From: Terriglobia bacterium
GTDB lineage: Bacteria; Acidobacteriota; Terriglobia; 20CM-2-55-15
Assembly: GCA_965198225.1 (NCBI GenBank)
Contig: CBDAOY010000005.1
Coordinates: forward strand, 288,001 to 352,000
DNA length: 64,000 nucleotides
Direction of reading: 5' to 3'
A model generated the notes under the pieces. It was not told the DNA's origin. It worked only from the letters and a program-made list of their open reading frames with translations, and did not search any database. This document shows positions 1 to 64,000 of this stretch, one piece after another (the first letter of the stretch is position 1; each line of letters opens with the position of its first letter). Position numbers and translations under genes: made by a program.

Positions 1-48
1 GTGAACTTAAACGTGACAATCCCGGCCCCGAAAAGGGAGGAAGAAACG

Positions 49-234
49 ATGACAATAAAGGTCCACGCTCTTTCCGAGGCGGAGCTGCTGGCGACGTCCG
101 GAGGAGACTGGGATTGGGGTGATTTCCTGGATGGCCTCACCTACGGTCTCGGCGTTGGGTGTTTTTGGAGCGGGGGCAATCCTTTCCTCTGCGGCGGTAC
201 ACTCGTCGCGGGTGGAATCGGCTTGTACCTGTAG
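49..234 (+). CDS. Double-glycine-leader bacteriocin/RiPP precursor A (61 aa)
   Basis: RBS AGGGAGG at 34-40, ATG at 49. Leader MTIKVHALSEAELLATSGG fits LSxxELxxxxGG. The core is Gly-rich and hydrophobic with two Cys. A C39 transporter lies nearby. Confidence 0.85.
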   Translation: MTIKVHALSEAELLATSGGDWDWGDFLDGLTYGLGVGCFWSGGNPFLCGGTLVAGGIGLYL

Positions 235-244
235 GAGGAAATAA

Positions 245-424
245 ATGAAAATCCAAGACCTCTCACAGACAGAATTGATGGAGATCGGTGGCGGTGACTG
301 GTTCGAGACGACCGCCGGCATCATGCTCGGAACCGCCTTCGCCGCCGGATTCCTGGGTTCGGGCGGGCTACTCGGTGTCGCTGCTGCGGCCGGGGCCGCT
401 CTTGTCATGGAGGACTATCTCTAA
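245..424 (+). CDS. Double-glycine-leader bacteriocin/RiPP precursor B (59 aa; missing from the ORF track)
   Basis: RBS AGGAGG at 233-238. Manual translation gives MKIQDLSQTELMEIGGG-DWFETTAGIMLGTAFAAGFLGSGGLLGVAAAAGAALVMEDYL*. Confidence 0.85.
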   Translation: MKIQDLSQTELMEIGGGDWFETTAGIMLGTAFAAGFLGSGGLLGVAAAAGAALVMEDYL

Positions 425-435
425 CGCGAAGGACG

Positions 436-456
436 GGAGGGGCAGGATGCCCCTCC
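436..456 (+). terminator. Stem-loop after the precursor genes (possible attenuator or mRNA stabiliser)
   Basis: GGAGGGGCA-gga-TGCCCCTCC forms a 9-bp stem. There is no clear U-tract. Confidence 0.4.
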
Positions 457-473
457 GCGTTAGTTCAAGGCAC

Positions 474-1214
474 ATGGACGTTTTTCAACTCGAAGAGGTC
501 ACCAAAGACCGTGGGGACGACTTCACGCTCGGACCGCTGAGCCTTCATATGTCGCCAGGAGAGATCCTCGGTGTGATGGGGCCGAACGGGGCCGGTAAAA
601 CGACTCTGCTGAGAATGCTCTGGGGCTTCCTCCGTCCCGACGCGGGACGGATATCTGTCTTCGGTCGGTCGCCGCACCTGGAACAGGTCTGGGTTCGACT
701 CCGAGCAGGCTATTTGTCGGAAGCTCCCGAGTTCTACGGGTGGATGACCGGCAGACGCTTCCTTTCGTTTATCGCGGGATTCTATCCAAGCTGGGATTGG
801 AGGCGCGCCGACCGGCTGCTCGAGGACTTCGAGTTGGACGGCGGGAAGAAGGTGGGGGAACTGTCGAAGGGCAACCGGATCAAGCTCGGCCTGATCGCAG
901 CTATCGCACACCGGCCGCAATTGCTGATTCTGGACGAACCGACATCCGGCCTGGACCCAGTCATCCGAATTGACATATTGGAGTTCTTACGCACGCTGTC
1001 GCGGGATGACGGCACCGGCGTCGTCATGTCCTCACACGTGTCGGACGATCTAGACCGCATCGCTGACTCCGTATTGATGCTGAATGGAGGACGGGTTGTC
1101 GAGTACGCTCCCGCGGCGGTCCTGTTAGACAGGTACGACAAATGCCAGCTGGAGGAAGTGTTCCTACATGCAATCGGTCGGGTTTCCACGACTCGCGCTG
1201 CACATCGCGCGTAA
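474..1214 (+). CDS. ABC transporter ATP-binding protein (ABC-2 type, possible immunity function)
   Basis: Walker A GPNGAGKTT, signature LSKGN, Walker B LILDEPTSGLDP and SSH switch. Confidence 0.9.
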   Translation: MDVFQLEEVTKDRGDDFTLGPLSLHMSPGEILGVMGPNGAGKTTLLRMLWGFLRPDAGRISVFGRSPHLEQVWVRLRAGYLSEAPEFYGWMTGRRFLSFIAGFYPSWDWRRADRLLEDFELDGGKKVGELSKGNRIKLGLIAAIAHRPQLLILDEPTSGLDPVIRIDILEFLRTLSRDDGTGVVMSSHVSDDLDRIADSVLMLNGGRVVEYAPAAVLLDRYDKCQLEEVFLHAIGRVSTTRAAHRA

Positions 1215-1809
1215 GGACTGGGGCGAGTCCAGGAAACTGATCCTGACTCTAACCGCGGCCTTGCTCGTCCCCGCTCTACTGGTCCGTTTATTTCCAGGCC
1301 GATCCGAAGACTTCGCCAAAGGTCTGCTCGCCGGCCTGCTCGCCGGCGCCGGCTTCGGCTATGCCCAGTACTGCTTCCTCAACGAACGCCTCCGGAATAC
1401 ACTGGATCTTCTACTGAGCCTGCCGATTGAACCCCGCGACCTTGTGCTTGCCAAATACGTCTCGCTCTACTCGATGGTTCTCTTCACGGTAAACATCCCG
1501 GCCCTCTTCATCTCCAACCTCCAACTCATCTTCATCGTCAACGCCGCTGCTCTGTCCCTGGCAACACTGTTCATGGCCACCACCGTCATCTCCGACAAAC
1601 CCTGGGCCGCCCAGATCCCGATTTATCTGCTCCTGGTTTTTATCCTCCCCTCTGAACGCCTCCTCAACCGTTACTACCCTTCCGGCCTCGACCTCTTCCG
1701 CACCCTCACATCCCACCCCCTCCTCCTCGCCACCCTGGCCCTGCTCCTGACCCCCGCCCTGATCGCTGGATCGACGTTTTTTTTCACCACGGAGGCGCGG
1801 AAGCACTGA
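1168..1809 (+). CDS. ABC-2 type transporter permease
   Basis: Multi-TM hydrophobic protein with the NERLRNTLDLLLSLPI...VLAKY motif. It overlaps the ATPase gene. Confidence 0.8.
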   Translation: MQSVGFPRLALHIARKDWGESRKLILTLTAALLVPALLVRLFPGRSEDFAKGLLAGLLAGAGFGYAQYCFLNERLRNTLDLLLSLPIEPRDLVLAKYVSLYSMVLFTVNIPALFISNLQLIFIVNAAALSLATLFMATTVISDKPWAAQIPIYLLLVFILPSERLLNRYYPSGLDLFRTLTSHPLLLATLALLLTPALIAGSTFFFTTEARKH

Positions 1810-2214
1810 GGTGAGGTTTCATCCGGTGACCCGACAGGTTATCGGTGCTGCGATCGAGGTTCACAAGGCCATGGGTTCGGGTTTGTTGGAGTCCATCTAC
1901 CAAGAATGCCTCGAAGTCGAACTACGATTAAGGCGTGTCCGTTTCGAGCGCCAGAAGACGATCCCCTTGACATACAAAGGCGTGGAGGTTGGGGCGGCGC
2001 TCAGACTGGACCTACTTGTTGGAAACACGGTCATCGTGGAGATCAAAGCGGTCGAATCGATAACACCGGTGCATGAAGCTCAGTTAGTAACCTACCTACG
2101 GCTCACGGGCTGCTCTGTGGGCCTTTTGATCAACTTCAACGTGGAGGTACTTCGGAAGGGGGTCAAACGCATGATCAACTACAGGTAGCTCCGCGCCTCT
2201 GTGCCTCCGTGGTT
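1786..2214. mobile_element. Candidate element: GxxExxY gene bracketed by inverted tandem-octamer arms (family A)
   Basis: Left arm ACCACGGAG-GCGCGGAA-GCACTGAG (1786-1810) abuts the start codon. Right arm CTCCGCGC-CTCTGTGC-CTCCGTGGT (2189-2213) abuts the stop codon. Confidence 0.55.
1811..2188 (+). CDS. GxxExxY protein (PD-(D/E)XK nuclease-like)
   Basis: 125 aa with AAIEVH..GSGLLESIYQECL, RLDLLV..VIVEIKAV, HEAQLVTYL and GLLINF motifs. Confidence 0.9.
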   Translation: MRFHPVTRQVIGAAIEVHKAMGSGLLESIYQECLEVELRLRRVRFERQKTIPLTYKGVEVGAALRLDLLVGNTVIVEIKAVESITPVHEAQLVTYLRLTGCSVGLLINFNVEVLRKGVKRMINYR

Positions 2215-2222
2215 AACAAAAA

Positions 2223-2250
2223 CTTCGTGTTCTTCGTGCCTTCGTGTTCA
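2223..2250. repeat. Orphan right arm of a family B (CTTCGTG) tandem repeat
   Basis: CTTCGTGTT-CTTCGTGC-CTTCGTGTTCA resembles the right arm of 55428-55539. Confidence 0.6.
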
Positions 2251-2341
2251 AAAAAATCGTCCCAACACGGACCATTTTCGAATCAGGCCAACCCATTTCA
2301 GTCAGTTGCGTTGTTGGAACCCCATTTGCCTCAATGTGGGG

Positions 2342-3595
2342 GTGCGGTACCCAATCGTCCACCAACACGACTCCAACGACCGCGGGCCGGCATGCCTGTC
2401 AATGGTCGCCGCCTACTACGGCGAACGTCAGTCCATCGCCCGTCTTCGGGAGCGATCCGGAACAGATCGTCAGGGCACCAACCTTGCCGGGCTGATCCAG
2501 GCGGCTGAAGACATCGGCCTCCAGGCGCGAGGCGTCCGGACCGACATGGACGGGCTCGACGAATTAGGCTTGCCCGCGATCGCACACTGGTCCGAAGATG
2601 GCCGAAACCACTTCGTCGTGTTGTTCAAAAAGTCCCGACGCAAGGCAACGATCGGTGATCCCGCGCTCGGCCGCAGAAGGCTCCCCGTCGACGAATTCCA
2701 GAAACACTGGACCGGCGTGCTTGGCCTCCTCAAGCCGACTCCCGACCTGAAAGGTCTCTCCGAGACTTCCTATACGAAACTCTGGTCTCTACTACGGCAT
2801 CACAGGAAGATCTTCCTGGATGCCCTGCTCGCGGCAGTCCTGATGACCGTCCTCGGCCTCTCCTCGTCTTTCTTCATCCAAGCCCTCGTCGACTTCGTGT
2901 TCGTCATCGGACGCGAACCCACCCTGAACTGGCTCGGCCTGGGCATGCTGCTCGTGCTTCTGGCGCGCGTAGCATTCCTCGGACTCCGGGCCTATCTACT
3001 GGCTCACCTCAGCCAGAGGATCGATGCAGATGTGATTCTGGGTTACCACCACCATCTGCTGGGGCTGCCGCTCTCCTTCTTCGAGTCACGCCGCACCGGA
3101 GAGATTCTCTCTCGCCTGAACGACGCGACAAAAATTCGTTCGGCCGTCAGCGGGACAGGCCTTGCCGTAATCGTGGACTCTATGATGCTGGCTTTGACCG
3201 CCTCTGTCATGTTCTGGATGCACTGGAAGCTGGCGCTTCTATCGCTCTCGTTGATGCCGGCAATGGTAGCTACGGTCTGGGGTCTGACCGGACCGATGAA
3301 ACGCGCGCAACGGACGGCGATGGAGCGCGCCGCCGGTTTCGAATCCCACCTGGTCGAGGCCATCGGAGCCATGCCTACCGTCAAAGCCTTCTGCGCGGAA
3401 GACAGGCTGCGGGTCCGGGGCGAGGCACGACTGATGGAAACGATCGACGCCGGCTTTCGCGCCCAGATGTTTGCCCTGCATTCATCGACGACGACCGCAC
3501 TGCTGGCTGGAGCTTCGGGTCTCGGCCTGCTCTGGTTCGGTGGACACGAAGTTCTGGCAGGGCGGTTAACCGTCGGGCAACTGATGGCCCTATAG
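2342..3595 (+). pseudogene. Peptidase C39-containing ABC exporter (PCAT), N-terminal half
   Basis: C39 motifs QHDSNDRGPACL, GTNLAGL..AAE, HFVVL and IGDPA are followed by the ABC TM domain. The frame ends abruptly at LTVGQLMA(L)* with no ATPase domain. Confidence 0.85.
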
Positions 3596-3622
3596 GCGAA
3601 TTAATCAATTCTCACTTATTGC

Positions 3623-3656
3623 AACCGGGAGGTGCCTATCCTCCCGGTTTTTCTTT
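3623..3656 (+). terminator. Rho-independent terminator-like hairpin
   Basis: AACCGGGAGG-tgcctat-CCTCCCGGTT followed by TTTCTTT. Confidence 0.65.
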
Positions 3657-3862
3657 GTGTTCTTGCTGAGCGCCGCGGCTCAGCTTGTCCACCTAGAGTC
3701 GATCCTTCCGAGTCACACGAGGACACGCTTTCATCCCATTCAGAATGGATCCAAATGTCCAGAGTTCGAAGTCGCAGGTTGGAGGAATTCACCGCGATAC
3801 GGGGTCCCAGATCTTGAGCCACACTGATTCAAGCTTCGGATCTGGTTCGCCAATGATCCGGC

Positions 3863-4294
3863 TCAAGAGAGTTGAGGGAGGATGGTGAAGCCTTCGTTGC
3901 GGGCGGCCTGAAGTAGTCTGGAATCAAGGCAGACGAAGTCGAGTCCCCGGGGCTGGTTGCCGCTCCCGAAGATCGAAGCTGCCAGTTGAAGGGAGTCGGC
4001 GGCTCGCAGCGGATGCAGGAGCACCGATCGGCTGGCCCCGTCGCGGATCCGCTCGCTCGGCACAAGTTCGACCCACGAGGCTCTTAACCCTTCGAGTACT
4101 GCGCGCGCCTCATCTTCGTCCTGCCGGGTGAATACCCCTTCTCTGCGAATCCGGGCGAACGCCGAGTGGCATTCAACTACGGTTCCCCACCAGACCACGA
4201 TCACCGGGTCGTCAGTAGCGATCCGTTCCAGAAGGGCAGTCCGGGGTTCTTCAAGGCAGAGAGGAATGATTGCGGAAGCGTCCCAGAACTTCAT
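3863..4294 (-). CDS. vapC: VapC-family PIN-domain toxin
   Basis: N-terminal FWDASA, LRAADSLQLAA and FVCLDSRL..AA..EG PIN motifs. 4-bp overlap with the antitoxin gene. Confidence 0.85.
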   Translation of the reverse strand: MKFWDASAIIPLCLEEPRTALLERIATDDPVIVVWWGTVVECHSAFARIRREGVFTRQDEDEARAVLEGLRASWVELVPSERIRDGASRSVLLHPLRAADSLQLAASIFGSGNQPRGLDFVCLDSRLLQAARNEGFTILPQLS

Positions 4295-4584
4295 CGCCCC
4301 TCGGCCCGTTCGTCTTCCAATGCTTTGAGGGCGGCTCCCGCTTCATCGAAGGGGCGCCGCATCTTCCAGAGGCTCTTAGGCAACTTGCAGGTACCAACAC
4401 GTGCCAGGCCTAAACTCGCCAGCTCAGTCAAATGAGGTGAGAGTCTGGCGTCCCCCTGTGGGAACGGTATGATCTTCGCGATCGGTTTGCCGCGCTCCGT
4501 TACGACGACCTCCTGGCCTGCTTTGACCTGTGCCAGGAATTCGCTGAGCGTCGCTTTTAGCTTGGATACGGTTGTGGTCGACAT
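4291..4584 (-). CDS. Phd/YefM-family antitoxin
   Basis: VSKLKATLSEFLAQVKAGQEVVVTERGKPIAKI is a typical prevent-host-death N-terminus. Confidence 0.88.
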   Translation of the reverse strand: MSTTTVSKLKATLSEFLAQVKAGQEVVVTERGKPIAKIIPFPQGDARLSPHLTELASLGLARVGTCKLPKSLWKMRRPFDEAGAALKALEDERAEGR

Positions 4585-4597
4585 GAGACTAATATAG

Positions 4598-4630
4598 TTT
4601 AATATGAGTGACTATTCTAGTCATATTAAA
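4598..4630 (-). promoter_or_regulatory. AT-rich palindromic operator/promoter of the TA operon
   Basis: TTTAATATGA (4598-4607) pairs with TCATATTAAA (4621-4630), with an inner TGACTA-ttc-TAGTCA. It lies directly upstream of the antitoxin ATG. Confidence 0.55.
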
Positions 4631-4632
4631 GT

Positions 4633-5853
4633 TCAAGGCTCTGGGTTCGTGACAGAGGTGTGGCGGCCCGGCTCCGACGCTTGTACGTTCCTGAACTTGC
4701 TGAACAAGAGCGACAACAGACTCTCCGTCCGTATAGTGAAACGAACCTCCAGAGCCAGGCCCAGGGGGAGATCCTGGGCCTCGTCAAAGTCAATCAGAAC
4801 ACGGTAGGCTCCGGAGCCTGGGTCTCCGATCCGGGCGTCGGGAGCGATGGAGAGAACGGTTCCCCCGAGACTTTCCGGGCCAGTCATGACGAGCCGGACC
4901 TGTTGCCCCGGGCACACGTTTTCGGCCTCCCGGTTCGGGAGCCAGGATTCGATCACCTGGACCGTCGGCGTGCGTGCCATCGTCGCTACGAGCGTTCCTG
5001 CGGGAAGGTGTTCGCCTGAGTGGAGGGCGGCGAATGAAACCAGCGTTCCGGTCACCGGGCTCCGGATGATCAACCGTTGCCGGTCCGTTTCGGCACGGTC
5101 TACCCGGAGCCTGAGGTCGGCGAGCTGTTTCTCGATCGGGATCTGTTCGCTCCCAAGCTGTCGTTGGCGGCCTTTGAACTGTGAACGTTTGAGAACGCGG
5201 GCTTGACGAAGGTCCTCGAGAACCGCCTCTTCAGGTGGGCGAGCTTCGATTTCCTCCTTTTGGGCTCTGGCCAGTCGGAGTGCTCGCTCGACCTCGGACT
5301 GGGATTGTTGAGATACGACGCCTTCCTCGAGCAGTTGTCGGTTCATCTCGCGTCGCTCCAGGGCGTCCGATATGCGCAGCTCGGCGGCGTGCAACTGGAT
5401 CTGATGTTCCTGGCGCCGTCGCTTGATCGCTTCCCTCTCGGCCTGAATCTGGAGCTCCAGCCGCTGCATTTCCAGGTCGAACACGTGCCTCGCGTCAGCC
5501 TTCCTGAGGCCTGTTTCGCGGAGTTGTTCTTCTACGAGGAGGATCTGCTCCTGGAGCGTTTGGATCTGCGATCGGGTCTCTCGGTCTTCGAGCCGGACGA
5601 GAATGTCACCGGCCCTGACGTGATCACGTTCTCTGCCAGAGACGGCGGCTATGATCCCGGCAACTTCCGTGACGATCCGGACGACTCCACCTTCAGGTCG
5701 CACGACACCGAGTGCGCGAACGGTAACGTCGATCTTCGTGAAGTGCGCCCAGAGTGTCGCGAGGGCCAGGATGCCTGCCAGCATGTACAGGGTTGCACCC
5801 AGGAGGGACGGGGATCGTCCCAGGTTGAGGTCAGGCCCCGAGCGCGTACGCAC
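4633..5853 (-). CDS. HlyD-family membrane fusion protein (type I secretion adaptor)
   Basis: N-terminal TM segment, lipoyl-like motif V.AGDILVRL, long coiled coil and IRSPVTG. Confidence 0.85.
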   Translation of the reverse strand: MRTRSGPDLNLGRSPSLLGATLYMLAGILALATLWAHFTKIDVTVRALGVVRPEGGVVRIVTEVAGIIAAVSGRERDHVRAGDILVRLEDRETRSQIQTLQEQILLVEEQLRETGLRKADARHVFDLEMQRLELQIQAEREAIKRRRQEHQIQLHAAELRISDALERREMNRQLLEEGVVSQQSQSEVERALRLARAQKEEIEARPPEEAVLEDLRQARVLKRSQFKGRQRQLGSEQIPIEKQLADLRLRVDRAETDRQRLIIRSPVTGTLVSFAALHSGEHLPAGTLVATMARTPTVQVIESWLPNREAENVCPGQQVRLVMTGPESLGGTVLSIAPDARIGDPGSGAYRVLIDFDEAQDLPLGLALEVRFTIRTESLLSLLFSKFRNVQASEPGRHTSVTNPEP

Positions 5854-6646
5854 GTTCCTCGATGTGGAAGGTCCGGTCGATGGGCAGAGGCTCGTGGGAG
5901 ATCACGAGCGTCGTCCGGTGTCCGCGGCGCCGTTCGATCAGGCTGCGGACGGCGGCTGTCGACGTGCGGTCGAGGTGGTTTGTCGGTTCGTCGAGTACCA
6001 GGATAGGCGGCTCGAGAAGGATCGCGCGCGCCAGGGCGATCCTCTGGCGCTCGCCCCCGGATAGCGTCATGCCGCGCTCGCCGATCACGGTGTCGTACCC
6101 CAGCGGCATCCGGTTGACGATCTCATCGACGTGTGCCAGACGGGCGGCCGTGCGCACCTCCTGTGCATCGGCGGACGGACGACCCAGGCTGACGTTGCCG
6201 GCGATCGAGATACTGAGCAGGTCGGCGTCCTGCGAGACGAAGACCACCTGCCGGCGGAGGTTCTCCAGGTCGTAGTCTCGGACGTCGATCCCGTCGATGA
6301 GAACGCGTCCGGACGACGGTTCAATGAATCGGCCGAGCAGGCGAACAAGCGTTGTCTTCCCGCTTCCGCTTCCACCTGCGATCCCGACGCACTCCCCTGG
6401 TTCGATTCTCATGCAGATGCCCTCGAGAACAGGATGGCGGCTCCCGTACCGGAAGCCCACGTTGCGAAATTCGATCGATCCCGCCAGTCTGCGTTCAACT
6501 GTTGAAGTAGATTTACGCCTCTTCTCGCCTTCGGCCTGAAACATTTCTCCCAGACGTTCAGCAGCGACCATTGCGTCCTGGATCGACTGGTTGGCGTTCG
6601 CCAGCCGCTCGATCGGCCCGAGGGCCGTTCCCAGCATGGTGTAGAA
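5831..6646 (-). pseudogene. PCAT C-terminal half (end of TM domain plus ATPase), inverted relative to its N-terminal half
   Basis: Reads FYTMLGTALGPIERL...GGSGSGKTT...LSGGERQRIALARA..LVLDEPT and directly continues GQLMA from 3589. Confidence 0.85.
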
Positions 6647-7133
6647 TCCTTATCAACCTTCGAGCGTACTGCTCGGTCGAAACAAAGTGTAGATGACTCA
6701 ACTTCGTCATGGAATGCCGGAGGGCATCATCGATCGCTCCGCTGGTGACCTCGCCACCATGAATGTGCGCGATCGGGATCTTGAACGGAAGAGCTGCCAG
6801 CGAAGCCGCATGCATCTCGAACCGGTCTCCCAGCACCACCAGCATGTCGGGACTGACCGAGCCATACAACCTGGAGAACCCAGACACGCACTGCCCCATC
6901 GATTCCGCGATGCCTGCGGGGCTATCCGACGCCAGTGGAATCGGGACCCGCAACGAGGTGTCCCAACCCTCCTTTTCGATGTCACGCACGCTCTCCCCGA
7001 ACTCAGGAGACAGATGCATCCCCGTCACGAACAACTTCAGGTCCAGCGATAACTCGGCTCGTACGGTCCGGAGGAGCGGCCGGTATATGCTGTAATCAGC
7101 GCGACTTCCTGTGACCACCCCGAGTGTTCTCAC
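6647..7133 (-). pseudogene. neuC: UDP-N-acetylglucosamine 2-epimerase (hydrolysing), 3'-truncated
   Basis: VTGSRADY, VTGMHLSPEFG, VLGDRFE, HIHGGE and RHSMTKLSHLHF motifs. Only ~160 aa are present before the inversion junction. Confidence 0.85.
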
Positions 7134-8182
7134 GACACCATGTCCAGACTGAACAACGCACCCTCAGCGATGTCCTGAACCGTGCGTCGCCCGACCAGCT
7201 CGCCGCGTAGCGACGGTAGGAGACCGGTACCGGGTCGCTTGACGGCGATCATGTCCTCGGTCAGCATCGTTCCCGCGGGAATGGACTGCGAGGCCACGAG
7301 GCTCTTCCTGGCGACCGCGGCCGTACCGGCCTCGCTTGGCGCCGGCTCTTTGCGGCCATTGCCCAGTGCCGACTCGACGATCCGAATACCTGCTACAAGC
7401 GCTCCCAGTTCGGCCGGCTCGACAGACGCTTCGTGGTCGGGCCCGGGTAACGACCGATCCAGCGTGAAGTGTTTTTCGACCACGCTCGCTCCAAGCGCTC
7501 TCGCGGCGAGCGCGACCTGGATCCCGGACGTGTGATCCGAGTACCCGACCGGCAGATTGAATGCATCGCGCATCGTCCGCATCGCCCTCAGGTTAACCAC
7601 AGCCGGATCGGCCGGGTAGTTGCTGACGCAATGCAGGAGCAGTATCTGGTGGTTCCCGGAACCATCGATCGCACGGACGGCCTCTCTTACTTCTTCGAGT
7701 GTAGCCATACCGGTCGAAACGATCATCGGTTTGCGCTTGGCTGCGACGTGGGAAAGAAAGGGCAGGTTCGTGAGCTCGCCGGATGGTATCTTGAACGCAG
7801 GCACTTCCAACGTTTCGAGAAAGTCCGCACTGTTCTCGTCAAACGGAGTCGACAGAAACAGGACCCCACGCTCACGACAGTAGTCCTGGAGTTCCTGATG
7901 GGCGGCCGCGTCCAGTTCCAACCGCCGAAGCATTTCAAATTGAGTTTCCGCTGCGCCGGTCGTGCGAACCTGGTAGTCGGCCTTCGGTGAGTGTCGAGTA
8001 ACGATATTCTCAGCCCTGAAGGTCTAAAACTTAACGGCATCGGCTCTGGCCTCGACGGCCACATCGATCAGGCGCCGGGCCATCCCAACGTCACCGTTAT
8101 GGTTTACTCCGGCCTCCGCTATGATGAAACAAGGCTGATCCTCCCCGATCTGCCGTCCGTGGATATTGATGCAATCTACCAA
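7130..8182 (-). pseudogene. neuB: N-acetylneuraminate/legionaminate synthase with an internal stop
   Basis: FIIAEAGVNHNGD...ADAVKF*TF has TAG at 8026-8024 in place of the conserved Gln. The rest is intact (GYSDHT, EKHFTLDR, SAF domain). Confidence 0.85.
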
Positions 8183-8973
8183 GCCGTCCACCCGCCGTCG
8201 ACCACCAGGTTTTGACCGGTGACGTAAGACGACAGATCGCTGGTCAGGTACGCTACAGCGCCCTTGACGTCTTCTTCAGAAGCCATTCGGGCAAGAGGCG
8301 TGCGTTCCCGATAGCGATTCACGAAAAGCTCCGGCTGGTTGCGCCAGATCCCCCCCGGCGTGATCGCATTGACCCGCACCCTCGGCGCCAGGATCATTCC
8401 CAGATGTCTGGCCAGCTGGATCAGGCTCGCCTTTGACGCACCGTATCCTGCCGGATTGGCGAGCTCCGTGCCCTCGTAGAGCCTCATATCAGGTCCGACA
8501 ACACCGTAAATGGACGAGACGAAGACCACCGATCCGCATCCGGAAGCGACGAGGGCTTCCCGCGCTTCCTGCACCATGACGAACCCCGAGGTCACGTTGA
8601 CACGCATAGCCTGGTCCCATGCGTCGACGGTCTGTTCGTTGAACGGGACAGCCCATCCCGCCACCCTGGTCGTGCCTACATATCCGGCGCAGTGCACCAG
8701 GATGTCCAGTCCCCCCATCCCTCGGATTGAGCTTCTAATGGCAGCACGGGTGGCATCCTCGTCCAACAGGTCGCAAGAAACGGATCGCACCGCACCCGGG
8801 TAGCTGCTCAGGAGCTCAACGCGCCGATCGCAATCCTCAGAGGTCTGGTCCAGCACGGTCAACTCCGACCCCAGCTCCAGCAACACCTCATCGACGGCGA
8901 GGCCGACGTGACCCGCGCCCCCACTGACGATGGCCTTCCTGCCGTCGAGTCTGATTAGTTGACTCGTGCTTAT
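8176..8973 (-). CDS. SDR oxidoreductase (PtmA-like); start codon apparently ATA
   Basis: The frame extends upstream of the track ORF through LDGRKAIVSGGAGHVG and has YGASK and NLVVDGG. There is no ATG/GTG/TTG before the Rossmann motif. Confidence 0.75.
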   Translation of the reverse strand: MSTSQLIRLDGRKAIVSGGAGHVGLAVDEVLLELGSELTVLDQTSEDCDRRVELLSSYPGAVRSVSCDLLDEDATRAAIRSSIRGMGGLDILVHCAGYVGTTRVAGWAVPFNEQTVDAWDQAMRVNVTSGFVMVQEAREALVASGCGSVVFVSSIYGVVGPDMRLYEGTELANPAGYGASKASLIQLARHLGMILAPRVRVNAITPGGIWRNQPELFVNRYRERTPLARMASEEDVKGAVAYLTSDLSSYVTGQNLVVDGGWTAW

Positions 8974-9071
8974 CCGCTTCTTTCAGCAAACTACCATGGG
9001 TCCGACAGCCCACAGCGGCTTGACCCCAAGATATGGTGCCGAGCTGAAGCAACCGGACAAGCAGGAGTTGA

Positions 9072-9824
9072 CTAACCTGTCGCATCATCGACTCTGCTCA
9101 GCCACGGAAAGTCGATCAAACCGCCTCGGACCAGCAACTCGGCATGTTGGAACTGCTGTCGGTCGTCGATGGACATCGAACGGAGTTCAGGCATCTCATA
9201 CAAGAGGTGGCGTCCTTCGCGCCAGGATTCGCCCTGCGCTCGCACAAACTCCGCTCGCCATAGGTAAAGTGAACCGTTGATGCGGTAAACGGGAGGAACA
9301 TCCTGCCTTCGGTCAAACTGTATGCCGTCGCTCGCGATATCGGCCATGAACCCTTCGCGCTCGACGACACAATGCCAGATCGGATTGAAGGGAGGCTGAG
9401 ACACGCCGATAATGCCGTCAGCTTCGGGTTCGGCCCTCAGCCTGGCCAAAGCCTGCGTGACGTCGTCCCTCACGCGGGCGGGCGAAGTCGGGTCCAATAA
9501 CAACACCAAATCGTACCGGCCGCCTTCCTCTTGTTCCATGGTACAGAGCGCGTGCCGGATGACGGGCCACATCGGGGTGGTATCTTCGGCCAAGGTCGCC
9601 GGTCTTGTGAAAGGAACCTCAGCGTCGAAATCCCGGGCGATGGCCGCGATTTCGGCGGAATCGGTGGAGACGATCAAGCGATCGATCTCCGGACACATCT
9701 TCGCGAACAAGATCGAATGGACGACCAGCGGCAGTCCGAGGAAACTCCGGGTGTTTTTGCCTGGAAGAGCCTTCGAGCCGCCTCGGGCGGGTATGACCGC
9801 CAGTAGGTCGTGACTCGAAGTCAT
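9072..9824 (-). CDS. neuA: Acylneuraminate cytidylyltransferase
   Basis: AVIPARGGSK...KN, IVSTDS, PTSP.R, NGSLY and SIDD motifs. Confidence 0.88.
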   Translation of the reverse strand: MTSSHDLLAVIPARGGSKALPGKNTRSFLGLPLVVHSILFAKMCPEIDRLIVSTDSAEIAAIARDFDAEVPFTRPATLAEDTTPMWPVIRHALCTMEQEEGGRYDLVLLLDPTSPARVRDDVTQALARLRAEPEADGIIGVSQPPFNPIWHCVVEREGFMADIASDGIQFDRRQDVPPVYRINGSLYLWRAEFVRAQGESWREGRHLLYEMPELRSMSIDDRQQFQHAELLVRGGLIDFPWLSRVDDATG

Positions 9825-10867
9825 GAATAAGCTACCGCAGCGGCGGAATGGTCTTCGGAGGCCCGACGGGCCGAATCGCAGACCGCGAGTGCGTTCACCC
9901 CATCCGCGCCAGTAGCCAGTCTCGGGTCGACCTGGGCGGTGTGAGTATTGAAAAACGCTCGATCCTGCAGCGCGAACAAGTCGTCATGCCGCTCAGGATG
10001 AGAGCTTTGCTCAAACCCGTCCGGTCTGGTCAGCCGGACCGTACCCTCGATTGCATCCCACTCGAGTACGCCGTCCTGTCCGAACGCCGTCGTGTTACGT
10101 CTCGGGGGGCGCGTCAGGTAATCCAGATCGATAGACACCAGGCAGCCGTCGGAGACCTCCCAGTTCAATTGCGCGACTTCGTCCGATTCGATGCCGAGCC
10201 GGCCGAGATTCCTGATCCTTGCTTCCACCGCGTCCGGCCAGCCGAAAAGCCATGTCGCGTAGTCGATCTCATGGATGAGATCGCGCAAGACCCCACCTTG
10301 TTCGGGCTGCGCAGAATAACTTTCCCGGTACGGACGGTTGGTCCTCCAATCGGGCAGAAACGATCCACATTCAATACCGACCCTGTGGATTGAACCGATA
10401 GCAGAGAGCTGCGACCGGAACCGGTCGAGTGATTCGGAGAATCTCAACTGGCAACCCACGAACACGCTTCGCTCGGCGCCGGAAGCGGCTCGGACCAACT
10501 CGGCGGCGGAACACGATGTGCTCGAGATTGGTTTCTCGATCAACACGTCGAGGCCGGCCTCGATTGCGAAATGCGCGTCGGCAGCGTGTTGGTCCGTATT
10601 CGTCGCGACGATACAGAGCCCGGCTCCCAGGTCAGCGGCTTCCTTCACGCTCCGAGCCGTCCGGTAACCCAGCGTATCCAGTTCACTACGTCGTCCTGGT
10701 CGTTTAGGTATGGCGATAGGACAGACATGCTCCATCTGCGCCAAGACGGACATATGCCTCATACCGGCGCTGCCCGTACCCTGTACTGCCACGTACTGAT
10801 CCTGCGATTCGCTCAATGAACTGCTTCTAGACTCGACAGTCGAAAACGATCGGTCGGTAGACGGCAA
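9821..10867 (-). CDS. Gfo/Idh/MocA oxidoreductase (PtmF-like)
   Basis: GTGSAG.RH, VLIEKP, LPDWR...YRESYSA and GGVLRDLIHEID. Confidence 0.8.
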   Translation of the reverse strand: MPSTDRSFSTVESRSSSLSESQDQYVAVQGTGSAGMRHMSVLAQMEHVCPIAIPKRPGRRSELDTLGYRTARSVKEAADLGAGLCIVATNTDQHAADAHFAIEAGLDVLIEKPISSTSCSAAELVRAASGAERSVFVGCQLRFSESLDRFRSQLSAIGSIHRVGIECGSFLPDWRTNRPYRESYSAQPEQGGVLRDLIHEIDYATWLFGWPDAVEARIRNLGRLGIESDEVAQLNWEVSDGCLVSIDLDYLTRPPRRNTTAFGQDGVLEWDAIEGTVRLTRPDGFEQSSHPERHDDLFALQDRAFFNTHTAQVDPRLATGADGVNALAVCDSARRASEDHSAAAVAYS

Positions 10868-10876
10868 AGCGAAGAT

Positions 10877-11875
10877 TCAAGCCATCCCGTAACCGAACAG
10901 ATCTTCCGCATGTCTGGTCAGGGTGGCCGCATCCTTCAAAGTAGGCAGAGAGACAAGTCTTGTCAGATCCGGTTTCAGCATCGTCGCCACCTGTTCCGCA
11001 ATCCCATGCTTGACCCCAGGCGCGAATACAACGAGCGGCAATTCTTCCCAATCGCCGCGAGCTGACTTCTTTCGAAAAGCCCTTTCGAGCGGACACAATC
11101 GATACGACGCCAGGGCCGAATGCACTTCGATAGACCACCGGCTCTTGGAACGCCAGTCAGCGTGGTAGGAAAAAGGAATCCCGGCCGCGGTAATTCCACT
11201 GCCGACGAAAACGTCCCCAGCCGGATGCCACTCCAATTCCCCGGAGCTGTATCCTTTCCATCGCTCAGGCATTCCGATCAATCCGTAGGCCATGCCAATC
11301 ACGTGGAGGCTGTTGGCGATTCCCCACCGAGATAGTTCTACGGGCGGAAACCTCTCAACCCAATCGGCCTGAACCATCTCCGTAAAGGTATAAGTGCACG
11401 ACCGGATCCCCCCCTCTTCAGCAGCTTGCGCCGCGACTTCAAGGAAGGAGGGGTAGGCCAGTCGGTTATAGGCACACCGCACGTTTATCCCTTTCTTTTC
11501 CGCCTTCGCCCCCAGAGAGTCGATCACGTCCGATTGGTAAAACACCGGTTTCTCGATCAGGATGTCCCGGAACCCGAGTGACAGCAGTCGTTCCGCCGCG
11601 GCGACCGTTACCGCTGTCGGGGTCGCGACGATTCCCAACTCGCCCGGCTCCGCGTCTTGACTCAGCCGCTCAAAACCACCGGACACGACCTGGACCTTTC
11701 CAGGGTCCTCAGGAATCGCATGGTCGGACCGCGTGCAGATCCGGATGCGTCCCACCCCTAGGGCCTTCAGGGCGTCGAGGAAATGCCGCCCCATGTAGCC
11801 AAAGCCGACCAGTGTGATCGGACGGGAAGAAAAGTCGACCGTCGAAATGAGCTCGGCTACGCGTTCGGAAGACAC
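10877..11875 (-). CDS. Gfo/Idh/MocA-like oxidoreductase
   Basis: LVGFGYMG, ILIEKP and AYNR motifs. GTG start with a GGAGG RBS. Confidence 0.75.
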   Translation of the reverse strand: MSSERVAELISTVDFSSRPITLVGFGYMGRHFLDALKALGVGRIRICTRSDHAIPEDPGKVQVVSGGFERLSQDAEPGELGIVATPTAVTVAAAERLLSLGFRDILIEKPVFYQSDVIDSLGAKAEKKGINVRCAYNRLAYPSFLEVAAQAAEEGGIRSCTYTFTEMVQADWVERFPPVELSRWGIANSLHVIGMAYGLIGMPERWKGYSSGELEWHPAGDVFVGSGITAAGIPFSYHADWRSKSRWSIEVHSALASYRLCPLERAFRKKSARGDWEELPLVVFAPGVKHGIAEQVATMLKPDLTRLVSLPTLKDAATLTRHAEDLFGYGMA

Positions 11876-11924
11876 GGACCTCCGACTGCGATGACGCCCG
11901 ATAAAACCCGGCGGGCGGCGTGAA

Positions 11925-12914
11925 TCAGGTAACCGGACACCTCGTCTGCGGCGCACCAAGTAACTTGTCGAAATGGGGTTGCAGGGAGGTCAAGATAAAC
12001 CGATGGGCTGGAAAACTTTCCTTCAACGTAGGCAGATCACACCGGCCTTCGGTCAGGATGTCCTTAGCAAAAATACGGGTCATGCGACTGGCAAGCAGGT
12101 CACTTTCGAACGGAATTCGTGTCCAGGCCCAACCGGCGTCGGGAGTACTCTCGTAGAAGGTTCCCGTGAGGTCCTCGACGATAGCGCGGTAACTTCCCGT
12201 GACGAGCGAAAAATAGAGCGGAGCGTCGTGCTCTGCTGAAGAGCACAGAACAAACTTGCTTCCCTTTTCGTTCGACCCGTAGATGGCCCCGCTCAGGTCA
12301 AACACATCGTTGCCACGTTTCGAGGGCCGAAGGACCAGATCGACTTGCTGTCCAGCACACTCGATCGAGCCGGATCCATCGTAGAAAAGGAAAAGGTCCG
12401 CCGCATGCACGCCGACCGTCGCAAGACCATAGTTCCCACCGACTGCAGTAAAAGCCACGGGGAGCTCTGGATCCAAATTGTGCTTAACTCGTTTGAAGGA
12501 CTCGTGAGCCCGTCTTGGGCAATTTACCCATATCGACAACGCCTTGCCTTCGGCACACTCCATCAGGTTTTCGTAATCCCCCACTGACTGGGCCACGATC
12601 TTTTCCAGCAGGAAGGACGAATACCCGAGCTGGTTGGCGACGTCGCGAACCACCTGGCATCGCACGTCCGCCTGAGTCGCGACGATACAGAGATCGCCGT
12701 CCCTGGACGCGTCACTGAGGGATCGCAACCAACGGAAGGTGATTCCCGCTTGCCTGTCGGGAACCTCGGCAACGCGATCCCGGCCCTTCTGCAACCCGTC
12801 CGGGCGGGGTTCGACCACTTCCACTTCAAGCACCTGAGGCACGGCGGCAATCGCCTGCAGGTGCCGGTTTCCGATTTCGCCGCAACCGACGATCAGGACA
12901 CGTTTGGATTGCAT
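11925..12914 (-). CDS. Gfo/Idh/MocA-like oxidoreductase
   Basis: IVGCGEIGNRHLQ, LLEK, WVNCPRR and SKR motifs. Confidence 0.75.
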   Translation of the reverse strand: MQSKRVLIVGCGEIGNRHLQAIAAVPQVLEVEVVEPRPDGLQKGRDRVAEVPDRQAGITFRWLRSLSDASRDGDLCIVATQADVRCQVVRDVANQLGYSSFLLEKIVAQSVGDYENLMECAEGKALSIWVNCPRRAHESFKRVKHNLDPELPVAFTAVGGNYGLATVGVHAADLFLFYDGSGSIECAGQQVDLVLRPSKRGNDVFDLSGAIYGSNEKGSKFVLCSSAEHDAPLYFSLVTGSYRAIVEDLTGTFYESTPDAGWAWTRIPFESDLLASRMTRIFAKDILTEGRCDLPTLKESFPAHRFILTSLQPHFDKLLGAPQTRCPVT

Positions 12915-12918
12915 GCCG

Positions 12919-14298
12919 CTACAAGAGTGTCGATGACAGCTCGCCTGAGGTATCGGCGCCACTGGCGGACGCCGAGGACCGTTGAACGCGGACGGACACC
13001 TCGCGTAAGACCTGGTTGATGCTCGGGTTGGGGGGCCGATCGAAGAGTCGCGGCTTGAACATCCGAGGATCGTAGGATCCATCTTTCTCGATCCATCCGA
13101 TTCCTGCGGAGGTTCCGTCAGCGAACCGTGGATTCCTGTGGTTCTTCGAGAAGGCGACAAAACCGATGACCGGCACGTGATCGCAGCTGGCGCTGGCAAC
13201 CCGTAGTGAGTTCGAGGCAGGTCCAGCCACAGCCGCGTAGTCACAGACGATTTCGCGCAACGCGCAGTCGCTGCCGACGATCTGAGCCGGAATTCCCGCT
13301 TCGGCTAGGTAATCCCTCAACCGGTATGGCCACTTCCCGCTCTCACGCGGATGCAGCCTTAGATGCACGTTGTTGGCCCCCGTCTCATCCATCACGGTTT
13401 TTGTGTCCCGACGATAAAAGTCCAGGAACACTTCGGGGATGAAGTCCTCATCCGTGAATACGCTCAGCGGCGAGAGAATCGCACCGGTTCTGGGAACCTC
13501 ACCGGAACAGCGACAGTTCCCGTGGGATGGGTGCTCGGCCACACGGACTTCGGTCTCCTCAAACAGTGCGTCGTGCGCTCTGGCTTCGAGCTCGTCGACG
13601 AAGATGACAGCGTCCGACCTGCCGCAACCGACATGCGTCAGGCGGTCAAGAGGGCGTAACCGGAACGTCCGGCGCAGGAAGATCGACGGCAGCAGAACCC
13701 GCGCGTAGTATTCGAGGATCGGCCGAACGAGCCTTCGCGCACGCGCCCACAGTAGACGACGGGTCTTCAAGGCGAGGATCGACATGCTGTCCTTACGGAG
13801 CCTCTCGATCAGCTTCCAGCCGGAGAAGCCCTGCCGCATTCGACGACCGGCCCTCGGAGAAGCTTCCTCACCGAGAAGGCCGCGCGTCAGCTCCTCATTT
13901 CTGAACAGGTACGTGGCCTGAGGCCAATATGTCACCCGGACGCAAGCATCCGAGGCCACGCATTCGAACATGCAACGTTCGATCAGCTCCTCTTCCGTGC
14001 CGGCCAGCATCAGATCAAACTCGTACGATCGCAGTTCCTGGAGGTGCCGCCGGAGATACCAGACGACTCTCAACCGGTCGCCGAAACCCGGAGCCAGCCA
14101 GTACCGGCGGACGACGCCGGAGTCACGGAGCGATTTCATGGATTCCAGCACGATGTTCCGGGTATGGAAATCTCTGAGGAGCACGTAGACTTCGTACTCT
14201 TCCGCCAGGCGGGGAAGAAGCGGGACGATCTCTTCGTGCAACGTGTACGCGTTGCTCCAGACCACCAGGACCCGGGGTTTCAAATTGGGGGCAGACAT
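12919..14298 (-). CDS. Hypothetical protein, possible nonulosonate (sialyl-type) transferase
   Basis: 459 aa in the neu cluster. LRLHPRE resembles the HP motif of bacterial sialyltransferases. Confidence 0.45.
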   Translation of the reverse strand: MSAPNLKPRVLVVWSNAYTLHEEIVPLLPRLAEEYEVYVLLRDFHTRNIVLESMKSLRDSGVVRRYWLAPGFGDRLRVVWYLRRHLQELRSYEFDLMLAGTEEELIERCMFECVASDACVRVTYWPQATYLFRNEELTRGLLGEEASPRAGRRMRQGFSGWKLIERLRKDSMSILALKTRRLLWARARRLVRPILEYYARVLLPSIFLRRTFRLRPLDRLTHVGCGRSDAVIFVDELEARAHDALFEETEVRVAEHPSHGNCRCSGEVPRTGAILSPLSVFTDEDFIPEVFLDFYRRDTKTVMDETGANNVHLRLHPRESGKWPYRLRDYLAEAGIPAQIVGSDCALREIVCDYAAVAGPASNSLRVASASCDHVPVIGFVAFSKNHRNPRFADGTSAGIGWIEKDGSYDPRMFKPRLFDRPPNPSINQVLREVSVRVQRSSASASGADTSGELSSTLL

Positions 14299-14301
14299 CC
14301 T

Positions 14302-16173
14302 CTAGCCGTGCTCCTGTCCGCCGGACAGGACAGAGCTCTCCGCGGCATCGTCGGCGGCGTCGATTCCGTAGAGCCTGGAATAGGCCCCCCCGGTAGCCAT
14401 CAAGGTCTCATGCGTGCCGCGCTCGAGCACTCGACCCGAATCCAGCACGAAGATCTGGTCGGCCTGACGGATCGTGCTCAGGCGATGCGCGATGACGAGT
14501 ATGATCGCGTGGTCCCGTAGGGTGGTGATCGTGTCGTACACCACTTTCTCGGTCCGGTTGTCCAGCGCGCTGGTGGCTTCGTCCAGGACCAGGATATCCG
14601 GTCTTCGCAGCAGCGCCCTTGCGATGGCGATTCGTTGACGCTGCCCTCCCGACAACGCAATTCCTCTGTCCCCGATCGGGGTATCGAAACCATCCGGAAG
14701 GCCAGACACGAAGTCGTAGACGTCTGCAAGCTTAGCCGCACGGACGAGCTCTTCCTCCGCAGTATCTGACGTCCAGACGATGATGTTGTCGCGTATGGAC
14801 GCGTTGAAAAGGAACGCGTCCTGCGGCACGTACCCGATGCGTTTTCGCCAGGAACCGAGGTCGATTTCCCGGAGATCCTCGCCATCGATCAGGATTCGGC
14901 CGGACGTGGGCCTATGAAGACCGAGGACCAGGTCCGCAATCGTACTCTTTCCCGCACCGGTGGCCCCGACGACTGCGCTGATCGTCCCCCGTGGAAGGGT
15001 CATTTCGATCCCGTGCAGAGCAGGGTTGTCCGCCCTCGAAGCGTAGACAAAGCCCACATCTTCGAACCTCATCTCCTCGACCGTCTGGATCGGCTTGCTC
15101 CCTCGTTCTTCCGCGACCGTCCGGTTCAGTATTTCGTCGATCACCTCGACGCTTTTCCGCGACACATTCAGCTCGACCATCGCGGTGTTGATGCTCGCCA
15201 CCGCCGGACTCACCCTTCGGATCGCGAGCAGGAAGGCGGTCAGCGTCGGGAAGCCCATCCCGAGCGAGGGGTACAGAAACGTGGCCGCACCGAGAAGGAG
15301 CACGACTACTGCTGCCGCCGCTTCGTTCAGGAAAGTCGGCGCGTGCCGGAAGAGTGTCAACCGCATTGTGGGTACGACTTCGGCAAGCAACAGTCCCTGA
15401 TGCCGTTCTACGATCGAAGGCTCCAGACCTTCAGCCTTGACGACTCGCAGACCGTCGATCGCGTCGCCTTCGACTTTCTTCTGATTCCCCTGCAGAGAAT
15501 AAATCGTCCGTCCGTGGGCGTCAGCCTTTCGATCCATAAGCTTTCTCAGTCCCCGAACACCGACGGCAACCAGCAGACCGATCACGAGAGTCGCCCACCA
15601 GGACAGGTACAACATCAGGCCGAGCATCAGGACGCTGTTGAATATCCCGGTGAACAAGACTCCGAGCTTGCGGATCGTAGAGTAAGCCGCGTCGGCCGGC
15701 ACGTTGATATCGTGCAGTGTTTCCTCACGATTCCTCGCCGAAGCGTTCTCGTAGCGAGCGTACAGAAGCCTTTCGAACAACGAAGATTTCATTTCTCGAC
15801 GGAGCCGGTGCGCGATCGCTGCCGTGAGGTACTGGTGCAGAAGAGAAAACCCACCGCTGAGGAGGAAAAGCAACACCGCCACAGCCAGCACCGCCAGTAT
15901 CGCAACGTTGAGGTCTCCCGAAGACCCGAGCGACCGAAGGACTCCGGTGGCGATATTCAGAACGGGGTTGTCTGCTGCTTCATCCGCGCTGGTTATGGCG
16001 TCGATGATCGGCACCGTCAGTCCGATCGTTGCCGTCTCGAGTCCCGCGGCGGTGGCCATGAGTGCGGCGATGAGGAACGCCACCCAGAAATGGGGACGGA
16101 TGATGATTCGCCAGTAGAAGGCGATCGTGCCCGTTTCTGCAGAAGCAGGCCGGTTATCGCTCATTGGAAGCAT
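14302..16173 (-). CDS. ABC transporter ATP-binding/permease (MsbA/PglK-like glycan flippase)
   Basis: TM domain plus GATGAGKST, LSGGQRQR, LVLDEATSALD and IAHRLST. Confidence 0.85.
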   Translation of the reverse strand: MLPMSDNRPASAETGTIAFYWRIIIRPHFWVAFLIAALMATAAGLETATIGLTVPIIDAITSADEAADNPVLNIATGVLRSLGSSGDLNVAILAVLAVAVLLFLLSGGFSLLHQYLTAAIAHRLRREMKSSLFERLLYARYENASARNREETLHDINVPADAAYSTIRKLGVLFTGIFNSVLMLGLMLYLSWWATLVIGLLVAVGVRGLRKLMDRKADAHGRTIYSLQGNQKKVEGDAIDGLRVVKAEGLEPSIVERHQGLLLAEVVPTMRLTLFRHAPTFLNEAAAAVVVLLLGAATFLYPSLGMGFPTLTAFLLAIRRVSPAVASINTAMVELNVSRKSVEVIDEILNRTVAEERGSKPIQTVEEMRFEDVGFVYASRADNPALHGIEMTLPRGTISAVVGATGAGKSTIADLVLGLHRPTSGRILIDGEDLREIDLGSWRKRIGYVPQDAFLFNASIRDNIIVWTSDTAEEELVRAAKLADVYDFVSGLPDGFDTPIGDRGIALSGGQRQRIAIARALLRRPDILVLDEATSALDNRTEKVVYDTITTLRDHAIILVIAHRLSTIRQADQIFVLDSGRVLERGTHETLMATGGAYSRLYGIDAADDAAESSVLSGGQEHG

Positions 16174-16285
16174 GGCTGGAGGTCGAATGGCAACGAAGTT
16201 TCTAGGTCGAAGAACGGAGGATCGAGTCTGTCAAAGCCCCGACTCGTCCGCGATCCGCTCAGAAAGGTAGCGCCGCGGACTACGA

Positions 16286-17428
16286 TCAAGCGAAGTATGA
16301 CTCCACCGCTTCGGCCGCGTATTCGATGTCGTCATCGGACAGGTACTGGTGAACGCCGAAGTGTAGACCCGTACGCCCGATACGTTCCGCAACCGGAAAC
16401 TCCCCTTCACCATGGCCTAGAAAACGAAACGCGCGATGCTGGGTCGGCAGAGATCCGAACAGCGTTTTGCACTGGATTCCTCGTTGCTCCAGGCTGTCAT
16501 ATAGCTGATTCATGGGTGCCTTATCGTCGCGCAGGACGAGGGGAAACGCGTGGGGACAGATGACTTCACCGGCTCCGTCAGGATAGCGGATCAAACGGTC
16601 ATCCAGCGCCGAAAGTCTCTCGTGCAGCCGAAGCAGATGCCGGCGTCGCCGCTCGAATGTGCGATCGAAATCCTGCATGCCTTCGATGCCGATGGCCGCT
16701 TCGAGGTCGTTCATCTTCGAATTGAATCCGATGCGGTCGAAGTTGAAATACAACTCGCCACCCCGGCGCCCATGGCTGCGTATGGATCTGCACGAGTCGG
16801 CGGACTGCGGGTCATTCGCCACGACCATCCCGCCTTCGCCGCTGCAGATGATGTGCGCGGTATAAAAGCTGAAAAGACCCATGGCTCCGAATGAGCCGAC
16901 GACCTTCCCATGGAGTGTCGCCCCATGCGCCTCGCAACAGTCTTCGATCACCGTCAGGCCGTATCTCGCGGCGATGTCCAGGATGGGAGCCATGTCGCAG
17001 GGTCTGCCCATCGTGTGGACCAGTTGAATCGCCCTGGTGCGCGGCGAAATCGCTTCCTCGATGCGAGCCGGATCGATGTTGAGAGTGATCAGCTCCACAT
17101 CCACGAAACGGGGAACAAAACCTGCCGCCAGGATCACGTTGGCTGTGGACACGAACGCGAGCGCCGGCGTGATCACTTCGTCACCCCTGTCCGCACCCCG
17201 GTCGAAAAGCGCCGCCATGGCGACCATTCCCGCATCCGTGCCGGAACTGGTGGCGACGGCGTAGGGATAGCCAAACCGACTTCGAAACGCGGCCTCGAAC
17301 TCTCTGACGTTCTCACCCTCCGACACCCAGTTGCTGTCTATCGCCTTCTGGAGGTACTTGCGGGCGGTCTCGCCGATCTCGATATGACCGAATGAAACGC
17401 GGTAGTGGTCCACAGTCTTCATGCTCAC
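16286..17428 (-). CDS. DegT/DnrJ/EryC1/StrS PLP-dependent sugar aminotransferase or dehydratase
   Basis: SSGTDA, IEDCCEAHG and FSFYTAHIICSGEGG. His replaces the usual Lys, as in ColD/E1-type dehydratases. Confidence 0.85.
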   Translation of the reverse strand: MSMKTVDHYRVSFGHIEIGETARKYLQKAIDSNWVSEGENVREFEAAFRSRFGYPYAVATSSGTDAGMVAMAALFDRGADRGDEVITPALAFVSTANVILAAGFVPRFVDVELITLNIDPARIEEAISPRTRAIQLVHTMGRPCDMAPILDIAARYGLTVIEDCCEAHGATLHGKVVGSFGAMGLFSFYTAHIICSGEGGMVVANDPQSADSCRSIRSHGRRGGELYFNFDRIGFNSKMNDLEAAIGIEGMQDFDRTFERRRRHLLRLHERLSALDDRLIRYPDGAGEVICPHAFPLVLRDDKAPMNQLYDSLEQRGIQCKTLFGSLPTQHRAFRFLGHGEGEFPVAERIGRTGLHFGVHQYLSDDDIEYAAEAVESYFA

Positions 17429-17444
17429 TACAACCGAGTACTAG

Positions 17445-17574
17445 CAGGCTGCTGAAAAACTCTCCGAACAGGTGCTGAAAGGACGTTTCCAGCGATTTGT
17501 TCGACCAAGAGTCAATGACTTATGGGCGCAGTTGACGCTTCCGGAGTCCGTCAAAATCGTTTTTCAGCACCCTG
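17445..17574. mobile_element. MITE (130 bp) with 16-bp TIRs, flanked by CTAG
   Basis: CAGGCTGCTGAAAAAC...GTTTTTCAGCACCCTG (15/16 match). CTAG at 17441-17444 and 17575-17578. Confidence 0.8.
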
Positions 17575-17578
17575 CTAG

Positions 17579-17845
17579 TGACCTGTAACAGTGCTATCGG
17601 TACCAGCGTTCGGCGGAACGGCGTCGGATTCTAGGAGTGACGCTCGAGCCAATGCTGTTTCATTGCGAGGGCGTTACGACACCGAAGACGGCGCCGCTCC
17701 GCCGAACCCTTCGGGCCGATGGGGGTTGCGGGCGATCTCTTTGTCGGAAGCCGTCACCGATGAAAGAGCATCGCTTTCCGTCTCCCTCCTCGACCTCGCC
17801 CGCAAGACCCATCGGCGATGGTGCCGATAGCACTGTTTCAGGCCA
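17579..17845. mobile_element. MITE (267 bp) with 27-bp TIRs, flanked by CTAG
   Basis: TGACCTGTAACAGTGCTATCGGTACCA...TGGTGCCGATAGCACTGTTTCAGGCCA (24/27 match). CTAG at 17575 and 17846. Confidence 0.8.
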
Positions 17846-17867
17846 CTAGCCATTCTGAGGGGCCTGC

Positions 17868-18809
17868 CTATACGTTGGACAGAGAGGCTCTGCCGAGCGT
17901 CTGGTAGCCCTTGATCAGTTCCTGGATTCCGTCGTCCAGGCCCCGTATGGCTTCGAAGCCCGCCTCCCGGAGACGTTGATTCGAGACGATGTAGTTGCGT
18001 TTGTCGGGATCGCTGCCGATCGGCGCAAAATGGATGTAGAAACTCGGTAGATACTCTTTGACTTTGTTCGCGAGCTCCTCTTTCGAGAGGTTCGCGTCAT
18101 CCAGGCCTGCATTGTAGGGTCTGCCCACCATGCTGCCGGCATTTTCAATGCAGTGAACCATGCAATCGGCCACATCGCGAATGTGGATGTAGTTCCTCTT
18201 GAAGTCCTTCTCGAATATCACGAGGTAGCCATCCGTCATCGCGGCGAGCACAAAGTGGTTCACCATCAAGTCAGTCCGCATTCGGGGAGACATTCCGAAC
18301 ACGGTAGCCAGCCGTAGCGTGATCGTGTTCTGAGAGGCCAGCAGTTCCGCCTCGGCTCGGACCTTTGTCTTCCCGTAGAGGGAGATGGGCTCGAGCGCGG
18401 CCTCCTCGGTGCAGTACGTCTCCCCGGATTTCGTGCCGTATCCGCTGTTGGTTGTGGGAAAGACGACCAACTGGCCCGGGTCACGCATCTTGTTCAACGC
18501 CTCGACGGCGCAGAAATTGACCTCCTCGGCCAACCACGGATCGCGATCGCATGCCGGCGCACCGACGAGAGCGGCCAGCGGGATCACGACATCCGCGTGG
18601 CGCACGAGAGATTGCATCAATGCCGGCTCGCGCACATCACCGCGAACAAAAGCAAAGTCCGGATTTGCGCAGAGGTGGAACAGGCTCTGTTGATTGAAGA
18701 GCAGGTTGTCGACGACCGTCACCCTGTAGCCGGCGTCGAGCAGCCGCTCCGACAGGATCGAGCCCAGGTAACCGGCGCCGCCGGTGACAAGAACACGATT
18801 CTTGCTCAT
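17868..18809 (-). CDS. NAD-dependent epimerase/dehydratase
   Basis: VLVTGGAGYLGS, YGKTK and RLATVFG.SPRMR.D. Confidence 0.88.
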   Translation of the reverse strand: MSKNRVLVTGGAGYLGSILSERLLDAGYRVTVVDNLLFNQQSLFHLCANPDFAFVRGDVREPALMQSLVRHADVVIPLAALVGAPACDRDPWLAEEVNFCAVEALNKMRDPGQLVVFPTTNSGYGTKSGETYCTEEAALEPISLYGKTKVRAEAELLASQNTITLRLATVFGMSPRMRTDLMVNHFVLAAMTDGYLVIFEKDFKRNYIHIRDVADCMVHCIENAGSMVGRPYNAGLDDANLSKEELANKVKEYLPSFYIHFAPIGSDPDKRNYIVSNQRLREAGFEAIRGLDDGIQELIKGYQTLGRASLSNV

Positions 18810-19144
18810 TCTGAATTCCGGGTCATCTTGAAGGTACCTCTCCTCACCGACCGGTTCCTTCGGAATTCGCGCTTGCAGGGCGACACACAAATCGCCTCCC
18901 AGTTCCACCGGGCAAACATATAAGCTTATGATATAAAGGGCTTAATACCAAACACAACGACTGCCCAACTGGGGAACGGGCCGCGCCGAGGATCTCGAGG
19001 TCAGCCGGCCATGCCGCAGTTGAACGCCACCGGATGAACGTACTTTCGCACTCGCGCTTCAGGAGTATCAAACAGGCTGGTCAAATCGGGGTCGTTTCGA
19101 GGTAGCAGCCGGCCGCGTGAAAATGCCCTGAATCGCGCGTACGC

Positions 19145-20989
19145 CTAAGCCAACTGGCTCTCCACTGTCTCAAGCCGCGGAAACAGGTCGAGCGCTTCGA
19201 AGCGAATCCGCCAATACGTCGACGATTCGGCGAAGCGCCGCGACAGATCGAGGCGCCTTCTGGCTTCCTCGTGATTTCCTAACTTCTTTTCTATCAGAGC
19301 GAAATAAAGGTTCCCGAGAGCGTTGTTGGCGTGGGTATGGTCACACATGTTGGTGAATAGTCGATGCAGCATCCGCAGCTTGGTTGAACTTTCCAGCGCC
19401 CATATCTTCTCGTAATTGACCTTGTAATCCATGACCATCCAGACGTCTCGTATGTCTGCCCTTTCGGGAACAATGGTCGGATCGCACTCCAGCATGTTGA
19501 TGAAATCGTCGGCAGACATCCGTTCGTTCGCCTCCCTCCGGATCTGGCCGCCGGTAGAACCGACGAAAGGCCTCTCGGTTCCGTCGATCATTTCCTCTTC
19601 GGTCAGGAGGCCGGCTGCGAGGGCGTGATTCGTCAGTTCCACCCCCGGTATGAAGTTCAGCGGCTGGATCGTGTACCAATCGAGGCCCATGTCCACTCCG
19701 AGCTTCACGGTCTGCAAGACCTGTCCGATCGTCTCATCGGGGAATCCCACCATCAAGAGACCTTTCGCAAAGACGTTCGGAAATTCTTTCATGATTTCGG
19801 CGCACTGCAGGTAATGTCGAACTCCACTCGGCTTCCGGACAGCGGCAAGGATCTCCGGACTTCCTGATTCGATGCCGACGCTCAGCGCAACGCAACCGCT
19901 CTCCGATGCGGCCTGCGCGATTTCCCGCGTCATCGCGGAGGCGATGATGCCGTTCGACGCATCCCACGTCACACCGAGGTTGCGCCGCACCATTTCATTG
20001 AAAAGACCGACGGCCCGGCTCGCGTTGTAGAACAGGTCGTCGTCAAGCCACATGATGTGCCCGATCCCGTAACGGTCACGCAACAACTCGATCTCATCGA
20101 CGACGTTGTGGATGTCTCTCATCGAAACGCCGTACCCGTTGAAAGTTCTGACCGAACAGAAGGTACATTGAGCACGGCATCCGACGTTGGAAAGGACGGT
20201 CGCGGCCCGAGTCCTGTCCGCCCACAACCAGTGAAATGCCCCGATCCTCCCATGCTCCGGGGAGTATTGGTCGATGGGAAGATCGTGATAATCCGGAATG
20301 ATGTTTATCGATTCCGGTGTCTTGGGGGCCCGCTGTTCCAACGCGACATACCGCTCGCCGTCCAACATGCCAAGTTGGGTCAGCTTCTCCTTTCCGACGG
20401 CTCCATTGACGAAATCCAGCGTGTCGACGAAACTCGCGTTTCCTTCGAACAGACACACGATGTCTACTTGCGGGCAATCTCTGGCAACGATCTCGGCGGC
20501 ATCGGAGTTATGGGTTCCACCGGCGAACACGGGCATGGCCGGGTCGATGCTTTTGACATGGGCAGCAACGCGCTTCATCTGCCGGTAATAGACCGTAAAC
20601 ATGCATGTGAGGGCGACAATATCCGGGCGAAACTCCTCGACACGCTTCTCGAGCAGAAACCGCCACGTGTCATAGTCGAAAGCTTCCGGGTGCTTCTTGA
20701 AATTCTCCTGAAGCAGGAAATTGAGATCCAGGATGCTTATGTCGTCGGCCGGGTAGCCGCCGTTCTGTAACGCCCGGGACATGATCGCAAAGCCCGCAGG
20801 GGGGAAAACCGGGTATCGATTACCTTTCGCGACTTCAGGGTCGAAGTCCTCTTCCGGCACGTTGGGCGGGTTTACGAACAGGATCCGTCTGCATCCTTCT
20901 GGGAAAAGGCTCCTGAGCTTTTGCGCGACGATATCCCGGGGGTCCAGCTGTGTCACTGAACTCACGCGGGTTTGATCATTACTCGTCAT
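19145..20989 (-). CDS. B12-binding radical SAM protein
   Basis: N-terminal cobalamin-binding-like domain, GCRAQCTFCS (CxxxCxxC), WLDDDL and VGIESGS. Confidence 0.85.
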   Translation of the reverse strand: MTSNDQTRVSSVTQLDPRDIVAQKLRSLFPEGCRRILFVNPPNVPEEDFDPEVAKGNRYPVFPPAGFAIMSRALQNGGYPADDISILDLNFLLQENFKKHPEAFDYDTWRFLLEKRVEEFRPDIVALTCMFTVYYRQMKRVAAHVKSIDPAMPVFAGGTHNSDAAEIVARDCPQVDIVCLFEGNASFVDTLDFVNGAVGKEKLTQLGMLDGERYVALEQRAPKTPESINIIPDYHDLPIDQYSPEHGRIGAFHWLWADRTRAATVLSNVGCRAQCTFCSVRTFNGYGVSMRDIHNVVDEIELLRDRYGIGHIMWLDDDLFYNASRAVGLFNEMVRRNLGVTWDASNGIIASAMTREIAQAASESGCVALSVGIESGSPEILAAVRKPSGVRHYLQCAEIMKEFPNVFAKGLLMVGFPDETIGQVLQTVKLGVDMGLDWYTIQPLNFIPGVELTNHALAAGLLTEEEMIDGTERPFVGSTGGQIRREANERMSADDFINMLECDPTIVPERADIRDVWMVMDYKVNYEKIWALESSTKLRMLHRLFTNMCDHTHANNALGNLYFALIEKKLGNHEEARRRLDLSRRFAESSTYWRIRFEALDLFPRLETVESQLA

Positions 20990-21060
20990 GCAAAATCCTT
21001 TCCTGCTGCAGTGGTAAGTCCGATGCTTCCCAGTTCAGCGCTGTCCATCAATACAACCCT

Positions 21061-22044
21061 TCATTCGAGAGCCTGGTCTGACGATACGCTACCATGCTCG
21101 CAGTACCAGTCGATAGTCCTCTGGAGTCCCTCCTCCAGGGAAAACCGGGCTTGGAAACCCAGTTGCTCTCTGGCCTTCGTCAGGTCTACGAGTCGAACCG
21201 GAATCGTCGTCGGTTTTGAAGGATCGTAGATGACTTCGGCGGCGGTGTGCTGCGCGAGCCTCAGGATCAGCTCCAACGATTCCCTAATCGTAACAGGGTT
21301 GCCCGACCCGATGTTAAAGGGATCGAAATGTGTCCACCGCTCCATCGCTCGAAGCATCGCTTCGACCATGTCCGAAACGTAGACAAAGTCACGCACCGCG
21401 CTACCGTCGCCCCACACCTCGAACGGGTTCTGCTTCTCGACTGCACGACGGATCAAAGCCGGGAGCACGTGTGATGTTCCGAAGTCAAACTTGTCGAAAG
21501 GGCCGTAAACATTCGTCGGTCGGACGATGATGATCTTCCGACCGTACTTCTCGCAGTAGAACTGTGCGAGCTTTTCGGAGTATCGCTTCATCCATGCGGA
21601 CCCGAAATAACTGGGATGAGGATCCCCCGAAAAAGCTTCCTCTTCCTTCACGGCGTAGTCGACGGGTGGATACACGGTCGAGCTGCTTATGAACAGGCAT
21701 CGATCGACGGCGCCGGTGGCTTCGAGCATCCGCACGTTCATGATCAGATTATCTGTCACATGAACGAGCGGGTTCGTTGCAATCGCGTAAGCGCCGGAGG
21801 TGTTCGCGGCGCACAGGAAAGCATAATCGACGCCTTCAACGACCCGGGTGCAGTCCTCCGCGCGGGTCAGATCGCACCTCACGTAGGAAATGTTCTTATC
21901 TTCGACGACCTGATCCTTGACATGAAGGGTCGCCCGGACACTGGCGCCTCTACGAGCCAATTCCTGGACCAGGTTGGCTCCGATCAACCCCGTCGCTCCG
22001 GTGACCAGCACCTGTTTATCGCTGTAGAAATCGGACTGCCCCAT
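21061..22044 (-). CDS. GDP-L-fucose synthase-like epimerase/reductase
   Basis: VTGATGLIG, RPTNVYGPFDKFD..SHVLPALI and WGDGSAVRDF. Confidence 0.85.
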   Translation of the reverse strand: MGQSDFYSDKQVLVTGATGLIGANLVQELARRGASVRATLHVKDQVVEDKNISYVRCDLTRAEDCTRVVEGVDYAFLCAANTSGAYAIATNPLVHVTDNLIMNVRMLEATGAVDRCLFISSSTVYPPVDYAVKEEEAFSGDPHPSYFGSAWMKRYSEKLAQFYCEKYGRKIIIVRPTNVYGPFDKFDFGTSHVLPALIRRAVEKQNPFEVWGDGSAVRDFVYVSDMVEAMLRAMERWTHFDPFNIGSGNPVTIRESLELILRLAQHTAAEVIYDPSKPTTIPVRLVDLTKAREQLGFQARFSLEEGLQRTIDWYCEHGSVSSDQALE

Positions 22045-22051
22045 TTTCGCC

Positions 22052-22504
22052 CTAAGGAATACCGTCCGACGTTATCGCCCGGTACACCGGCATGAAGTCG
22101 TCGTGGTACGGAGAGGCGGGGCTCAACAGCCTCTCCAGTCGGAGATCGCTTCGAGAGCCAGGTTTGATCCTTCGGATCTGATCGTACACGGACCGCGCAG
22201 TCGGCGATTGTTCAAGTGTTCTCCTCAGAGCGTTGATCTTCTTCCCGAGAGCGGTCGGATGTGGCCTGTAACCTATCGCAGTCGCCAGGTAGTCGGAAAA
22301 GGATGCCCGAAGCAGTTCACAGGCCGCATCTTGGCTCATCTTTGTGTGACGGACTAGAGCCTCCGTCACCGTATCCTGGAAAATCCTAAACGACGACTGC
22401 CAGTTCGGCTGCGAAATCCAATCCAGAAGATCCCCCTTCGTGAGCCCATGCCGGTGGGGTCCAGCCTGGCGAAACAGGTACAAGCGGTTCATTTTTTTCG
22501 CCTA
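22052..22504 (-). pseudogene. GT2 (TIGR00180-like) glycosyltransferase, 3' fragment
   Basis: In frame with 24804-24169 once the insertions are removed (AKKMNRLYLFRQ...SPYHDDFMPVY). Confidence 0.7.
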
Positions 22505-22505
22505 G

Positions 22506-24042
22506 GAGTCTGCGCGGCAGAGCGCAAAGAACTCGGACTGATTGGGATTTGAGAGGGTCTTCGGAGGAGAATCGACCGATTCTTCCGATACGACGAGTTC
22601 AGAGTTGTACGGACACCCGTAATTGGCCGTGTATCGGGTCTGCCGGGTTGCGGTTTTCCGGATTATGCCCATTCGATCTTCCCGTTCATCCGTCGTAAGT
22701 TCACCGCCAGAGTGACCAGATTCCACTCCCCGGTCACTTTGTCCAAACCGCGTAGACTGAACTGTCGGAATCCGAGCACCGACTTGATCCACCCGAAGGG
22801 CGGCTCACCAATGTGCTTTCGGGCCCGGTAGCGGTCACGCCCACGCTTGGTTTTCATCTTTCTCATCATCCGACCAACAGCGGTGTCTTTGGGTGGGAGT
22901 GGGGCACGGGCGAGATCCTTCTCGCGACCCATCGCAACATACCCGTCAATCTGACGTTGTTCCAACATCCCCAGATTTGACTCGGATCGATATCCCGCAT
23001 CGGCCAGCACGCGGTCGGGACGCTCCCCCAGATTGTCGCTCAACGCATCCAGCGTGGGTTCCAACTGCCCCACATCCGATGCATTGTCAGTCACCGTTGT
23101 TGCCACGATGATCCGGGCCTGGGAATCCACCACCGCTTGCGCGTTGTAGCATTGCTGGAACCCTTCGGTGGAGGTCTTCATCATCCGGCTTTCCGGGTCG
23201 GTGAAGTTGTCCTGGGCCGTGGGTTTAGGTTCCCCCATGGGACGTTTGAATGGCTTCTTTCCGCATCCGGGTTTGTGATCTTTGGTGTTCCGTCCCGCTT
23301 CCTTGTCCGCGGCCATCTGACGTTCTTCGAGCCGCTTCATGGCCGCCTGTATCGTGGCCAGGCGCTTCTTGCGCGTGGCCAACCCGTCGGGCAGTTCGTC
23401 TCCGCGCCGGTCCTTGCCGTATCGCTCGTCTTCGTCCTCATCGGTCGCCTCGGCCCGGTTCAACAGATCCCGAATCTGTTCACCCAATTCGGTCTCCTGC
23501 TTTTTCATGCGTTCGTAGCTCATCGCTTTGCGTTTGCTTGCATTCGCCCGCATCTTGGTCCCGTCCACCGCCACGGTTCCCATCTTCACCAGTCCCGCTT
23601 CCCGCGCCATCATCACCACTTGCACAAACAGGTTTCCGAACTCCTCAAGATGCAGTTTGCGAAAATCCGAGATCGTTCGGTGCGCCGGAAAGTTCTCCGC
23701 TCCCAACATCCGGAACGCTACGTCGTCGGTCAACTTCGCCGCGATCTTCCTGGACGAGAACACTCCGGTCGCGTACCCATAAATCAGCACCTTCACCATC
23801 ATCCGCGGATCAAACGCCTGATTGCCCGGACCCTCGGTTCCATACCGCTGTTCGAACGCGCTCAAATCCATCGCGTCCACCGCGTCCGATATGAAGTACG
23901 ACAGGTGATCTTCGGCCAACCAATCTCTCAACGACGGTGGCATCAGCAGTGTTTGTTCTGGGCTATAAGTCCGATAGGTTCGTGCCATGACATATCTTCG
24001 ATCTTTATCCGCCCAATTCCGGTCCTTCTGCCGCGCAGACTC
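22506..24042 (-). mobile_element. Insertion sequence, IS1182 family (1537 bp)
   Basis: 16-bp perfect TIR GAGTCTGCGCGGCAGA, CTAG on both sides and a single transposase. Confidence 0.9.
22663..23988 (-). CDS. IS1182-family DDE transposase
   Basis: LMPPSLRDWL, SSRKI, AVDGTKMRANAS, TDPESR, YNAQ, LADAGY and EPPFGWIK...GFRQF.LRGL.KV. Confidence 0.9.
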   Translation of the reverse strand: MARTYRTYSPEQTLLMPPSLRDWLAEDHLSYFISDAVDAMDLSAFEQRYGTEGPGNQAFDPRMMVKVLIYGYATGVFSSRKIAAKLTDDVAFRMLGAENFPAHRTISDFRKLHLEEFGNLFVQVVMMAREAGLVKMGTVAVDGTKMRANASKRKAMSYERMKKQETELGEQIRDLLNRAEATDEDEDERYGKDRRGDELPDGLATRKKRLATIQAAMKRLEERQMAADKEAGRNTKDHKPGCGKKPFKRPMGEPKPTAQDNFTDPESRMMKTSTEGFQQCYNAQAVVDSQARIIVATTVTDNASDVGQLEPTLDALSDNLGERPDRVLADAGYRSESNLGMLEQRQIDGYVAMGREKDLARAPLPPKDTAVGRMMRKMKTKRGRDRYRARKHIGEPPFGWIKSVLGFRQFSLRGLDKVTGEWNLVTLAVNLRRMNGKIEWA

Positions 24043-24046
24043 CTAG

Positions 24047-24168
24047 CAGCCTGTCGGACTAACACCAAATCGAAAACCTAAGTCATTCATATGACGGTGT
24101 TTACAGTTTCGAGCTGAAAAGGGCCGTCGTTGAAAACAAAGGACTTACGCCGAAAGTCCGACAGGCTG
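24047..24168. mobile_element. MITE (122 bp) with 14-bp TIRs, flanked by CTAG
   Basis: CAGCCTGTCGGACT...AGTCCGACAGGCTG. CTAG at 24043 and 24169. Confidence 0.8.
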
Positions 24169-24804
24169 CTAGCCTCGAATGAGAGCCAGACAGCCGACCA
24201 CGATTTCGGTAAATGCTCCATCCGAGAGAAACCGGGGACTTTCGAGGTCTCTGCAATCGCAGGCCTCGCGATATTCCTCGGTGCGATGAACGGAAAAATC
24301 CAGGACCCAATAGTCTCTCAGGAAGGAACTCAGCCTTTCGGCAGGAGTCTCCTTCTCGCACTCTTTGATGAAATAGCGGCCCAGGTTGTCGATTTCACCC
24401 CAGGCGCCCTCCTTGTCCAGCCCAAACACGACTGCCTGCCCCTGCGCGGCGGCATAGTGGGAATTGCTTTCGAGGAACTCGATACAGTCCCTCAGCCCGT
24501 CCGGGACGAAGAGGTCATCGTCGCCCAGGTATGCGACGTACTTCTCCTCAACCATGTCCGCCAGCCTTTTCACTACTGCATGAGATACGATGCCAGGATC
24601 GATCCACCGGTGAACCACCCTCAGTCGCCCCTTGAGCTCTTCGATTCTCGAAAGAACTCGATCGGTATGGGTCTGATCGCTGGAGTCGCCCAGGTAGATG
24701 GTGTAAGGACAGTCGACGCTGGCGTAGTAGTTCAACTGCCGGATGACGAAGTCGGAGTGGTTCTTAGTGGGGATTACGATCCCTAGCACTTCCTGAACCT
24801 GCAA
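24169..24804 (-). pseudogene. GT2 (TIGR00180-like) glycosyltransferase, 5' fragment
   Basis: IVIPTKN, YLGDSS and YLGDDD motifs. Ends at the CTAG insertion site. Confidence 0.75.
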
Positions 24805-24834
24805 CTGGAAGTGGCGTCGTAATCCAGACAGATA

Positions 24835-26193
24835 CTAATCGTGCTCGATGAAATCATCGAAACTGCTGCAGACGCGGTCCGCGAACTCTTTCCCTAAATC
24901 GGTGATGACAATCGCGTGCTCGGAAAGTTCGACGATGCCGTCATCGACAAATTCACTCAGCCGGTTCTCCTCCTCTCTGAAATACTCTCTGAACCGGATC
25001 CCGTACCTTTCTTCGATATCCCGGTACTCGAGGTGGAAGTAGCCGCGCAACGCGCTGATGACGTCCCGGCGGATCTGATCATCCTGGCTCATCTGGTATC
25101 CACGGTAGATCGGGAACCTCCCTTCCTCCAGAGCGGCTCCATACTCGGACTCTTCGTAGGAATTCTGAGAGTAGAAGCGCCCACCGAGGTTGCTGTAGCT
25201 GTGCACTCCGAGCCCGAGCATATCGGGGCATTCTCCAGGGGTGTAGCCCAGAGAATTCCACTGCATCTTCCCCTGTTCCATCGATTTCGCCACCGCATCG
25301 GAAGGTTTTGCGAAATGATCGTAGCCGGTTCGGACGTACCCGCCTTTCTCGAGAGTCTCCAGAGCCGTTAGAAACAGCACCTTCCTTTCGTAGGAATTCG
25401 GGAGCTCGCCATCCCTTTTCATGAGCTTCTGGTGCGGCGCAAATCCCGGGGAGTAGTGAAGGTAGTTGAAACAGACACGGTCGGGCGACATTTCCACGAC
25501 CGTCTCCATGGTCTTTCGCATCGTTTCCGGAGTCTGCTTGGGCAAGCCACAGATGACGTCGAAATTCACGCTGTGGAAATACTGTCGGACATCGGGGGTC
25601 AGCAGGTCTGCTGCCAGGTGAGCCGGCTGCACCCGGTTGATTGCTTCCTGCACGGCAGGATCAAAGTCCTGTATGCCGAAAGAGATCCTGTCGATTCCTA
25701 CCTCATGGTAGAACTTCAGCATCTCCTTATCGATCCGTCGCGGGTCGATTTCAATCGAGAACTCTCTCAGGTTCTCGATGTCGACGATGGATCCGAGTTT
25801 GTCGACCATGTCTGTGACGTCGCTCTTGCGCAGGAAGGTCGGCGAACCGCCCCCGAGGTGGATTTCCCGGATATCGGGAGTGATGGCATGCTCCTCGAAA
25901 AACTCCCGAAACAGGTCTATCTCTCGGTAGAGGAAGCTCAGGTAGTTCGTCGCCTTGTCGTAGTTCCGCGTGATGGATATGTGGCAGGTACAGAACCAAC
26001 ACAGCTGTTCGCAGTACGGAATGTGGACGTACAGCAGTATCGGTCTGCGGGTCGAGCCTGACAGTGTTTCGAGCGCACTCCTGAAGCGGTCGTCCGTGAA
26101 GTCGGTCGACCAGAATTTCTTGTGAGGGTACTCCGTATACATGAGCGCCCTCTCGCCATACTTTGTCGCCAGATCGATTTCGAGTTCGCTCAA
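24835..26193 (-). CDS. HemN-like radical SAM enzyme
   Basis: LYVHIPYCEQLCWFCTC, HLGGGSPT, RISFGIQDF and DHFAKP. Confidence 0.8.
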   Translation of the reverse strand: MSELEIDLATKYGERALMYTEYPHKKFWSTDFTDDRFRSALETLSGSTRRPILLYVHIPYCEQLCWFCTCHISITRNYDKATNYLSFLYREIDLFREFFEEHAITPDIREIHLGGGSPTFLRKSDVTDMVDKLGSIVDIENLREFSIEIDPRRIDKEMLKFYHEVGIDRISFGIQDFDPAVQEAINRVQPAHLAADLLTPDVRQYFHSVNFDVICGLPKQTPETMRKTMETVVEMSPDRVCFNYLHYSPGFAPHQKLMKRDGELPNSYERKVLFLTALETLEKGGYVRTGYDHFAKPSDAVAKSMEQGKMQWNSLGYTPGECPDMLGLGVHSYSNLGGRFYSQNSYEESEYGAALEEGRFPIYRGYQMSQDDQIRRDVISALRGYFHLEYRDIEERYGIRFREYFREEENRLSEFVDDGIVELSEHAIVITDLGKEFADRVCSSFDDFIEHD

Positions 26194-26222
26194 GGATCTT
26201 TCCCTTTTGTTTTTATACCGGC

Positions 26223-26846
26223 TTAACGCTCGTCGGGGCGAGCCCCCTCCGAACGTCCGGCCTCATAGCCTTCATCTAGAGTCATGATCTTTTCGCGTGC
26301 GAGCAACACGCCGGCCACGCTTCCAAGGCTCTGCAGCCGTCCGGTCTCGATCATGGTCGAAACCCGATCGAGCGAGGCTCGCACCACGTCGATGAATTCC
26401 GTCTGGTCCAGTCGTTGTTCCGAGGTACACCGCGAGTCCAGCGCCATGAACAAGTATACCGGGTATTCATGCGAAGTCGGATGGGCTGAAAGGCTTGCCA
26501 GTTCGACCCACCGATCCGACGAGTAACCGGTTTCTTCACGAAGTTCTCTCTGCGCGGCTTCCAGCGGCGTTCGGTCCTCGGGGGAAACATATCCGCCCGG
26601 AATCTCGGTTAGCGTTCGACCCGCGCCATGACGATACTGGCGGACGAGGACAACTTCCAGTTCCGGAGTTAGGGCAACGATGCCCACTCCGGGTGGGAAC
26701 TCGGCCACGTGATAATCGTCGATGGTGCTGCCGTCGGGCAGGCGGCATGCATCGATCCTCCAGTTGACCCAGCGACTCTTTTCCAGGTAGGTCGACCGGA
26801 CCACCGTCCACTTCCTCGTGTTCTCGCCGCAATCGTTACTCATCAA
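26223..26846 (-). CDS. NUDIX hydrolase
   Basis: Nudix box PGG...PLEAAQRELREETGY. Confidence 0.85.
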   Translation of the reverse strand: MMSNDCGENTRKWTVVRSTYLEKSRWVNWRIDACRLPDGSTIDDYHVAEFPPGVGIVALTPELEVVLVRQYRHGAGRTLTEIPGGYVSPEDRTPLEAAQRELREETGYSSDRWVELASLSAHPTSHEYPVYLFMALDSRCTSEQRLDQTEFIDVVRASLDRVSTMIETGRLQSLGSVAGVLLAREKIMTLDEGYEAGRSEGARPDER

Positions 26847-26915
26847 CCAAACCGTAGATAGCGCCGAGCAGAGTCCACGACTCGCATCGTCCGCCCGGGA
26901 AGGCCAGGCCCCGGC

Positions 26916-27674
26916 TCACCATAGATCGACCGCCTGTCCGGTGACCCTTACGCCCTCTTCAGAAAGCGAAAGAACCGTCTGAGCCACCTCATCCATCGTG
27001 ATGAAACGTCGCCGCGCATTCTTCTGTGCCATCAACTTCCGAACTTCTTTGGCGCTGAGACCGCGATCCTTCATGATCTTTTCCACGTTGTCCTTAAGTC
27101 CAGGCGTATCGACATAGCCGGGACAGACTGCGTTCACCATCACGCCGGAATCCACGACCTCAAGGGCCACGGACTGCGTGAACCCCAACACGCCATGCTT
27201 CGCCGCCGAGTAGGCACTAAGGTAGCGGGAACCTCGCTTGGCGGCCATCGAAGCGAGGTTCACGATTCGGCCATACTGTTGACTCGTCATCACGGCAAGC
27301 ACTTCCCGGGTCATCAGGAACACACCTGTCAGGTTCACCGAAAGAACACGGTTCCATAGATCGCTGTCCATCTCTCTGAGCAGCGCACTCGAGGTGTCTC
27401 CCGCGTTATTGACGAGAATATCGATCTTACCGAAACGCCTGTGAACTTCGTGAACAAACCGCCCGACTTCGGCCTCCGACGTCACGTCACACATGGAGCT
27501 CAAGACACCGGGACCGATCCCCTCTGCGACCCTCTCGAGTTCGTCCCTGTTACGTGCACAAGCCGCCACGCTCGCACCCTCGAGTGCAAACGCACTGCTT
27601 ATGGCTTTACCTATACCCCGTGAAGCTCCTGTCACGATGGCCACGCGGCCTTCGAATCTTCCAGAGGATCTCAC
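26916..27674 (-). CDS. SDR family oxidoreductase
   Basis: TGASRGIG, NNAG, YSAAKHG and PGYVDT. Confidence 0.88.
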   Translation of the reverse strand: MRSSGRFEGRVAIVTGASRGIGKAISSAFALEGASVAACARNRDELERVAEGIGPGVLSSMCDVTSEAEVGRFVHEVHRRFGKIDILVNNAGDTSSALLREMDSDLWNRVLSVNLTGVFLMTREVLAVMTSQQYGRIVNLASMAAKRGSRYLSAYSAAKHGVLGFTQSVALEVVDSGVMVNAVCPGYVDTPGLKDNVEKIMKDRGLSAKEVRKLMAQKNARRRFITMDEVAQTVLSLSEEGVRVTGQAVDLW

Positions 27675-27755
27675 ACCTTCACCACGCCGATACCGCTCAG
27701 ATCCGCCGCCGGGCGGAGACTTTCGGCGATCCCTGTTTTGGATCTCGACGAGGAA

Positions 27756-28466
27756 TCAATGTAGTGGGATTGCGGTTCGGTTCGCATTCTTCCCGGGGAT
27801 GAAATCCACACCGCGCTTGATGTAGATCAGCTGACACAAGGGCCGCGAACGTTCAGGAGACACATTGGGGTATGAACCGTGGACTACACAACCATTCAAC
27901 ACCAGCATACCTCCCTTCCCTGCCACCAGATCGACCTTCTCGTACTTGTTCGGTGGCTCGACGACGTTCCCCGGACTCTCCCCGACATCTTCCCGGTAAC
28001 TCTTCACGGGCGCGAAGGGAAGAAGTCCCTCCTTGTGTGAGCCCGGAAAGATGAACATCCCTCCGTTCCCGGAGTCGGCATCTTCAAAGAAGATATTCGT
28101 CGTGATATAGGCGCCGTACTCGGCCTGGGGGTACGAATTGTCCTGGTGCGGCTGCCAGGCCTGGACGGCGTAGCGACTTCTCGCCTTCTTGAAAAGCATC
28201 TGGCTCATCAAGCCCACCACTTCGGTTCCCTGCAACTGCTCCACCCTGGAAACGATCTCCGGCCGCTTCATGAGTTGGCGGATCTCAGGCTCACTTCGGT
28301 CGAGATTCAAGATGGCCGAGTAGTCTTCGTCCGCGTACTCCTCGAAGATCGTCATCAGACGGTCGCACTCCTCCAGCGGCAACAGATTCTCGACGACCAG
28401 GTAACCGTTGTCGCCATAGAACTGAACCTGCTCTTCGCTGAGGGGACTGTTTACACCTGCGCTCAT
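27756..28466 (-). CDS. PhyH-family Fe(II)/2OG dioxygenase
   Basis: WQPHQDNSY, NGGM...PGSH and VHGS.PN.S...R. Confidence 0.85.
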   Translation of the reverse strand: MSAGVNSPLSEEQVQFYGDNGYLVVENLLPLEECDRLMTIFEEYADEDYSAILNLDRSEPEIRQLMKRPEIVSRVEQLQGTEVVGLMSQMLFKKARSRYAVQAWQPHQDNSYPQAEYGAYITTNIFFEDADSGNGGMFIFPGSHKEGLLPFAPVKSYREDVGESPGNVVEPPNKYEKVDLVAGKGGMLVLNGCVVHGSYPNVSPERSRPLCQLIYIKRGVDFIPGKNANRTAIPLH

Positions 28467-28503
28467 GACTCCGCTTCTCCCGACATCTACCAACACGACT
28501 CCA

Positions 28504-29499
28504 TCATTTCTCGACTTCCGTCGAGGGGGCAAACACGTCGTATCGCTTGCCTTGATTCCTTCCGTTCTCCCTATACCACTCCATAGTAGATCGGATCCCA
28601 TCCTTCAGCGTTATCTTCGGCTTGAAACCGATGGCGGTGGCGCGAGAGATCTCCAGTACTCGCTCCAGATCACCGGAGGGTTTCGACGTGTCCCATTCCA
28701 CGAATGGCGGAGACGTCATGTTGCTCAGAATGATTTCCACCAGTTCCGCGACCGAAACCCCTTCGCCGCATCCTATATTGACGGGACGTCGCTCTTCAGA
28801 CCGCGCCAGGACCAACAGTCCCGTTGCTGCATCCCTGGAGTGGAGGAAGTCTCTCCGTTGGGAACCGTCACCCCAGACCCTCAACGGACTCTTACCATCG
28901 ATGGCGCGCTTGATCAACGATGGTATGACCATCGCGTTTTCCAGGTCAAAGTTGTCGAAGGGCCCGTATACGTTCGCCGGCCGGGCCACCGAGACGTCCT
29001 CCCAGCCGTACTCAATCCTGCAGGCCTCTGCCTGCAGCTCACCGATTCGTTTAGCCCATCCGGCAAAGCGGTCATTCTCGGACGGAAAGGTCTTCCAGAC
29101 ATCATCCTCGTGAAAAACTGGTGCCGGGCTGTAAACGGCCAGGGAGCTCGTAAAGAGAAAACCGCCGACGCCCGCCTGACGGGCGGCCTCCATCAGATTC
29201 GTGTTGAACCGGAGATGAGGAACCAGAAAGCTGGCTGGTTTTCGCGTCGTTACCGCGGGAGATCCCTTGACGCACAACAGGTTGAAGACAAAGTCAATGT
29301 CAGTGCAGGATTCCAGGCAGTTTCCGAAGTCCAGCAGATCGACCTGACGGAACTCCGCGTCCGTATGAGCCCGGGACGGGTCGTCCATCGACACGATCCT
29401 GACGCTGGCGCCTTCGGCCAGCAGCAACTCGACGAGCGGTATGCCGATCAATCCGGTTCCGCCGGCAACCAGGACGTTTTTTCCTCTGAACTCTTTCAC
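28504..29499 (-). CDS. GDP-L-fucose synthase-like epimerase/reductase
   Basis: AGGTGLIG, RPANVYGPFDNFD and WGDGSQRRDF. Confidence 0.85.
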   Translation of the reverse strand: MKEFRGKNVLVAGGTGLIGIPLVELLLAEGASVRIVSMDDPSRAHTDAEFRQVDLLDFGNCLESCTDIDFVFNLLCVKGSPAVTTRKPASFLVPHLRFNTNLMEAARQAGVGGFLFTSSLAVYSPAPVFHEDDVWKTFPSENDRFAGWAKRIGELQAEACRIEYGWEDVSVARPANVYGPFDNFDLENAMVIPSLIKRAIDGKSPLRVWGDGSQRRDFLHSRDAATGLLVLARSEERRPVNIGCGEGVSVAELVEIILSNMTSPPFVEWDTSKPSGDLERVLEISRATAIGFKPKITLKDGIRSTMEWYRENGRNQGKRYDVFAPSTEVEK

Positions 29500-29500
29500 C

Positions 29501-31450
29501 CTAGAAATGCCCTTCGATCTCGGCCTCTACAAGACTATGTCCGTAAAGGTACGCGCCCTTCTTGTTGCCGTACCAGACGACTTCACGGTACCACTGATTC
29601 CAGTCGGACCACGTTTCCGTGGTTCGGTCGATCCGGTGGGAGGAAACCGTCCGCTCGAGCGGTATCGGAACGCCCTTCAACACCGACTCGTTGGTGGACA
29701 ACGCGATCTCCAGATCCTCTGTCTGGAACGGCATTTTGATGAGGGAGCGATTCAGTTCGAAAGCATCACGAAGCGCTCCCCGGGGAACTTCAGCCCCCGA
29801 CAGGCTCCGAACCAGGAGTCTTTCGGCCTCCTCGTAGAATCGCTCCAGCCGGCCGCTTCTGGCCAGTTCGATGAAGACGAACTCATCCGCCGGCCACCAG
29901 ATGTTCAAGTAGTCCTGTGCCGGGCAGTACTCTTCTCCTCCCGCCTGGATCTCGCGGGCTTTCTGTATGAACGTCGACCGAATACCCTCGATGACCGGAA
30001 AGTCCGCGTCGTCCATCTCTGAAAAAATCGAGAGAAGCTGCCGGTAGGGGATTCCGCAGGCTTCGTGGAGAAGAATCAACGGTATCTGGATGATCTTGTC
30101 GAAGTGCATCAGCGCCGTCACCCAGCAGAACGCCCGTGTCCGAACCCAATCCTCCGGAGGCATGGTGTTTGTCGCGACGACAAGTTCCTGCATCTCGTCG
30201 ACTCCATCGACCGATTCAGCGATCACCCCATGGTATATGACCGCTTTCGACTCCACCGTCACCGTGCCGTAACGCTCGCGGTACACGGGATCAGCCATCT
30301 CCGCGTTGGGCAGGATCGACAGGTTTCCGAACTGTATCCGGTTGTGTTGACCATTTTCGATCGCCGACGAGACCCCGTCGGCGAACGATTCGTAGGTCTC
30401 GCCCGGTAACCCAAGCAGCATGTCGTTGTACGTCTCGATTCCATCTATCGTGAACCGGCGCTGGAGTTCACGGTACGAATCGAGGGAGATGTTGCCTCTC
30501 TTGATGTTGTCCAGCGTAGTCGAATCGAGCGATTGGAAAGCAATCGTCACACCTTTGTTGAGGCCGGCGGCGGCCAGCCGCTTCTGGACCTCGTAGGCTC
30601 GTTCGGTGGCGTTCTTCGTGTTCTGAACCGAGAGCGCGTGGGGATAGCCGGTGCGCGCTTTGACTTCGGCCACGTGTTTCACAAGGTCGAGATCTCGCGG
30701 AAGGATGCCGAAATTGGCATCGGCGCAGAAGATGAATTCGATCTCGTGCGCGGCAAACCACTCCAGTTCCGCGTAGAGAGTGTCGATGTCGAAACGATAC
30801 ACCTTGCTGGCGATCGCGGATCCCCAATCGCAGAAAGTGCATGAAAAGGGACAACCGCGATTCGTCTCCCAGAGAGCCAGCCACTGCTCACCTGGATTCC
30901 TTTCCATCAGGTCATCGAAAACGCCTCCGAGGTAGGGAGACGGAATCACGGACAGATCCTTGAGCCGGGCCACGCGGGGGGTCTGGCGGTATTCAAGATC
31001 CTGGTCCAGAAAGCTGAGAGAAGGCACCTTTGTCCATTCCCTGGAGGGAAAGTTTTCGAGAATCGAGAGGAAGGCCTGCTCGCCCTCGTTGTGACAAGCT
31101 AAATCCACGCTGGTGTTTTGACGCAGAAACGTCTCTCCACGATCGGGAACCTGAGGGCCGCCGAAGACCGTCAGGACCTCGGGGTTCCGTTGCTTTAGAG
31201 CCTCCGCGATAGCTAATGAGAGTCGAATGTTCCAGACGTAGGAACTGAAGAAGACCGCCTCGGCCTCGGCCAACTGCAGCACCGCCTCATCTACGGGTGT
31301 CCGCTGGTAGACAGGAAGCAGAAATTCGTAATCCTCCGGGCGCTCCAGGTGCGCTTGAGCGTATGCCTGAAGGATGCCCGCCGAATACGGAAGATAGTTC
31401 TGCCCTGAGAAGCTGTTGTTGATCTGGACCAGACCGACCTTGACGGCCAT
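29501..31450 (-). CDS. B12-binding radical SAM protein
   Basis: YLPYSAG, FGGPQVP, EGE and WETNRGCPFSCTFCDWG, followed by DANFG. Confidence 0.88.
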   Translation of the reverse strand: MAVKVGLVQINNSFSGQNYLPYSAGILQAYAQAHLERPEDYEFLLPVYQRTPVDEAVLQLAEAEAVFFSSYVWNIRLSLAIAEALKQRNPEVLTVFGGPQVPDRGETFLRQNTSVDLACHNEGEQAFLSILENFPSREWTKVPSLSFLDQDLEYRQTPRVARLKDLSVIPSPYLGGVFDDLMERNPGEQWLALWETNRGCPFSCTFCDWGSAIASKVYRFDIDTLYAELEWFAAHEIEFIFCADANFGILPRDLDLVKHVAEVKARTGYPHALSVQNTKNATERAYEVQKRLAAAGLNKGVTIAFQSLDSTTLDNIKRGNISLDSYRELQRRFTIDGIETYNDMLLGLPGETYESFADGVSSAIENGQHNRIQFGNLSILPNAEMADPVYRERYGTVTVESKAVIYHGVIAESVDGVDEMQELVVATNTMPPEDWVRTRAFCWVTALMHFDKIIQIPLILLHEACGIPYRQLLSIFSEMDDADFPVIEGIRSTFIQKAREIQAGGEEYCPAQDYLNIWWPADEFVFIELARSGRLERFYEEAERLLVRSLSGAEVPRGALRDAFELNRSLIKMPFQTEDLEIALSTNESVLKGVPIPLERTVSSHRIDRTTETWSDWNQWYREVVWYGNKKGAYLYGHSLVEAEIEGHF

Positions 31451-31476
31451 GATTCTCCTTTCGAGTGGCGTCCGAA

Positions 31477-31983
31477 CTAAAAAACGGGGGACTCGGACTT
31501 CTGGCGGACCAACTCTGCGGCGCGCGCCACAATCCGGTCGACGCTCGGCGTGCCGTTATCCAGATGAGGCGCAAAACCCGCCGTTCTCTCCTCCAGGGCC
31601 AGAGCATGAACCGGCGACGAGGACGCCAGCATCAACTCATGCGCCAGACACCTGGAAGGGCCGCCCGTCTCGAAATCGGAATCCAGAACCAGCCCGAGCC
31701 CGGTTTTGCGGAGAGAACCGGTCATGGACGCGGTCACTTGGAACGGTTTGAGCCAGAACAGATGGATCACGTCGCACACGATGCCTTCCGAGGCGAGTCG
31801 CTGCCTGGCCTCCAGCGCATTGAGTCTCGTTGCGCTGATCGCAAGAATCGTGATGTCCGCCCGATCTTCGAGCAGATCGTCCATCTCGTAGTCGATGCCG
31901 AAACTCCGGCGATGCTCGCTGACGTAGACAGGATCGTCGTGCTTGATGAACCAATTCCAAGCCTCGGTCCACTCTCCGGGGGT
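31477..31983 (-). pseudogene. Transketolase/pyruvate dehydrogenase E1-beta-like protein, 5'-truncated
   Basis: The frame extends upstream to TPGEW...HDDPVYVSEHRR and is then lost at the junction near 31983. C-terminal domain has DVIHLFWLKP. Confidence 0.7.
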
Positions 31984-32807
31984 CGGCCCGGTGAGATGTT
32001 CAACGGCGATTTCGAACGGAATCCGATGAACGGCGGGCCGTCGGCTACGAACACCGTGTAGGCGTCCAAGGGCTGCCCCTTGTTTACAAGAAACTCCACA
32101 TAAGGAAAGCGCTCCTGAGACCGTGTCTCGAACGTCCGCAATCGATTCCAGGCCAGTTCGGCCCCCAACTCGCTGTTCTGGCCGATGAAGTAACCCATCG
32201 CAGTGAGGTTTGCCCCTTTCGTGTTCGGGACATGGGTCGCCACGATCATCTCGGGGTCTTCGTAGAACCTCCAGACCAGATCGAGGACCTGGGTCAGGTA
32301 GCTCACGTCCAGATCGGCCGTACGCCGCAACTCGAAATCCGCCGCCTCGAGATCCCCCATCCGGATGTAAAGGTTGGCAGCCGCCCAGTGCATCTGCGCC
32401 CAGTTCGGATCCATCTCGAGCGCCTTCCCCATCGCACCACGCGAGGCCTCGACATCGCCTTCCTGCTCGTAGAACTTCGACAACTCCAACCAGTGCCCGG
32501 ACCGGTACGGGTTCAGTCGGACCGCTGCCAGGTATTGTTCCTTGGCCTTATCCAGGTCCAGATAGAGGGTCGAGTAGTTGTAGATCTGAGCGAGGGCGAA
32601 TCGATAGTCGGCGTTTTCGGGATCGTACTCGATGGCGCGTTCGTAGATGGCGGGATCGGGAGTCCTGTCCCGCGTGATCCACGCGGCCAGGAACAGCCAC
32701 CAGGTCTGGTAGAACATGAAACCGCACGCCGACAGCGTCAATACGATCGCGATCACCTTGCGGGGCCAGGTGTCGAGTTCGATCTCCCACTTGTTCCTAG
32801 AAGTCAC
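31984..32807 (-). pseudogene. Membrane-anchored TPR protein, 3'-truncated
   Basis: TM segment followed by TPR repeats (YERAIEYDPENADY, AVRLNPY, ALEMDPN). It breaks at ~32038, and its expected continuation (MFNGDFE..PMNGG) is on the opposite strand. Confidence 0.7.
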
Positions 32808-32821
32808 TGGCGATCGCGGCT

Positions 32822-33940
32822 CTACCCCCGCTGCTCCGGCGGGACCCACTTCAGGATGGGTTCCGGACCCGTGTAGTCGGCCCTTGGACGAATCAACCGA
32901 TTGTCGGAGTATTGTTCCAGAACGTGCGCGGTCCAGCCGGCCATCCGGCTGACGGTGAAGAACGGCGTAAACAGGTCGATCGGGAGGCCGATCACGTAGT
33001 ATGTGCTGGCGGAGTAGAAATCGACGTTCGCGCTGAGCTTTTTCTCGGCGTTGATGATCTTCTCGATGTGCGATGACATGTCGAACCACTTCGTATCGCC
33101 GGAACGCTCGCCCGCTTCCTGAGACATCCTGCGCAGATGGGTCGCCCGCGGGTCCTCCGTCGTGTAGACGCGGTGTCCGAAGCCGGGGACCTTCTTCTTC
33201 TCGGCGAGCATCGCGTGGACGGTTTCGTCGACCTTCGAATCGTCACCGATCTCCAGCAACAACCGCATGACGTTCGCGTTCGCGCCGCCATGCAACGGGC
33301 CCTTGAGCGCTCCGATACCGGAAGTCACGGCCGAGTATATGTCCGACAGCGTGGCCGATGTCACCCGCGCCGCGAACGTCGACGCGTTGTACTCATGGTC
33401 GGCATGGAGGATCAGGGCGATGTCGAGCGCCCGCTCGATGACCTCGTTCGGTTCCTCGCCACTCAACATGTAGTAGAAGTTTCCCGCGTGGCTCAAGTCC
33501 GAGCGCGGCGCGACGGGCTCCTCCCCATCCCGCAGCCTGGCGATCGCGGCAACGAGCGTCGCGGTCTGGGCCGTGACCCGCATCGCTTTCCGGTTGTTCG
33601 CTTCTGTTGAGCTGTCCTCCGCATCCGGATCGAACAACGCCAGCGCAGACACGGCGGACCGAAGTGCCGCCATCGGGGGTGCGGACTTTGAAAAATGCCG
33701 GATGATCGCGCCGACTTCGTCGGGAATGGCTCGGGAGTCCGCCATCTGCTTCGAAGTGTCGGCGAGTTCGCCGGCCTTCGGCAGGCTTCCAAACCACAGC
33801 AGGTGAGCTGTCTCCTCGAAGGTGGAATTAGGAGCAAGCTCGTGGATGTCGTACCCACGGTAGGAAAGTAGCCCTTTCGCCCCATCGATGTAGCAGATCC
33901 CCGATTGACCCGCTATGACATCTTGAAGTCCTGCTGGCAT
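32822..33940 (-). CDS. gltA: Citrate synthase
   Basis: LHADHE.NAST, GPLHGGAN, GFGHRVY and NVDFYS. Confidence 0.95.
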   Translation of the reverse strand: MPAGLQDVIAGQSGICYIDGAKGLLSYRGYDIHELAPNSTFEETAHLLWFGSLPKAGELADTSKQMADSRAIPDEVGAIIRHFSKSAPPMAALRSAVSALALFDPDAEDSSTEANNRKAMRVTAQTATLVAAIARLRDGEEPVAPRSDLSHAGNFYYMLSGEEPNEVIERALDIALILHADHEYNASTFAARVTSATLSDIYSAVTSGIGALKGPLHGGANANVMRLLLEIGDDSKVDETVHAMLAEKKKVPGFGHRVYTTEDPRATHLRRMSQEAGERSGDTKWFDMSSHIEKIINAEKKLSANVDFYSASTYYVIGLPIDLFTPFFTVSRMAGWTAHVLEQYSDNRLIRPRADYTGPEPILKWVPPEQRG

Positions 33941-33993
33941 TTGCCGTCCTCCTTAGTTTGAATCACTAGAGCAGCCAGTACCGGGGCATCATT

Positions 33994-34746
33994 TTATTGG
34001 TTTGAGGGGGGAGTTTCTACTTCCAATTCGGCTCCGGCCCGGACGCGGAGGCGATCGGCCGCCGACGCCTGACTCATGGAAACCTCGACATAGCCGCTGC
34101 TGCCGACGATCAGGAACAGCTCTCCGGACGGCGCCGCAGAAAAGGAGGAATGTGTCTTTCGGATCTCGCGACCGCCGAGCCGGACGACGGACGTCGGGCT
34201 CAGGTCGTCCGGCCGGAGACTGGTGACAATGTTGCCGAACTTATCGACATGAAGAACACGCGGCCGGTCGCTGGCAGGCGCGAGGCTCAGGAAATCCCGG
34301 ATCCGGGGGCCTACAGACTCTAGCGGCGCACCCATCGCCAGTCGAGCCGCCACGGGCGCAAAGATGTCTCGCCCGTGGAATGTCGTGCTTACGGGATCCA
34401 GGAAGTACTCCTCGTTCGTGATGTGATGCAGGTCCCCGTCCTCGTCCAGGCACAATGACAACAGCCCGTTGTCCGGACCGACGAACAGGCTGCGCCCGTC
34501 GGACCCCGCAATCGGTCGCCGTTGGGAGCCGACTCCGGGGTCGACAACAGCGACATGGACCGTACCAGGCGGAAAGAATCTTGCCGCCGAAAAAAGAACG
34601 AAGGCGCCCGCCAGGACGTCGTGCGACGACACGCCGTGGCTGATGTCGACAACCCGGGCTTCGGGCACGATTCCCAAGATCACGCCCTTCATGCAGCCGA
34701 CATAGCCGTCGGCGGTCCCGAAGTCCGTGGTCAGAGTGATGATCAT
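33994..34746 (-). CDS. SAM hydrolase / SAM-dependent halogenase family protein (DUF62)
   Basis: ITLTTDFG, VVDPGVGS.R, GPDNG, STTFHGRDIFAP and VDKFGN. Confidence 0.9.
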   Translation of the reverse strand: MIITLTTDFGTADGYVGCMKGVILGIVPEARVVDISHGVSSHDVLAGAFVLFSAARFFPPGTVHVAVVDPGVGSQRRPIAGSDGRSLFVGPDNGLLSLCLDEDGDLHHITNEEYFLDPVSTTFHGRDIFAPVAARLAMGAPLESVGPRIRDFLSLAPASDRPRVLHVDKFGNIVTSLRPDDLSPTSVVRLGGREIRKTHSSFSAAPSGELFLIVGSSGYVEVSMSQASAADRLRVRAGAELEVETPPSNQ

Positions 34747-34823
34747 GCTAAGATCGGTCCAATGTCCGAAGTTCAAAGTCGAGCCTCTACTACCGTGATT
34801 TTGGACGTCGGACTGCTCGACCT

Positions 34824-36005
34824 ATGAGACAAGTTTACCTCGACAACAACGCGACGACCGCGCTGCGGCCCGAGGTGCTCGATCGGATGCAACCGTTCTT
34901 TCTCGAGCACTACGGCAACGCTTCGTCGATCCACCGTTTCGGCCAGGAAGCGAAGGCCGCGATAGACGATGCTAGAGGGCAGGTCGCGCGATTGATAGGA
35001 GCACAGACCGCGGAAATCGTCTTCCTGAGTGGCGGAACCGAGGCTGACAACCTCGCGATCCGAGGGATCGTCGAGTCGCAGGCACCCAAAGGCCGCCATA
35101 TTATCACGTCACAGATCGAGCATCATGCGGTCCTGCACACGTGCAAAGAGCTGGAAAAACAGGGCTTCGAGGTGACATGGCTCCCGGTCAGCCGGGACGG
35201 ACTCGTCGATGCGGACATGGTCCGGAGGGCAATTCGTCCGGATACGATTCTGATCACGATAATGCACGCCAACAACGAGATCGGCACGATACAGCCCCTC
35301 GAGCGGATCGGCCAGATCGCCGCCGACGCTGGCATCTGCCTCCACTCCGACGGGGTTCAGGCAACCGGAAAGATCCCGGTCGACGTGAAGGCCCTCGGCG
35401 CGCATCTGTACTCGATGTCGGGCCACAAGCTCCACGGTCCGAAGGGTGTGGGCGCGTTGTACGTCCGCAAGGGCACTCCTCTCAAGCCCCAGATGACCGG
35501 GGGTGGACACGAACGGAACCGCAGGTCCGGGACAGAGAACGTCACCGCGATTGTCGGGTTCGGTGCGGCCGCGGACCTCGCCCGACGTGAACTGACGGAA
35601 GAGATGAACCGGGTCGGGAGGCTCCGTGACACCATGGAGGAGGGCCTGCGGGCGGCAATACCCGACATCCACGTCAACGGCGAGAACGGGCCGCGGCTGC
35701 CGAACACGTCGAACCTCATGGTCGACTACGCTGAAGGCGAAGGCCTCGTTATTTCGCTGGACCTGAAGGGTATCGCGGTCTCGACCGGGTCGGCCTGTTC
35801 GTCGGGTTCGCTGGAACCCTCCCATGTCCTGACCGCGATCGGAAGGACTCCCGACGAGGGGTTTGGGAGCCTCAGGATCAGCCTGAGCGCCCTGACAACG
35901 CGGGAGGAGGTCGAATATTTACTCGAGGCCCTGCCCGGCATTGTCGAGAGACTTCGAGAGCTCTCGCCCTACTACAGGAAGTCCGGATCTGCCCAGAGAC
36001 GCTGA
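34824..36005 (+). CDS. iscS: Cysteine desulfurase
   Basis: YLDNNATT, SGHKLHGPKG, RSGTEN and STGSACSS. Confidence 0.95.
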   Translation: MRQVYLDNNATTALRPEVLDRMQPFFLEHYGNASSIHRFGQEAKAAIDDARGQVARLIGAQTAEIVFLSGGTEADNLAIRGIVESQAPKGRHIITSQIEHHAVLHTCKELEKQGFEVTWLPVSRDGLVDADMVRRAIRPDTILITIMHANNEIGTIQPLERIGQIAADAGICLHSDGVQATGKIPVDVKALGAHLYSMSGHKLHGPKGVGALYVRKGTPLKPQMTGGGHERNRRSGTENVTAIVGFGAAADLARRELTEEMNRVGRLRDTMEEGLRAAIPDIHVNGENGPRLPNTSNLMVDYAEGEGLVISLDLKGIAVSTGSACSSGSLEPSHVLTAIGRTPDEGFGSLRISLSALTTREEVEYLLEALPGIVERLRELSPYYRKSGSAQRR

Positions 36006-36007
36006 CG

Positions 36008-36364
36008 ATGAGTTATTCCGAAAAGCTCCTGGACTACTTCGAAAATCCGCGCTGTGCGGGAGAGATCGCCGACGCCGATGTGGTCGCGGAGGTCAGCAAT
36101 CCGGTCTGCGGAGATGTCATGAAGCTGTGGATCAAACTCTCCGGTGAGCACGTCTCGGATGCAAAGTTCAAAGCGCAGGGATGCACCGCCGCGATCGCGA
36201 CGAGTTCGTTCGCGACCGAGATGCTGATCGGGATGGATATCGAGCAGGCGCGGGGGATCAGTCGGGAGGAAATCGCAGATGCCCTGGGCGGCCTGCCGGC
36301 ATCGAAGATGCATTGCAGCGTTCTGGCTTCGGACGCGATACGGGAGGCCTTGAGAGACCTGTGA
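36008..36364 (+). CDS. iscU: Fe-S cluster scaffold protein
   Basis: NPVCGD, FKAQGC and KMHCS. Confidence 0.9.
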   Translation: MSYSEKLLDYFENPRCAGEIADADVVAEVSNPVCGDVMKLWIKLSGEHVSDAKFKAQGCTAAIATSSFATEMLIGMDIEQARGISREEIADALGGLPASKMHCSVLASDAIREALRDL

Positions 36365-37452
36365 TTGCTGTCGCTATGAGTGGCGGCGTCGATTCATCGG
36401 CCGCCGCGGCGTTGTTGAAGGCACAGGGGCATGACATCGTCGGGTTGTCGATGCAACTCTGGAATCAGCGGCGCAAACTCGGCGCGGACGCCGACGCGGA
36501 TGCGGAAGTTCGCCGCACGGGACGTTGCTGTTCGATCGATGACGTCTGGGATGCCCGGCGGGTAGCCAGCCACATCGGCTTTCCGTTCTACGTCCTGAAC
36601 CTCGAAGACAAATTCGAGCAGACCGTCATCGCGCCTTTTGTCAGCTCGTACTTGAATGGCGAGACTCCAAGCCCATGCGTCCTCTGCAACAACTACGTGA
36701 AGTTCCATCACCTGATGGACAAGGCGGCACAAATCGGCGCCGACCGCGTGGCCACGGGTCACTACGCCCGTGTCCGGTTCGACGAAGCACTCGGGCGGTG
36801 GCTTTTGCTTCGCGGACGCGATGGTGGGAAAGACCAATCCTATTTCCTGTTCGGTCTGACGCAAGCCCAACTGTCGAAGACGGTTTTTCCGCTCGGCGAG
36901 CTCCAGAAGGCTGAGGTGCGGGAGATCGCCCGGAACGCGGGCCTGCCAACCTACAACAAGCCGGAGTCGCAGGAAATTTGCTTTGTTCAGGGCCGTTCCT
37001 ATGCCGACTTCGTGGAGAAGTACTCCGAGACGACATCAGGTGATAGAGGGGAGATCGTGAACCTGGCGGGAGCCGTCGTCGGATCCCATTTGGGCATTCA
37101 CCGCTACACGGTCGGGCAAAGGAAGGGTCTGATGGCTACCGGGAAGCCGCAATACGTCGTCCGTATCGAGCCGGCTTCGAACCAGATCGTTGTCGGAGAC
37201 GACGCGGATACGGCCGAACAGCGCTTTGCCGTACGGGATGCGAATTGGATCGCGATCGAGCGGCCCTCCGACCCGATCCGCTGCAGCATCCAGATCCGGA
37301 ACCGGTTCGAGCCGCAGGCCGGCAGCGTCTTTATCGAAGACGGAAGGACGATCGTCCGTTTCGACACCCCGCAACGTGCCGTCACTCCTGGCCAGGCCGC
37401 CGTCTTCTACTGGGACGACGTCGTGGTCGGCGGCGGTTGGATCGTGCGCTGA
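36361..37452 (+). CDS. mnmA: tRNA 2-thiouridylase
   Basis: AMSGGVDSS, TPSPCVLCN, ATGHYAR, KDQSYFL, ESQEICF and TPGQ. Confidence 0.95.
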   Translation: MIAVAMSGGVDSSAAAALLKAQGHDIVGLSMQLWNQRRKLGADADADAEVRRTGRCCSIDDVWDARRVASHIGFPFYVLNLEDKFEQTVIAPFVSSYLNGETPSPCVLCNNYVKFHHLMDKAAQIGADRVATGHYARVRFDEALGRWLLLRGRDGGKDQSYFLFGLTQAQLSKTVFPLGELQKAEVREIARNAGLPTYNKPESQEICFVQGRSYADFVEKYSETTSGDRGEIVNLAGAVVGSHLGIHRYTVGQRKGLMATGKPQYVVRIEPASNQIVVGDDADTAEQRFAVRDANWIAIERPSDPIRCSIQIRNRFEPQAGSVFIEDGRTIVRFDTPQRAVTPGQAAVFYWDDVVVGGGWIVR

Positions 37453-37636
37453 TTAACCGGATTGCACGGACAGGAAGAAGCTAGCCACGGATTACACGGA
37501 TTGCACGGACAGGCAGAACCCTATGGTCTGCCCTCCGAAAGACCACTCCCAATCCGTTAAATCCGTGCAATCCGTGGCAATCCGTGGCTGAATTCATCCG
37601 CGCAATCCGTGGCTGGATCTCTCCGCGCAATCCAGG
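37453..37636. repeat. Family C element: inverted arms of tandem 9-mers (NCACGGATT / AATCCGTGN)
   Basis: Multiple units on each side of a TGGTCT..AGACCA hairpin. Homologous to 59619-59790 in reverse orientation. Confidence 0.85.
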
Positions 37637-37639
37637 TTC

Positions 37640-38281
37640 ATGGACAATTATTTCAACTACTTCACCGAAATCGAACGGTATTACCAGTCCAAGCGCGAGA
37701 GTTTCACGCTCCTTTCGACCCTGGACTGGGTTCTGATCGAGAGTTGGAAGGACCAGGGAGTGCCGCTCGAACTCGTCCTCAAGGGAATGGACCGTGCCTT
37801 CTCCAAGGCCAAACGTAAGGTGAGCTCGCTGGCCTACTGCGCGAACGCAATCTCAGAGGTCGTCAACGAGCAGAAGAACCTGCGTACGGAAGCCCCCGAT
37901 CTGCCCGAATTCTCGACGGATGAAGTCGCCGCCTATCTCGCGGGACTGGCTGATCAGATCGCACCGCTGGGAAAAACCTTTCCGGAATTCGAATCTCGGT
38001 TCTCGCAGATCGCGAGTTCCATCCGCAGTCAGGAGGGTTCGGACCTTCAGGCAGGTGAACAGGCCCTCAACGCGCTGGAAGAGAAACTGATCGCCATCAT
38101 CAAGATCGCAGCCGATGAACGTATCTTGATCGATGTCGGGAGGGAAGTCGAGCGCAGCCTGGCATCGTTCCGTCGAACGATGACCGCCGAGCAACTGGCC
38201 ATGCTCGAACAGCAGCTCTGGAAGCGGAAACTGATGGAACGCTACAACGCCCCCCGCCTCAGCCTCTTCTACTTGATTTGA
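37640..38281 (+). CDS. Hypothetical protein
   Basis: 213-aa ORF with typical codon usage, co-oriented with its neighbours. Confidence 0.7.
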   Translation: MDNYFNYFTEIERYYQSKRESFTLLSTLDWVLIESWKDQGVPLELVLKGMDRAFSKAKRKVSSLAYCANAISEVVNEQKNLRTEAPDLPEFSTDEVAAYLAGLADQIAPLGKTFPEFESRFSQIASSIRSQEGSDLQAGEQALNALEEKLIAIIKIAADERILIDVGREVERSLASFRRTMTAEQLAMLEQQLWKRKLMERYNAPRLSLFYLI

Positions 38282-38299
38282 CACGAACGGAAGAGGACT

Positions 38300-38383
38300 A
38301 ACCACGGAGGCGCAGAGGCACGGAGTTCTTAGTATTTCAAGCAGACCCTGAGACGATCCTCCGCGCCTCCATGTCTCCGGGGT
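38300..38383. repeat. Family A inverted tandem-octamer element (empty)
   Basis: ACCACGGAG-GCGCAGAG-GCACGGAG...CTCCGCGC-CTCCATGT-CTCCGGGGT. Confidence 0.8.
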
Positions 38384-38428
38384 CCAAAACAGGTTCGCGA
38401 TGTCAGTGCCTTCGCGGTGAAACGCCAA

Positions 38429-39583
38429 ATGCGTATCAAGATCGAGAAACTGGTCTATGGTGGGGCGGGCATGGCCCGGACCAATACGGGGGTCGTGTTC
38501 GTGCCGCGCACCATACCTGGGGAGTTGGTCGAGGCGGAAATCGTCGACCGCAAGAAGGACTATGCCCACGCGCGGCTGGTAGAGATACTCGAACCGTCCG
38601 AGGACCGCAGGGGTCCGTCCTGCCCGAACTTCGAGACCGTGGGATGCTGCGGCTGGGATCACATTGCCTACGAGCGACAGCGTGCTCTAAAGCAGGAGAT
38701 CCTCTTCGAGAGCCTCGCGCGGCTGGGCAAGGTCGAATTGCCCGAACCGATCGAGTGCATTCACGGTCCGGAGCGCGAGTATCGGTTGCGAGCGAGCTTC
38801 CACGTCAGGGACCGCCGGCTGGGATTCATGAAGGAGGGCACGAATGACGTCGTCGCCATCGACCGTTGCGCGGCGTTGATGCCGGAACTGAACAGCTTCA
38901 TCAGCGTGGCCTCCGAGACGCTGACCCAGCCGGGACTCGAGGGGACCGACACCGTCCGAGCCGTTGTCTCGCCCGAAAAGGGAGAGGTCGCCGCGACTTT
39001 TCTCCGGGGTCGAGAACGGGCGCGATGGACCCACCGGGATCCGACGACCACGGTCGGCGGGATAGAGTTCCGGCTGAACCCGGATACCTTTTTCCAACCC
39101 AATCGATTTCTGCTCGAGAGGTTCGTGTCCGTAGTCGTCAATGCGGCGGGGGCTCCCGATATCACACTGGACCTGTTTTGTGGGAGCGGCTTCTTCTCGC
39201 TGCCCCTGGCAAAACTGTCCTCCCGGCTGTTGGGCGTCGACCGGCGCTCGATCCGGACCGCCCAAGGGAATGCCCGTCGGAATCGAATCGCAAACGTGGA
39301 GTTCATCAAGGCGTCGGCATGGGCGTTCCTGGCGAACTCCGACATCCGACCGGACCTGGTCGTTCTGGATCCGCCGCGCTCGGGTGCCGGCCGGAATATC
39401 GTCAAGAGGGTCGCCGGCCTCAGCCCGAAGCGGGTCGTGTACGTCTCCTGCAACCCGACAACTTTCGCCCCGGAAGCACGCCTGCTGCTGGAAACGGGGT
39501 ACGCCCTCACGTCGATCACATTTATAGATGAGTTTCCCAATTCCCACCACATAGAGACCGTCGGGCTGTTTGAACGAGCATGA
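38429..39583 (+). CDS. TRAM-domain RNA (uracil-5)-methyltransferase, RlmD/TrmA family
   Basis: TRAM N-terminus, C.NFETVGCC, FFQPN, LDLFCGSG, LDPPRSG and YVSCNP.T. Confidence 0.88.
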   Translation: MRIKIEKLVYGGAGMARTNTGVVFVPRTIPGELVEAEIVDRKKDYAHARLVEILEPSEDRRGPSCPNFETVGCCGWDHIAYERQRALKQEILFESLARLGKVELPEPIECIHGPEREYRLRASFHVRDRRLGFMKEGTNDVVAIDRCAALMPELNSFISVASETLTQPGLEGTDTVRAVVSPEKGEVAATFLRGRERARWTHRDPTTTVGGIEFRLNPDTFFQPNRFLLERFVSVVVNAAGAPDITLDLFCGSGFFSLPLAKLSSRLLGVDRRSIRTAQGNARRNRIANVEFIKASAWAFLANSDIRPDLVVLDPPRSGAGRNIVKRVAGLSPKRVVYVSCNPTTFAPEARLLLETGYALTSITFIDEFPNSHHIETVGLFERA

Positions 39584-39636
39584 AGGGGCGGCCGGCGTGG
39601 TGATATAATGAAGCCGCCCCCTGCCAAGATCCCTGT

Positions 39637-42177
39637 GTGCGTTGGCACCACTATATCCTCGTGATGTTGGCGGCCACCCTAGAGTCTGCGCGGCAGAAGA
39701 AACCCGGTACCTGTGTGCTAAGTGCTGCGCACACACACATGCTGTGGTCACAATGACCCAAAATCGTTCTACCGCGCAGACTCCTAGCCGCACTGATCGT
39801 GGGCATCGTCGCTTCACCCCACCTGGATCCGTTCTTCGTCTGGCTGACCCTGATTCCGACGCTTCTGATTTCCTTCCTCCGTCCCAAATGCCTCTTGCTT
39901 GCCTTCTGTCTAATCGGAGCCGGCCATCGCGCAAACCAGGAAGTCCGGCCTCCGGTAATCTTAGATGACGGATACCCCCGGCGGGTCGTCGCCGTGCTGG
40001 AAGGACCGCCCGAATGGAGGGATCCCGGTTACCACTTCGATGTCGACATCCGGACGCTCGACGGAAGACCATGGCGGGGTCGAGCCCGACTCTCCTTTTT
40101 CCCCGACGACGACAGGCTGGACGACCTGTTCAGTAAACTGGAGTTGGGAACCGGAGACCGCGTCGAAGTCCTCACCCGACTTCGCCCTCCACGCTCCTAC
40201 CGCAATCCCGGCGTGTTCGACTACCGGCGCTACCTGGCCCGTCACGGAATATTCTGGGCTGGTTCGATCCGAAACCCCCGGTTGATTCAGGTCCTCAACG
40301 GATCCTGGCACGGTGAGGACAGATTCCGGAAGTCGGTCACCGAACGCATCGGCCGGTTCTTCGACTCTGACGAAACGATCCGGGGTCTGGTACTGGGTAT
40401 GGTGCTCGGACAGCGTCGGAGACTTCCGGCCGATGATGTCCGCCGGTTTCAGGCGGCCGGCCTGATTCACCTCCTCGTCGTGTCCGGGTTCAACCTCGCG
40501 GTCGTGGCCGCGAGTGCGCTGTGGCTCGGGCGGCGGCTTCGGTTCGGACGGTTCCAGCGAGCCGGACGATATCTCTTCGCACTCGTCGCAATCCTGACCT
40601 ACGCCGCTCTCGTCGATGGCCAGAGTCCCGTCGTGCGGGCCACGCTGATGGCATCGATCCTGATTCTAGGAAAGCTGATGGACCGTGGTTACTCCATCGG
40701 AAACGCGCTCGCGGCGAGCGCTATCCTGATTCTGATCGCGGACCCGTCGGCGCTGGAGGATCCCAGCTTCCAGCTCACATTTGCGGCGGTACTGGCCATT
40801 CAAGTACTCGGAGTGCCGCTGATTCGGTGGCGTCTCGGGTGGCTGCGGCTGGCTTTGCGGAGTTTCTCCAGGACGGAACCGGACATGGCGGTGCCGTCTG
40901 ACGTTGCCGATTGGCGTGTGTCAAGACGCCTCCGGTGTGAGTTCGGCGGATGGCCGCACACGACGATCACCCTACCGTGGACGATCCTCGCGGCGTTCGC
41001 CGAAACGGCCCTCGTCACCCTGTCGGTACAATTGGTCCTCGTCGGGTTCATGGTCGAATCTTTTAACCTGCTCTCCCCCATCACGGTCCCGCTCAACGTG
41101 GTAGGCGCGGTCGTCGCCGCTGTCATCACGCCGCTCGGTCTTCTCCTGATCCTCCTGCCCCACTTCGCGGGTCTTATCGTCGCCGGACTCATGTCTGCGC
41201 TGCTCCATTTCCTGATCTTGTCGGTCGATCTGGGCCTGCGAGTCCCAGGAGCCAGTTTTCGGGTACCGTCCCCTCCCGGCGAGGTCTGGGCAATCTACGC
41301 CCTGACCGTTCTCTCGTTCATGTTCTCCATCCGACGACGCTCGCCCCGGGCGGCGCTGTTGAGCCTGGCAGCTGCCTACACTCTGCAGGCTTTGATCGTC
41401 GGCGCGGATTTCGACCCGGTTCCGCCGCGACACGCCACCTTGACCTTCCTGGACGTCGGCCAGGGGGATTCGAGTCTGGTCGAACTCACCGATGGCACGC
41501 GCGTTCTCATCGACGGAGGGGGTTCCACCACGGCACGCTACCGGTCAGCTGAGGGCCACGGGACGTTTTCTGTGGGAGAAGACGTCCTGACGCCCTACCT
41601 CTTCTCGCGCGGCATTCGCCGCCTGGACGTCGTCGCGCTGACCCACGCCCACCAAGATCACATGGGCGGTCTGTTCGATCTGATCCGGAATTTCCGGATT
41701 GGTGAGATCTGGCTCGGGCGGAACCCCATGACGGCGCGCTACCGCGAGTTGTTGCAGGAGGTGTATGAACACCAGATTCCCATCCGCTGGCTTCGGGCGG
41801 ACGATCGAATCAAAGGTTTCGAAGTGTTGAACCCGCCGCGGGACTGGAAAGCGGCCGGCAGGGTAAAGAATGACGACTCGCTCGTCTTGCTCTTGAGAAC
41901 CGAGGACGGGTCTGCGCTATTGACCGGGTATCTCGAACGTTCCATTCCGGCACCGGACTTCGTAGAAGTGCTCAAAGTGCCGCACCATGGCAGCAAGAAC
42001 ACAAACCTCCGGGTTCGTGCGCAACTACCGGTCATCTCCGTCGGAGCCAACAACCCGTTCAGACACCCCCACCCGACCAAGCTGCCGGCCCTCCGCACCG
42101 ACATCCTGGGAGCCATCCAGGTCGTGCTGACCCCGGACGGCCCCGTCGTATCGTTCCCTGGGCTGAAGGAAGAATAA
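39637..42177 (+). CDS. comEC: ComEC/Rec2 competence protein, with its 5' end interrupted by a MITE
   Basis: PRSYRNPGVFDY, HLLVVSGFN, RATLMA, SFQLTF, FLDVGQGDS and THAHQDHMGG. The native start is probably GTG 39637; an alternative GTG is at 39799. Confidence 0.85.
39682..39783. mobile_element. MITE (102 bp) sharing TIRs with the IS1182 element
   Basis: GAGTCTGCGCGGCAGAA...TTCTACCGCGCAGACTC, with CTA duplicated at 39679 and 39784. Confidence 0.85.
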
Positions 42178-42340
42178 CCACGGAGGCACAGAGGTCTTGG
42201 AGGGTAGGGTCGTTCACCGACTTTTCTGCTGTAGTGAACACCCGGGGACAGGGCCAGGCCCCTGTCCCCCTCACGTCCGTTCTCTCACGGCACCGTACGC
42301 GCACCGAAAAACCTCCGTGCCTTCGTGTCTCCGTGGTTAA
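42175..42340. repeat. Family A element carrying an internal GGGGACAGGG..CCCTGTCCCC palindrome
   Basis: Arms TAACCACGGAGGCACAGAGG and CCTCCGTGCCTTCGTGTCTCCGTGGTTAA. The interior is homologous to 63066-63146. Confidence 0.8.
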
Positions 42341-42362
42341 TCCCCTGCCGAGCCAATGCGGG

Positions 42363-42391
42363 TTGACTCGGTTTCAGCTCTTGTGTAACCT
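42363..42391 (+). promoter_or_regulatory. Putative sigma70 promoter
   Basis: TTGACT-17 bp-TAACCT upstream of the LysM transglycosylase gene. Confidence 0.45.
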
Positions 42392-42486
42392 AACTTGTTG
42401 CAGGACGGCCACTAAGCGATGAAACACTCGCTTGCCGAGCCCGCCTGACCGGTCCCGCGCCAAGTACTCAACCGCGACATCTGGGG

Positions 42487-44331
42487 GTGTCTTCCTTGGT
42501 TCCTTACCACCGCATTCCTGCTCTCTCACTGATTATTGCGCTCTCGCTCGTCTCGGCGTGTTCGGGGACGAGGCGATCGTCCGCACGTCCGGTGCCGCCC
42601 CCACCGGTCGAGACCGCGAAAGCGGACACGCAGCCGCAGCCGGCCCCGAGGGATTCGCGAGTTGGTCCCGCCTCCGAAGTCCTTGTCCGGGCGGAAGCGC
42701 TCGAGTCGCGAGGAGCGGACTTGCTCCGGGCCGGGTTCGTCGAACGAGCCCGCGAGGAATTCGAGGCGGCCCTCGGTCTGCTCCGGGACTATTCGAGGCA
42801 AGCTCCCGGCAACTTCCGGATCGAACGGGAGATTGATTTTCTGCAAGTCCGAATCGCGACGCTGGAGACCGCTCAGAGGACCGAACGAGCCGCTATCGAC
42901 GACCTCGCGGGCATCGAGGCCTCCTCCGAAAACCTTGATCCCGGGCTGCGAGCTCGGGCGCGGACCGATGTCGAGGAAACGACCTACGATTTCCCCGTCG
43001 AGATCAACGACCGCGTGCTGTCGATGCTGGATTACTACACCGCGGGACGGGGTCGGAGCACCATCGAAGCCGGCCTCGAGCGAATCGGGCTCTACCGCTC
43101 GCTGATCGAGCGGATATTCGCGGAAGAAGGGGTGCCCCTGGACTTGATCTACCTGGCTCAGGCGGAGAGCGTCTTCAAGCCCAAGGCGCTCTCCAGCGCC
43201 AAGGCAAAGGGGATGTGGCAGTTCATATCGTCGCGTGGGAAGGAATACGGCCTGCGGCAGAACTGGTGGATCGATGAGCGATCAGACCCGCAGAAATCGA
43301 CGCGGGCAGCCGCGCGACACCTGAAGGATCTCTACGACCAGTTCGGGGACTGGTACCTTGCGATGGCGGCGTACAACTCGGGACCCGCCCGCGTCAGCCG
43401 GGCGATGAGACAGGCTGGTGCGTCCGACTTCTGGACCCTGTCGGAGCAGCGCCGGCTTCCTCGGGAAACGAGAAACTACGTCCCGACCATCATCGCGATG
43501 ACTATCATCGGGAAGCATCCGGACCGCTACGGGTTCGATGTCATCCCGGCCGAAAGCATCGATGCCGAGCGCGTCCGGGTCAACCTGGCAACGGACCTTC
43601 GGGTCATCGCTGATTATCTGGACCTGCCGCTGGAGCGGATACAGGAACTCAACCCCCATGTTCTGCGTTGGGCTACACCTCCCGGCGACAGTGAATTCGA
43701 ACTGAACCTGCCGATAGGGTACGGCAAGCCCTACTTCGCGAAGGTGGCCGGGTTAGCCGAGGAGAAACGCATCCTTTTCCGCCATCACATCGTCAGCAGC
43801 GGGGAAACCCTTTCCCACATCGCGCTGCGGTACGGCATTTCGGTGGGGGCGATCACCGACGCGAACAAGATCTCGGAACGACGGATCATCAGGATTGGTC
43901 AGTCCCTGGTGATTCCGATCAGTGGTCTGCCCGTCCCGGCTAACGCTTTCACGAGGGTTTCGCCGCCTGATCGGATCGCGGCTCCCCCGTCCACCCTCTA
44001 CCGAATAAGGAGGGGCGATACCCTGTCTGAGATCGCGGAAAGGTACGGCATTCCCATCGCGGACATCAGAGCTTGGAACGACATGTCTTCCAACCGGCTG
44101 ATCGCAGGCCGCACCCTGCGACTTGCTCCACAGCCGGCCATCGTCACGGGGTCCAAGGTTTCGGCTGAAGGGACCCGCAGAGTGGTCTACCTTGTCCGCC
44201 CGGGCGACACACTCAGTGGGATCGCGTCGTCGCACAACACCTCGGTGGCCGAAATCCGGGAGTGGAATCGAGAATCCGACCTCTCCATCATCCGTCCTGG
44301 AGATCCGATTACAATCTATAGAAAACGATGA
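42487..44331 (+). CDS. MltD-like lytic transglycosylase lipoprotein with LysM domains
   Basis: Lipobox VSAC, AQAES, AKGMWQF, AAYNSG, ETRNYVP and three LysM repeats (GETLSHIA, GDTLSEIA, GDTLSGIA). Confidence 0.9.
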   Translation: MSSLVPYHRIPALSLIIALSLVSACSGTRRSSARPVPPPPVETAKADTQPQPAPRDSRVGPASEVLVRAEALESRGADLLRAGFVERAREEFEAALGLLRDYSRQAPGNFRIEREIDFLQVRIATLETAQRTERAAIDDLAGIEASSENLDPGLRARARTDVEETTYDFPVEINDRVLSMLDYYTAGRGRSTIEAGLERIGLYRSLIERIFAEEGVPLDLIYLAQAESVFKPKALSSAKAKGMWQFISSRGKEYGLRQNWWIDERSDPQKSTRAAARHLKDLYDQFGDWYLAMAAYNSGPARVSRAMRQAGASDFWTLSEQRRLPRETRNYVPTIIAMTIIGKHPDRYGFDVIPAESIDAERVRVNLATDLRVIADYLDLPLERIQELNPHVLRWATPPGDSEFELNLPIGYGKPYFAKVAGLAEEKRILFRHHIVSSGETLSHIALRYGISVGAITDANKISERRIIRIGQSLVIPISGLPVPANAFTRVSPPDRIAAPPSTLYRIRRGDTLSEIAERYGIPIADIRAWNDMSSNRLIAGRTLRLAPQPAIVTGSKVSAEGTRRVVYLVRPGDTLSGIASSHNTSVAEIREWNRESDLSIIRPGDPITIYRKR

Positions 44332-44564
44332 GCGCCCGCACGATCGCCGGTGTCATTAGTTCATAGAGGTGGGTGCCACCCCGACTCTCCGGGCTCGCGC
44401 GTGCTGACAGCCTTTAGATATAATGGTTTAGAGGCCTGCCCTGGCGTTCCGGCCGGACTCCAGGGGGCCGTGGCGATGGCGAGGGGACCCCGCAATGGAC
44501 GTTGGTCCGATACCGCCTGATCCCGGGCAGGAAAACTTTGTAATTTTTCTGTAATTTCTCATTT

Positions 44565-44587
44565 AACCTTTCTCGATCAGGGGCGTC
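44565..44587 (+). promoter_or_regulatory. Putative ECF-sigma (autoregulatory) promoter
   Basis: AAC-16 bp-CGTC lies 14 bp upstream of the ECF sigma ATG. Confidence 0.5.
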
Positions 44588-44601
44588 AAAACTACCTGAT
44601 C

Positions 44602-45225
44602 ATGGACACACTTACCTTGAAGAGGGCTCCGCGGCGCGAGGGGAATTCGGAAGAAGAGCGGCTTCTGGTCCAGCAGGCCCAGAGCGGCGATCGTGAAGCT
44701 TTCGAACAGTTGGTTTACCGCCACGACCGTGATATCTTGCGCCTAGCATTTCATATGCTTGGCAATCGGGAGGAGGCTCAGGACGTCTTCCAGGAGACGT
44801 TTCTCAAGGCTTATCGCTCCCTGGCGCGATTTCGCTCTGATTCCAGTTTTTACACCTGGATTTACCGGATCGCGACCAACGTGGCCCTGGATCGTCTCCG
44901 CAAGCGGCAAACGTTACGCGAGGAGATTTCCTACGAAGCCGACACTGCGGCCAATCCCGACCGCCCGGCTCTCAAGGACACGCTGGAAGAAAAAAGCTAC
45001 TACAGCAATCCCGAGCGTCGCCTCTACGGTCGAGAGGTCGGCGCAAAGATTCAGGAGGCCCTCAAAACACTCTCCGAAAAGGAAAGACTGGTCTTCGAGT
45101 TGAGGCATTACCAGGGATTGAGACTAAGAATGATCGGGGAGATCATGGGAAGCACCGAGGAAACTGCGAAGAACTACCTGTTCCGGGCAACCCAGAAACT
45201 CCGTGCTTATCTGTCCCGGATTTGA
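44602..45225 (+). CDS. ECF RNA polymerase sigma factor
   Basis: GDREAFEQLV, DVFQETFLKAY, FYTWIYRIATN and a region 4 HTH. Confidence 0.92.
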   Translation: MDTLTLKRAPRREGNSEEERLLVQQAQSGDREAFEQLVYRHDRDILRLAFHMLGNREEAQDVFQETFLKAYRSLARFRSDSSFYTWIYRIATNVALDRLRKRQTLREEISYEADTAANPDRPALKDTLEEKSYYSNPERRLYGREVGAKIQEALKTLSEKERLVFELRHYQGLRLRMIGEIMGSTEETAKNYLFRATQKLRAYLSRI

Positions 45226-45230
45226 AGAGC

Positions 45231-46157
45231 ATGAACTGTCTAGACCGCGAACACGATATCGTCCTCTTTCTTTACGACGAATTGCCGGAAGGACGGCGAA
45301 GCGAGCTCCGCGCTCACATGGACACTTGTGAGTCCTGCCAGCGCTTCCATGAGAATGAGAAACAGCTGCATTTCAGCCTGACCGAAGACTTCTCCGACTG
45401 GGAAGTTCCCTCCGACCTTCTGGTCGAGTCTCGACGAACGCTGTCGGAGGAATTGGATCGGATCGACGCGCGCCGCTCGTGGTGGCACCTGCCGTCGATG
45501 GCGCCGGTCTTCTCTCGCATGCGCCTGCTGGAATCCGCGGCGCTGGTTTCGATCGGACTGGCGCTAGGCGTTTACGTCATGGCTCAGCGCCCGGCCGCTC
45601 CGTCCCTTCCTCCCCCAACCCAGCAAGTCCTGGTCAACCCGATCCCGCAGAATGCCTCAGTTTCCAACCTCCGAATCATCGATTCCGACCTCTCAACCGG
45701 CCAGATTCAACTCGCCGGCGAGATGGTTCAGCCGATGCAGCTGCAGGGCAACCTGCGGGATGAAAACGTTCGGCGCCTCCTCTTCGGTGCTCTGCAATCG
45801 AGAAGCAACCCCGGGTTCCGGCTGCGGGCCGTCGAGCTGCTGGCCCAGGATCCACGTGATGCCAGCGTGAAAGATGTATTGATCGGCGCTCTGTTGAACG
45901 ACGAGAACGCCGGAGTACGGCTCTACGCTCTGCAGGGCTTGAAAGAATTTGCTTCCGACGAAGACGTCCGCCGGGCCCTGATCTATGCGCTCGAAAACGA
46001 CGGCAATGCGGGGGTTCGCGTCGAGGCAATCGAGGCTTTGATGCCGCTGACCCAGGATGAAGGCATGGGAGAGATCATCCAGGCAGCGACGCGAGAAGAC
46101 GAGAACGCATACGTCCGGATGAAGGCGTTGCAGTTCGTGGGGACGGGTAACCAATGA
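45231..46157 (+). CDS. Anti-sigma factor (zf-HC2 domain, TM segment, HEAT repeats)
   Basis: HMDTCESC zinc motif, one TM segment and repeated DxNxGVR..A HEAT-like units. Confidence 0.8.
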   Translation: MNCLDREHDIVLFLYDELPEGRRSELRAHMDTCESCQRFHENEKQLHFSLTEDFSDWEVPSDLLVESRRTLSEELDRIDARRSWWHLPSMAPVFSRMRLLESAALVSIGLALGVYVMAQRPAAPSLPPPTQQVLVNPIPQNASVSNLRIIDSDLSTGQIQLAGEMVQPMQLQGNLRDENVRRLLFGALQSRSNPGFRLRAVELLAQDPRDASVKDVLIGALLNDENAGVRLYALQGLKEFASDEDVRRALIYALENDGNAGVRVEAIEALMPLTQDEGMGEIIQAATREDENAYVRMKALQFVGTGNQ

Positions 46158-47296
46158 AGATCGGTTTGAAGCGTTCTGTCTGGCGCACCTCCCAGGTCAT
46201 AGTTTCGATTCTCGCCCTCCAGTCCCTGGCTCTCGCCCGATGCCCGATCCCGGAAAACGGATCCCTGTTCGTTCGAGCACCGCTGGGTAACCTGTTGATC
46301 GACACTTCCGCGTCCGGGTTTGTCGAGGTCGAAGTCTCGAACTCGGCTATTGAAGTCGAGGAGAACTGTTTCGAAGATCACGTCGAAGTGGGCGGCACGG
46401 CTCCGGCCCAGTTTTACGGACCCGTCGACTGGCAGATCCTGGTGCCCGGTTCCGTCGACCTTGATCTCATCACCTTCGCCGGAGGCATTCGGGTCTCGAC
46501 TACCGCAGGGAACGTCACTCTGCGCACCACGGGGGGTTCAGTCGTCACGGGGAACATCGGAGGGACGGCTGCCATGATCACCCAGGGCGGCTCGATCCTC
46601 GTCGGTAACATCGGCGGCGATGCGGAGCTGAGAAGCCTGGGTGGACAGATCGAGATCGGCGACGTCACCGGGAACGCGGAGTTGGAAACGCTGGGCGGTC
46701 CGATCACGACGGGAACCATCGCGGGGCAGGTCCGCGCAGAAACGGCCGGCGGAACGATCAGAATCTCGGAAAGCCAGGGGGATCTCAACGCCGTGACACT
46801 GGCCGGTGATATCGTCATCGGAACCGCGAGCCGTACGACCGTTCAGACGGCCGGTGGAAACATCATCGGACTGGTGATTCATGGCCCGTTCCAGGGTTTT
46901 ACCGAGCTGGGGAACATCCGGCTCGATCGGGCCGAGGCTTCCGTCGAAGCAACGTCCGGCATGGGAGACATCCAGGCTCAACTGGCGCCAACTTCCTTCG
47001 ATGGGGATCTCCATGTCACGCTGAGGACGACCTCAGGCAACATCCGCCTCGACATTCCCGAGAACCTCCCGGCCGACATCGAGGCTGTCGTCGACCGCTT
47101 GATCGTCCAGGAGCAGCGCATCCGCTCCGATTTTCCGCTCCGTAACGTCGGTTCAAACAGCAACACCACGACCTTCGGCCAGCGCTTTACGGTCGCCCCG
47201 GTCATACGGAACACCACTGTCCTGAACGGCGGCGGCAACCCGATCAAAGTCCAGACATCCCGGGGCACCATCGAGATCCGCCGAATCCGCCAGTAA
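46154..47296 (+). CDS. DUF4097-like beta-strand repeat protein (exported)
   Basis: Signal peptide followed by repeated TxGGxI units. Confidence 0.75.
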   Translation: MKIGLKRSVWRTSQVIVSILALQSLALARCPIPENGSLFVRAPLGNLLIDTSASGFVEVEVSNSAIEVEENCFEDHVEVGGTAPAQFYGPVDWQILVPGSVDLDLITFAGGIRVSTTAGNVTLRTTGGSVVTGNIGGTAAMITQGGSILVGNIGGDAELRSLGGQIEIGDVTGNAELETLGGPITTGTIAGQVRAETAGGTIRISESQGDLNAVTLAGDIVIGTASRTTVQTAGGNIIGLVIHGPFQGFTELGNIRLDRAEASVEATSGMGDIQAQLAPTSFDGDLHVTLRTTSGNIRLDIPENLPADIEAVVDRLIVQEQRIRSDFPLRNVGSNSNTTTFGQRFTVAPVIRNTTVLNGGGNPIKVQTSRGTIEIRRIRQ

Positions 47297-47336
47297 CACC
47301 TGTCCCGTCCGTCAACACTAAATCCAAGACCGTTTT

Positions 47337-47410
47337 AACCACGGAGGCACGGAGATTCTGATGTCGGGAGAATTGTGTCAATGAACTCCGGGCCTCCGCG
47401 TTTCTGTCGT
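47337..47410. repeat. Family A element (degenerate, empty)
   Basis: AACCACGGAG-GCACGGAG...CTCCGGGC-CTCCGCGT-TTCTGTCGT. Confidence 0.65.
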
Positions 47411-47500
47411 CAAGGCGAATCTTGGATTTGGCGCCCGCGCTACGGGAACCGACGCCGGCCGTAGTGGCACAACCAAACTACGGCAAAACAACTTTTTCCA

Positions 47501-47560
47501 GCCACAGAGGCACGGAGGCCATTGACTCAAAGACTCCGTGCCTTTGTGCCTCCGTGGTTA
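47501..47560. repeat. Family A element (empty)
   Basis: GCCACAGAG-GCACGGAG...CTCCGTGC-CTTTGTGC-CTCCGTGGTTA. Confidence 0.8.
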
Positions 47561-47579
47561 ATTCCTTCTATTGCCTCGG

Positions 47580-50297
47580 TTAGTTCGTTCCCCTGAGGAT
47601 GGCGATCTTGGCCGTGGAGGGGCTGAGGTATCTGGCGGCGACCGATTGGACGAAATCCAGGCCGACGAGCTGGATGTTGCCGCTGAAATCATCAACTGCC
47701 GAAACGCCGGTGCCCGCGTAAACCGAGCGCGCGTAGGCCAGAACGCGTCCCAGACGGGTCTGGAGCTGGATTTCATGGGCGCCAACGGAATAGTTGATAC
47801 CCTTCTGAAGTTCGTCTTCGGTGATCCCGTCCGCAATCAGCCGTTTGATCTCCGCCTCCAGCGACTCGAGCACCTGCGCTTCGTTCGCCGGCGAAAAGGC
47901 CGTGTAGGTAAACACGGCACCGGCCTTGGCCAGCGGGACATCCGACGCCATAACGGTGTAGGCAAGACCCTGCTGCTCGCGGATCGTCTCGAAGAAACGC
48001 CCGCCCAGGCCCGAAACGACATTTCCAAGTACCTTCAGCGCAAACCGATCCGGATTCGAGTTCGTCGGCCCGACGAAACCGTAGACGAGGGCCGTCTGCA
48101 GCCTGGAGGCTGACTCGACGTTCTCCTCACGCTCCAGGTCGACGTCGGGGATCGGCAGCGAGGAGATGTCGCGCTCAAACAGATCCTCGTTGGTCAACGC
48201 TTCTGCGATCGAAGCCACCAGCCCGGTGCCCTGCGTGTCGCCGACGATCACGATGAGAGGAACCAGCGTTCGCTGATGGAGCTGATGCCACTCGGCCAGG
48301 TTTTCCCGGGTCAGGGATCGAAGCGCCTCTTCGATGCCGACCGCCGGACGGGCATAGGAGTGCCCGTCAAAGACGGTGGACATGAACAGCTGCACGGGGT
48401 AGCGAAGATTGTCCTCGCGGAGCTTGCTGATTCGAGCCTGCTGCAGGCTGCGCTCGAGTTCCACCTCTTCGTCGGGAAACGCCGGCTCCTGGAGGATCTC
48501 GATCAGAATCTCCAGCGCCTGGCCCATCTGTCCGCTGACGCCGTCCAGGATGTAACCGAAGAAATCCTGTTCGTTGACGACCTGGATCCGAGCGCCTGCG
48601 TTTTCAAGGCGACGTCCGATGTCGGAGGTGTTGTACCGGCGGGTGCCCCGCAACGCACTGCGCAACATCAACTCGGTGATGCCCGCATTCGTCGCGGACT
48701 CGTAGAGACGCCCTCCGGGATAAAAGATCCCGAACGAAACCAGCGGCAACCGATGGTCCTCCAGAACATACACATCGGGGCCCCGGAGGATCGAACTTCG
48801 GACGACCGGCCGCACGAGGTCTTGAACGAGCTCCTGGTCCAGAAGCCGCACCTCGGCCGTAACAGGCAGTTCTTCCACAGACCGCTCGATCACTGCCTGA
48901 CCCACCAGCCGGAGCACATTCTCGCGAAAATCCGCGTCGGAGAACGATCGGGTCACCGACGCGGGCAGGTACTCGAACAGGCCGAGGTTCTCATTACCAA
49001 GGTAGGCGTTAGCGACGCGAGAGACGTCGGAGGCCGTCACACTCAGGATGCCGGGCAGGTACCCGTCCATGCGCTTCCAGTCGCCGAGCGCCTCGTGACG
49101 CGACAGTGCGTCGGCGATGCCGTCGACCGTCTCGAGTCGATGGTAGAACTCCTGGGCCAGGAGAGCCTTCGCCCGGGCCAGTTCCTCGCCGGTCACCCCG
49201 AACTGTCTGACCTGCTCGATCTCGGCCAGTGCCGCGATCTCCGCATCGACGGGCGATGCCGCGGTTTCCAATGCGATCTCGAAATAGCCGAGGTCTCTGA
49301 AACCGGACAGCGAAGCGGAAGCGCTGATGATGATGCCCTGTTCATCGCGGAGAAACCGGTTCATCCGGGATGCCCGTCCCATGGTCAGAATCGAGCGGAG
49401 GACCTCGATCGTGTGGCGGTCATCGGAGCGGGCGTCGGGAACATGGTAGCCGATCGCAATGTGGCTCTGCTCGTGGCTTCCACGCTGCCAGTTGTACCGG
49501 AAGCTTTCCTGGGGTCCTTCCGAAGGGGCGGAATCCCTTTCAACGGTCGTGTCCTCGGCGTCCCCGTAGACCCGGATGACTTGCTCCAGCAACTCTTCCC
49601 GCTCGAACCGGCCGACGAGAGTCAGGATGATGTTCGACGGCTGGTAGTACTTCCTGTAGTAGGCAACGATGTCGTCACGCGTCAGCGCCCGCAGCCCCTC
49701 GGCGCTGCCGATTCGCCATCGCCGCATTCGATGACTGCGGAACGCCGTCTCATACAACTTCTCGGACGCCACCGCAGGCGGGTTGTCAAGCTTTCGGTCG
49801 TTCTCCTGCAGGACTACTCCGATCTCGCGAGCGAGTTCTTCGGCATCGAGTGTCGGGTTCCACAGCGCATCGGCCTGGATGTCCATCGCGGCGACGGTGT
49901 TCTCGGCCGGGACGACGGCCCGGTAGACGGTACGGTCGTAAGCGGTATAGGCGTTCAGGAAACCTCCAAGGGCCTTGGTTTCCTTCGCAATCTGGCCGAC
50001 CGGCCTCTTGGGCGTCCCTTTGAAGAACATGTGCTCGATCACGTGGGAGATCCCCGAGATCCGATCGGGCTCGTCGAAGTACCCCACCTTGACGTGGGTA
50101 GTCACGCTGGTCAACGGGATGGCGTTCTGCTCTCGAACGATCACGGTCAGACCGTTCTGCAGGATGACTTTCGTCGTCTGTCCGACGTCTTCTCGAAAAA
50201 TATAAGGTCCCACGATTTCTCCGGCTATAGGTACTTCAGGAATCGGTATCGGCAGCTGCGGAATGACCTGCAGGAAAAGAAGGAAAGCGAGAAACAT
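47580..50297 (-). CDS. M16 (pitrilysin-like) zinc peptidase
   Basis: HVIEHMFFKGT (HxxEH), LNAYT and a tandem inactive second half. Confidence 0.9.
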   Translation of the reverse strand: MFLAFLLFLQVIPQLPIPIPEVPIAGEIVGPYIFREDVGQTTKVILQNGLTVIVREQNAIPLTSVTTHVKVGYFDEPDRISGISHVIEHMFFKGTPKRPVGQIAKETKALGGFLNAYTAYDRTVYRAVVPAENTVAAMDIQADALWNPTLDAEELAREIGVVLQENDRKLDNPPAVASEKLYETAFRSHRMRRWRIGSAEGLRALTRDDIVAYYRKYYQPSNIILTLVGRFEREELLEQVIRVYGDAEDTTVERDSAPSEGPQESFRYNWQRGSHEQSHIAIGYHVPDARSDDRHTIEVLRSILTMGRASRMNRFLRDEQGIIISASASLSGFRDLGYFEIALETAASPVDAEIAALAEIEQVRQFGVTGEELARAKALLAQEFYHRLETVDGIADALSRHEALGDWKRMDGYLPGILSVTASDVSRVANAYLGNENLGLFEYLPASVTRSFSDADFRENVLRLVGQAVIERSVEELPVTAEVRLLDQELVQDLVRPVVRSSILRGPDVYVLEDHRLPLVSFGIFYPGGRLYESATNAGITELMLRSALRGTRRYNTSDIGRRLENAGARIQVVNEQDFFGYILDGVSGQMGQALEILIEILQEPAFPDEEVELERSLQQARISKLREDNLRYPVQLFMSTVFDGHSYARPAVGIEEALRSLTRENLAEWHQLHQRTLVPLIVIVGDTQGTGLVASIAEALTNEDLFERDISSLPIPDVDLEREENVESASRLQTALVYGFVGPTNSNPDRFALKVLGNVVSGLGGRFFETIREQQGLAYTVMASDVPLAKAGAVFTYTAFSPANEAQVLESLEAEIKRLIADGITEDELQKGINYSVGAHEIQLQTRLGRVLAYARSVYAGTGVSAVDDFSGNIQLVGLDFVQSVAARYLSPSTAKIAILRGTN

Positions 50298-50350
50298 ACC
50301 ATTAGTTTACCCCACCCGAACACGCTGGCTCGAAGCAAGGCTTCCTTTTC

Positions 50351-50426
50351 ACCACGGAGGCACAGAGGCACGGAGGTTCTCGATGAAATCCGAATCAGAT
50401 GCTCCGTGCCTCCGTGCCTCCGTGGT
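50351..50426. repeat. Family A element (empty, near-consensus)
   Basis: ACCACGGAG-GCACAGAG-GCACGGAG...CTCCGTGC-CTCCGTGC-CTCCGTGGT. Confidence 0.85.
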
Positions 50427-50838
50427 CAATCTCCAGTCGTCTTGTGTGGTCGTCGACGTAGGTCAGGGAAACACGTGTGGCGGGGCCGGGGTCGAAGTTG
50501 CCGAGACGTTCGGCCCATTCCACGACCACCGCGGCCGCGGGTTCATCGAACATGTCTTCCAGGCCCAGATCGTCGAGCTCGCCTGACTCGATGCGGTAGA
50601 GGTCGACATGGTAGATCGGTATCCGCGCCGCGTACTGATTGACGAGCGTGAAGGTCGGGCTGGATACGTCGTCGACGTCGTCCAGACCCAGACCGGCGGC
50701 CAACCCCTTCGTGAACGTTGTCTTCCCGGCTCCGAGTTCACCGAAGAGCAGGACGTGAACGGGCAGTTCCAGCGTGCCGGCCAGTTCCCGGGCAAACTCG
50801 AATGTCTGCTCTTCGGATTTGGACAAAAAGCTGGTCAT
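50395..50838 (-). CDS. tsaE: tRNA threonylcarbamoyladenosine biosynthesis ATPase
   Basis: GELGAGKTTF, VSSPTF, HVDLYR and VEWAE. Confidence 0.93.
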   Translation of the reverse strand: MTSFLSKSEEQTFEFARELAGTLELPVHVLLFGELGAGKTTFTKGLAAGLGLDDVDDVSSPTFTLVNQYAARIPIYHVDLYRIESGELDDLGLEDMFDEPAAAVVVEWAERLGNFDPGPATRVSLTYVDDHTRRLEIDHGGTEARSI

Positions 50839-50852
50839 CGGATTCTATTTTC

Positions 50853-50980
50853 ACCACGGAGGCGCGGAGGCACGGCGGGTAACGGACAGGACCTCGGGGA
50901 GTTCAGGCACTGCGGCAAATCAAGCGAAATACGGAGCACCAAACCCGACCGACTGCCTCAACTCCGTGCCTCCGTGGTTA
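50853..50980. repeat. Family A element
   Basis: ACCACGGAG-GCGCGGAG-GCACGGCG...CTCCGTGC-CTCCGTGGTTA. Confidence 0.8.
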
Positions 50981-50983
50981 GAA

Positions 50984-52558
50984 TCAATCGCCCCGGAGTT
51001 CCCGCCAAGCCTCGGGCAGGAACCCGATGATGTCGGTGGCGACGAGGGATTCTTCCCCGAGTTCCGAGGCGGCGATGTCCCCGGCCAATCCGTGAAGGTA
51101 GACGGCGAGACAGAGACGCTCTTCTAAACCGCCCAGATGCGGCTGACCCAGGATGCCGGCTATCATTCCGGTCAGGATGTCTCCGCTTCCGGCAGTCGCC
51201 ATGCCGGCATTTCCAGTCGGGTTCACGAAGGCGGTGCCGTCCGGACACGCGATGACACTGCGGAAACCCTTCAGAACGACGTAGACGTCGTGTTCACGGG
51301 CAAAGTCACGGGCCACTTCCAGCCGATTTCGACCGATGTAAGCGACATCCTTCCCGTTGAGCCGAGCCATTTCTCCGGGGTGGGGAGTGACGATGACGCC
51401 ACCCTCAGTCCCGCGTAGCTCGGCATCGTGCCCCTCGAACGCGTTCAATCCGTCGGCATCCAGAACAACCGGGACTGAAAGACGAGTGAGCAGGCTTCGG
51501 ACCAGTTCAGCTGTTTCCGGATGTCGGCTGATTCCCGGCCCGAGCGCCACTATCGACTTTCCGGCGACCACCGTCTCCAGCCGCCCATCGTCGAGCACAG
51601 TCAGGGAGAGGGTCCCTGCATCTGTCTCCGGAAGCGGCTCGGTCATCACCTCCGCCATGTGTCCAGCTATCGTCGAAAGCACGCCCTCGGGGCCGGCGAC
51701 GGTCACCAACCCGGAGCCGGACTGAAGCGCCGCCTGTCCGGCCATCGCTGCCGCCCCAGCCTTGCCCCGAGATCCACCGATGACCAGAACCTTGCCATAG
51801 TCCCCTTTGTTCGTGTCCGGATCCCTGGTGTAGGCAGCGTCGGGAAAACTGTCGGGCAGGAGCAGGTTGACGTTCAGGCTTGGATCGTCGAACAGCTCGC
51901 GCGGGTTTCCGATGTCGGCGATCACGACCTCGCCGGCCATCTCATGAGCCGGGGCAAACACCAGGCAGAATTTCGGGGCCGACAACGTCACGGTCAAGTC
52001 CGCATCGACGGCGGGACCGGCAAGATCCGCGCTGTCGGCGGCACATCCGGAAGGCAGGTCGATCGACACGATCATCGCTGCCGGGAAGTCGTCCCTCATC
52101 GATTCAACGACGTTCCGCAACAACCCCTCGACCGGTTTGGACAGGCCTGTCCCCAGTAGTGCGTCCACGACAATGTCCGCGTCGATGATTTCCAGACGCT
52201 CCTGATTCCATTCTTCCTCCCTCTGGATCTGGACCGGCGGATATCCGATCGCAGCCAGTATGTCCAGATTCGTCTTTGCGTCACCGGTGACCTCGGAGGG
52301 CGAAGCGAACAGGAAGACCGCGGGGAAACAGCCACGCTGCATCAACTGCCTGGCAACGACAAAGCCGTCACCGCCGTTGTTCCCTTTGCCGCAAAGAATG
52401 GCCACCGACCGGGCCTCGAGCCCTTCCACGCGCGCATCGATGGCCTCGACGACGCGCATGCCCGCATTCTCCATCAGAATGCTTCCGGCAATGCCGAACC
52501 TCTCAATCGATATGCGGTCGATCTCGCGGATCTCGGCTGAAGTGAGGATCTTCGTCAA
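50984..52558 (-). CDS. nnr: Bifunctional NAD(P)H-hydrate epimerase/dehydratase
   Basis: LMENAG, GKGNNGGDG, DALLGTG, LDADGLN, TPHPGEM and ATAGSGD. Confidence 0.93.
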   Translation of the reverse strand: MTKILTSAEIREIDRISIERFGIAGSILMENAGMRVVEAIDARVEGLEARSVAILCGKGNNGGDGFVVARQLMQRGCFPAVFLFASPSEVTGDAKTNLDILAAIGYPPVQIQREEEWNQERLEIIDADIVVDALLGTGLSKPVEGLLRNVVESMRDDFPAAMIVSIDLPSGCAADSADLAGPAVDADLTVTLSAPKFCLVFAPAHEMAGEVVIADIGNPRELFDDPSLNVNLLLPDSFPDAAYTRDPDTNKGDYGKVLVIGGSRGKAGAAAMAGQAALQSGSGLVTVAGPEGVLSTIAGHMAEVMTEPLPETDAGTLSLTVLDDGRLETVVAGKSIVALGPGISRHPETAELVRSLLTRLSVPVVLDADGLNAFEGHDAELRGTEGGVIVTPHPGEMARLNGKDVAYIGRNRLEVARDFAREHDVYVVLKGFRSVIACPDGTAFVNPTGNAGMATAGSGDILTGMIAGILGQPHLGGLEERLCLAVYLHGLAGDIAASELGEESLVATDIIGFLPEAWRELRGD

Positions 52559-52572
52559 GGGAGGGCTACCTG

Positions 52573-52614
52573 AAAACGAAAAGGACGCAGAGCCCACATC
52601 GGCCCTGCGTCCTT
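52573..52614 (-). terminator. Rho-independent terminator after the peroxiredoxin gene
   Basis: On the minus strand, AAGGACGCAG..CTGCGTCCTT is followed by TTCGTTTT. Confidence 0.6.
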
Positions 52615-52630
52615 GATTGCGTCGAATGGA

Positions 52631-53188
52631 TCAGTTGTCCGAGAGCAGCGCACTCAGGTCGGTCAACAGCTTGTCGACCGGGATCAAACCACCCGTCACG
52701 TTCTTCCAGATCAAGGTTCCTTCCTCATCGATCAGGAAGTAGTAGCGGTTGGCAACCCGAACAGCGAGATTATCCCGGATTGCGCCATACATGGCGCTGA
52801 CCTTCAAATCCGGGTCACTCAGGAAGCGGTTCTTGGCCCCGACCTTGTTCTTGAACTCGTTCTGCGACGGGGCAAGATCTCTGGAAACTCCGACGATCTC
52901 GATGCCCATCTCCAGAAACTCGTCATATCTCTCACCGAACTCGGTGAACTCTCGCGTTCAGCCGCCGGTGAAGTCGGCCGGGTAGAACGCGAGCAGGACT
53001 TTACTGCGACCCGTGAAATCCTTGAGTCCAATCGTCTCCTGTCCGGCGATACCGGCTGGACTCTCGAAGTCGGGGGCCTTCTCTCCTACCGTCGGGGTGT
53101 TGTCGGCACCTGGTGCGGACAACTGGCTGAAGGCCATCGGGGCCATCACCAATGCCACGATCGGAAGGAGCACGGCAATCCTCTTCAT
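52631..53188 (-). CDS. Selenocysteine-containing peroxiredoxin (AhpC/TSA/BCP-like, 185 aa, signal peptide)
   Basis: Two track ORFs are in frame across TGA 52960-52958. The joined read FYPADFTGG-U-TRE matches PxxxTxxC. Confidence 0.85.
52932..52957 (-). promoter_or_regulatory. Candidate bacterial SECIS hairpin
   Basis: TCACCG-AGTT-CGGTGA, with the loop starting 16 nt after the UGA. Confidence 0.6.
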
Positions 53189-53399
53189 CTCTGTCGTCCT
53201 CCTATTAAATCGGCGGCGAGGGGCTCGACGCCTCGTGGAAATGACCCGGCACTCAGTCTCTGGGACCTGCCGGACCCGGAATGAGAACCTGTAGATGATA
53301 TGCTAAGATTTCCGTCTTATGCAAGGTTTCGCACCAGCGAAGTCTTGAGTTGTCAATAATTAAGGCCGATTACGGGCCCGCCCCCCGGTTCTAGATCGA

Positions 53400-54620
53400 A
53401 TGTCACTCGCAAATGTCAAAAAGTTGGAGGCAGCCTACCTCCTGGGTATCTACAACCGCTACGAGGTCCTGATCGACCGAGGTAGCGGGCCGTACCTGTT
53501 CGATCGCAGCAACAAACGATACCTGGACCTGATGGCCGGTATCGGTGTCAACGCACTGGGGTATGGCGACCCGCGGATTCTCCGAGTCCTGCGAAAGCAG
53601 ATCAAGAAGCCTATTCACATCTCCAACCTGCTTTACCACGACTACCAGGGGCGGTTGGGGGAACGGCTCGTGCAGGTCTCCGGGCTGGACCGGGTGTTCT
53701 TTACGAACAGTGGCACGGAATCGGTCGAAGGATGCCTCAAGTTCGCCCGGGTCTACGCGAACCGGAAGGTCGAGCCCACGTCGGAACGCAGGTACCGGGT
53801 GCTTGCACTGGAGGGATCCTTTCATGGACGTTCGCTGGGTTCGCTCTCCGCGACCAATAAGCAGAAATACCGCGAACCCTTCGAACCGCTCGTGCCTGGT
53901 TTCGAGTTCGTCCGGTTCAACGATGTCGCGGACCTGGAATCGAAGTTCTCCGACGATGTCTGCGGGGTGATCATCGAAACGATGCAAGGCGAGGGTGGCG
54001 TCCGTCCCGTCTCCGAAGAGTACTACCGGCGGGCGCGAAGGCTTACCAGGGACTCAGGGTGTGTCCTCATTTGCGATGAAATCCAGTGCGGTCTGGGACG
54101 CACCGGGCGTTGGTTCGCCTTCCACAAATTCGCCGATCCGAACCGGAGGGAGGAACTTCCCGACCTGGTGTCTGTGGCCAAGCCGCTCGGGGTGGGCATC
54201 CCGCTGGGAGCCGTACTGATGAAGGAAGATCTCGCCCGGACGATTGAAGTCGGCACACACGGCACGACGTTTGGCGGCGGGCCGCTCGCATGTCGATTGA
54301 GCCTGGAACTGTTCAGGATCTTCGAGGAGGACAGCATCCTTGAACACGTCGTGGAGGTGGGCCGGCACTTCCGGCGCCGGCTCGAGGAGCTTACCGACCT
54401 GCCGATAGTCGAGGAGGTTCGTGGCGAGGGGCTGATGCTCGCCCTCGAACTGGGCGTCGCAGGCCAACCCGTCGTCAGAAAGCTGCTCGCGGAAGGCTTC
54501 ATCGTCAATTGCACCCGCGAGAGAGTACTTCGGATGCTGCCCCCGCTGATCATCACATCGAAGCAAGTGGATCGGTTCGTGAAAGTCCTGAGATCCCTGC
54601 TGGAGAACCACAATGCCTGA
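53400..54620 (+). CDS. argD: Acetylornithine aminotransferase (class III)
   Basis: YLDLMAGIGVNALG, NSGTE, SFHGR, DEIQCGLGRTG and HGTTFGG. Confidence 0.88.
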   Translation: MSLANVKKLEAAYLLGIYNRYEVLIDRGSGPYLFDRSNKRYLDLMAGIGVNALGYGDPRILRVLRKQIKKPIHISNLLYHDYQGRLGERLVQVSGLDRVFFTNSGTESVEGCLKFARVYANRKVEPTSERRYRVLALEGSFHGRSLGSLSATNKQKYREPFEPLVPGFEFVRFNDVADLESKFSDDVCGVIIETMQGEGGVRPVSEEYYRRARRLTRDSGCVLICDEIQCGLGRTGRWFAFHKFADPNRREELPDLVSVAKPLGVGIPLGAVLMKEDLARTIEVGTHGTTFGGGPLACRLSLELFRIFEEDSILEHVVEVGRHFRRRLEELTDLPIVEEVRGEGLMLALELGVAGQPVVRKLLAEGFIVNCTRERVLRMLPPLIITSKQVDRFVKVLRSLLENHNA

Positions 54621-55395
54621 CATCAAGGAACTCATTGCCAAGATCGAATCGTTCGTCCGACCGCCGACGTTCCCCATAGCCGTTCGAATGCTGTCGGATG
54701 GCGATGAGATACCCGAGCGGGCCAAACGTCCCCACCGCGACATGTCGGTCCAGATCACCACCTGTCAGGCTGTTACGATGGCGAGAAAGTATGGTTGGAC
54801 GGTCGCTATAACAACCGAGGACATCAACTGCCCACTGACCAAAGTGGCCTTCGGCCTGAAGGAGGAACCAGCGTACTTCACCGAGGGCCACTGCTGCGCC
54901 GGGATGTACACCCAGTCAGCGGAGGCAGGAGCCCGGACGGAGGCGGAAACCTATCACTTCCCTTACCACAGGTACGAAGGCATCCTCACGGCCCCCGCCG
55001 CCAAGGATGCCTTCGAGCCGCAGGTGATAATCCTCTACGGCAACCCGGCTCAGGTGATGCGACTGGTTACGGGAGCCCTCTGGAGAAACGGTGGGTCGAT
55101 CACGTCTGCGTTTACCGGAAGAATCGATTGCTCCGACGAGATCATCCGTCCGATCGAGACCGGGGAGTACCAGGTCATTCTCCCTTGTTACGGCGACCGT
55201 GTGTTCGGCCAGACCGAAGACCATGAGATGGCGTTCTCCCTGCCCGCGTCCAGGATCGACGAACTCGTCGAAGGACTCGATGGGACCCACAAAGGCGGAG
55301 TCCGTTACCCGATCCCCTCTTTCGTCCGCTACTCGGGCCAGTTCCCGGCGAGTTACAACAAGCTGGATGAAATCTGGGCAGCGGAAGATTCCTGA
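54613..55395 (+). CDS. DUF169 domain protein
   Basis: TCQAV..AR..G, INCP, NPAQ.MRL and LPCYGDR. Confidence 0.75.
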   Translation: MPDIKELIAKIESFVRPPTFPIAVRMLSDGDEIPERAKRPHRDMSVQITTCQAVTMARKYGWTVAITTEDINCPLTKVAFGLKEEPAYFTEGHCCAGMYTQSAEAGARTEAETYHFPYHRYEGILTAPAAKDAFEPQVIILYGNPAQVMRLVTGALWRNGGSITSAFTGRIDCSDEIIRPIETGEYQVILPCYGDRVFGQTEDHEMAFSLPASRIDELVEGLDGTHKGGVRYPIPSFVRYSGQFPASYNKLDEIWAAEDS

Positions 55396-55427
55396 CTGAA
55401 GTCAGCTTCCGTCTTGAAACGTTTTTG

Positions 55428-55539
55428 TTTCAACACGAAGTCACGAAGGACACGAAGAAGAGGGATCTTTTTCATCACCTAGGATCCCCGGGGGAAAACC
55501 TTCGTGTTCCTTCGTTCCCTTCGTGACTTCGTGTTGAAA
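55428..55539. repeat. Family B element: inverted arms of CACGAAG units
   Basis: TTTCAACACGAAG-TCACGAAG-GACACGAAG...CTTCGTGTTC-CTTCGTTCC-CTTCGTGA-CTTCGTGTTGAAA. Confidence 0.85.
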
Positions 55540-55558
55540 AGGTAATGTGGAAAATTGG

Positions 55559-56080
55559 ATGTCGAAAATACTGGAACAGTCAATTGAGTATGAAGGGCGG
55601 CGAATCACAGTCCGGCGGGACCGGATCATCGAACCGTCGGGCAAGGAAGGGATCCGTGACATCGTTCTGCATCCCGGTGCCGTCTCGATCATCGCGTGGT
55701 CGAAACCCGATGAGATCGTCTTGATACGGCAGTACCGCCATGCAACGGGTGAGGAGCTTCTCGAGCTTCCTGCAGGAACGTTGGAGGAAGGAGAAGATCC
55801 AGTCGATACTGCTCGGCGCGAATTGGAGGAAGAAACCGGCTATCGCGCCGGCCGGATCAAGCACCGTTCCACCTACTACACCACTCCCGGATTCAGCAAC
55901 GAGCTCATGCATCTCTATGAAGCCTCCGATCTGGAAGCAAGAAAACAGCGGCTCGAAGACGACGAAGCCATCGAAGTCGTCCCGACACCCTGGGAGGACG
56001 CCCTGCGGATGGTGCACGACGGCAGGATTCGCGACGCGAAAACGCTGGTCGGCCTCTTGATGGTTAGTGCTGCAGTATGA
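55559..56080 (+). CDS. NUDIX hydrolase (ADP-ribose pyrophosphatase-like)
   Basis: ELPAGTLEEGEDP..TARRELEEETGY and DAKT. Confidence 0.88.
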   Translation: MSKILEQSIEYEGRRITVRRDRIIEPSGKEGIRDIVLHPGAVSIIAWSKPDEIVLIRQYRHATGEELLELPAGTLEEGEDPVDTARRELEEETGYRAGRIKHRSTYYTTPGFSNELMHLYEASDLEARKQRLEDDEAIEVVPTPWEDALRMVHDGRIRDAKTLVGLLMVSAAV

Positions 56081-57297
56081 GGACGACCCTCCTGAAGTTG
56101 CAGTCTCTCGAGGCGTGGCGCAAGAACCAGATCGCGGTCACGGTGTCGGGGTCGTTCGTCTTTTTCGGCTTCACACTGGTCATGCCGTTTCTGCCGCTGT
56201 ATGTCCGACAGCTCGGAGTCGAAGGCACCGGCGCAATCGCGCTCTGGACGGGTCTGATTCTGAGCATCAGCCCCGCGATGGCTGCCGTGACGGGACCGAT
56301 CTGGGGGCGCATAGGGGATCGGATCGGCCTGAAGCCGATGGCCCTCCGGGCTACCGGGGTGAACTGCCTCTGCTGGTTGGGGATGGCGTTTGCCGGCAAC
56401 GTCTGGGAACTGTTTTTGCTGCGAGCCGCGCTGGGTCTGCTCGGAGGGTTCAACAGCGTCTCCGTAGCGGCCGTCACCCAGTTGTCACCCAAGGAAAAGA
56501 TCGGCAGCGTCATCGGCACCCTGCAGTCGTCGCAGATCTTCGCCGCGGCGATCGGACCACTGGTCGGCGGCGTCCTGGCGGGCTCGATCGGCATCACGAA
56601 CACGTTCTTCGCGACCGCGATTCTGATGTTCGGATCGTTTCTCAGCATCATGCTGTTCTATCAGGATGCCGAACGAAGACCGGAGACAGCGGACGAACCC
56701 GGGCAGCGGGTCGACCGAAGCTTCCTAAAACACCCCGAGTATGTTCTTCCTCTGTTTCTCCTGTTCTTCATCCACATGAGCTTCCGCACGTTCAATCCGA
56801 TCGTTCCCCTGTTTCTCGAGGAACTGGGAACCGCGGCCACGCGCCTCGCAGCAATATCTGGGGCGTTGATCTCCATGGCGGCTTTCGGTGAAGCCTTCTC
56901 GGCCTGGATTTCGGGAAAACTGGCGGACAGGGTGGAACTCCGGAAGCTGATGGCGATTCGGCTGGCACTCGGGCTTCTGGTACTGGTTCCCATGGTCGGT
57001 GTCCAGAGTCCCGGGGGCTTTTTCGTGCTACGGGTGGCGCTGACTCTGCTGTCGGGGGGTACGATGACACTGGCCTTCAGCGCCGCCGGTCGGGTGATTC
57101 CAGGCGAACATCGGGGTACGGGCTTCAGCGTCCTTTCGAGCACTTCGCTGTTCGGCGGAGCGGCGGGGCCGATCATCGCCGGCGCTCTTGCCGGTTTCAG
57201 CATCCGCACGGTGTTCGTCTTCAACATCGTCATCTACACGGCCCTGATGCTGGCCGTCACTCGCGTCGGGCGGAGGTCGAGTGTAGATCAAACGTGA
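56077..57297 (+). CDS. MFS transporter (MdtG-like)
   Basis: PFLPLYV, WGRIGDRIG.KPM and ~12 TM segments. Confidence 0.88.
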   Translation: MRTTLLKLQSLEAWRKNQIAVTVSGSFVFFGFTLVMPFLPLYVRQLGVEGTGAIALWTGLILSISPAMAAVTGPIWGRIGDRIGLKPMALRATGVNCLCWLGMAFAGNVWELFLLRAALGLLGGFNSVSVAAVTQLSPKEKIGSVIGTLQSSQIFAAAIGPLVGGVLAGSIGITNTFFATAILMFGSFLSIMLFYQDAERRPETADEPGQRVDRSFLKHPEYVLPLFLLFFIHMSFRTFNPIVPLFLEELGTAATRLAAISGALISMAAFGEAFSAWISGKLADRVELRKLMAIRLALGLLVLVPMVGVQSPGGFFVLRVALTLLSGGTMTLAFSAAGRVIPGEHRGTGFSVLSSTSLFGGAAGPIIAGALAGFSIRTVFVFNIVIYTALMLAVTRVGRRSSVDQT

Positions 57298-57312
57298 TAA
57301 CATTTCGAATCT

Positions 57313-58341
57313 ATGCTGATCGTGATGGATGCGCATGCGGGCCCGGAACAGACCGAGGCAGTGTGCAAGAAGATCGAAGAGCTGGGGTTCAAGGCCCATC
57401 CCATGCCGGGAGCCAACCGAACGGCAATCGGAGTCACCGGCAACAGCGAGCCGATCGTGCCCGACCCGTTCGAGAACATGCCTGGGGTCGTGGAGCTGAT
57501 ACCGGTCACCCACCCCTACAAGCTGGTCAGTCGGGAGTTCCGCGGGGATGACACTCTGGTTCAGGTCGGAGAAGTGACGGTCGGCGGTAGCGATCTGGTC
57601 GTCATCGCGGGACCGTGCGCTGTGGAGAACGAGGAGCGAACGATCCGTATCGCCGAGAAAGTGCGGGCGGCTGGAGCTCACATGCTTCGTGGGGGTGCTT
57701 TTAAACCGCGAACCTCGCCATACAGCTTTCAGGGGCTTGGACTAGAGGGGCTGAAGATGCTCGCCAAGGCCCGAGAACAAACGGGTCTGCCAATCGTGAC
57801 CGAGGCGGTCGATGGCGAAAGCCTCGATCTGGTCGAGGAGTACGCCGATGTCATCCAGATCGGCGCGCGCAACATGCAGAATTTCTCGCTCTTGAAGAGG
57901 GCCGGAAAGGCGTCGAAACCGGTATTTTTGAAACGCGGTATGAGCGCGACACTCGATGACTTCATGCTGGCTGCCGAATACGTCATGTCGGAGGGAAACT
58001 ACCAGGTCATCCTCTGTGAACGCGGCGTCCGGACTTTCGCCGATCACACACGAAACACGCTGGATCTTTCGATCATCCCGGCGGTCAAGCGGATCTCACA
58101 CCTGCCAATCCTCACCGACCCGAGCCACGGTACGGGCAAGCGCCACAAGGTGGGTCCGATGAGCCGGGCTTCAGTCGCCGCCGGCGCTGACGGACTGATC
58201 ATCGAGGTCCATGACGAACCCGATAAGGCCCTCTCGGACGGCCCGCAGGCACTCCTTCCGGATCATTTCGCACTCCTGATGGATGAGCTGAGGCTGCTGG
58301 CGCCGGTGGTCCGGCGTGGAATCCCTCTGGTTGCGGTGTAG
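57313..58341 (+). CDS. aroF: 3-deoxy-7-phosphoheptulonate synthase (type I-beta)
   Basis: [28 protein letters not shown] and DPSHG. Confidence 0.93.
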
Positions 58342-58403
58342 GTGCGCTCTATGAGCGCACAGTCCTCGAACCGCCACAACGTGCGCTCATAGAGCGCACC
58401 TAC
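58338..58403. repeat. GTAG-type REP doublet (REPIN)
   Basis: GTAG-GTGCGCTC-TAT-GAGCGCAC and its exact inverted copy 20 bp away. Confidence 0.85.
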
Positions 58404-59566
58404 ACGGCGATCCATTCTTGCGGCGAATTGGTCAATCGCTCGCAGCCGGTTTCTGTGATCACGTAGGTGTTCTCGACTCCCGCCCCACCCAGTCCTGGGT
58501 AGAAAACCTTCGGCTCGACCGCAAGGACGACACCGGGTTCCAGCGGGTCGTCGAACCGTTTAGCGATCACCGGAAGCTCGTCCAACTCCAGGCCGACGCC
58601 GTGTGCGACGAAGCCAACCCGGTTTTCCCCGGCCCCCATGAAATGCTCCCCGAAACCGGCGTTCGCCACTCGTTCCTGGGTCTTCGAGTAGATTTCGCTC
58701 GGGATCTCTCCCGGCTTGAGCTGCTCTTCGAGCCAGCCGTTCAAATCCAGGATGAAAGAATGCGTCTCCTGAACACGGAGGGACGGAGGTCCGAGCGAAT
58801 AGGCCCGGGATCCGTCTGCAAGATACCCTCCATGACCGCCGACGACATCGACCATGACGGGCTCGCCGCGCACGAGTTCCTTGTGTCCTCCCATGGCGGG
58901 AACCGCGGGATAGAGTCCCCGAACTCCGACGGGGCCGTCGAAGCTGTGAGGGTAAGCAGCGGTATCACCGAATGCGACCGCACCGTAGAACATTTCGAGA
59001 TTGAACCGCCGCATCCGCGCAAGCCCCTGATGGCCGGACATTCGCATGACATACTCGATCCGGGCGCTCAACTCGAACTCGCAGAGTCCATCCCGAAGCT
59101 GGTTTGGAATATCGACGAACGCTTCATCCAGCATGGCGGCAGCCCGGCGAATGTGTTCGATCTCGAAGTCGGTCTTCACGGCACGCGCGCGCCGGAGGGC
59201 CATCGACGAATCCACGACCCTGCAGTCAGGAAACACTTTCGTGATCTGCCGGTGTAACGCGACGGGCACAATGTCGAGTTCCAGCCCTACGACTTCCCCC
59301 ACGTCCGGGATCAGGGAAGCCAGTTCTCCGTAGCGACGGAACTGTACGATATTCTCGAGCGCGGATTCGGTAAGTGCCCGCTGGTGGCTCTTCCGCACGG
59401 CAAACACCGGCTCGCCTTCTCGGGGGAACCAGAGAACTCCGTTCTGTATCGTTCCAGTCAGATAGAACTGGTCGACGTTCTGGAGAACGATCAACGAATC
59501 GCAGTCCATGAAGCCCCGGACCCGCGTCCAACGCCGCTCGAGCTCTTCCCTGGGAACATAATCCAT
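58400..59566 (-). CDS. Xaa-Pro peptidase (M24) family protein
   Basis: Creatinase N-domain, RAVKT..EI, HGVGLELDE.P, AVEP and GVEN. Confidence 0.88.
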   Translation of the reverse strand: MDYVPREELERRWTRVRGFMDCDSLIVLQNVDQFYLTGTIQNGVLWFPREGEPVFAVRKSHQRALTESALENIVQFRRYGELASLIPDVGEVVGLELDIVPVALHRQITKVFPDCRVVDSSMALRRARAVKTDFEIEHIRRAAAMLDEAFVDIPNQLRDGLCEFELSARIEYVMRMSGHQGLARMRRFNLEMFYGAVAFGDTAAYPHSFDGPVGVRGLYPAVPAMGGHKELVRGEPVMVDVVGGHGGYLADGSRAYSLGPPSLRVQETHSFILDLNGWLEEQLKPGEIPSEIYSKTQERVANAGFGEHFMGAGENRVGFVAHGVGLELDELPVIAKRFDDPLEPGVVLAVEPKVFYPGLGGAGVENTYVITETGCERLTNSPQEWIAV

Positions 59567-59618
59567 GTCTGAACCTCCGCGACGCATTATAAGCGAACGG
59601 TTCGGGGTTCGGGGTTTT

Positions 59619-59790
59619 CCACGGATTGCACGGAAACCACGGATTGCGCGGAGGGTTCTTTCAGCCACGGATTACACGGATTTAACGGATTAGGAATGGT
59701 CTTTCGGAGAGCAGACCACAGGTCTTTTCCTATCCGTGCAATCCGTGTAATCCGTGGCTTGCTTCTTCCTCTCGGTGTAATCCGTGTTAA
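59619..59790. repeat. Family C element (inverted copy of 37453-37636)
   Basis: CCACGGATT and AATCCGTG units with the shared TGGTCT..AGACCA core. Confidence 0.85.
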
Positions 59791-59816
59791 AGGACCCTCA
59801 CGAAAGCTGATATGAT

Positions 59817-59962
59817 CATCCCGAACTTCGGATGAGGGAAAGCGGTGAGATTCCGCTGCTGCCCCGCAACTGTAAGACGACTCTTCCCTGCTACAGCCAC
59901 TGCCAGCTACGCTGGCGGGAAGGCGCCCGCGAAACCGCTGTCGTCAAGCCAGGACACCTCCC
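59817..59962 (+). ncRNA. Cobalamin riboswitch
   Basis: AGGGAA..CGGTG..GCCCCGCAACTGT..AGCCACTG..GGGAAG..AAGCCAGGACACCT upstream of a TonB-dependent receptor. Confidence 0.9.
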
Positions 59963-59993
59963 GGAGGAGATTACCTTTCGAGGGAGAGGGACC

Positions 59994-62141
59994 ATGTCCA
60001 AGTCTGGCCGTTTACGGCTTTGCCGTACCTTCAGTTTTCTGATCGCCATATCTTTTCTGACTTTGTGCACCGATGCATCCGCACTGGACTCTGTCGCGGG
60101 ATGCGTCGAGGACTCGACCAGCGCCCCGATCGCCGGGGCTCGCGTCCTCGTCCGGCATCTCGGGAGAGGGGATCTCGTCCAAACGCGATCCGATGAATCC
60201 GGTTGCTTCGCTGTCGAGGACTTCCCTCCGGGAAGCGCAAGCGTGAGCGTCCTGGCCGAAGCGTTCGAGGCCTACGAGAGCAGAGTCGAGCTAGACGGAC
60301 CCAAACGCATGCCGACGATCATCCTCAGACTGCAGCCGATCCGCAACTCCGTCACCGTCACGGCTCGCCGCACCGTAGCTCCGACTGCAAGCCTGGGTTC
60401 GAGCATAGATCTCGTGGACCGAACCGATCTCGAGGCATCGCAGACCCGGCACGTATCCGATGCATTGAGGACCATGGCCGGTATCGCCCTCCAGCAGACT
60501 GGCGCGAGCGGAATCACGAATTTCTTCGTCCGCGGCGGTGAATCCGACTACAACAAGGTGCTGATCGACGGAGTACCCGTCAACCTTCCGGGCGACACCT
60601 ACGATTTCGCTCACATTCCGGCTGACAACGTGGACCGCGTGGAGGTTGTCCGCGGACCACAGAGCGCACTGTTCGGGTCTGACGCAATGTCGAGCGTCGT
60701 CCAGATCTTCACCCGGGGGGGACCGGCATCTCCGGAGGTTGGCTACACGGTCGAGGGCGGCAGTTTCGGCACATTGCGTCAGGCGGCGTCCCTACGCGGT
60801 AGCTTCCGGGGCCTGGATTTCTCCAACACTTTCAGCCGCTCTGACACCGACAACGTAGCCGAGAACGACGACTACCGTAATGCCGGCTACTTCGGCAACT
60901 TCGGATACACGCCGGAACCGAATCAAACTCTCCGCGTCACACTGATGAACACTTCGGTTCGTGCCGGGACGCCGGGGCCGACTGCCGAAGGGTTCTTTTC
61001 TTTCGATCCAACCGCGTGGATGCGGCGCCGGGAAAGAGCCGGCGGGCTGAGCTATGACGCGCTGGTGGGAGCCCGCCTCACTCAGCACGTCGCCTATCGT
61101 ATACACGACCTGGATCAGACGTTTTTCGGGGCATTCGGTCCGTTCGAGGTCGCGAGCACACGACACCGGGTCGAGTATCGTGGCGACGTGCTGCTCTCGC
61201 GAAGCGGTACGCTTTCCTACGGTGTGGATTTCGATCGCGAACGCGGACTCGTCAGCGGCGATCCGCAGAGCCGGGACAACTTCGGCTACTACGTTCAGCA
61301 ACAGTTGGAGCCTGTCCGCGGTCTCCACCTCACGGCTGGCCTGCGTATCGAGGACAACGATTCCTTCGGAACAGTCGCAAGCCCGAGACTCGGTGTTTCC
61401 TACGGGGTTTGGGCGCCCGATGGCTTTTTCGGACCGGCCCGACTGCGTTTCGCGCTCGGTCGGGGCATCAAGGAGCCGCGTTTTCTGGAGAGCTTCAGCC
61501 GGAACCCCTTCTTTCTCGGGAACCCGGACCTCGAAGCGGAACGCTCCCGCAGTTGGGAGATCGGCTGGGAGCAGGGACTGGCGGGCGAGCATATCGTGGC
61601 CGACATCACATGGTTCGACAACACCTTCCTCAACCTGATTCAACTGGTAGGGACCGAGGACGGTTCAAGCCAGTACCAGAACATCGGATTGACCACCACG
61701 CAGGGTCTCGAGATTCGGACCCGGTTTCGAACCGGGGCAGTGCGTGCCAGCGCGAACTACACCTATCTCGAAGGCCGGATCGAAGAGTCTTCCTCCGCGT
61801 CTTTCCCGTTCAGGACGGGTGATCCCCTATTGCGCCGCCCGAAACACTCCGGCGACTTTCAGGTGTCCTGGCGTGGCAATCGCTGGACGGCGGCGTGGAA
61901 TTCTCGTTTCGTCGGGCGTCGCGCCGACAGCGACTTCTTCAGCCACTTCCCCCCGCTGACGAGCAACGAATACTACACCGCCTCCGACGTGGCCGTTACT
62001 CTGGAGCTGACACCCCAGCTGTCCACCTTTGTCCGAATCGACAACATCTTCGATCGGACATACCAGGAAGTTCTGGGTTTTGAGGCTCTTGGGCGCGGAA
62101 TAGCCGTCGGCAGTCGGATCCGCTGGGGTGGAGAACGTTGA
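59994..62141 (+). CDS. btuB: TonB-dependent receptor, BtuB-like
   Basis: Signal peptide, plug (VLIDGV, VEVVRGPQSALFGSDA), NPDL..E and LLRRP. Sits under a B12 riboswitch. Confidence 0.8.
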   Translation: MSKSGRLRLCRTFSFLIAISFLTLCTDASALDSVAGCVEDSTSAPIAGARVLVRHLGRGDLVQTRSDESGCFAVEDFPPGSASVSVLAEAFEAYESRVELDGPKRMPTIILRLQPIRNSVTVTARRTVAPTASLGSSIDLVDRTDLEASQTRHVSDALRTMAGIALQQTGASGITNFFVRGGESDYNKVLIDGVPVNLPGDTYDFAHIPADNVDRVEVVRGPQSALFGSDAMSSVVQIFTRGGPASPEVGYTVEGGSFGTLRQAASLRGSFRGLDFSNTFSRSDTDNVAENDDYRNAGYFGNFGYTPEPNQTLRVTLMNTSVRAGTPGPTAEGFFSFDPTAWMRRRERAGGLSYDALVGARLTQHVAYRIHDLDQTFFGAFGPFEVASTRHRVEYRGDVLLSRSGTLSYGVDFDRERGLVSGDPQSRDNFGYYVQQQLEPVRGLHLTAGLRIEDNDSFGTVASPRLGVSYGVWAPDGFFGPARLRFALGRGIKEPRFLESFSRNPFFLGNPDLEAERSRSWEIGWEQGLAGEHIVADITWFDNTFLNLIQLVGTEDGSSQYQNIGLTTTQGLEIRTRFRTGAVRASANYTYLEGRIEESSSASFPFRTGDPLLRRPKHSGDFQVSWRGNRWTAAWNSRFVGRRADSDFFSHFPPLTSNEYYTASDVAVTLELTPQLSTFVRIDNIFDRTYQEVLGFEALGRGIAVGSRIRWGGER

Positions 62142-63016
62142 ACCACATCGGACGATTCGCGGGTACGCTGATGTACGTCCTCCTGCTGCTGTCGTGCTCG
62201 GGATCCCAGACCGTGGAAATCCCCGGGCCAGAGGCTCCGGAGCGAATCGTCTCGCTCGTTCCCGCCGTGACGGAAATGCTGTTTGCACTCGGGGCCGGTG
62301 AGCGGGTCGTCGGCGTCAGCGACTACGACTCTTATCCACCAGAAGTCCTGGATTTGCCGAAGGTCGGGGCACTCATCAACCCGAACCTGGAGAAGATCTT
62401 CGAATTGCAACCGGAAATGGTGATCACCTACGGAACCCAGGCCAACCTGCGAGAGCGGCTCGACGCCGCCGGAATCCGCTCACGCTCTTTCCTGCATGGC
62501 CCGATCGACGAAATGCTGGATTACGTGCTCGAACTGAGCCATGAACTCCGGATGCAGATCGAGGGGCGCCGCCTGGTCGACGAAATCCGCGGCGAACTGG
62601 ACGCAATCCGAGGTGGCGCGTCCGGGTATCGACCCCGTGTCCTGCTGGCCCACAGCCGGGAAGTGGGCACGATGGGGTCGTTCTACAGCGGAGGCGGCGA
62701 ATCGTTCTTCAACGAGCTGATCGAGATCGGCGGGGGTGTCAACATCTTTGGTGATGTCGAGGACGACTCGATCCAGCCATCACTGGAAGAGGTTCTCAAA
62801 CGCCGCCCCGAGATCATCATCGAGCTGCTGCCGTCCAACAGGGATGACCCCGATCAGATCGCCCAGCGAATCCAGGATTGGGGGCAGCTCGAAACCCTGC
62901 CCGCAGTTCAACAGGAACGTGTCCACGTCCTCGCGGGGGACTACCTTCTCCTGATCGGCCCCCGGCTCCACCTTGCCGCCCGACGATTCGCTGAAGTGAT
63001 CAGGGAAGAAGAATAA
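62138..63016 (+). CDS. btuF: Cobalamin-binding periplasmic protein, BtuF-like
   Basis: RIVSLVPAVTEMLFALG, VVGVS.Y..YP and PNLEKI. Confidence 0.78.
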   Translation: MNHIGRFAGTLMYVLLLLSCSGSQTVEIPGPEAPERIVSLVPAVTEMLFALGAGERVVGVSDYDSYPPEVLDLPKVGALINPNLEKIFELQPEMVITYGTQANLRERLDAAGIRSRSFLHGPIDEMLDYVLELSHELRMQIEGRRLVDEIRGELDAIRGGASGYRPRVLLAHSREVGTMGSFYSGGGESFFNELIEIGGGVNIFGDVEDDSIQPSLEEVLKRRPEIIIELLPSNRDDPDQIAQRIQDWGQLETLPAVQQERVHVLAGDYLLLIGPRLHLAARRFAEVIREEE

Positions 63017-63146
63017 CCACGGAGGCGCGGAGACACGGAGGTCTTGCTCTTTCGTTAAGCGCATAGTGCCGCGAGAGAACCAATGTGAGGGGGACAGGGC
63101 TGGCCCTGTCCCCGGGTGTCCGCTTCAGCAGAAATGCCCGTGAACG
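63014..63146. repeat. Family A arm plus internal palindrome (inverted partial copy of 42175-42340)
   Basis: TAACCACGGAG-GCGCGGAG-ACACGGAG followed by ...GGGGACAGGGC-TG-GCCCTGTCCCC... Confidence 0.8.
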
Positions 63147-63149
63147 CCA

Positions 63150-64000
63150 CTACTCCAGTTCCGCGGCGATTGACTGGATGAGGTCCCATGCGGCGCGGAC
63201 GTGTTTCTCTTCGGTTCTCAGGTTCCCGACGGTGAAACGGATGGTCAGCCGACCGTCGAGTTTCGTGTGGGACAGAAAAGCCTTGCCGGAGGCGTTCACC
63301 CGATCGAGCAGGGCCTGGTTCTCGTCGTCTGATCCCTCGAGTCGAAAGCAGACTGTGCTGAACGGCGCCGGAGCCATCAATCCGAAGTTCGGGCTGTCTT
63401 CGATCCAGGAAGCAAACATCTGGCCGAGACGGATGTGCTCGCGAAGCCTTTCGCGGATGCCGTCCACGCCAAAATACCGGATGACCATCCAGAATTTCAG
63501 TGCCCGGAACCGGCGTCCGAGCTGGATCCCGTAGTCCATGTAGTTGGTGACGCTGTCGTCCTCGGCCGTTTTCAGGTATTCCGGCGTCATGCTGAATGCC
63601 TGTTTGAGTACTCCGGGACGGCGGCAATAGAACGCACTGAAATCGATCGGGGTGAACATCCATTTGTGGGGATTCACCACGAGCGAATCGGCACGTTCAC
63701 AACCGTCGAGAACGTGCCGCAGTTCGGGCAGGATCGCCGCCGATCCCGCATATGCCGCGTCGACGTGCAGCCAGAGCCCGTGACGCTCGCAAACCTTCGC
63801 TACTTCATCCACCGGATCGATGCTCGTCGTCGATGTCGTGCCGACGGTCGCCGAGACACAGAAGGGTCTCCACCCATCTTGTAAGTCTCGCTCGATCGCT
63901 GCTTCCAGGCCCGCCACGTCCAGGCGAAAACCCTCGTCTACGCCGACCTTGACGACTCCCCGGCGGCCGAGCCCGATCGCCAGAGCTGCTTTTTCCACCG
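63150..64000 (-). CDS. PLP-dependent (group II) amino acid decarboxylase, 5' part outside the window
   Basis: TVGTT, WLHVDAAYAG, NPHKW and LGRRFRALK.W. Confidence 0.9.
   Translation of the reverse strand, partial: VEKAALAIGLGRRGVVKVGVDEGFRLDVAGLEAAIERDLQDGWRPFCVSATVGTTSTTSIDPVDEVAKVCERHGLWLHVDAAYAGSAAILPELRHVLDGCERADSLVVNPHKWMFTPIDFSAFYCRRPGVLKQAFSMTPEYLKTAEDDSVTNYMDYGIQLGRRFRALKFWMVIRYFGVDGIRERLREHIRLGQMFASWIEDSPNFGLMAPAPFSTVCFRLEGSDDENQALLDRVNASGKAFLSHTKLDGRLTIRFTVGNLRTEEKHVRAAWDLIQSIAAELE

What the first reader, a model, noticed from the sequence alone, without database searches (positions are those of the whole stretch)
1786..2214. GxxExxY nuclease-like gene boxed by tandem-octamer inverted arms that also occur as empty copies across the window: candidate new mobile element system
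Seen: the gene is flanked with zero spacing by three 8-bp units (consensus GCACGGAG) before its GTG and three inverted units (CTCCGTGC) after its TAG. The same arms, with unrelated short fillers in place of the gene, occur at 38300, 42175, 47337, 47501, 50351 and 50853, and a single arm occurs at 63014. Most end in (T)AACC...GGTTA(A) and all lie just 3' of genes. Known: GxxExxY proteins are ~130-aa PD-(D/E)XK-like proteins of unknown function. They are neither DDE nor HUH transposases. Inference: this looks like an autonomous element plus non-autonomous derivatives, analogous to RAYT/REP, where the protein binds or cuts the CACGGA arrays. It is inserted in the middle of a bacteriocin operon.
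Basis: partly seen in the sequence, partly recalled or inferred. Interest (0 to 1): 0.85.

Follow-up and report, generated by a model that had tools for sequence, protein, structure and literature searches.

The report
Nuclease gene inside octamer-repeat hairpins
A small nuclease-like gene of unknown function sits inside a DNA hairpin built from repeated 8-base units, gene-less copies of the hairpin are scattered nearby, and the same pairing recurs in many bacterial and archaeal phyla, which suggests an undescribed selfish or repeat-tending DNA element.

Summary
A GxxExxY gene (1811-2188; TIGR04256/PF13366) is boxed by three octamers on each side. All six gene-less hairpins and the lone arm exist.

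The pairing is general. In 80 loci from at least 17 phyla plus the window, 43 of 81 GxxExxY genes are boxed by inverted tandem 8-10-mers, against 5 of 1135 control ORFs. 76 of 81 have at least one arm.

Hairpin loop lengths are bimodal: under 200 bp, or 350-600 bp when the gene is inside. One filled/empty site exists. Sphingomonas parapaucimobilis has fabD-[arm-gene-arm]-fabG, while S. paeninsulae has fabD-fabG with no arms.

Two nonamer hairpins in the window are 88% identical copies, loop included. Arm class follows the protein tree modestly.

The elements mostly persist at fixed sites inside operons. No target duplication was found, and no test shows that the protein acts on the arms.

The arms were described in 2009 in Geobacter metallireducens as putative regulator sites. 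My searches found no paper linking them to this gene.

Best reading: a REPIN/RAYT-like system run by a PD-(D/E)XK nuclease (confidence about 0.5).

The parts
1785..1810 (+). Left arm: terminus CACC, then three 8-mers (CACGGAGG type). It overlaps the last codons and the stop (1807-1809) of the upstream ABC-2 permease ORF.
1811..2188 (+). GxxExxY gene, 125 aa, a PD-(D/E)XK-type nuclease fold. E27, D67, E77 and K79 are invariant in 22 aligned homologs.
2189..2217 (+). Right arm: three inverted 8-mers (CTCCGYGC type), then the terminus GGTTAAC.
2223..2252 (+). Orphan arm of a second class (three CTTCGTG units, A-run after it). No partner arm was found upstream.
38299..38382 (.). Gene-less hairpin, CACGGAG class.
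42175..42340 (.). Gene-less hairpin, CACGGAG class, loop of about 115 bp. It shares its left flank and an inner GGGGACAGGGCC palindrome with the arm at 63014.
47336..47402 (.). Gene-less hairpin, CACGGAG class (two units per arm).
47499..47562 (.). Gene-less hairpin, CACGGAG/CACAGAG class.
50349..50430 (.). Gene-less hairpin with three units per arm, the best-paired copy (DNA fold -32.6 kcal/mol, z -9.3).
50851..50981 (.). Gene-less hairpin, CACGGAG class, loop of about 85 bp.
63014..63042 (+). Single arm (three units). No partner arm up to the window end.
37482..37611 (.). Gene-less hairpin of the nonamer class (CACGGATT), with extra right-arm units in a 25-bp tandem repeat.
59618..59790 (.). 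Nonamer-class arms. The hairpin 59660-59762 is an 88% identical, inverted copy of 37482-37592, loop included. One extra arm lies on each side of it.
55429..55537 (.). Gene-less hairpin of the CACGAAG class.

Best explanation
The unit is a hairpin-repeat element. Each of its two arms is an array of about three 8-10-bp units (core C-R-C-N-R-A-G) ending in TT(C/A)ACC. The full form carries one small gene for a GxxExxY PD-(D/E)XK nuclease between the arms. The short form is the two arms with a loop of under 200 bp.

Proposed mechanism, all of it inferred. The nuclease recognises the unit arrays, as duplex or as an extruded hairpin or cruciform, and nicks or cuts there. Host recombination and repair then copy or move arm-bounded segments. 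The gene-less hairpins would therefore be maintained and spread in trans by a usually low-copy, mostly vertically inherited nuclease gene that sits between its own repeats. This is the logic of REPIN/RAYT systems with an unrelated enzyme and a different repeat design. The full element lodges in spacers inside operons, usually co-oriented with them, so host transcription probably expresses it.

Shown: the anatomy, the specificity and breadth of the gene-arm linkage, copying of whole hairpins, and one gain of arms plus gene as a unit.

Inferred: that the protein acts on the arms, and how copies are made.
For: (1) Linkage. 43 of 81 genes are boxed by inverted arms against 5 of 1135 control ORFs. 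76 of 81 against 215 of 1135 have any arm within 80 bp. A motif-free inverted-repeat score of at least 14 is reached by 44 of 79 genes against 22 of 1130 controls.

(2) Breadth. The 77 rows put into the tree come from 17 named phyla, including two archaeal loci. All 8 plasmid-collection records were inspected. 4 have inverted arms, 1 has a full hairpin on each side, 2 have direct repeats holding an AATCCGTG-type unit or tandem 9-10-mers, and 1 is unclear.

(3) The cargo is almost only this gene. Distances from a forward arm to the next reverse arm are bimodal: 69 of 134 under 200 bp and 46 of 134 at 350-600 bp. Few other ORFs lie inside arms.

(4) Abundance. Arms of at least 3 units number 230 in 1.28 Mb against 0-2 in shuffles. 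Density is 0.57 per kb at 100-500 bp from the gene and about 0.06 per kb further out.

(5) An intact D...ExK-type site is invariant. The model is confident (pLDDT 89) and its best PDB matches are all PD-(D/E)XK nucleases (Cas4, Hjc, lambda exonuclease; E at best 6e-3).

(6) Gain as a unit. fabD-[arm-gene-arm]-fabG is compared with fabD-fabG without arms in a congener. Six other alphaproteobacterial records (H11-H13, H15-H17) show a short fabD-fabG span of 1686-1702 bp, close to the congener's 1699 bp.

(7) Copying of gene-less units. The hairpins at 37482 and 59660 are 88% identical, loop included, and in opposite orientation.

(8) Arm class clusters on the protein tree. There are 34 changes against 40.8 +/- 1.9, and 2 of 2000 shuffles reached that. 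Shuffled within phyla the figures are 30 against 37.5 and 0 of 2000. Phylum fits the tree poorly (35 changes for 17 phyla), as expected with lateral transfer.

(9) Two copies in one locus carry different arm classes (L018, L051).
Against: - There are no binding or cleavage data.
- No target-site duplication was found: 120 arm pairs look the same as mismatched controls.
- No near-identical gene-bearing copies were seen. Only 3 extra gene copies turned up in the roughly 20 kb around the 81 genes.
- The same operon-internal site is kept in pairs of related genomes: gatA-gatB, trpE-trpG and MoxR-DUF58. It is also kept at this window's permease locus down to 67% identity. Movement of the gene must therefore be rare.
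- Other topologies do not fit a simple terminal-inverted-repeat transposon: RF 7, RR 1, FF 3 and one-sided 22 of 81.
- S. parapaucimobilis has the gene with arms, yet only 1 doubtful arm of at least 3 units in 150 kb. Only 32 of 80 loci have such an arm more than 500 bp away.
- Two arm classes in the window have no gene within 64 kb.
- The 80 loci are those closest to the query (49-64% identity, best 80 of 583). Whole-genome correlation was not testable.
- Tree clustering can arise from shared ancestry alone.
Confidence: 0.5

Rival explanations
1. Host-serving repeat system. The arm pairs are protein-binding or structural sites: nucleoid or regulator sites as proposed for Geobacter, or transcript-end or processing stems. 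GxxExxY is then the cellular factor that binds, trims or resolves them, and its gene is flanked by its own sites for autoregulation. Nothing is mobile beyond ordinary duplication.
For: The elements persist at fixed sites inside operons across related genomes. They are co-oriented with both neighbours in 45 of 68 cases against 294 of 716 control triples; ORFs there were called by a crude longest-ORF rule that picks some shadow ORFs. Most arm units look like ribosome-binding sites (GGAGG, AGAGG) and 11 of 44 left arms end within 3 bp of the start codon. Passages of PMC2700814 interpret paired triple TCTCCGTS(Y) repeats as sites for an unidentified global regulator or IHF/HU.
Against: This does not explain why arms and gene arrive together at a site that lacks them in relatives. 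It does not explain the poor fit of the protein tree to phyla, or why whole hairpins with their loops are copied in both orientations. There is no strand bias between G:U-type and A:C-type mismatches, as RNA stems would give: 186 against 184, and 50 against 37 (p 0.2) with strict alignment. No T-run follows the stems, and there is no Rfam family.
Confidence: 0.25
2. Homing-type selfish gene. The hairpins are an independent host or parasite repeat family. The nuclease gene is a free-standing homing gene that cuts empty hairpins and is copied into them by repair, using the arms as homology.
For: Filled and empty hairpins share the same arms, and loop lengths are bimodal. Chains of hairpins sit next to the gene. 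Several arm classes occur per genome, with different classes on different gene copies. It is recalled, not checked here, that some homing endonucleases have the PD-(D/E)XK fold.
Against: The Sphingomonas empty site has no hairpin, so the arms came with the gene there. That genome stretch has practically no empty hairpins to invade. Arms of about 24 bp are short for homology-directed repair. Gene copies are few while empty hairpins are many.
Confidence: 0.15
3. No functional link. Tandem-octamer hairpins are common intergenic repeats in these genomes, and short genes merely fall between them by chance or through assembly artefacts.
For: 215 of 1135 control ORFs also have some arm within 80 bp. 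Many of the loci come from metagenome-assembled genomes.
Against: Boxing is about 250-fold enriched (odds ratio 256, p 8e-51). It also holds in complete isolate records: Bacteroides finegoldii, Bernardetia, Sphingomonas and Gemmatirosa.
Confidence: 0.03

Closest known systems
REPIN/RAYT systems (REP doublets and REP-associated tyrosine transposases). Seen as search listing and abstract starts only: PMC3116915, PMC3337134, 10.1101/2022.05.22.493013.
   Same: Both have short intergenic hairpins made of two inverted repeat copies, present in many gene-less copies. Both have a low-copy, mostly vertically inherited gene for a nucleic-acid enzyme flanked by its own repeats. Neither shows a target duplication.
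   Different: The enzyme here is a 125-aa PD-(D/E)XK protein, not an HUH/Y1 transposase. Each arm is an array of about three 8-10-bp units rather than one palindromic REP. The gene usually lies inside one hairpin. The range spans at least 17 phyla, archaea included. Mobility is not shown.
'Class 2 (and class 1) global regulator binding sites' of Geobacter metallireducens. Passages of PMC2700814 were read. Its supplementary PDFs were not seen.
   Same: 21 paired sites on opposite strands, each of three tandem repeats with consensus TCTCCGTS(Y), at a variable distance. That is the reverse-strand unit of this window's arms. Class 1 sites have four tandem octamers.
   Different: They were read as IHF/HU or unknown-regulator sites in one genome. 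No associated gene is named, and the term GxxExxY does not occur in the text. Whether a GxxExxY gene lies within any pair there was not checked.
Intervening sequences of 23S rRNA that carry an ORF. Seen as abstract start of PMC4990558; the rest is recalled.
   Same: A small ORF of unknown role is enclosed by inverted repeats, sits inside a host transcription unit and is regarded as selfish.
   Different: Those lie in rRNA helices and are cut out of the RNA. They carry a four-helix-bundle protein. No tandem-unit arms are known for them, and none of the elements here is in rRNA.
MITEs and their parent insertion sequences
   Same: There is a full-length coding form plus short non-coding forms that share the same ends.
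   Different: There is no DDE or other transposase domain and no target duplication. Loops of the short forms are unrelated to the gene.
Free-standing homing endonuclease genes
   Same: A small nuclease gene whose flanks resemble its likely target.
   Different: There is no intron or intein. Empty targets number many per genome. The gene is mostly stable in place.

Membership tests
GxxExxY protein (TIGR04256 / Pfam PF13366 PDDEXK_3) | Score above the curated cut-offs over the full profile | tested here: met
   152.6 bits against a cut-off of 35, profile positions 2-116 of 116. 149 bits against a cut-off of 22.
PD-(D/E)XK nuclease superfamily | Conserved acidic and lysine residues (helix E, then D ... 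E-x-K) on an alpha-beta-beta-beta-alpha-beta core | tested here: met
   E27, D67, E77 and K79 are invariant in 22 sequences. The model has pLDDT 89 with that order of elements. The best PDB fold matches are Cas4, Hjc and lambda exonuclease, but they are weak (E 6e-3 to 0.1, TM 0.4-0.58). There is no sequence hit in the PDB.
REPIN/RAYT | The associated gene encodes an HUH/Y1 (IS200/IS605-like) transposase | tested here: not met
   PF13366 is the only Pfam match.
REPIN/RAYT | Gene-less units are two inverted repeat copies with a short spacer, in many copies per genome | tested here: met
   10 hairpins in 64 kb. 69 arm pairs with loops under 200 bp in 1.28 Mb.
REPIN/RAYT | The gene is flanked by its own repeat type, is low in copy number and is vertically inherited | tested here: inconclusive
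   Flanking holds in 76 of 81. There is one copy in the 64-kb window, and sites are shared in related genomes. Whole-genome copy number was not testable.
REPIN/RAYT | The enzyme binds and cleaves the repeat | not testable with these tools
   This needs biochemistry.
IS/MITE (DDE-type) | Transposase domain, terminal inverted repeats and a target-site duplication | tested here: not met
   There is no transposase domain. Inverted ends are present. Direct repeats at the ends are no longer than in mismatched controls (120 pairs).
Intrinsic terminators | A G+C-rich stem followed by a T-run | tested here: not met
   The stems are strong. The conserved flank is TT before the left end and AA after the right end, the opposite polarity.
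Known structured RNA families (Rfam 15) | Match at the gathering score | tested here: not met
   The only match in the window is the cobalamin riboswitch.
Integron cassettes (attC hairpins) | Cassette ORFs separated by attC sites next to an integron integrase | tested here: not met
   Some genes lie between two full hairpins. No integrase domain was found among 59 window ORFs, and the cargo is almost always the same family.

The most novel reading that the evidence does not exclude
GxxExxY proteins make up an orphan family of about 22,000 clusters at 50% identity. On this reading they are the enzymes of a pan-prokaryotic class of hairpin-repeat elements that has not been described before. A minimal 125-aa PD-(D/E)XK nuclease sits between arrays of 8-10-bp units and creates and maintains populations of gene-less hairpins. 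These include the 'global regulator sites' of Geobacter. It would work by a cut-and-repair route that uses no transposase or recombinase of any known family.
Probability: 0.4. Interest if true: 0.9.

Novelty: new variant of a known kind. Interest (0 to 1): 0.8.

Why it matters
It would give a first functional context to a very large protein family of unknown function. A search of 1.84 billion representatives found 22,145 at E up to 1e-3. The 2012 PD-(D/E)XK survey lists the family as 'Unknown'.

It would also explain a class of intergenic repeats that genome annotators have met without explanation.

If the nuclease really drives the hairpins, this is a second, independently evolved REPIN/RAYT-like intragenomic system. 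It would be far wider in taxonomic range, with an enzyme small enough to study easily.

The practical points hold even if the mechanism is wrong. The arms are translated into false N- and C-terminal extensions and false gene fusions in automatic annotation. The elements also split conserved operon pairs (fabD-fabG, gatA-gatB, trpE-trpG) without disrupting them.

Tried and rejected
- Homodimer prediction (two copies, alignment A1): no verdict, score 0.00. It counts neither way.
- Sequence search of the PDB with the family profile: no hit at E up to 1.
- Rfam at gathering score: nothing on the arms.
- Phage collection, protein mode: no match in 50,697 records.
- Target-site duplication: none beyond the control.
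- Strand bias of wobble-type mismatches, as a sign of an RNA stem: none.
- Whether the GxxExxY domain fused to the orthologous permease (P0247, 60% identical) is the true ortholog of the window's gene or a replacement: the free tree does not join them, but the AU test does not reject a clade (p 0.34). This is inconclusive.
- Remnants of the gene in hairpin loops: a profile search of all six-frame ORFs of at least 40 aa found only 3 further copies and no fragments.
- Paired check of arm density in two Sphingomonas replicons. 150 kb around the gene had 1 doubtful arm of at least 3 units, and 100 kb of the gene-less congener had 0. There is therefore no population of empty hairpins to compare.
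- Literature. 'GxxExxY' is held by 3 papers (2 listed). I read a passage of one, which names the domain next to a reverse transcriptase; the other I saw only as a listing. 'PDDEXK_3' is held by 1 paper, 'PF13366' by 2 and 'TIGR04256' by 0. Octamer-repeat terms gave only the Geobacter paper as relevant.
- Rejected idea: arms as ordinary terminators (no T-run).
- Rejected idea: arms as CsrA-type GGA sites (most classes lack GGA).
Full report
**The observation**

The window holds a 125-codon ORF from GTG 1811 to TAG 2188. It matches NCBIfam TIGR04256 'GxxExxY protein' (E 4.9e-45, full profile) and Pfam PF13366 PDDEXK_3 (E 9.4e-44).

Directly before it lie three 8-base units of the CACGGAGG type (1785-1810). 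Directly after the stop lie three inverted units followed by GGTTAAC (2189-2217). The upstream ABC-2 permease ORF runs into the left arm and stops inside it.

Counting a single 9-mer is weak evidence (39 against 27 expected). Clusters of at least two units spaced 7-10 bp are not: 23 observed against a mean of 3.2 and a maximum of 8 in 200 shuffles. As single strands the hairpins are much more stable than shuffles (z -2.0 to -11.6, eight of eight).

- a nonamer class (CACGGATT) at 37482-37611 and 59618-59790
- a CACGAAG class at 55429-55537
- an orphan CTTCGTG arm at 2223-2252, right behind the gene element

All of them lie between genes (Pfam scan of 59 ORFs). The window has 59.7% G+C. Its citrate synthase is 70% identical to one named Terriglobia protein, so it is probably an uncultured acidobacterium.

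**Is the pairing general?**

I built an alignment of the window's protein with 21 homologs. Of 583 confirmed matches the tool kept the 80 most similar (49-64% identity). The 77 rows later put into a tree come from 17 named phyla, including two archaeal loci.

Reading 70 bases before and 90 after each gene showed the same design almost everywhere. The tandem units are CACAGAG, CGCAGAG, CACGGAG, CACAAAG, CGCAAAG or CGCCAAG, pointing inward from an end of the form TT(C/A)ACC.

Regex test. A fixed regular expression (C-R-C-N-R-A-K, at least 2 units, spacing 7-10) finds 462 arms in 1.28 Mb against 37-52 in block shuffles. Arms of at least 3 units number 230 against 0-2.
- 43 of 81 genes are boxed by a forward arm before and a reverse arm after, and 76 of 81 have at least one arm within 80 bp.
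- The regex misses the window's own left arm, so the count is conservative.
- Among 1135 other ORFs of the same loci, 5 are boxed and 215 have any arm (odds ratio 256, p 8e-51).
- One of the five boxed controls is a second GxxExxY gene.

Motif-free test. I aligned 100 bases before each gene with the reverse complement of 100 bases after it. A score of at least 14 was reached by 44 of 79 genes, 22 of 1130 control ORFs, and 8 of 304 size-matched control ORFs.

Plasmid-collection records. All eight records that hold the gene were inspected:
- Four have inverted arms: Bacteroides finegoldii, Bernardetia, Sphingomonas parapaucimobilis, and Treponema with one unit per side.
- Gemmatirosa has a full hairpin on each side.
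- Prevotella and a fusobacterium (34-35% identical proteins) have direct repeats.
- Persicobacter is unclear.

**Anatomy**

In 44 boxed elements:
- The modal arm has 3 units (58 of 88 arms).
- Spacing is 8 (96), 9 (56) or 10 (16) bases.
- The commonest end is TTCACC.
- The left arm ends a median of 19 bases before the start codon, and within 3 bases in 11 cases.
- The right arm begins a median of 11.5 bases after the stop.

Distances from a forward arm to the next reverse arm are bimodal: 69 of 134 under 200 bp and 46 of 134 at 350-600 bp. Of the 350-600 bp pairs listed, all but two (L008 and the second copy in L051) hold the query gene. Other cargo is rare: a 154-aa ORF without a Pfam match in L008, and a small two-gene pair in L035.

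There is no target-site duplication (120 pairs against mismatched controls).

**Topologies that do not fit a simple box**

The regex classes are RF 7, RR 1, FF 3, one-sided 22 and none 5 of 81. By eye, the five loci scored 'none' still show degenerate or widely spaced units.

Looking wider:
- Several of these genes lie between two complete hairpins (L009, L032, L069, L070).
- One gene (L060) follows a complete hairpin and has a single reverse arm after it.
- Two (L008, L079) are truly inside-out, with the TT(C/A)ACC ends facing the gene. Both have a B12-binding-domain gene just downstream, and L079 has the methylmalonyl-CoA mutase gene upstream. L068 has the mutase gene's end upstream but a hydrolase downstream. 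L021 gave no Pfam match.

I have no explanation for the inside-out form.

**Where the elements sit**

They lie in spacers inside conserved gene pairs:
- ABC-2 permease and C39 exporter, in this window
- fabD-fabG in Sphingomonas
- gatA-gatB in two Opitutaceae, trpE-trpG in Betaproteobacteria (the trpG side was seen in L063 only), MoxR-DUF58 in two Bryobacteraceae, and mutase-B12 domain in Acidobacteriota

Both neighbours are co-oriented with the gene in 45 of 68 cases against 294 of 716 control triples (p 1e-4). The neighbour ORFs were called by a crude longest-ORF rule that sometimes picks shadow ORFs, so this number is rough.

**Signs of movement**

(1) Filled and empty site. S. parapaucimobilis has fabD, an arm of CGCGAAG units touching the ATG, the gene, a reverse arm inside the annotated C-terminus, then fabG. 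S. paeninsulae has fabD and fabG 35 bases apart with no arm. Six other alphaproteobacterial records (H11-H13, H15-H17) show the short span. Arms and gene were therefore gained together there.

(2) The nonamer hairpins at 37482 and 59660 are 88% identical over about 100 bases. That includes the loop and a few flanking bases, and the two lie in opposite orientation. The arms at 42175 and 63014 share their left flank and an inner palindrome.

(3) The protein tree fits phyla poorly: 35 changes for 17 phyla, against 46 in shuffles. The 2012 survey likewise notes 'multiple transfers' for this family (passage).

(4) Arm class clusters on the protein tree. There are 34 changes against 40.8 +/- 1.9, with 2 of 2000 shuffles as low. 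Shuffled within phyla it is 30 against 37.5, with 0 of 2000. 72 of 77 rows carried a label. Four loci were left out for frame or length problems. Shared ancestry can produce such clustering, so this is modest support.

(5) Two gene copies in one locus carry different arm classes (L018: CGCCAAG and CACGACG; L051: CACAGAG and CACGAAT).

**Signs of stability**

Orthologs of the upstream permease at 67-92% identity end in short tails that read as translated arms, of differing class. Examples are TTEARKH here, HRKGAKAQ-type tails and QRRDAETQR. One ortholog at 71% is annotated as a fusion with a GxxExxY domain. Orthologs at 65% identity or less lack such tails.

The element in this 'bacteriocin operon' is therefore old, not a fresh insertion. 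Whether the fused copy is the ortholog or a replacement could not be settled (AU p 0.34).

The gene is rare on plasmids (8 of 72,556 records) and was not found in phages.

Gene-less hairpins are not obligatory. 150 kb around the Sphingomonas gene hold one doubtful arm, while 40 kb of the Gemmatirosa replicon hold 11 arms. Only 32 of 80 loci have an arm of at least 3 units more than 500 bp from the gene.

**The protein**

E27, D67, E77 and K79 are invariant in the 22-sequence alignment. They fit the helix-E, D, E-x-K pattern of PD-(D/E)XK nucleases. That reading comes from established knowledge of the superfamily.

The AlphaFold model is confident (pLDDT 89.4, pTM 0.81). Foldseek finds only weak matches, all of them nucleases of that fold: Cas4 4r5q at E 6e-3, Hjc 2wiw, lambda exonuclease. 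No solved relative exists by sequence.

The family is large: 22,145 representatives at E up to 1e-3 and 7,460 at up to 1e-10. Among the best hits are natural two-domain proteins. In the four I read (P0279, P0280, P0282, P0283), the second domain has lost the glutamate of the GxxExxY motif and, by my reading, the acidic/lysine motif. This hints that the working unit is a dimer. A direct dimer prediction gave no verdict.

**What it most likely is**

The pattern is closest in logic to REPIN/RAYT systems (search listing and abstracts only). Such systems have many gene-less inverted-repeat hairpins and a low-copy, mostly vertically inherited enzyme gene flanked by the same repeats.

It is not a member of that family. 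The enzyme is unrelated, and the repeat is an array of short units.

I rate a nuclease-driven, repair-dependent copying system at about 0.5. A host-serving binding or processing system scores 0.25, a homing gene invading independent hairpins 0.15, and chance 0.03.

RNA-level selection on the stem is not supported. Wobble-type and A:C-type mismatches are equal (186 against 184; strict set 50 against 37, p 0.2).

**Prior knowledge**

The 2009 genome paper on Geobacter metallireducens (passages read) describes 21 paired sites on opposite strands. Each has three tandem repeats of TCTCCGTS(Y), which is the reverse-strand unit found here. A related class has four tandem octamers. The authors took them for sites of an unidentified global regulator or IHF/HU.

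That text does not contain the word GxxExxY. Its supplementary figures and tables are PDFs that I could not read.

Searches for GxxExxY, PDDEXK_3, PF13366 and TIGR04256 listed five different papers. I read passages of two and saw the other three only as listings; neither passage, and no listed title or abstract start, links the family to flanking repeats. The library lacks most subscription journals, so an earlier description cannot be excluded.

**Verdict**

The mobile-element reading is partly supported and its mechanism is untested.

Noticed in passing
window 59812-59979 (+): Cobalamin riboswitch (Rfam RF00174, 87.7 bits) ahead of a TonB-dependent receptor gene. The nonamer-class arms lie just upstream of it.
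   Followed up: no
window 2201-3595 (+) and 5831-6637 (-): The C39-peptidase ABC exporter looks split. The peptidase and membrane domains are on the + strand, ending at 3595. An ATPase domain that continues the sequence is on the - strand, beyond a Phd-type antitoxin pair (3863-4584) and a HlyD gene. This suggests an inversion. The neighbouring epimerase (6558-7133) and NeuB (7130-7933) ORFs match only parts of their profiles.
   Followed up: partly
No Pfam match.
   Followed up: no
window 22663-23988 (-): DDE transposase (DDE_Tnp_1 with DUF772) inside a sugar-modification gene cluster. It is unrelated to the hairpin elements.
   Followed up: no
window 42250-42275 and about 63080-63110: A palindrome of the GGGGACAGGGCC...GGCCCTGTCCCC type occurs inside the loop at 42175 and after the lone arm at 63014. 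It may be a second small repeat family.
   Followed up: partly
proteins P0279, P0280, P0282, P0283: Natural proteins with two GxxExxY domains in tandem. The first domain keeps the motif glutamate. By my reading the second has lost it, along with the acidic/lysine motif. That would make a built-in asymmetric dimer.
   Followed up: partly
homolog tails; P0247: Arms are often translated by gene callers into false extensions (for example ...LRVSVPPW...QRRRDAEKR...TTEARKH) and into a false permease-GxxExxY fusion. Such tails could serve as a protein-level marker of arms in databases.
   Followed up: partly
L008 717-1181; L035 2225-2859: Rare other cargo between arms: a 154-aa ORF with no Pfam match, and a pair of small ORFs of 85 and 126 aa that was not scanned against Pfam.
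   Followed up: partly
L081 (Gemmatirosa replicon, 40 kb): Two arm classes (CACGGAG/CACAGAG and CGCAGAG) share the same end, TTGAACC or TCGAACC, in one replicon. That makes 11 arms of at least 3 units in 40 kb.
   Followed up: partly
L021 10393-10491: A run of N directly after the gene masks the downstream flank in this locus.
   Followed up: no
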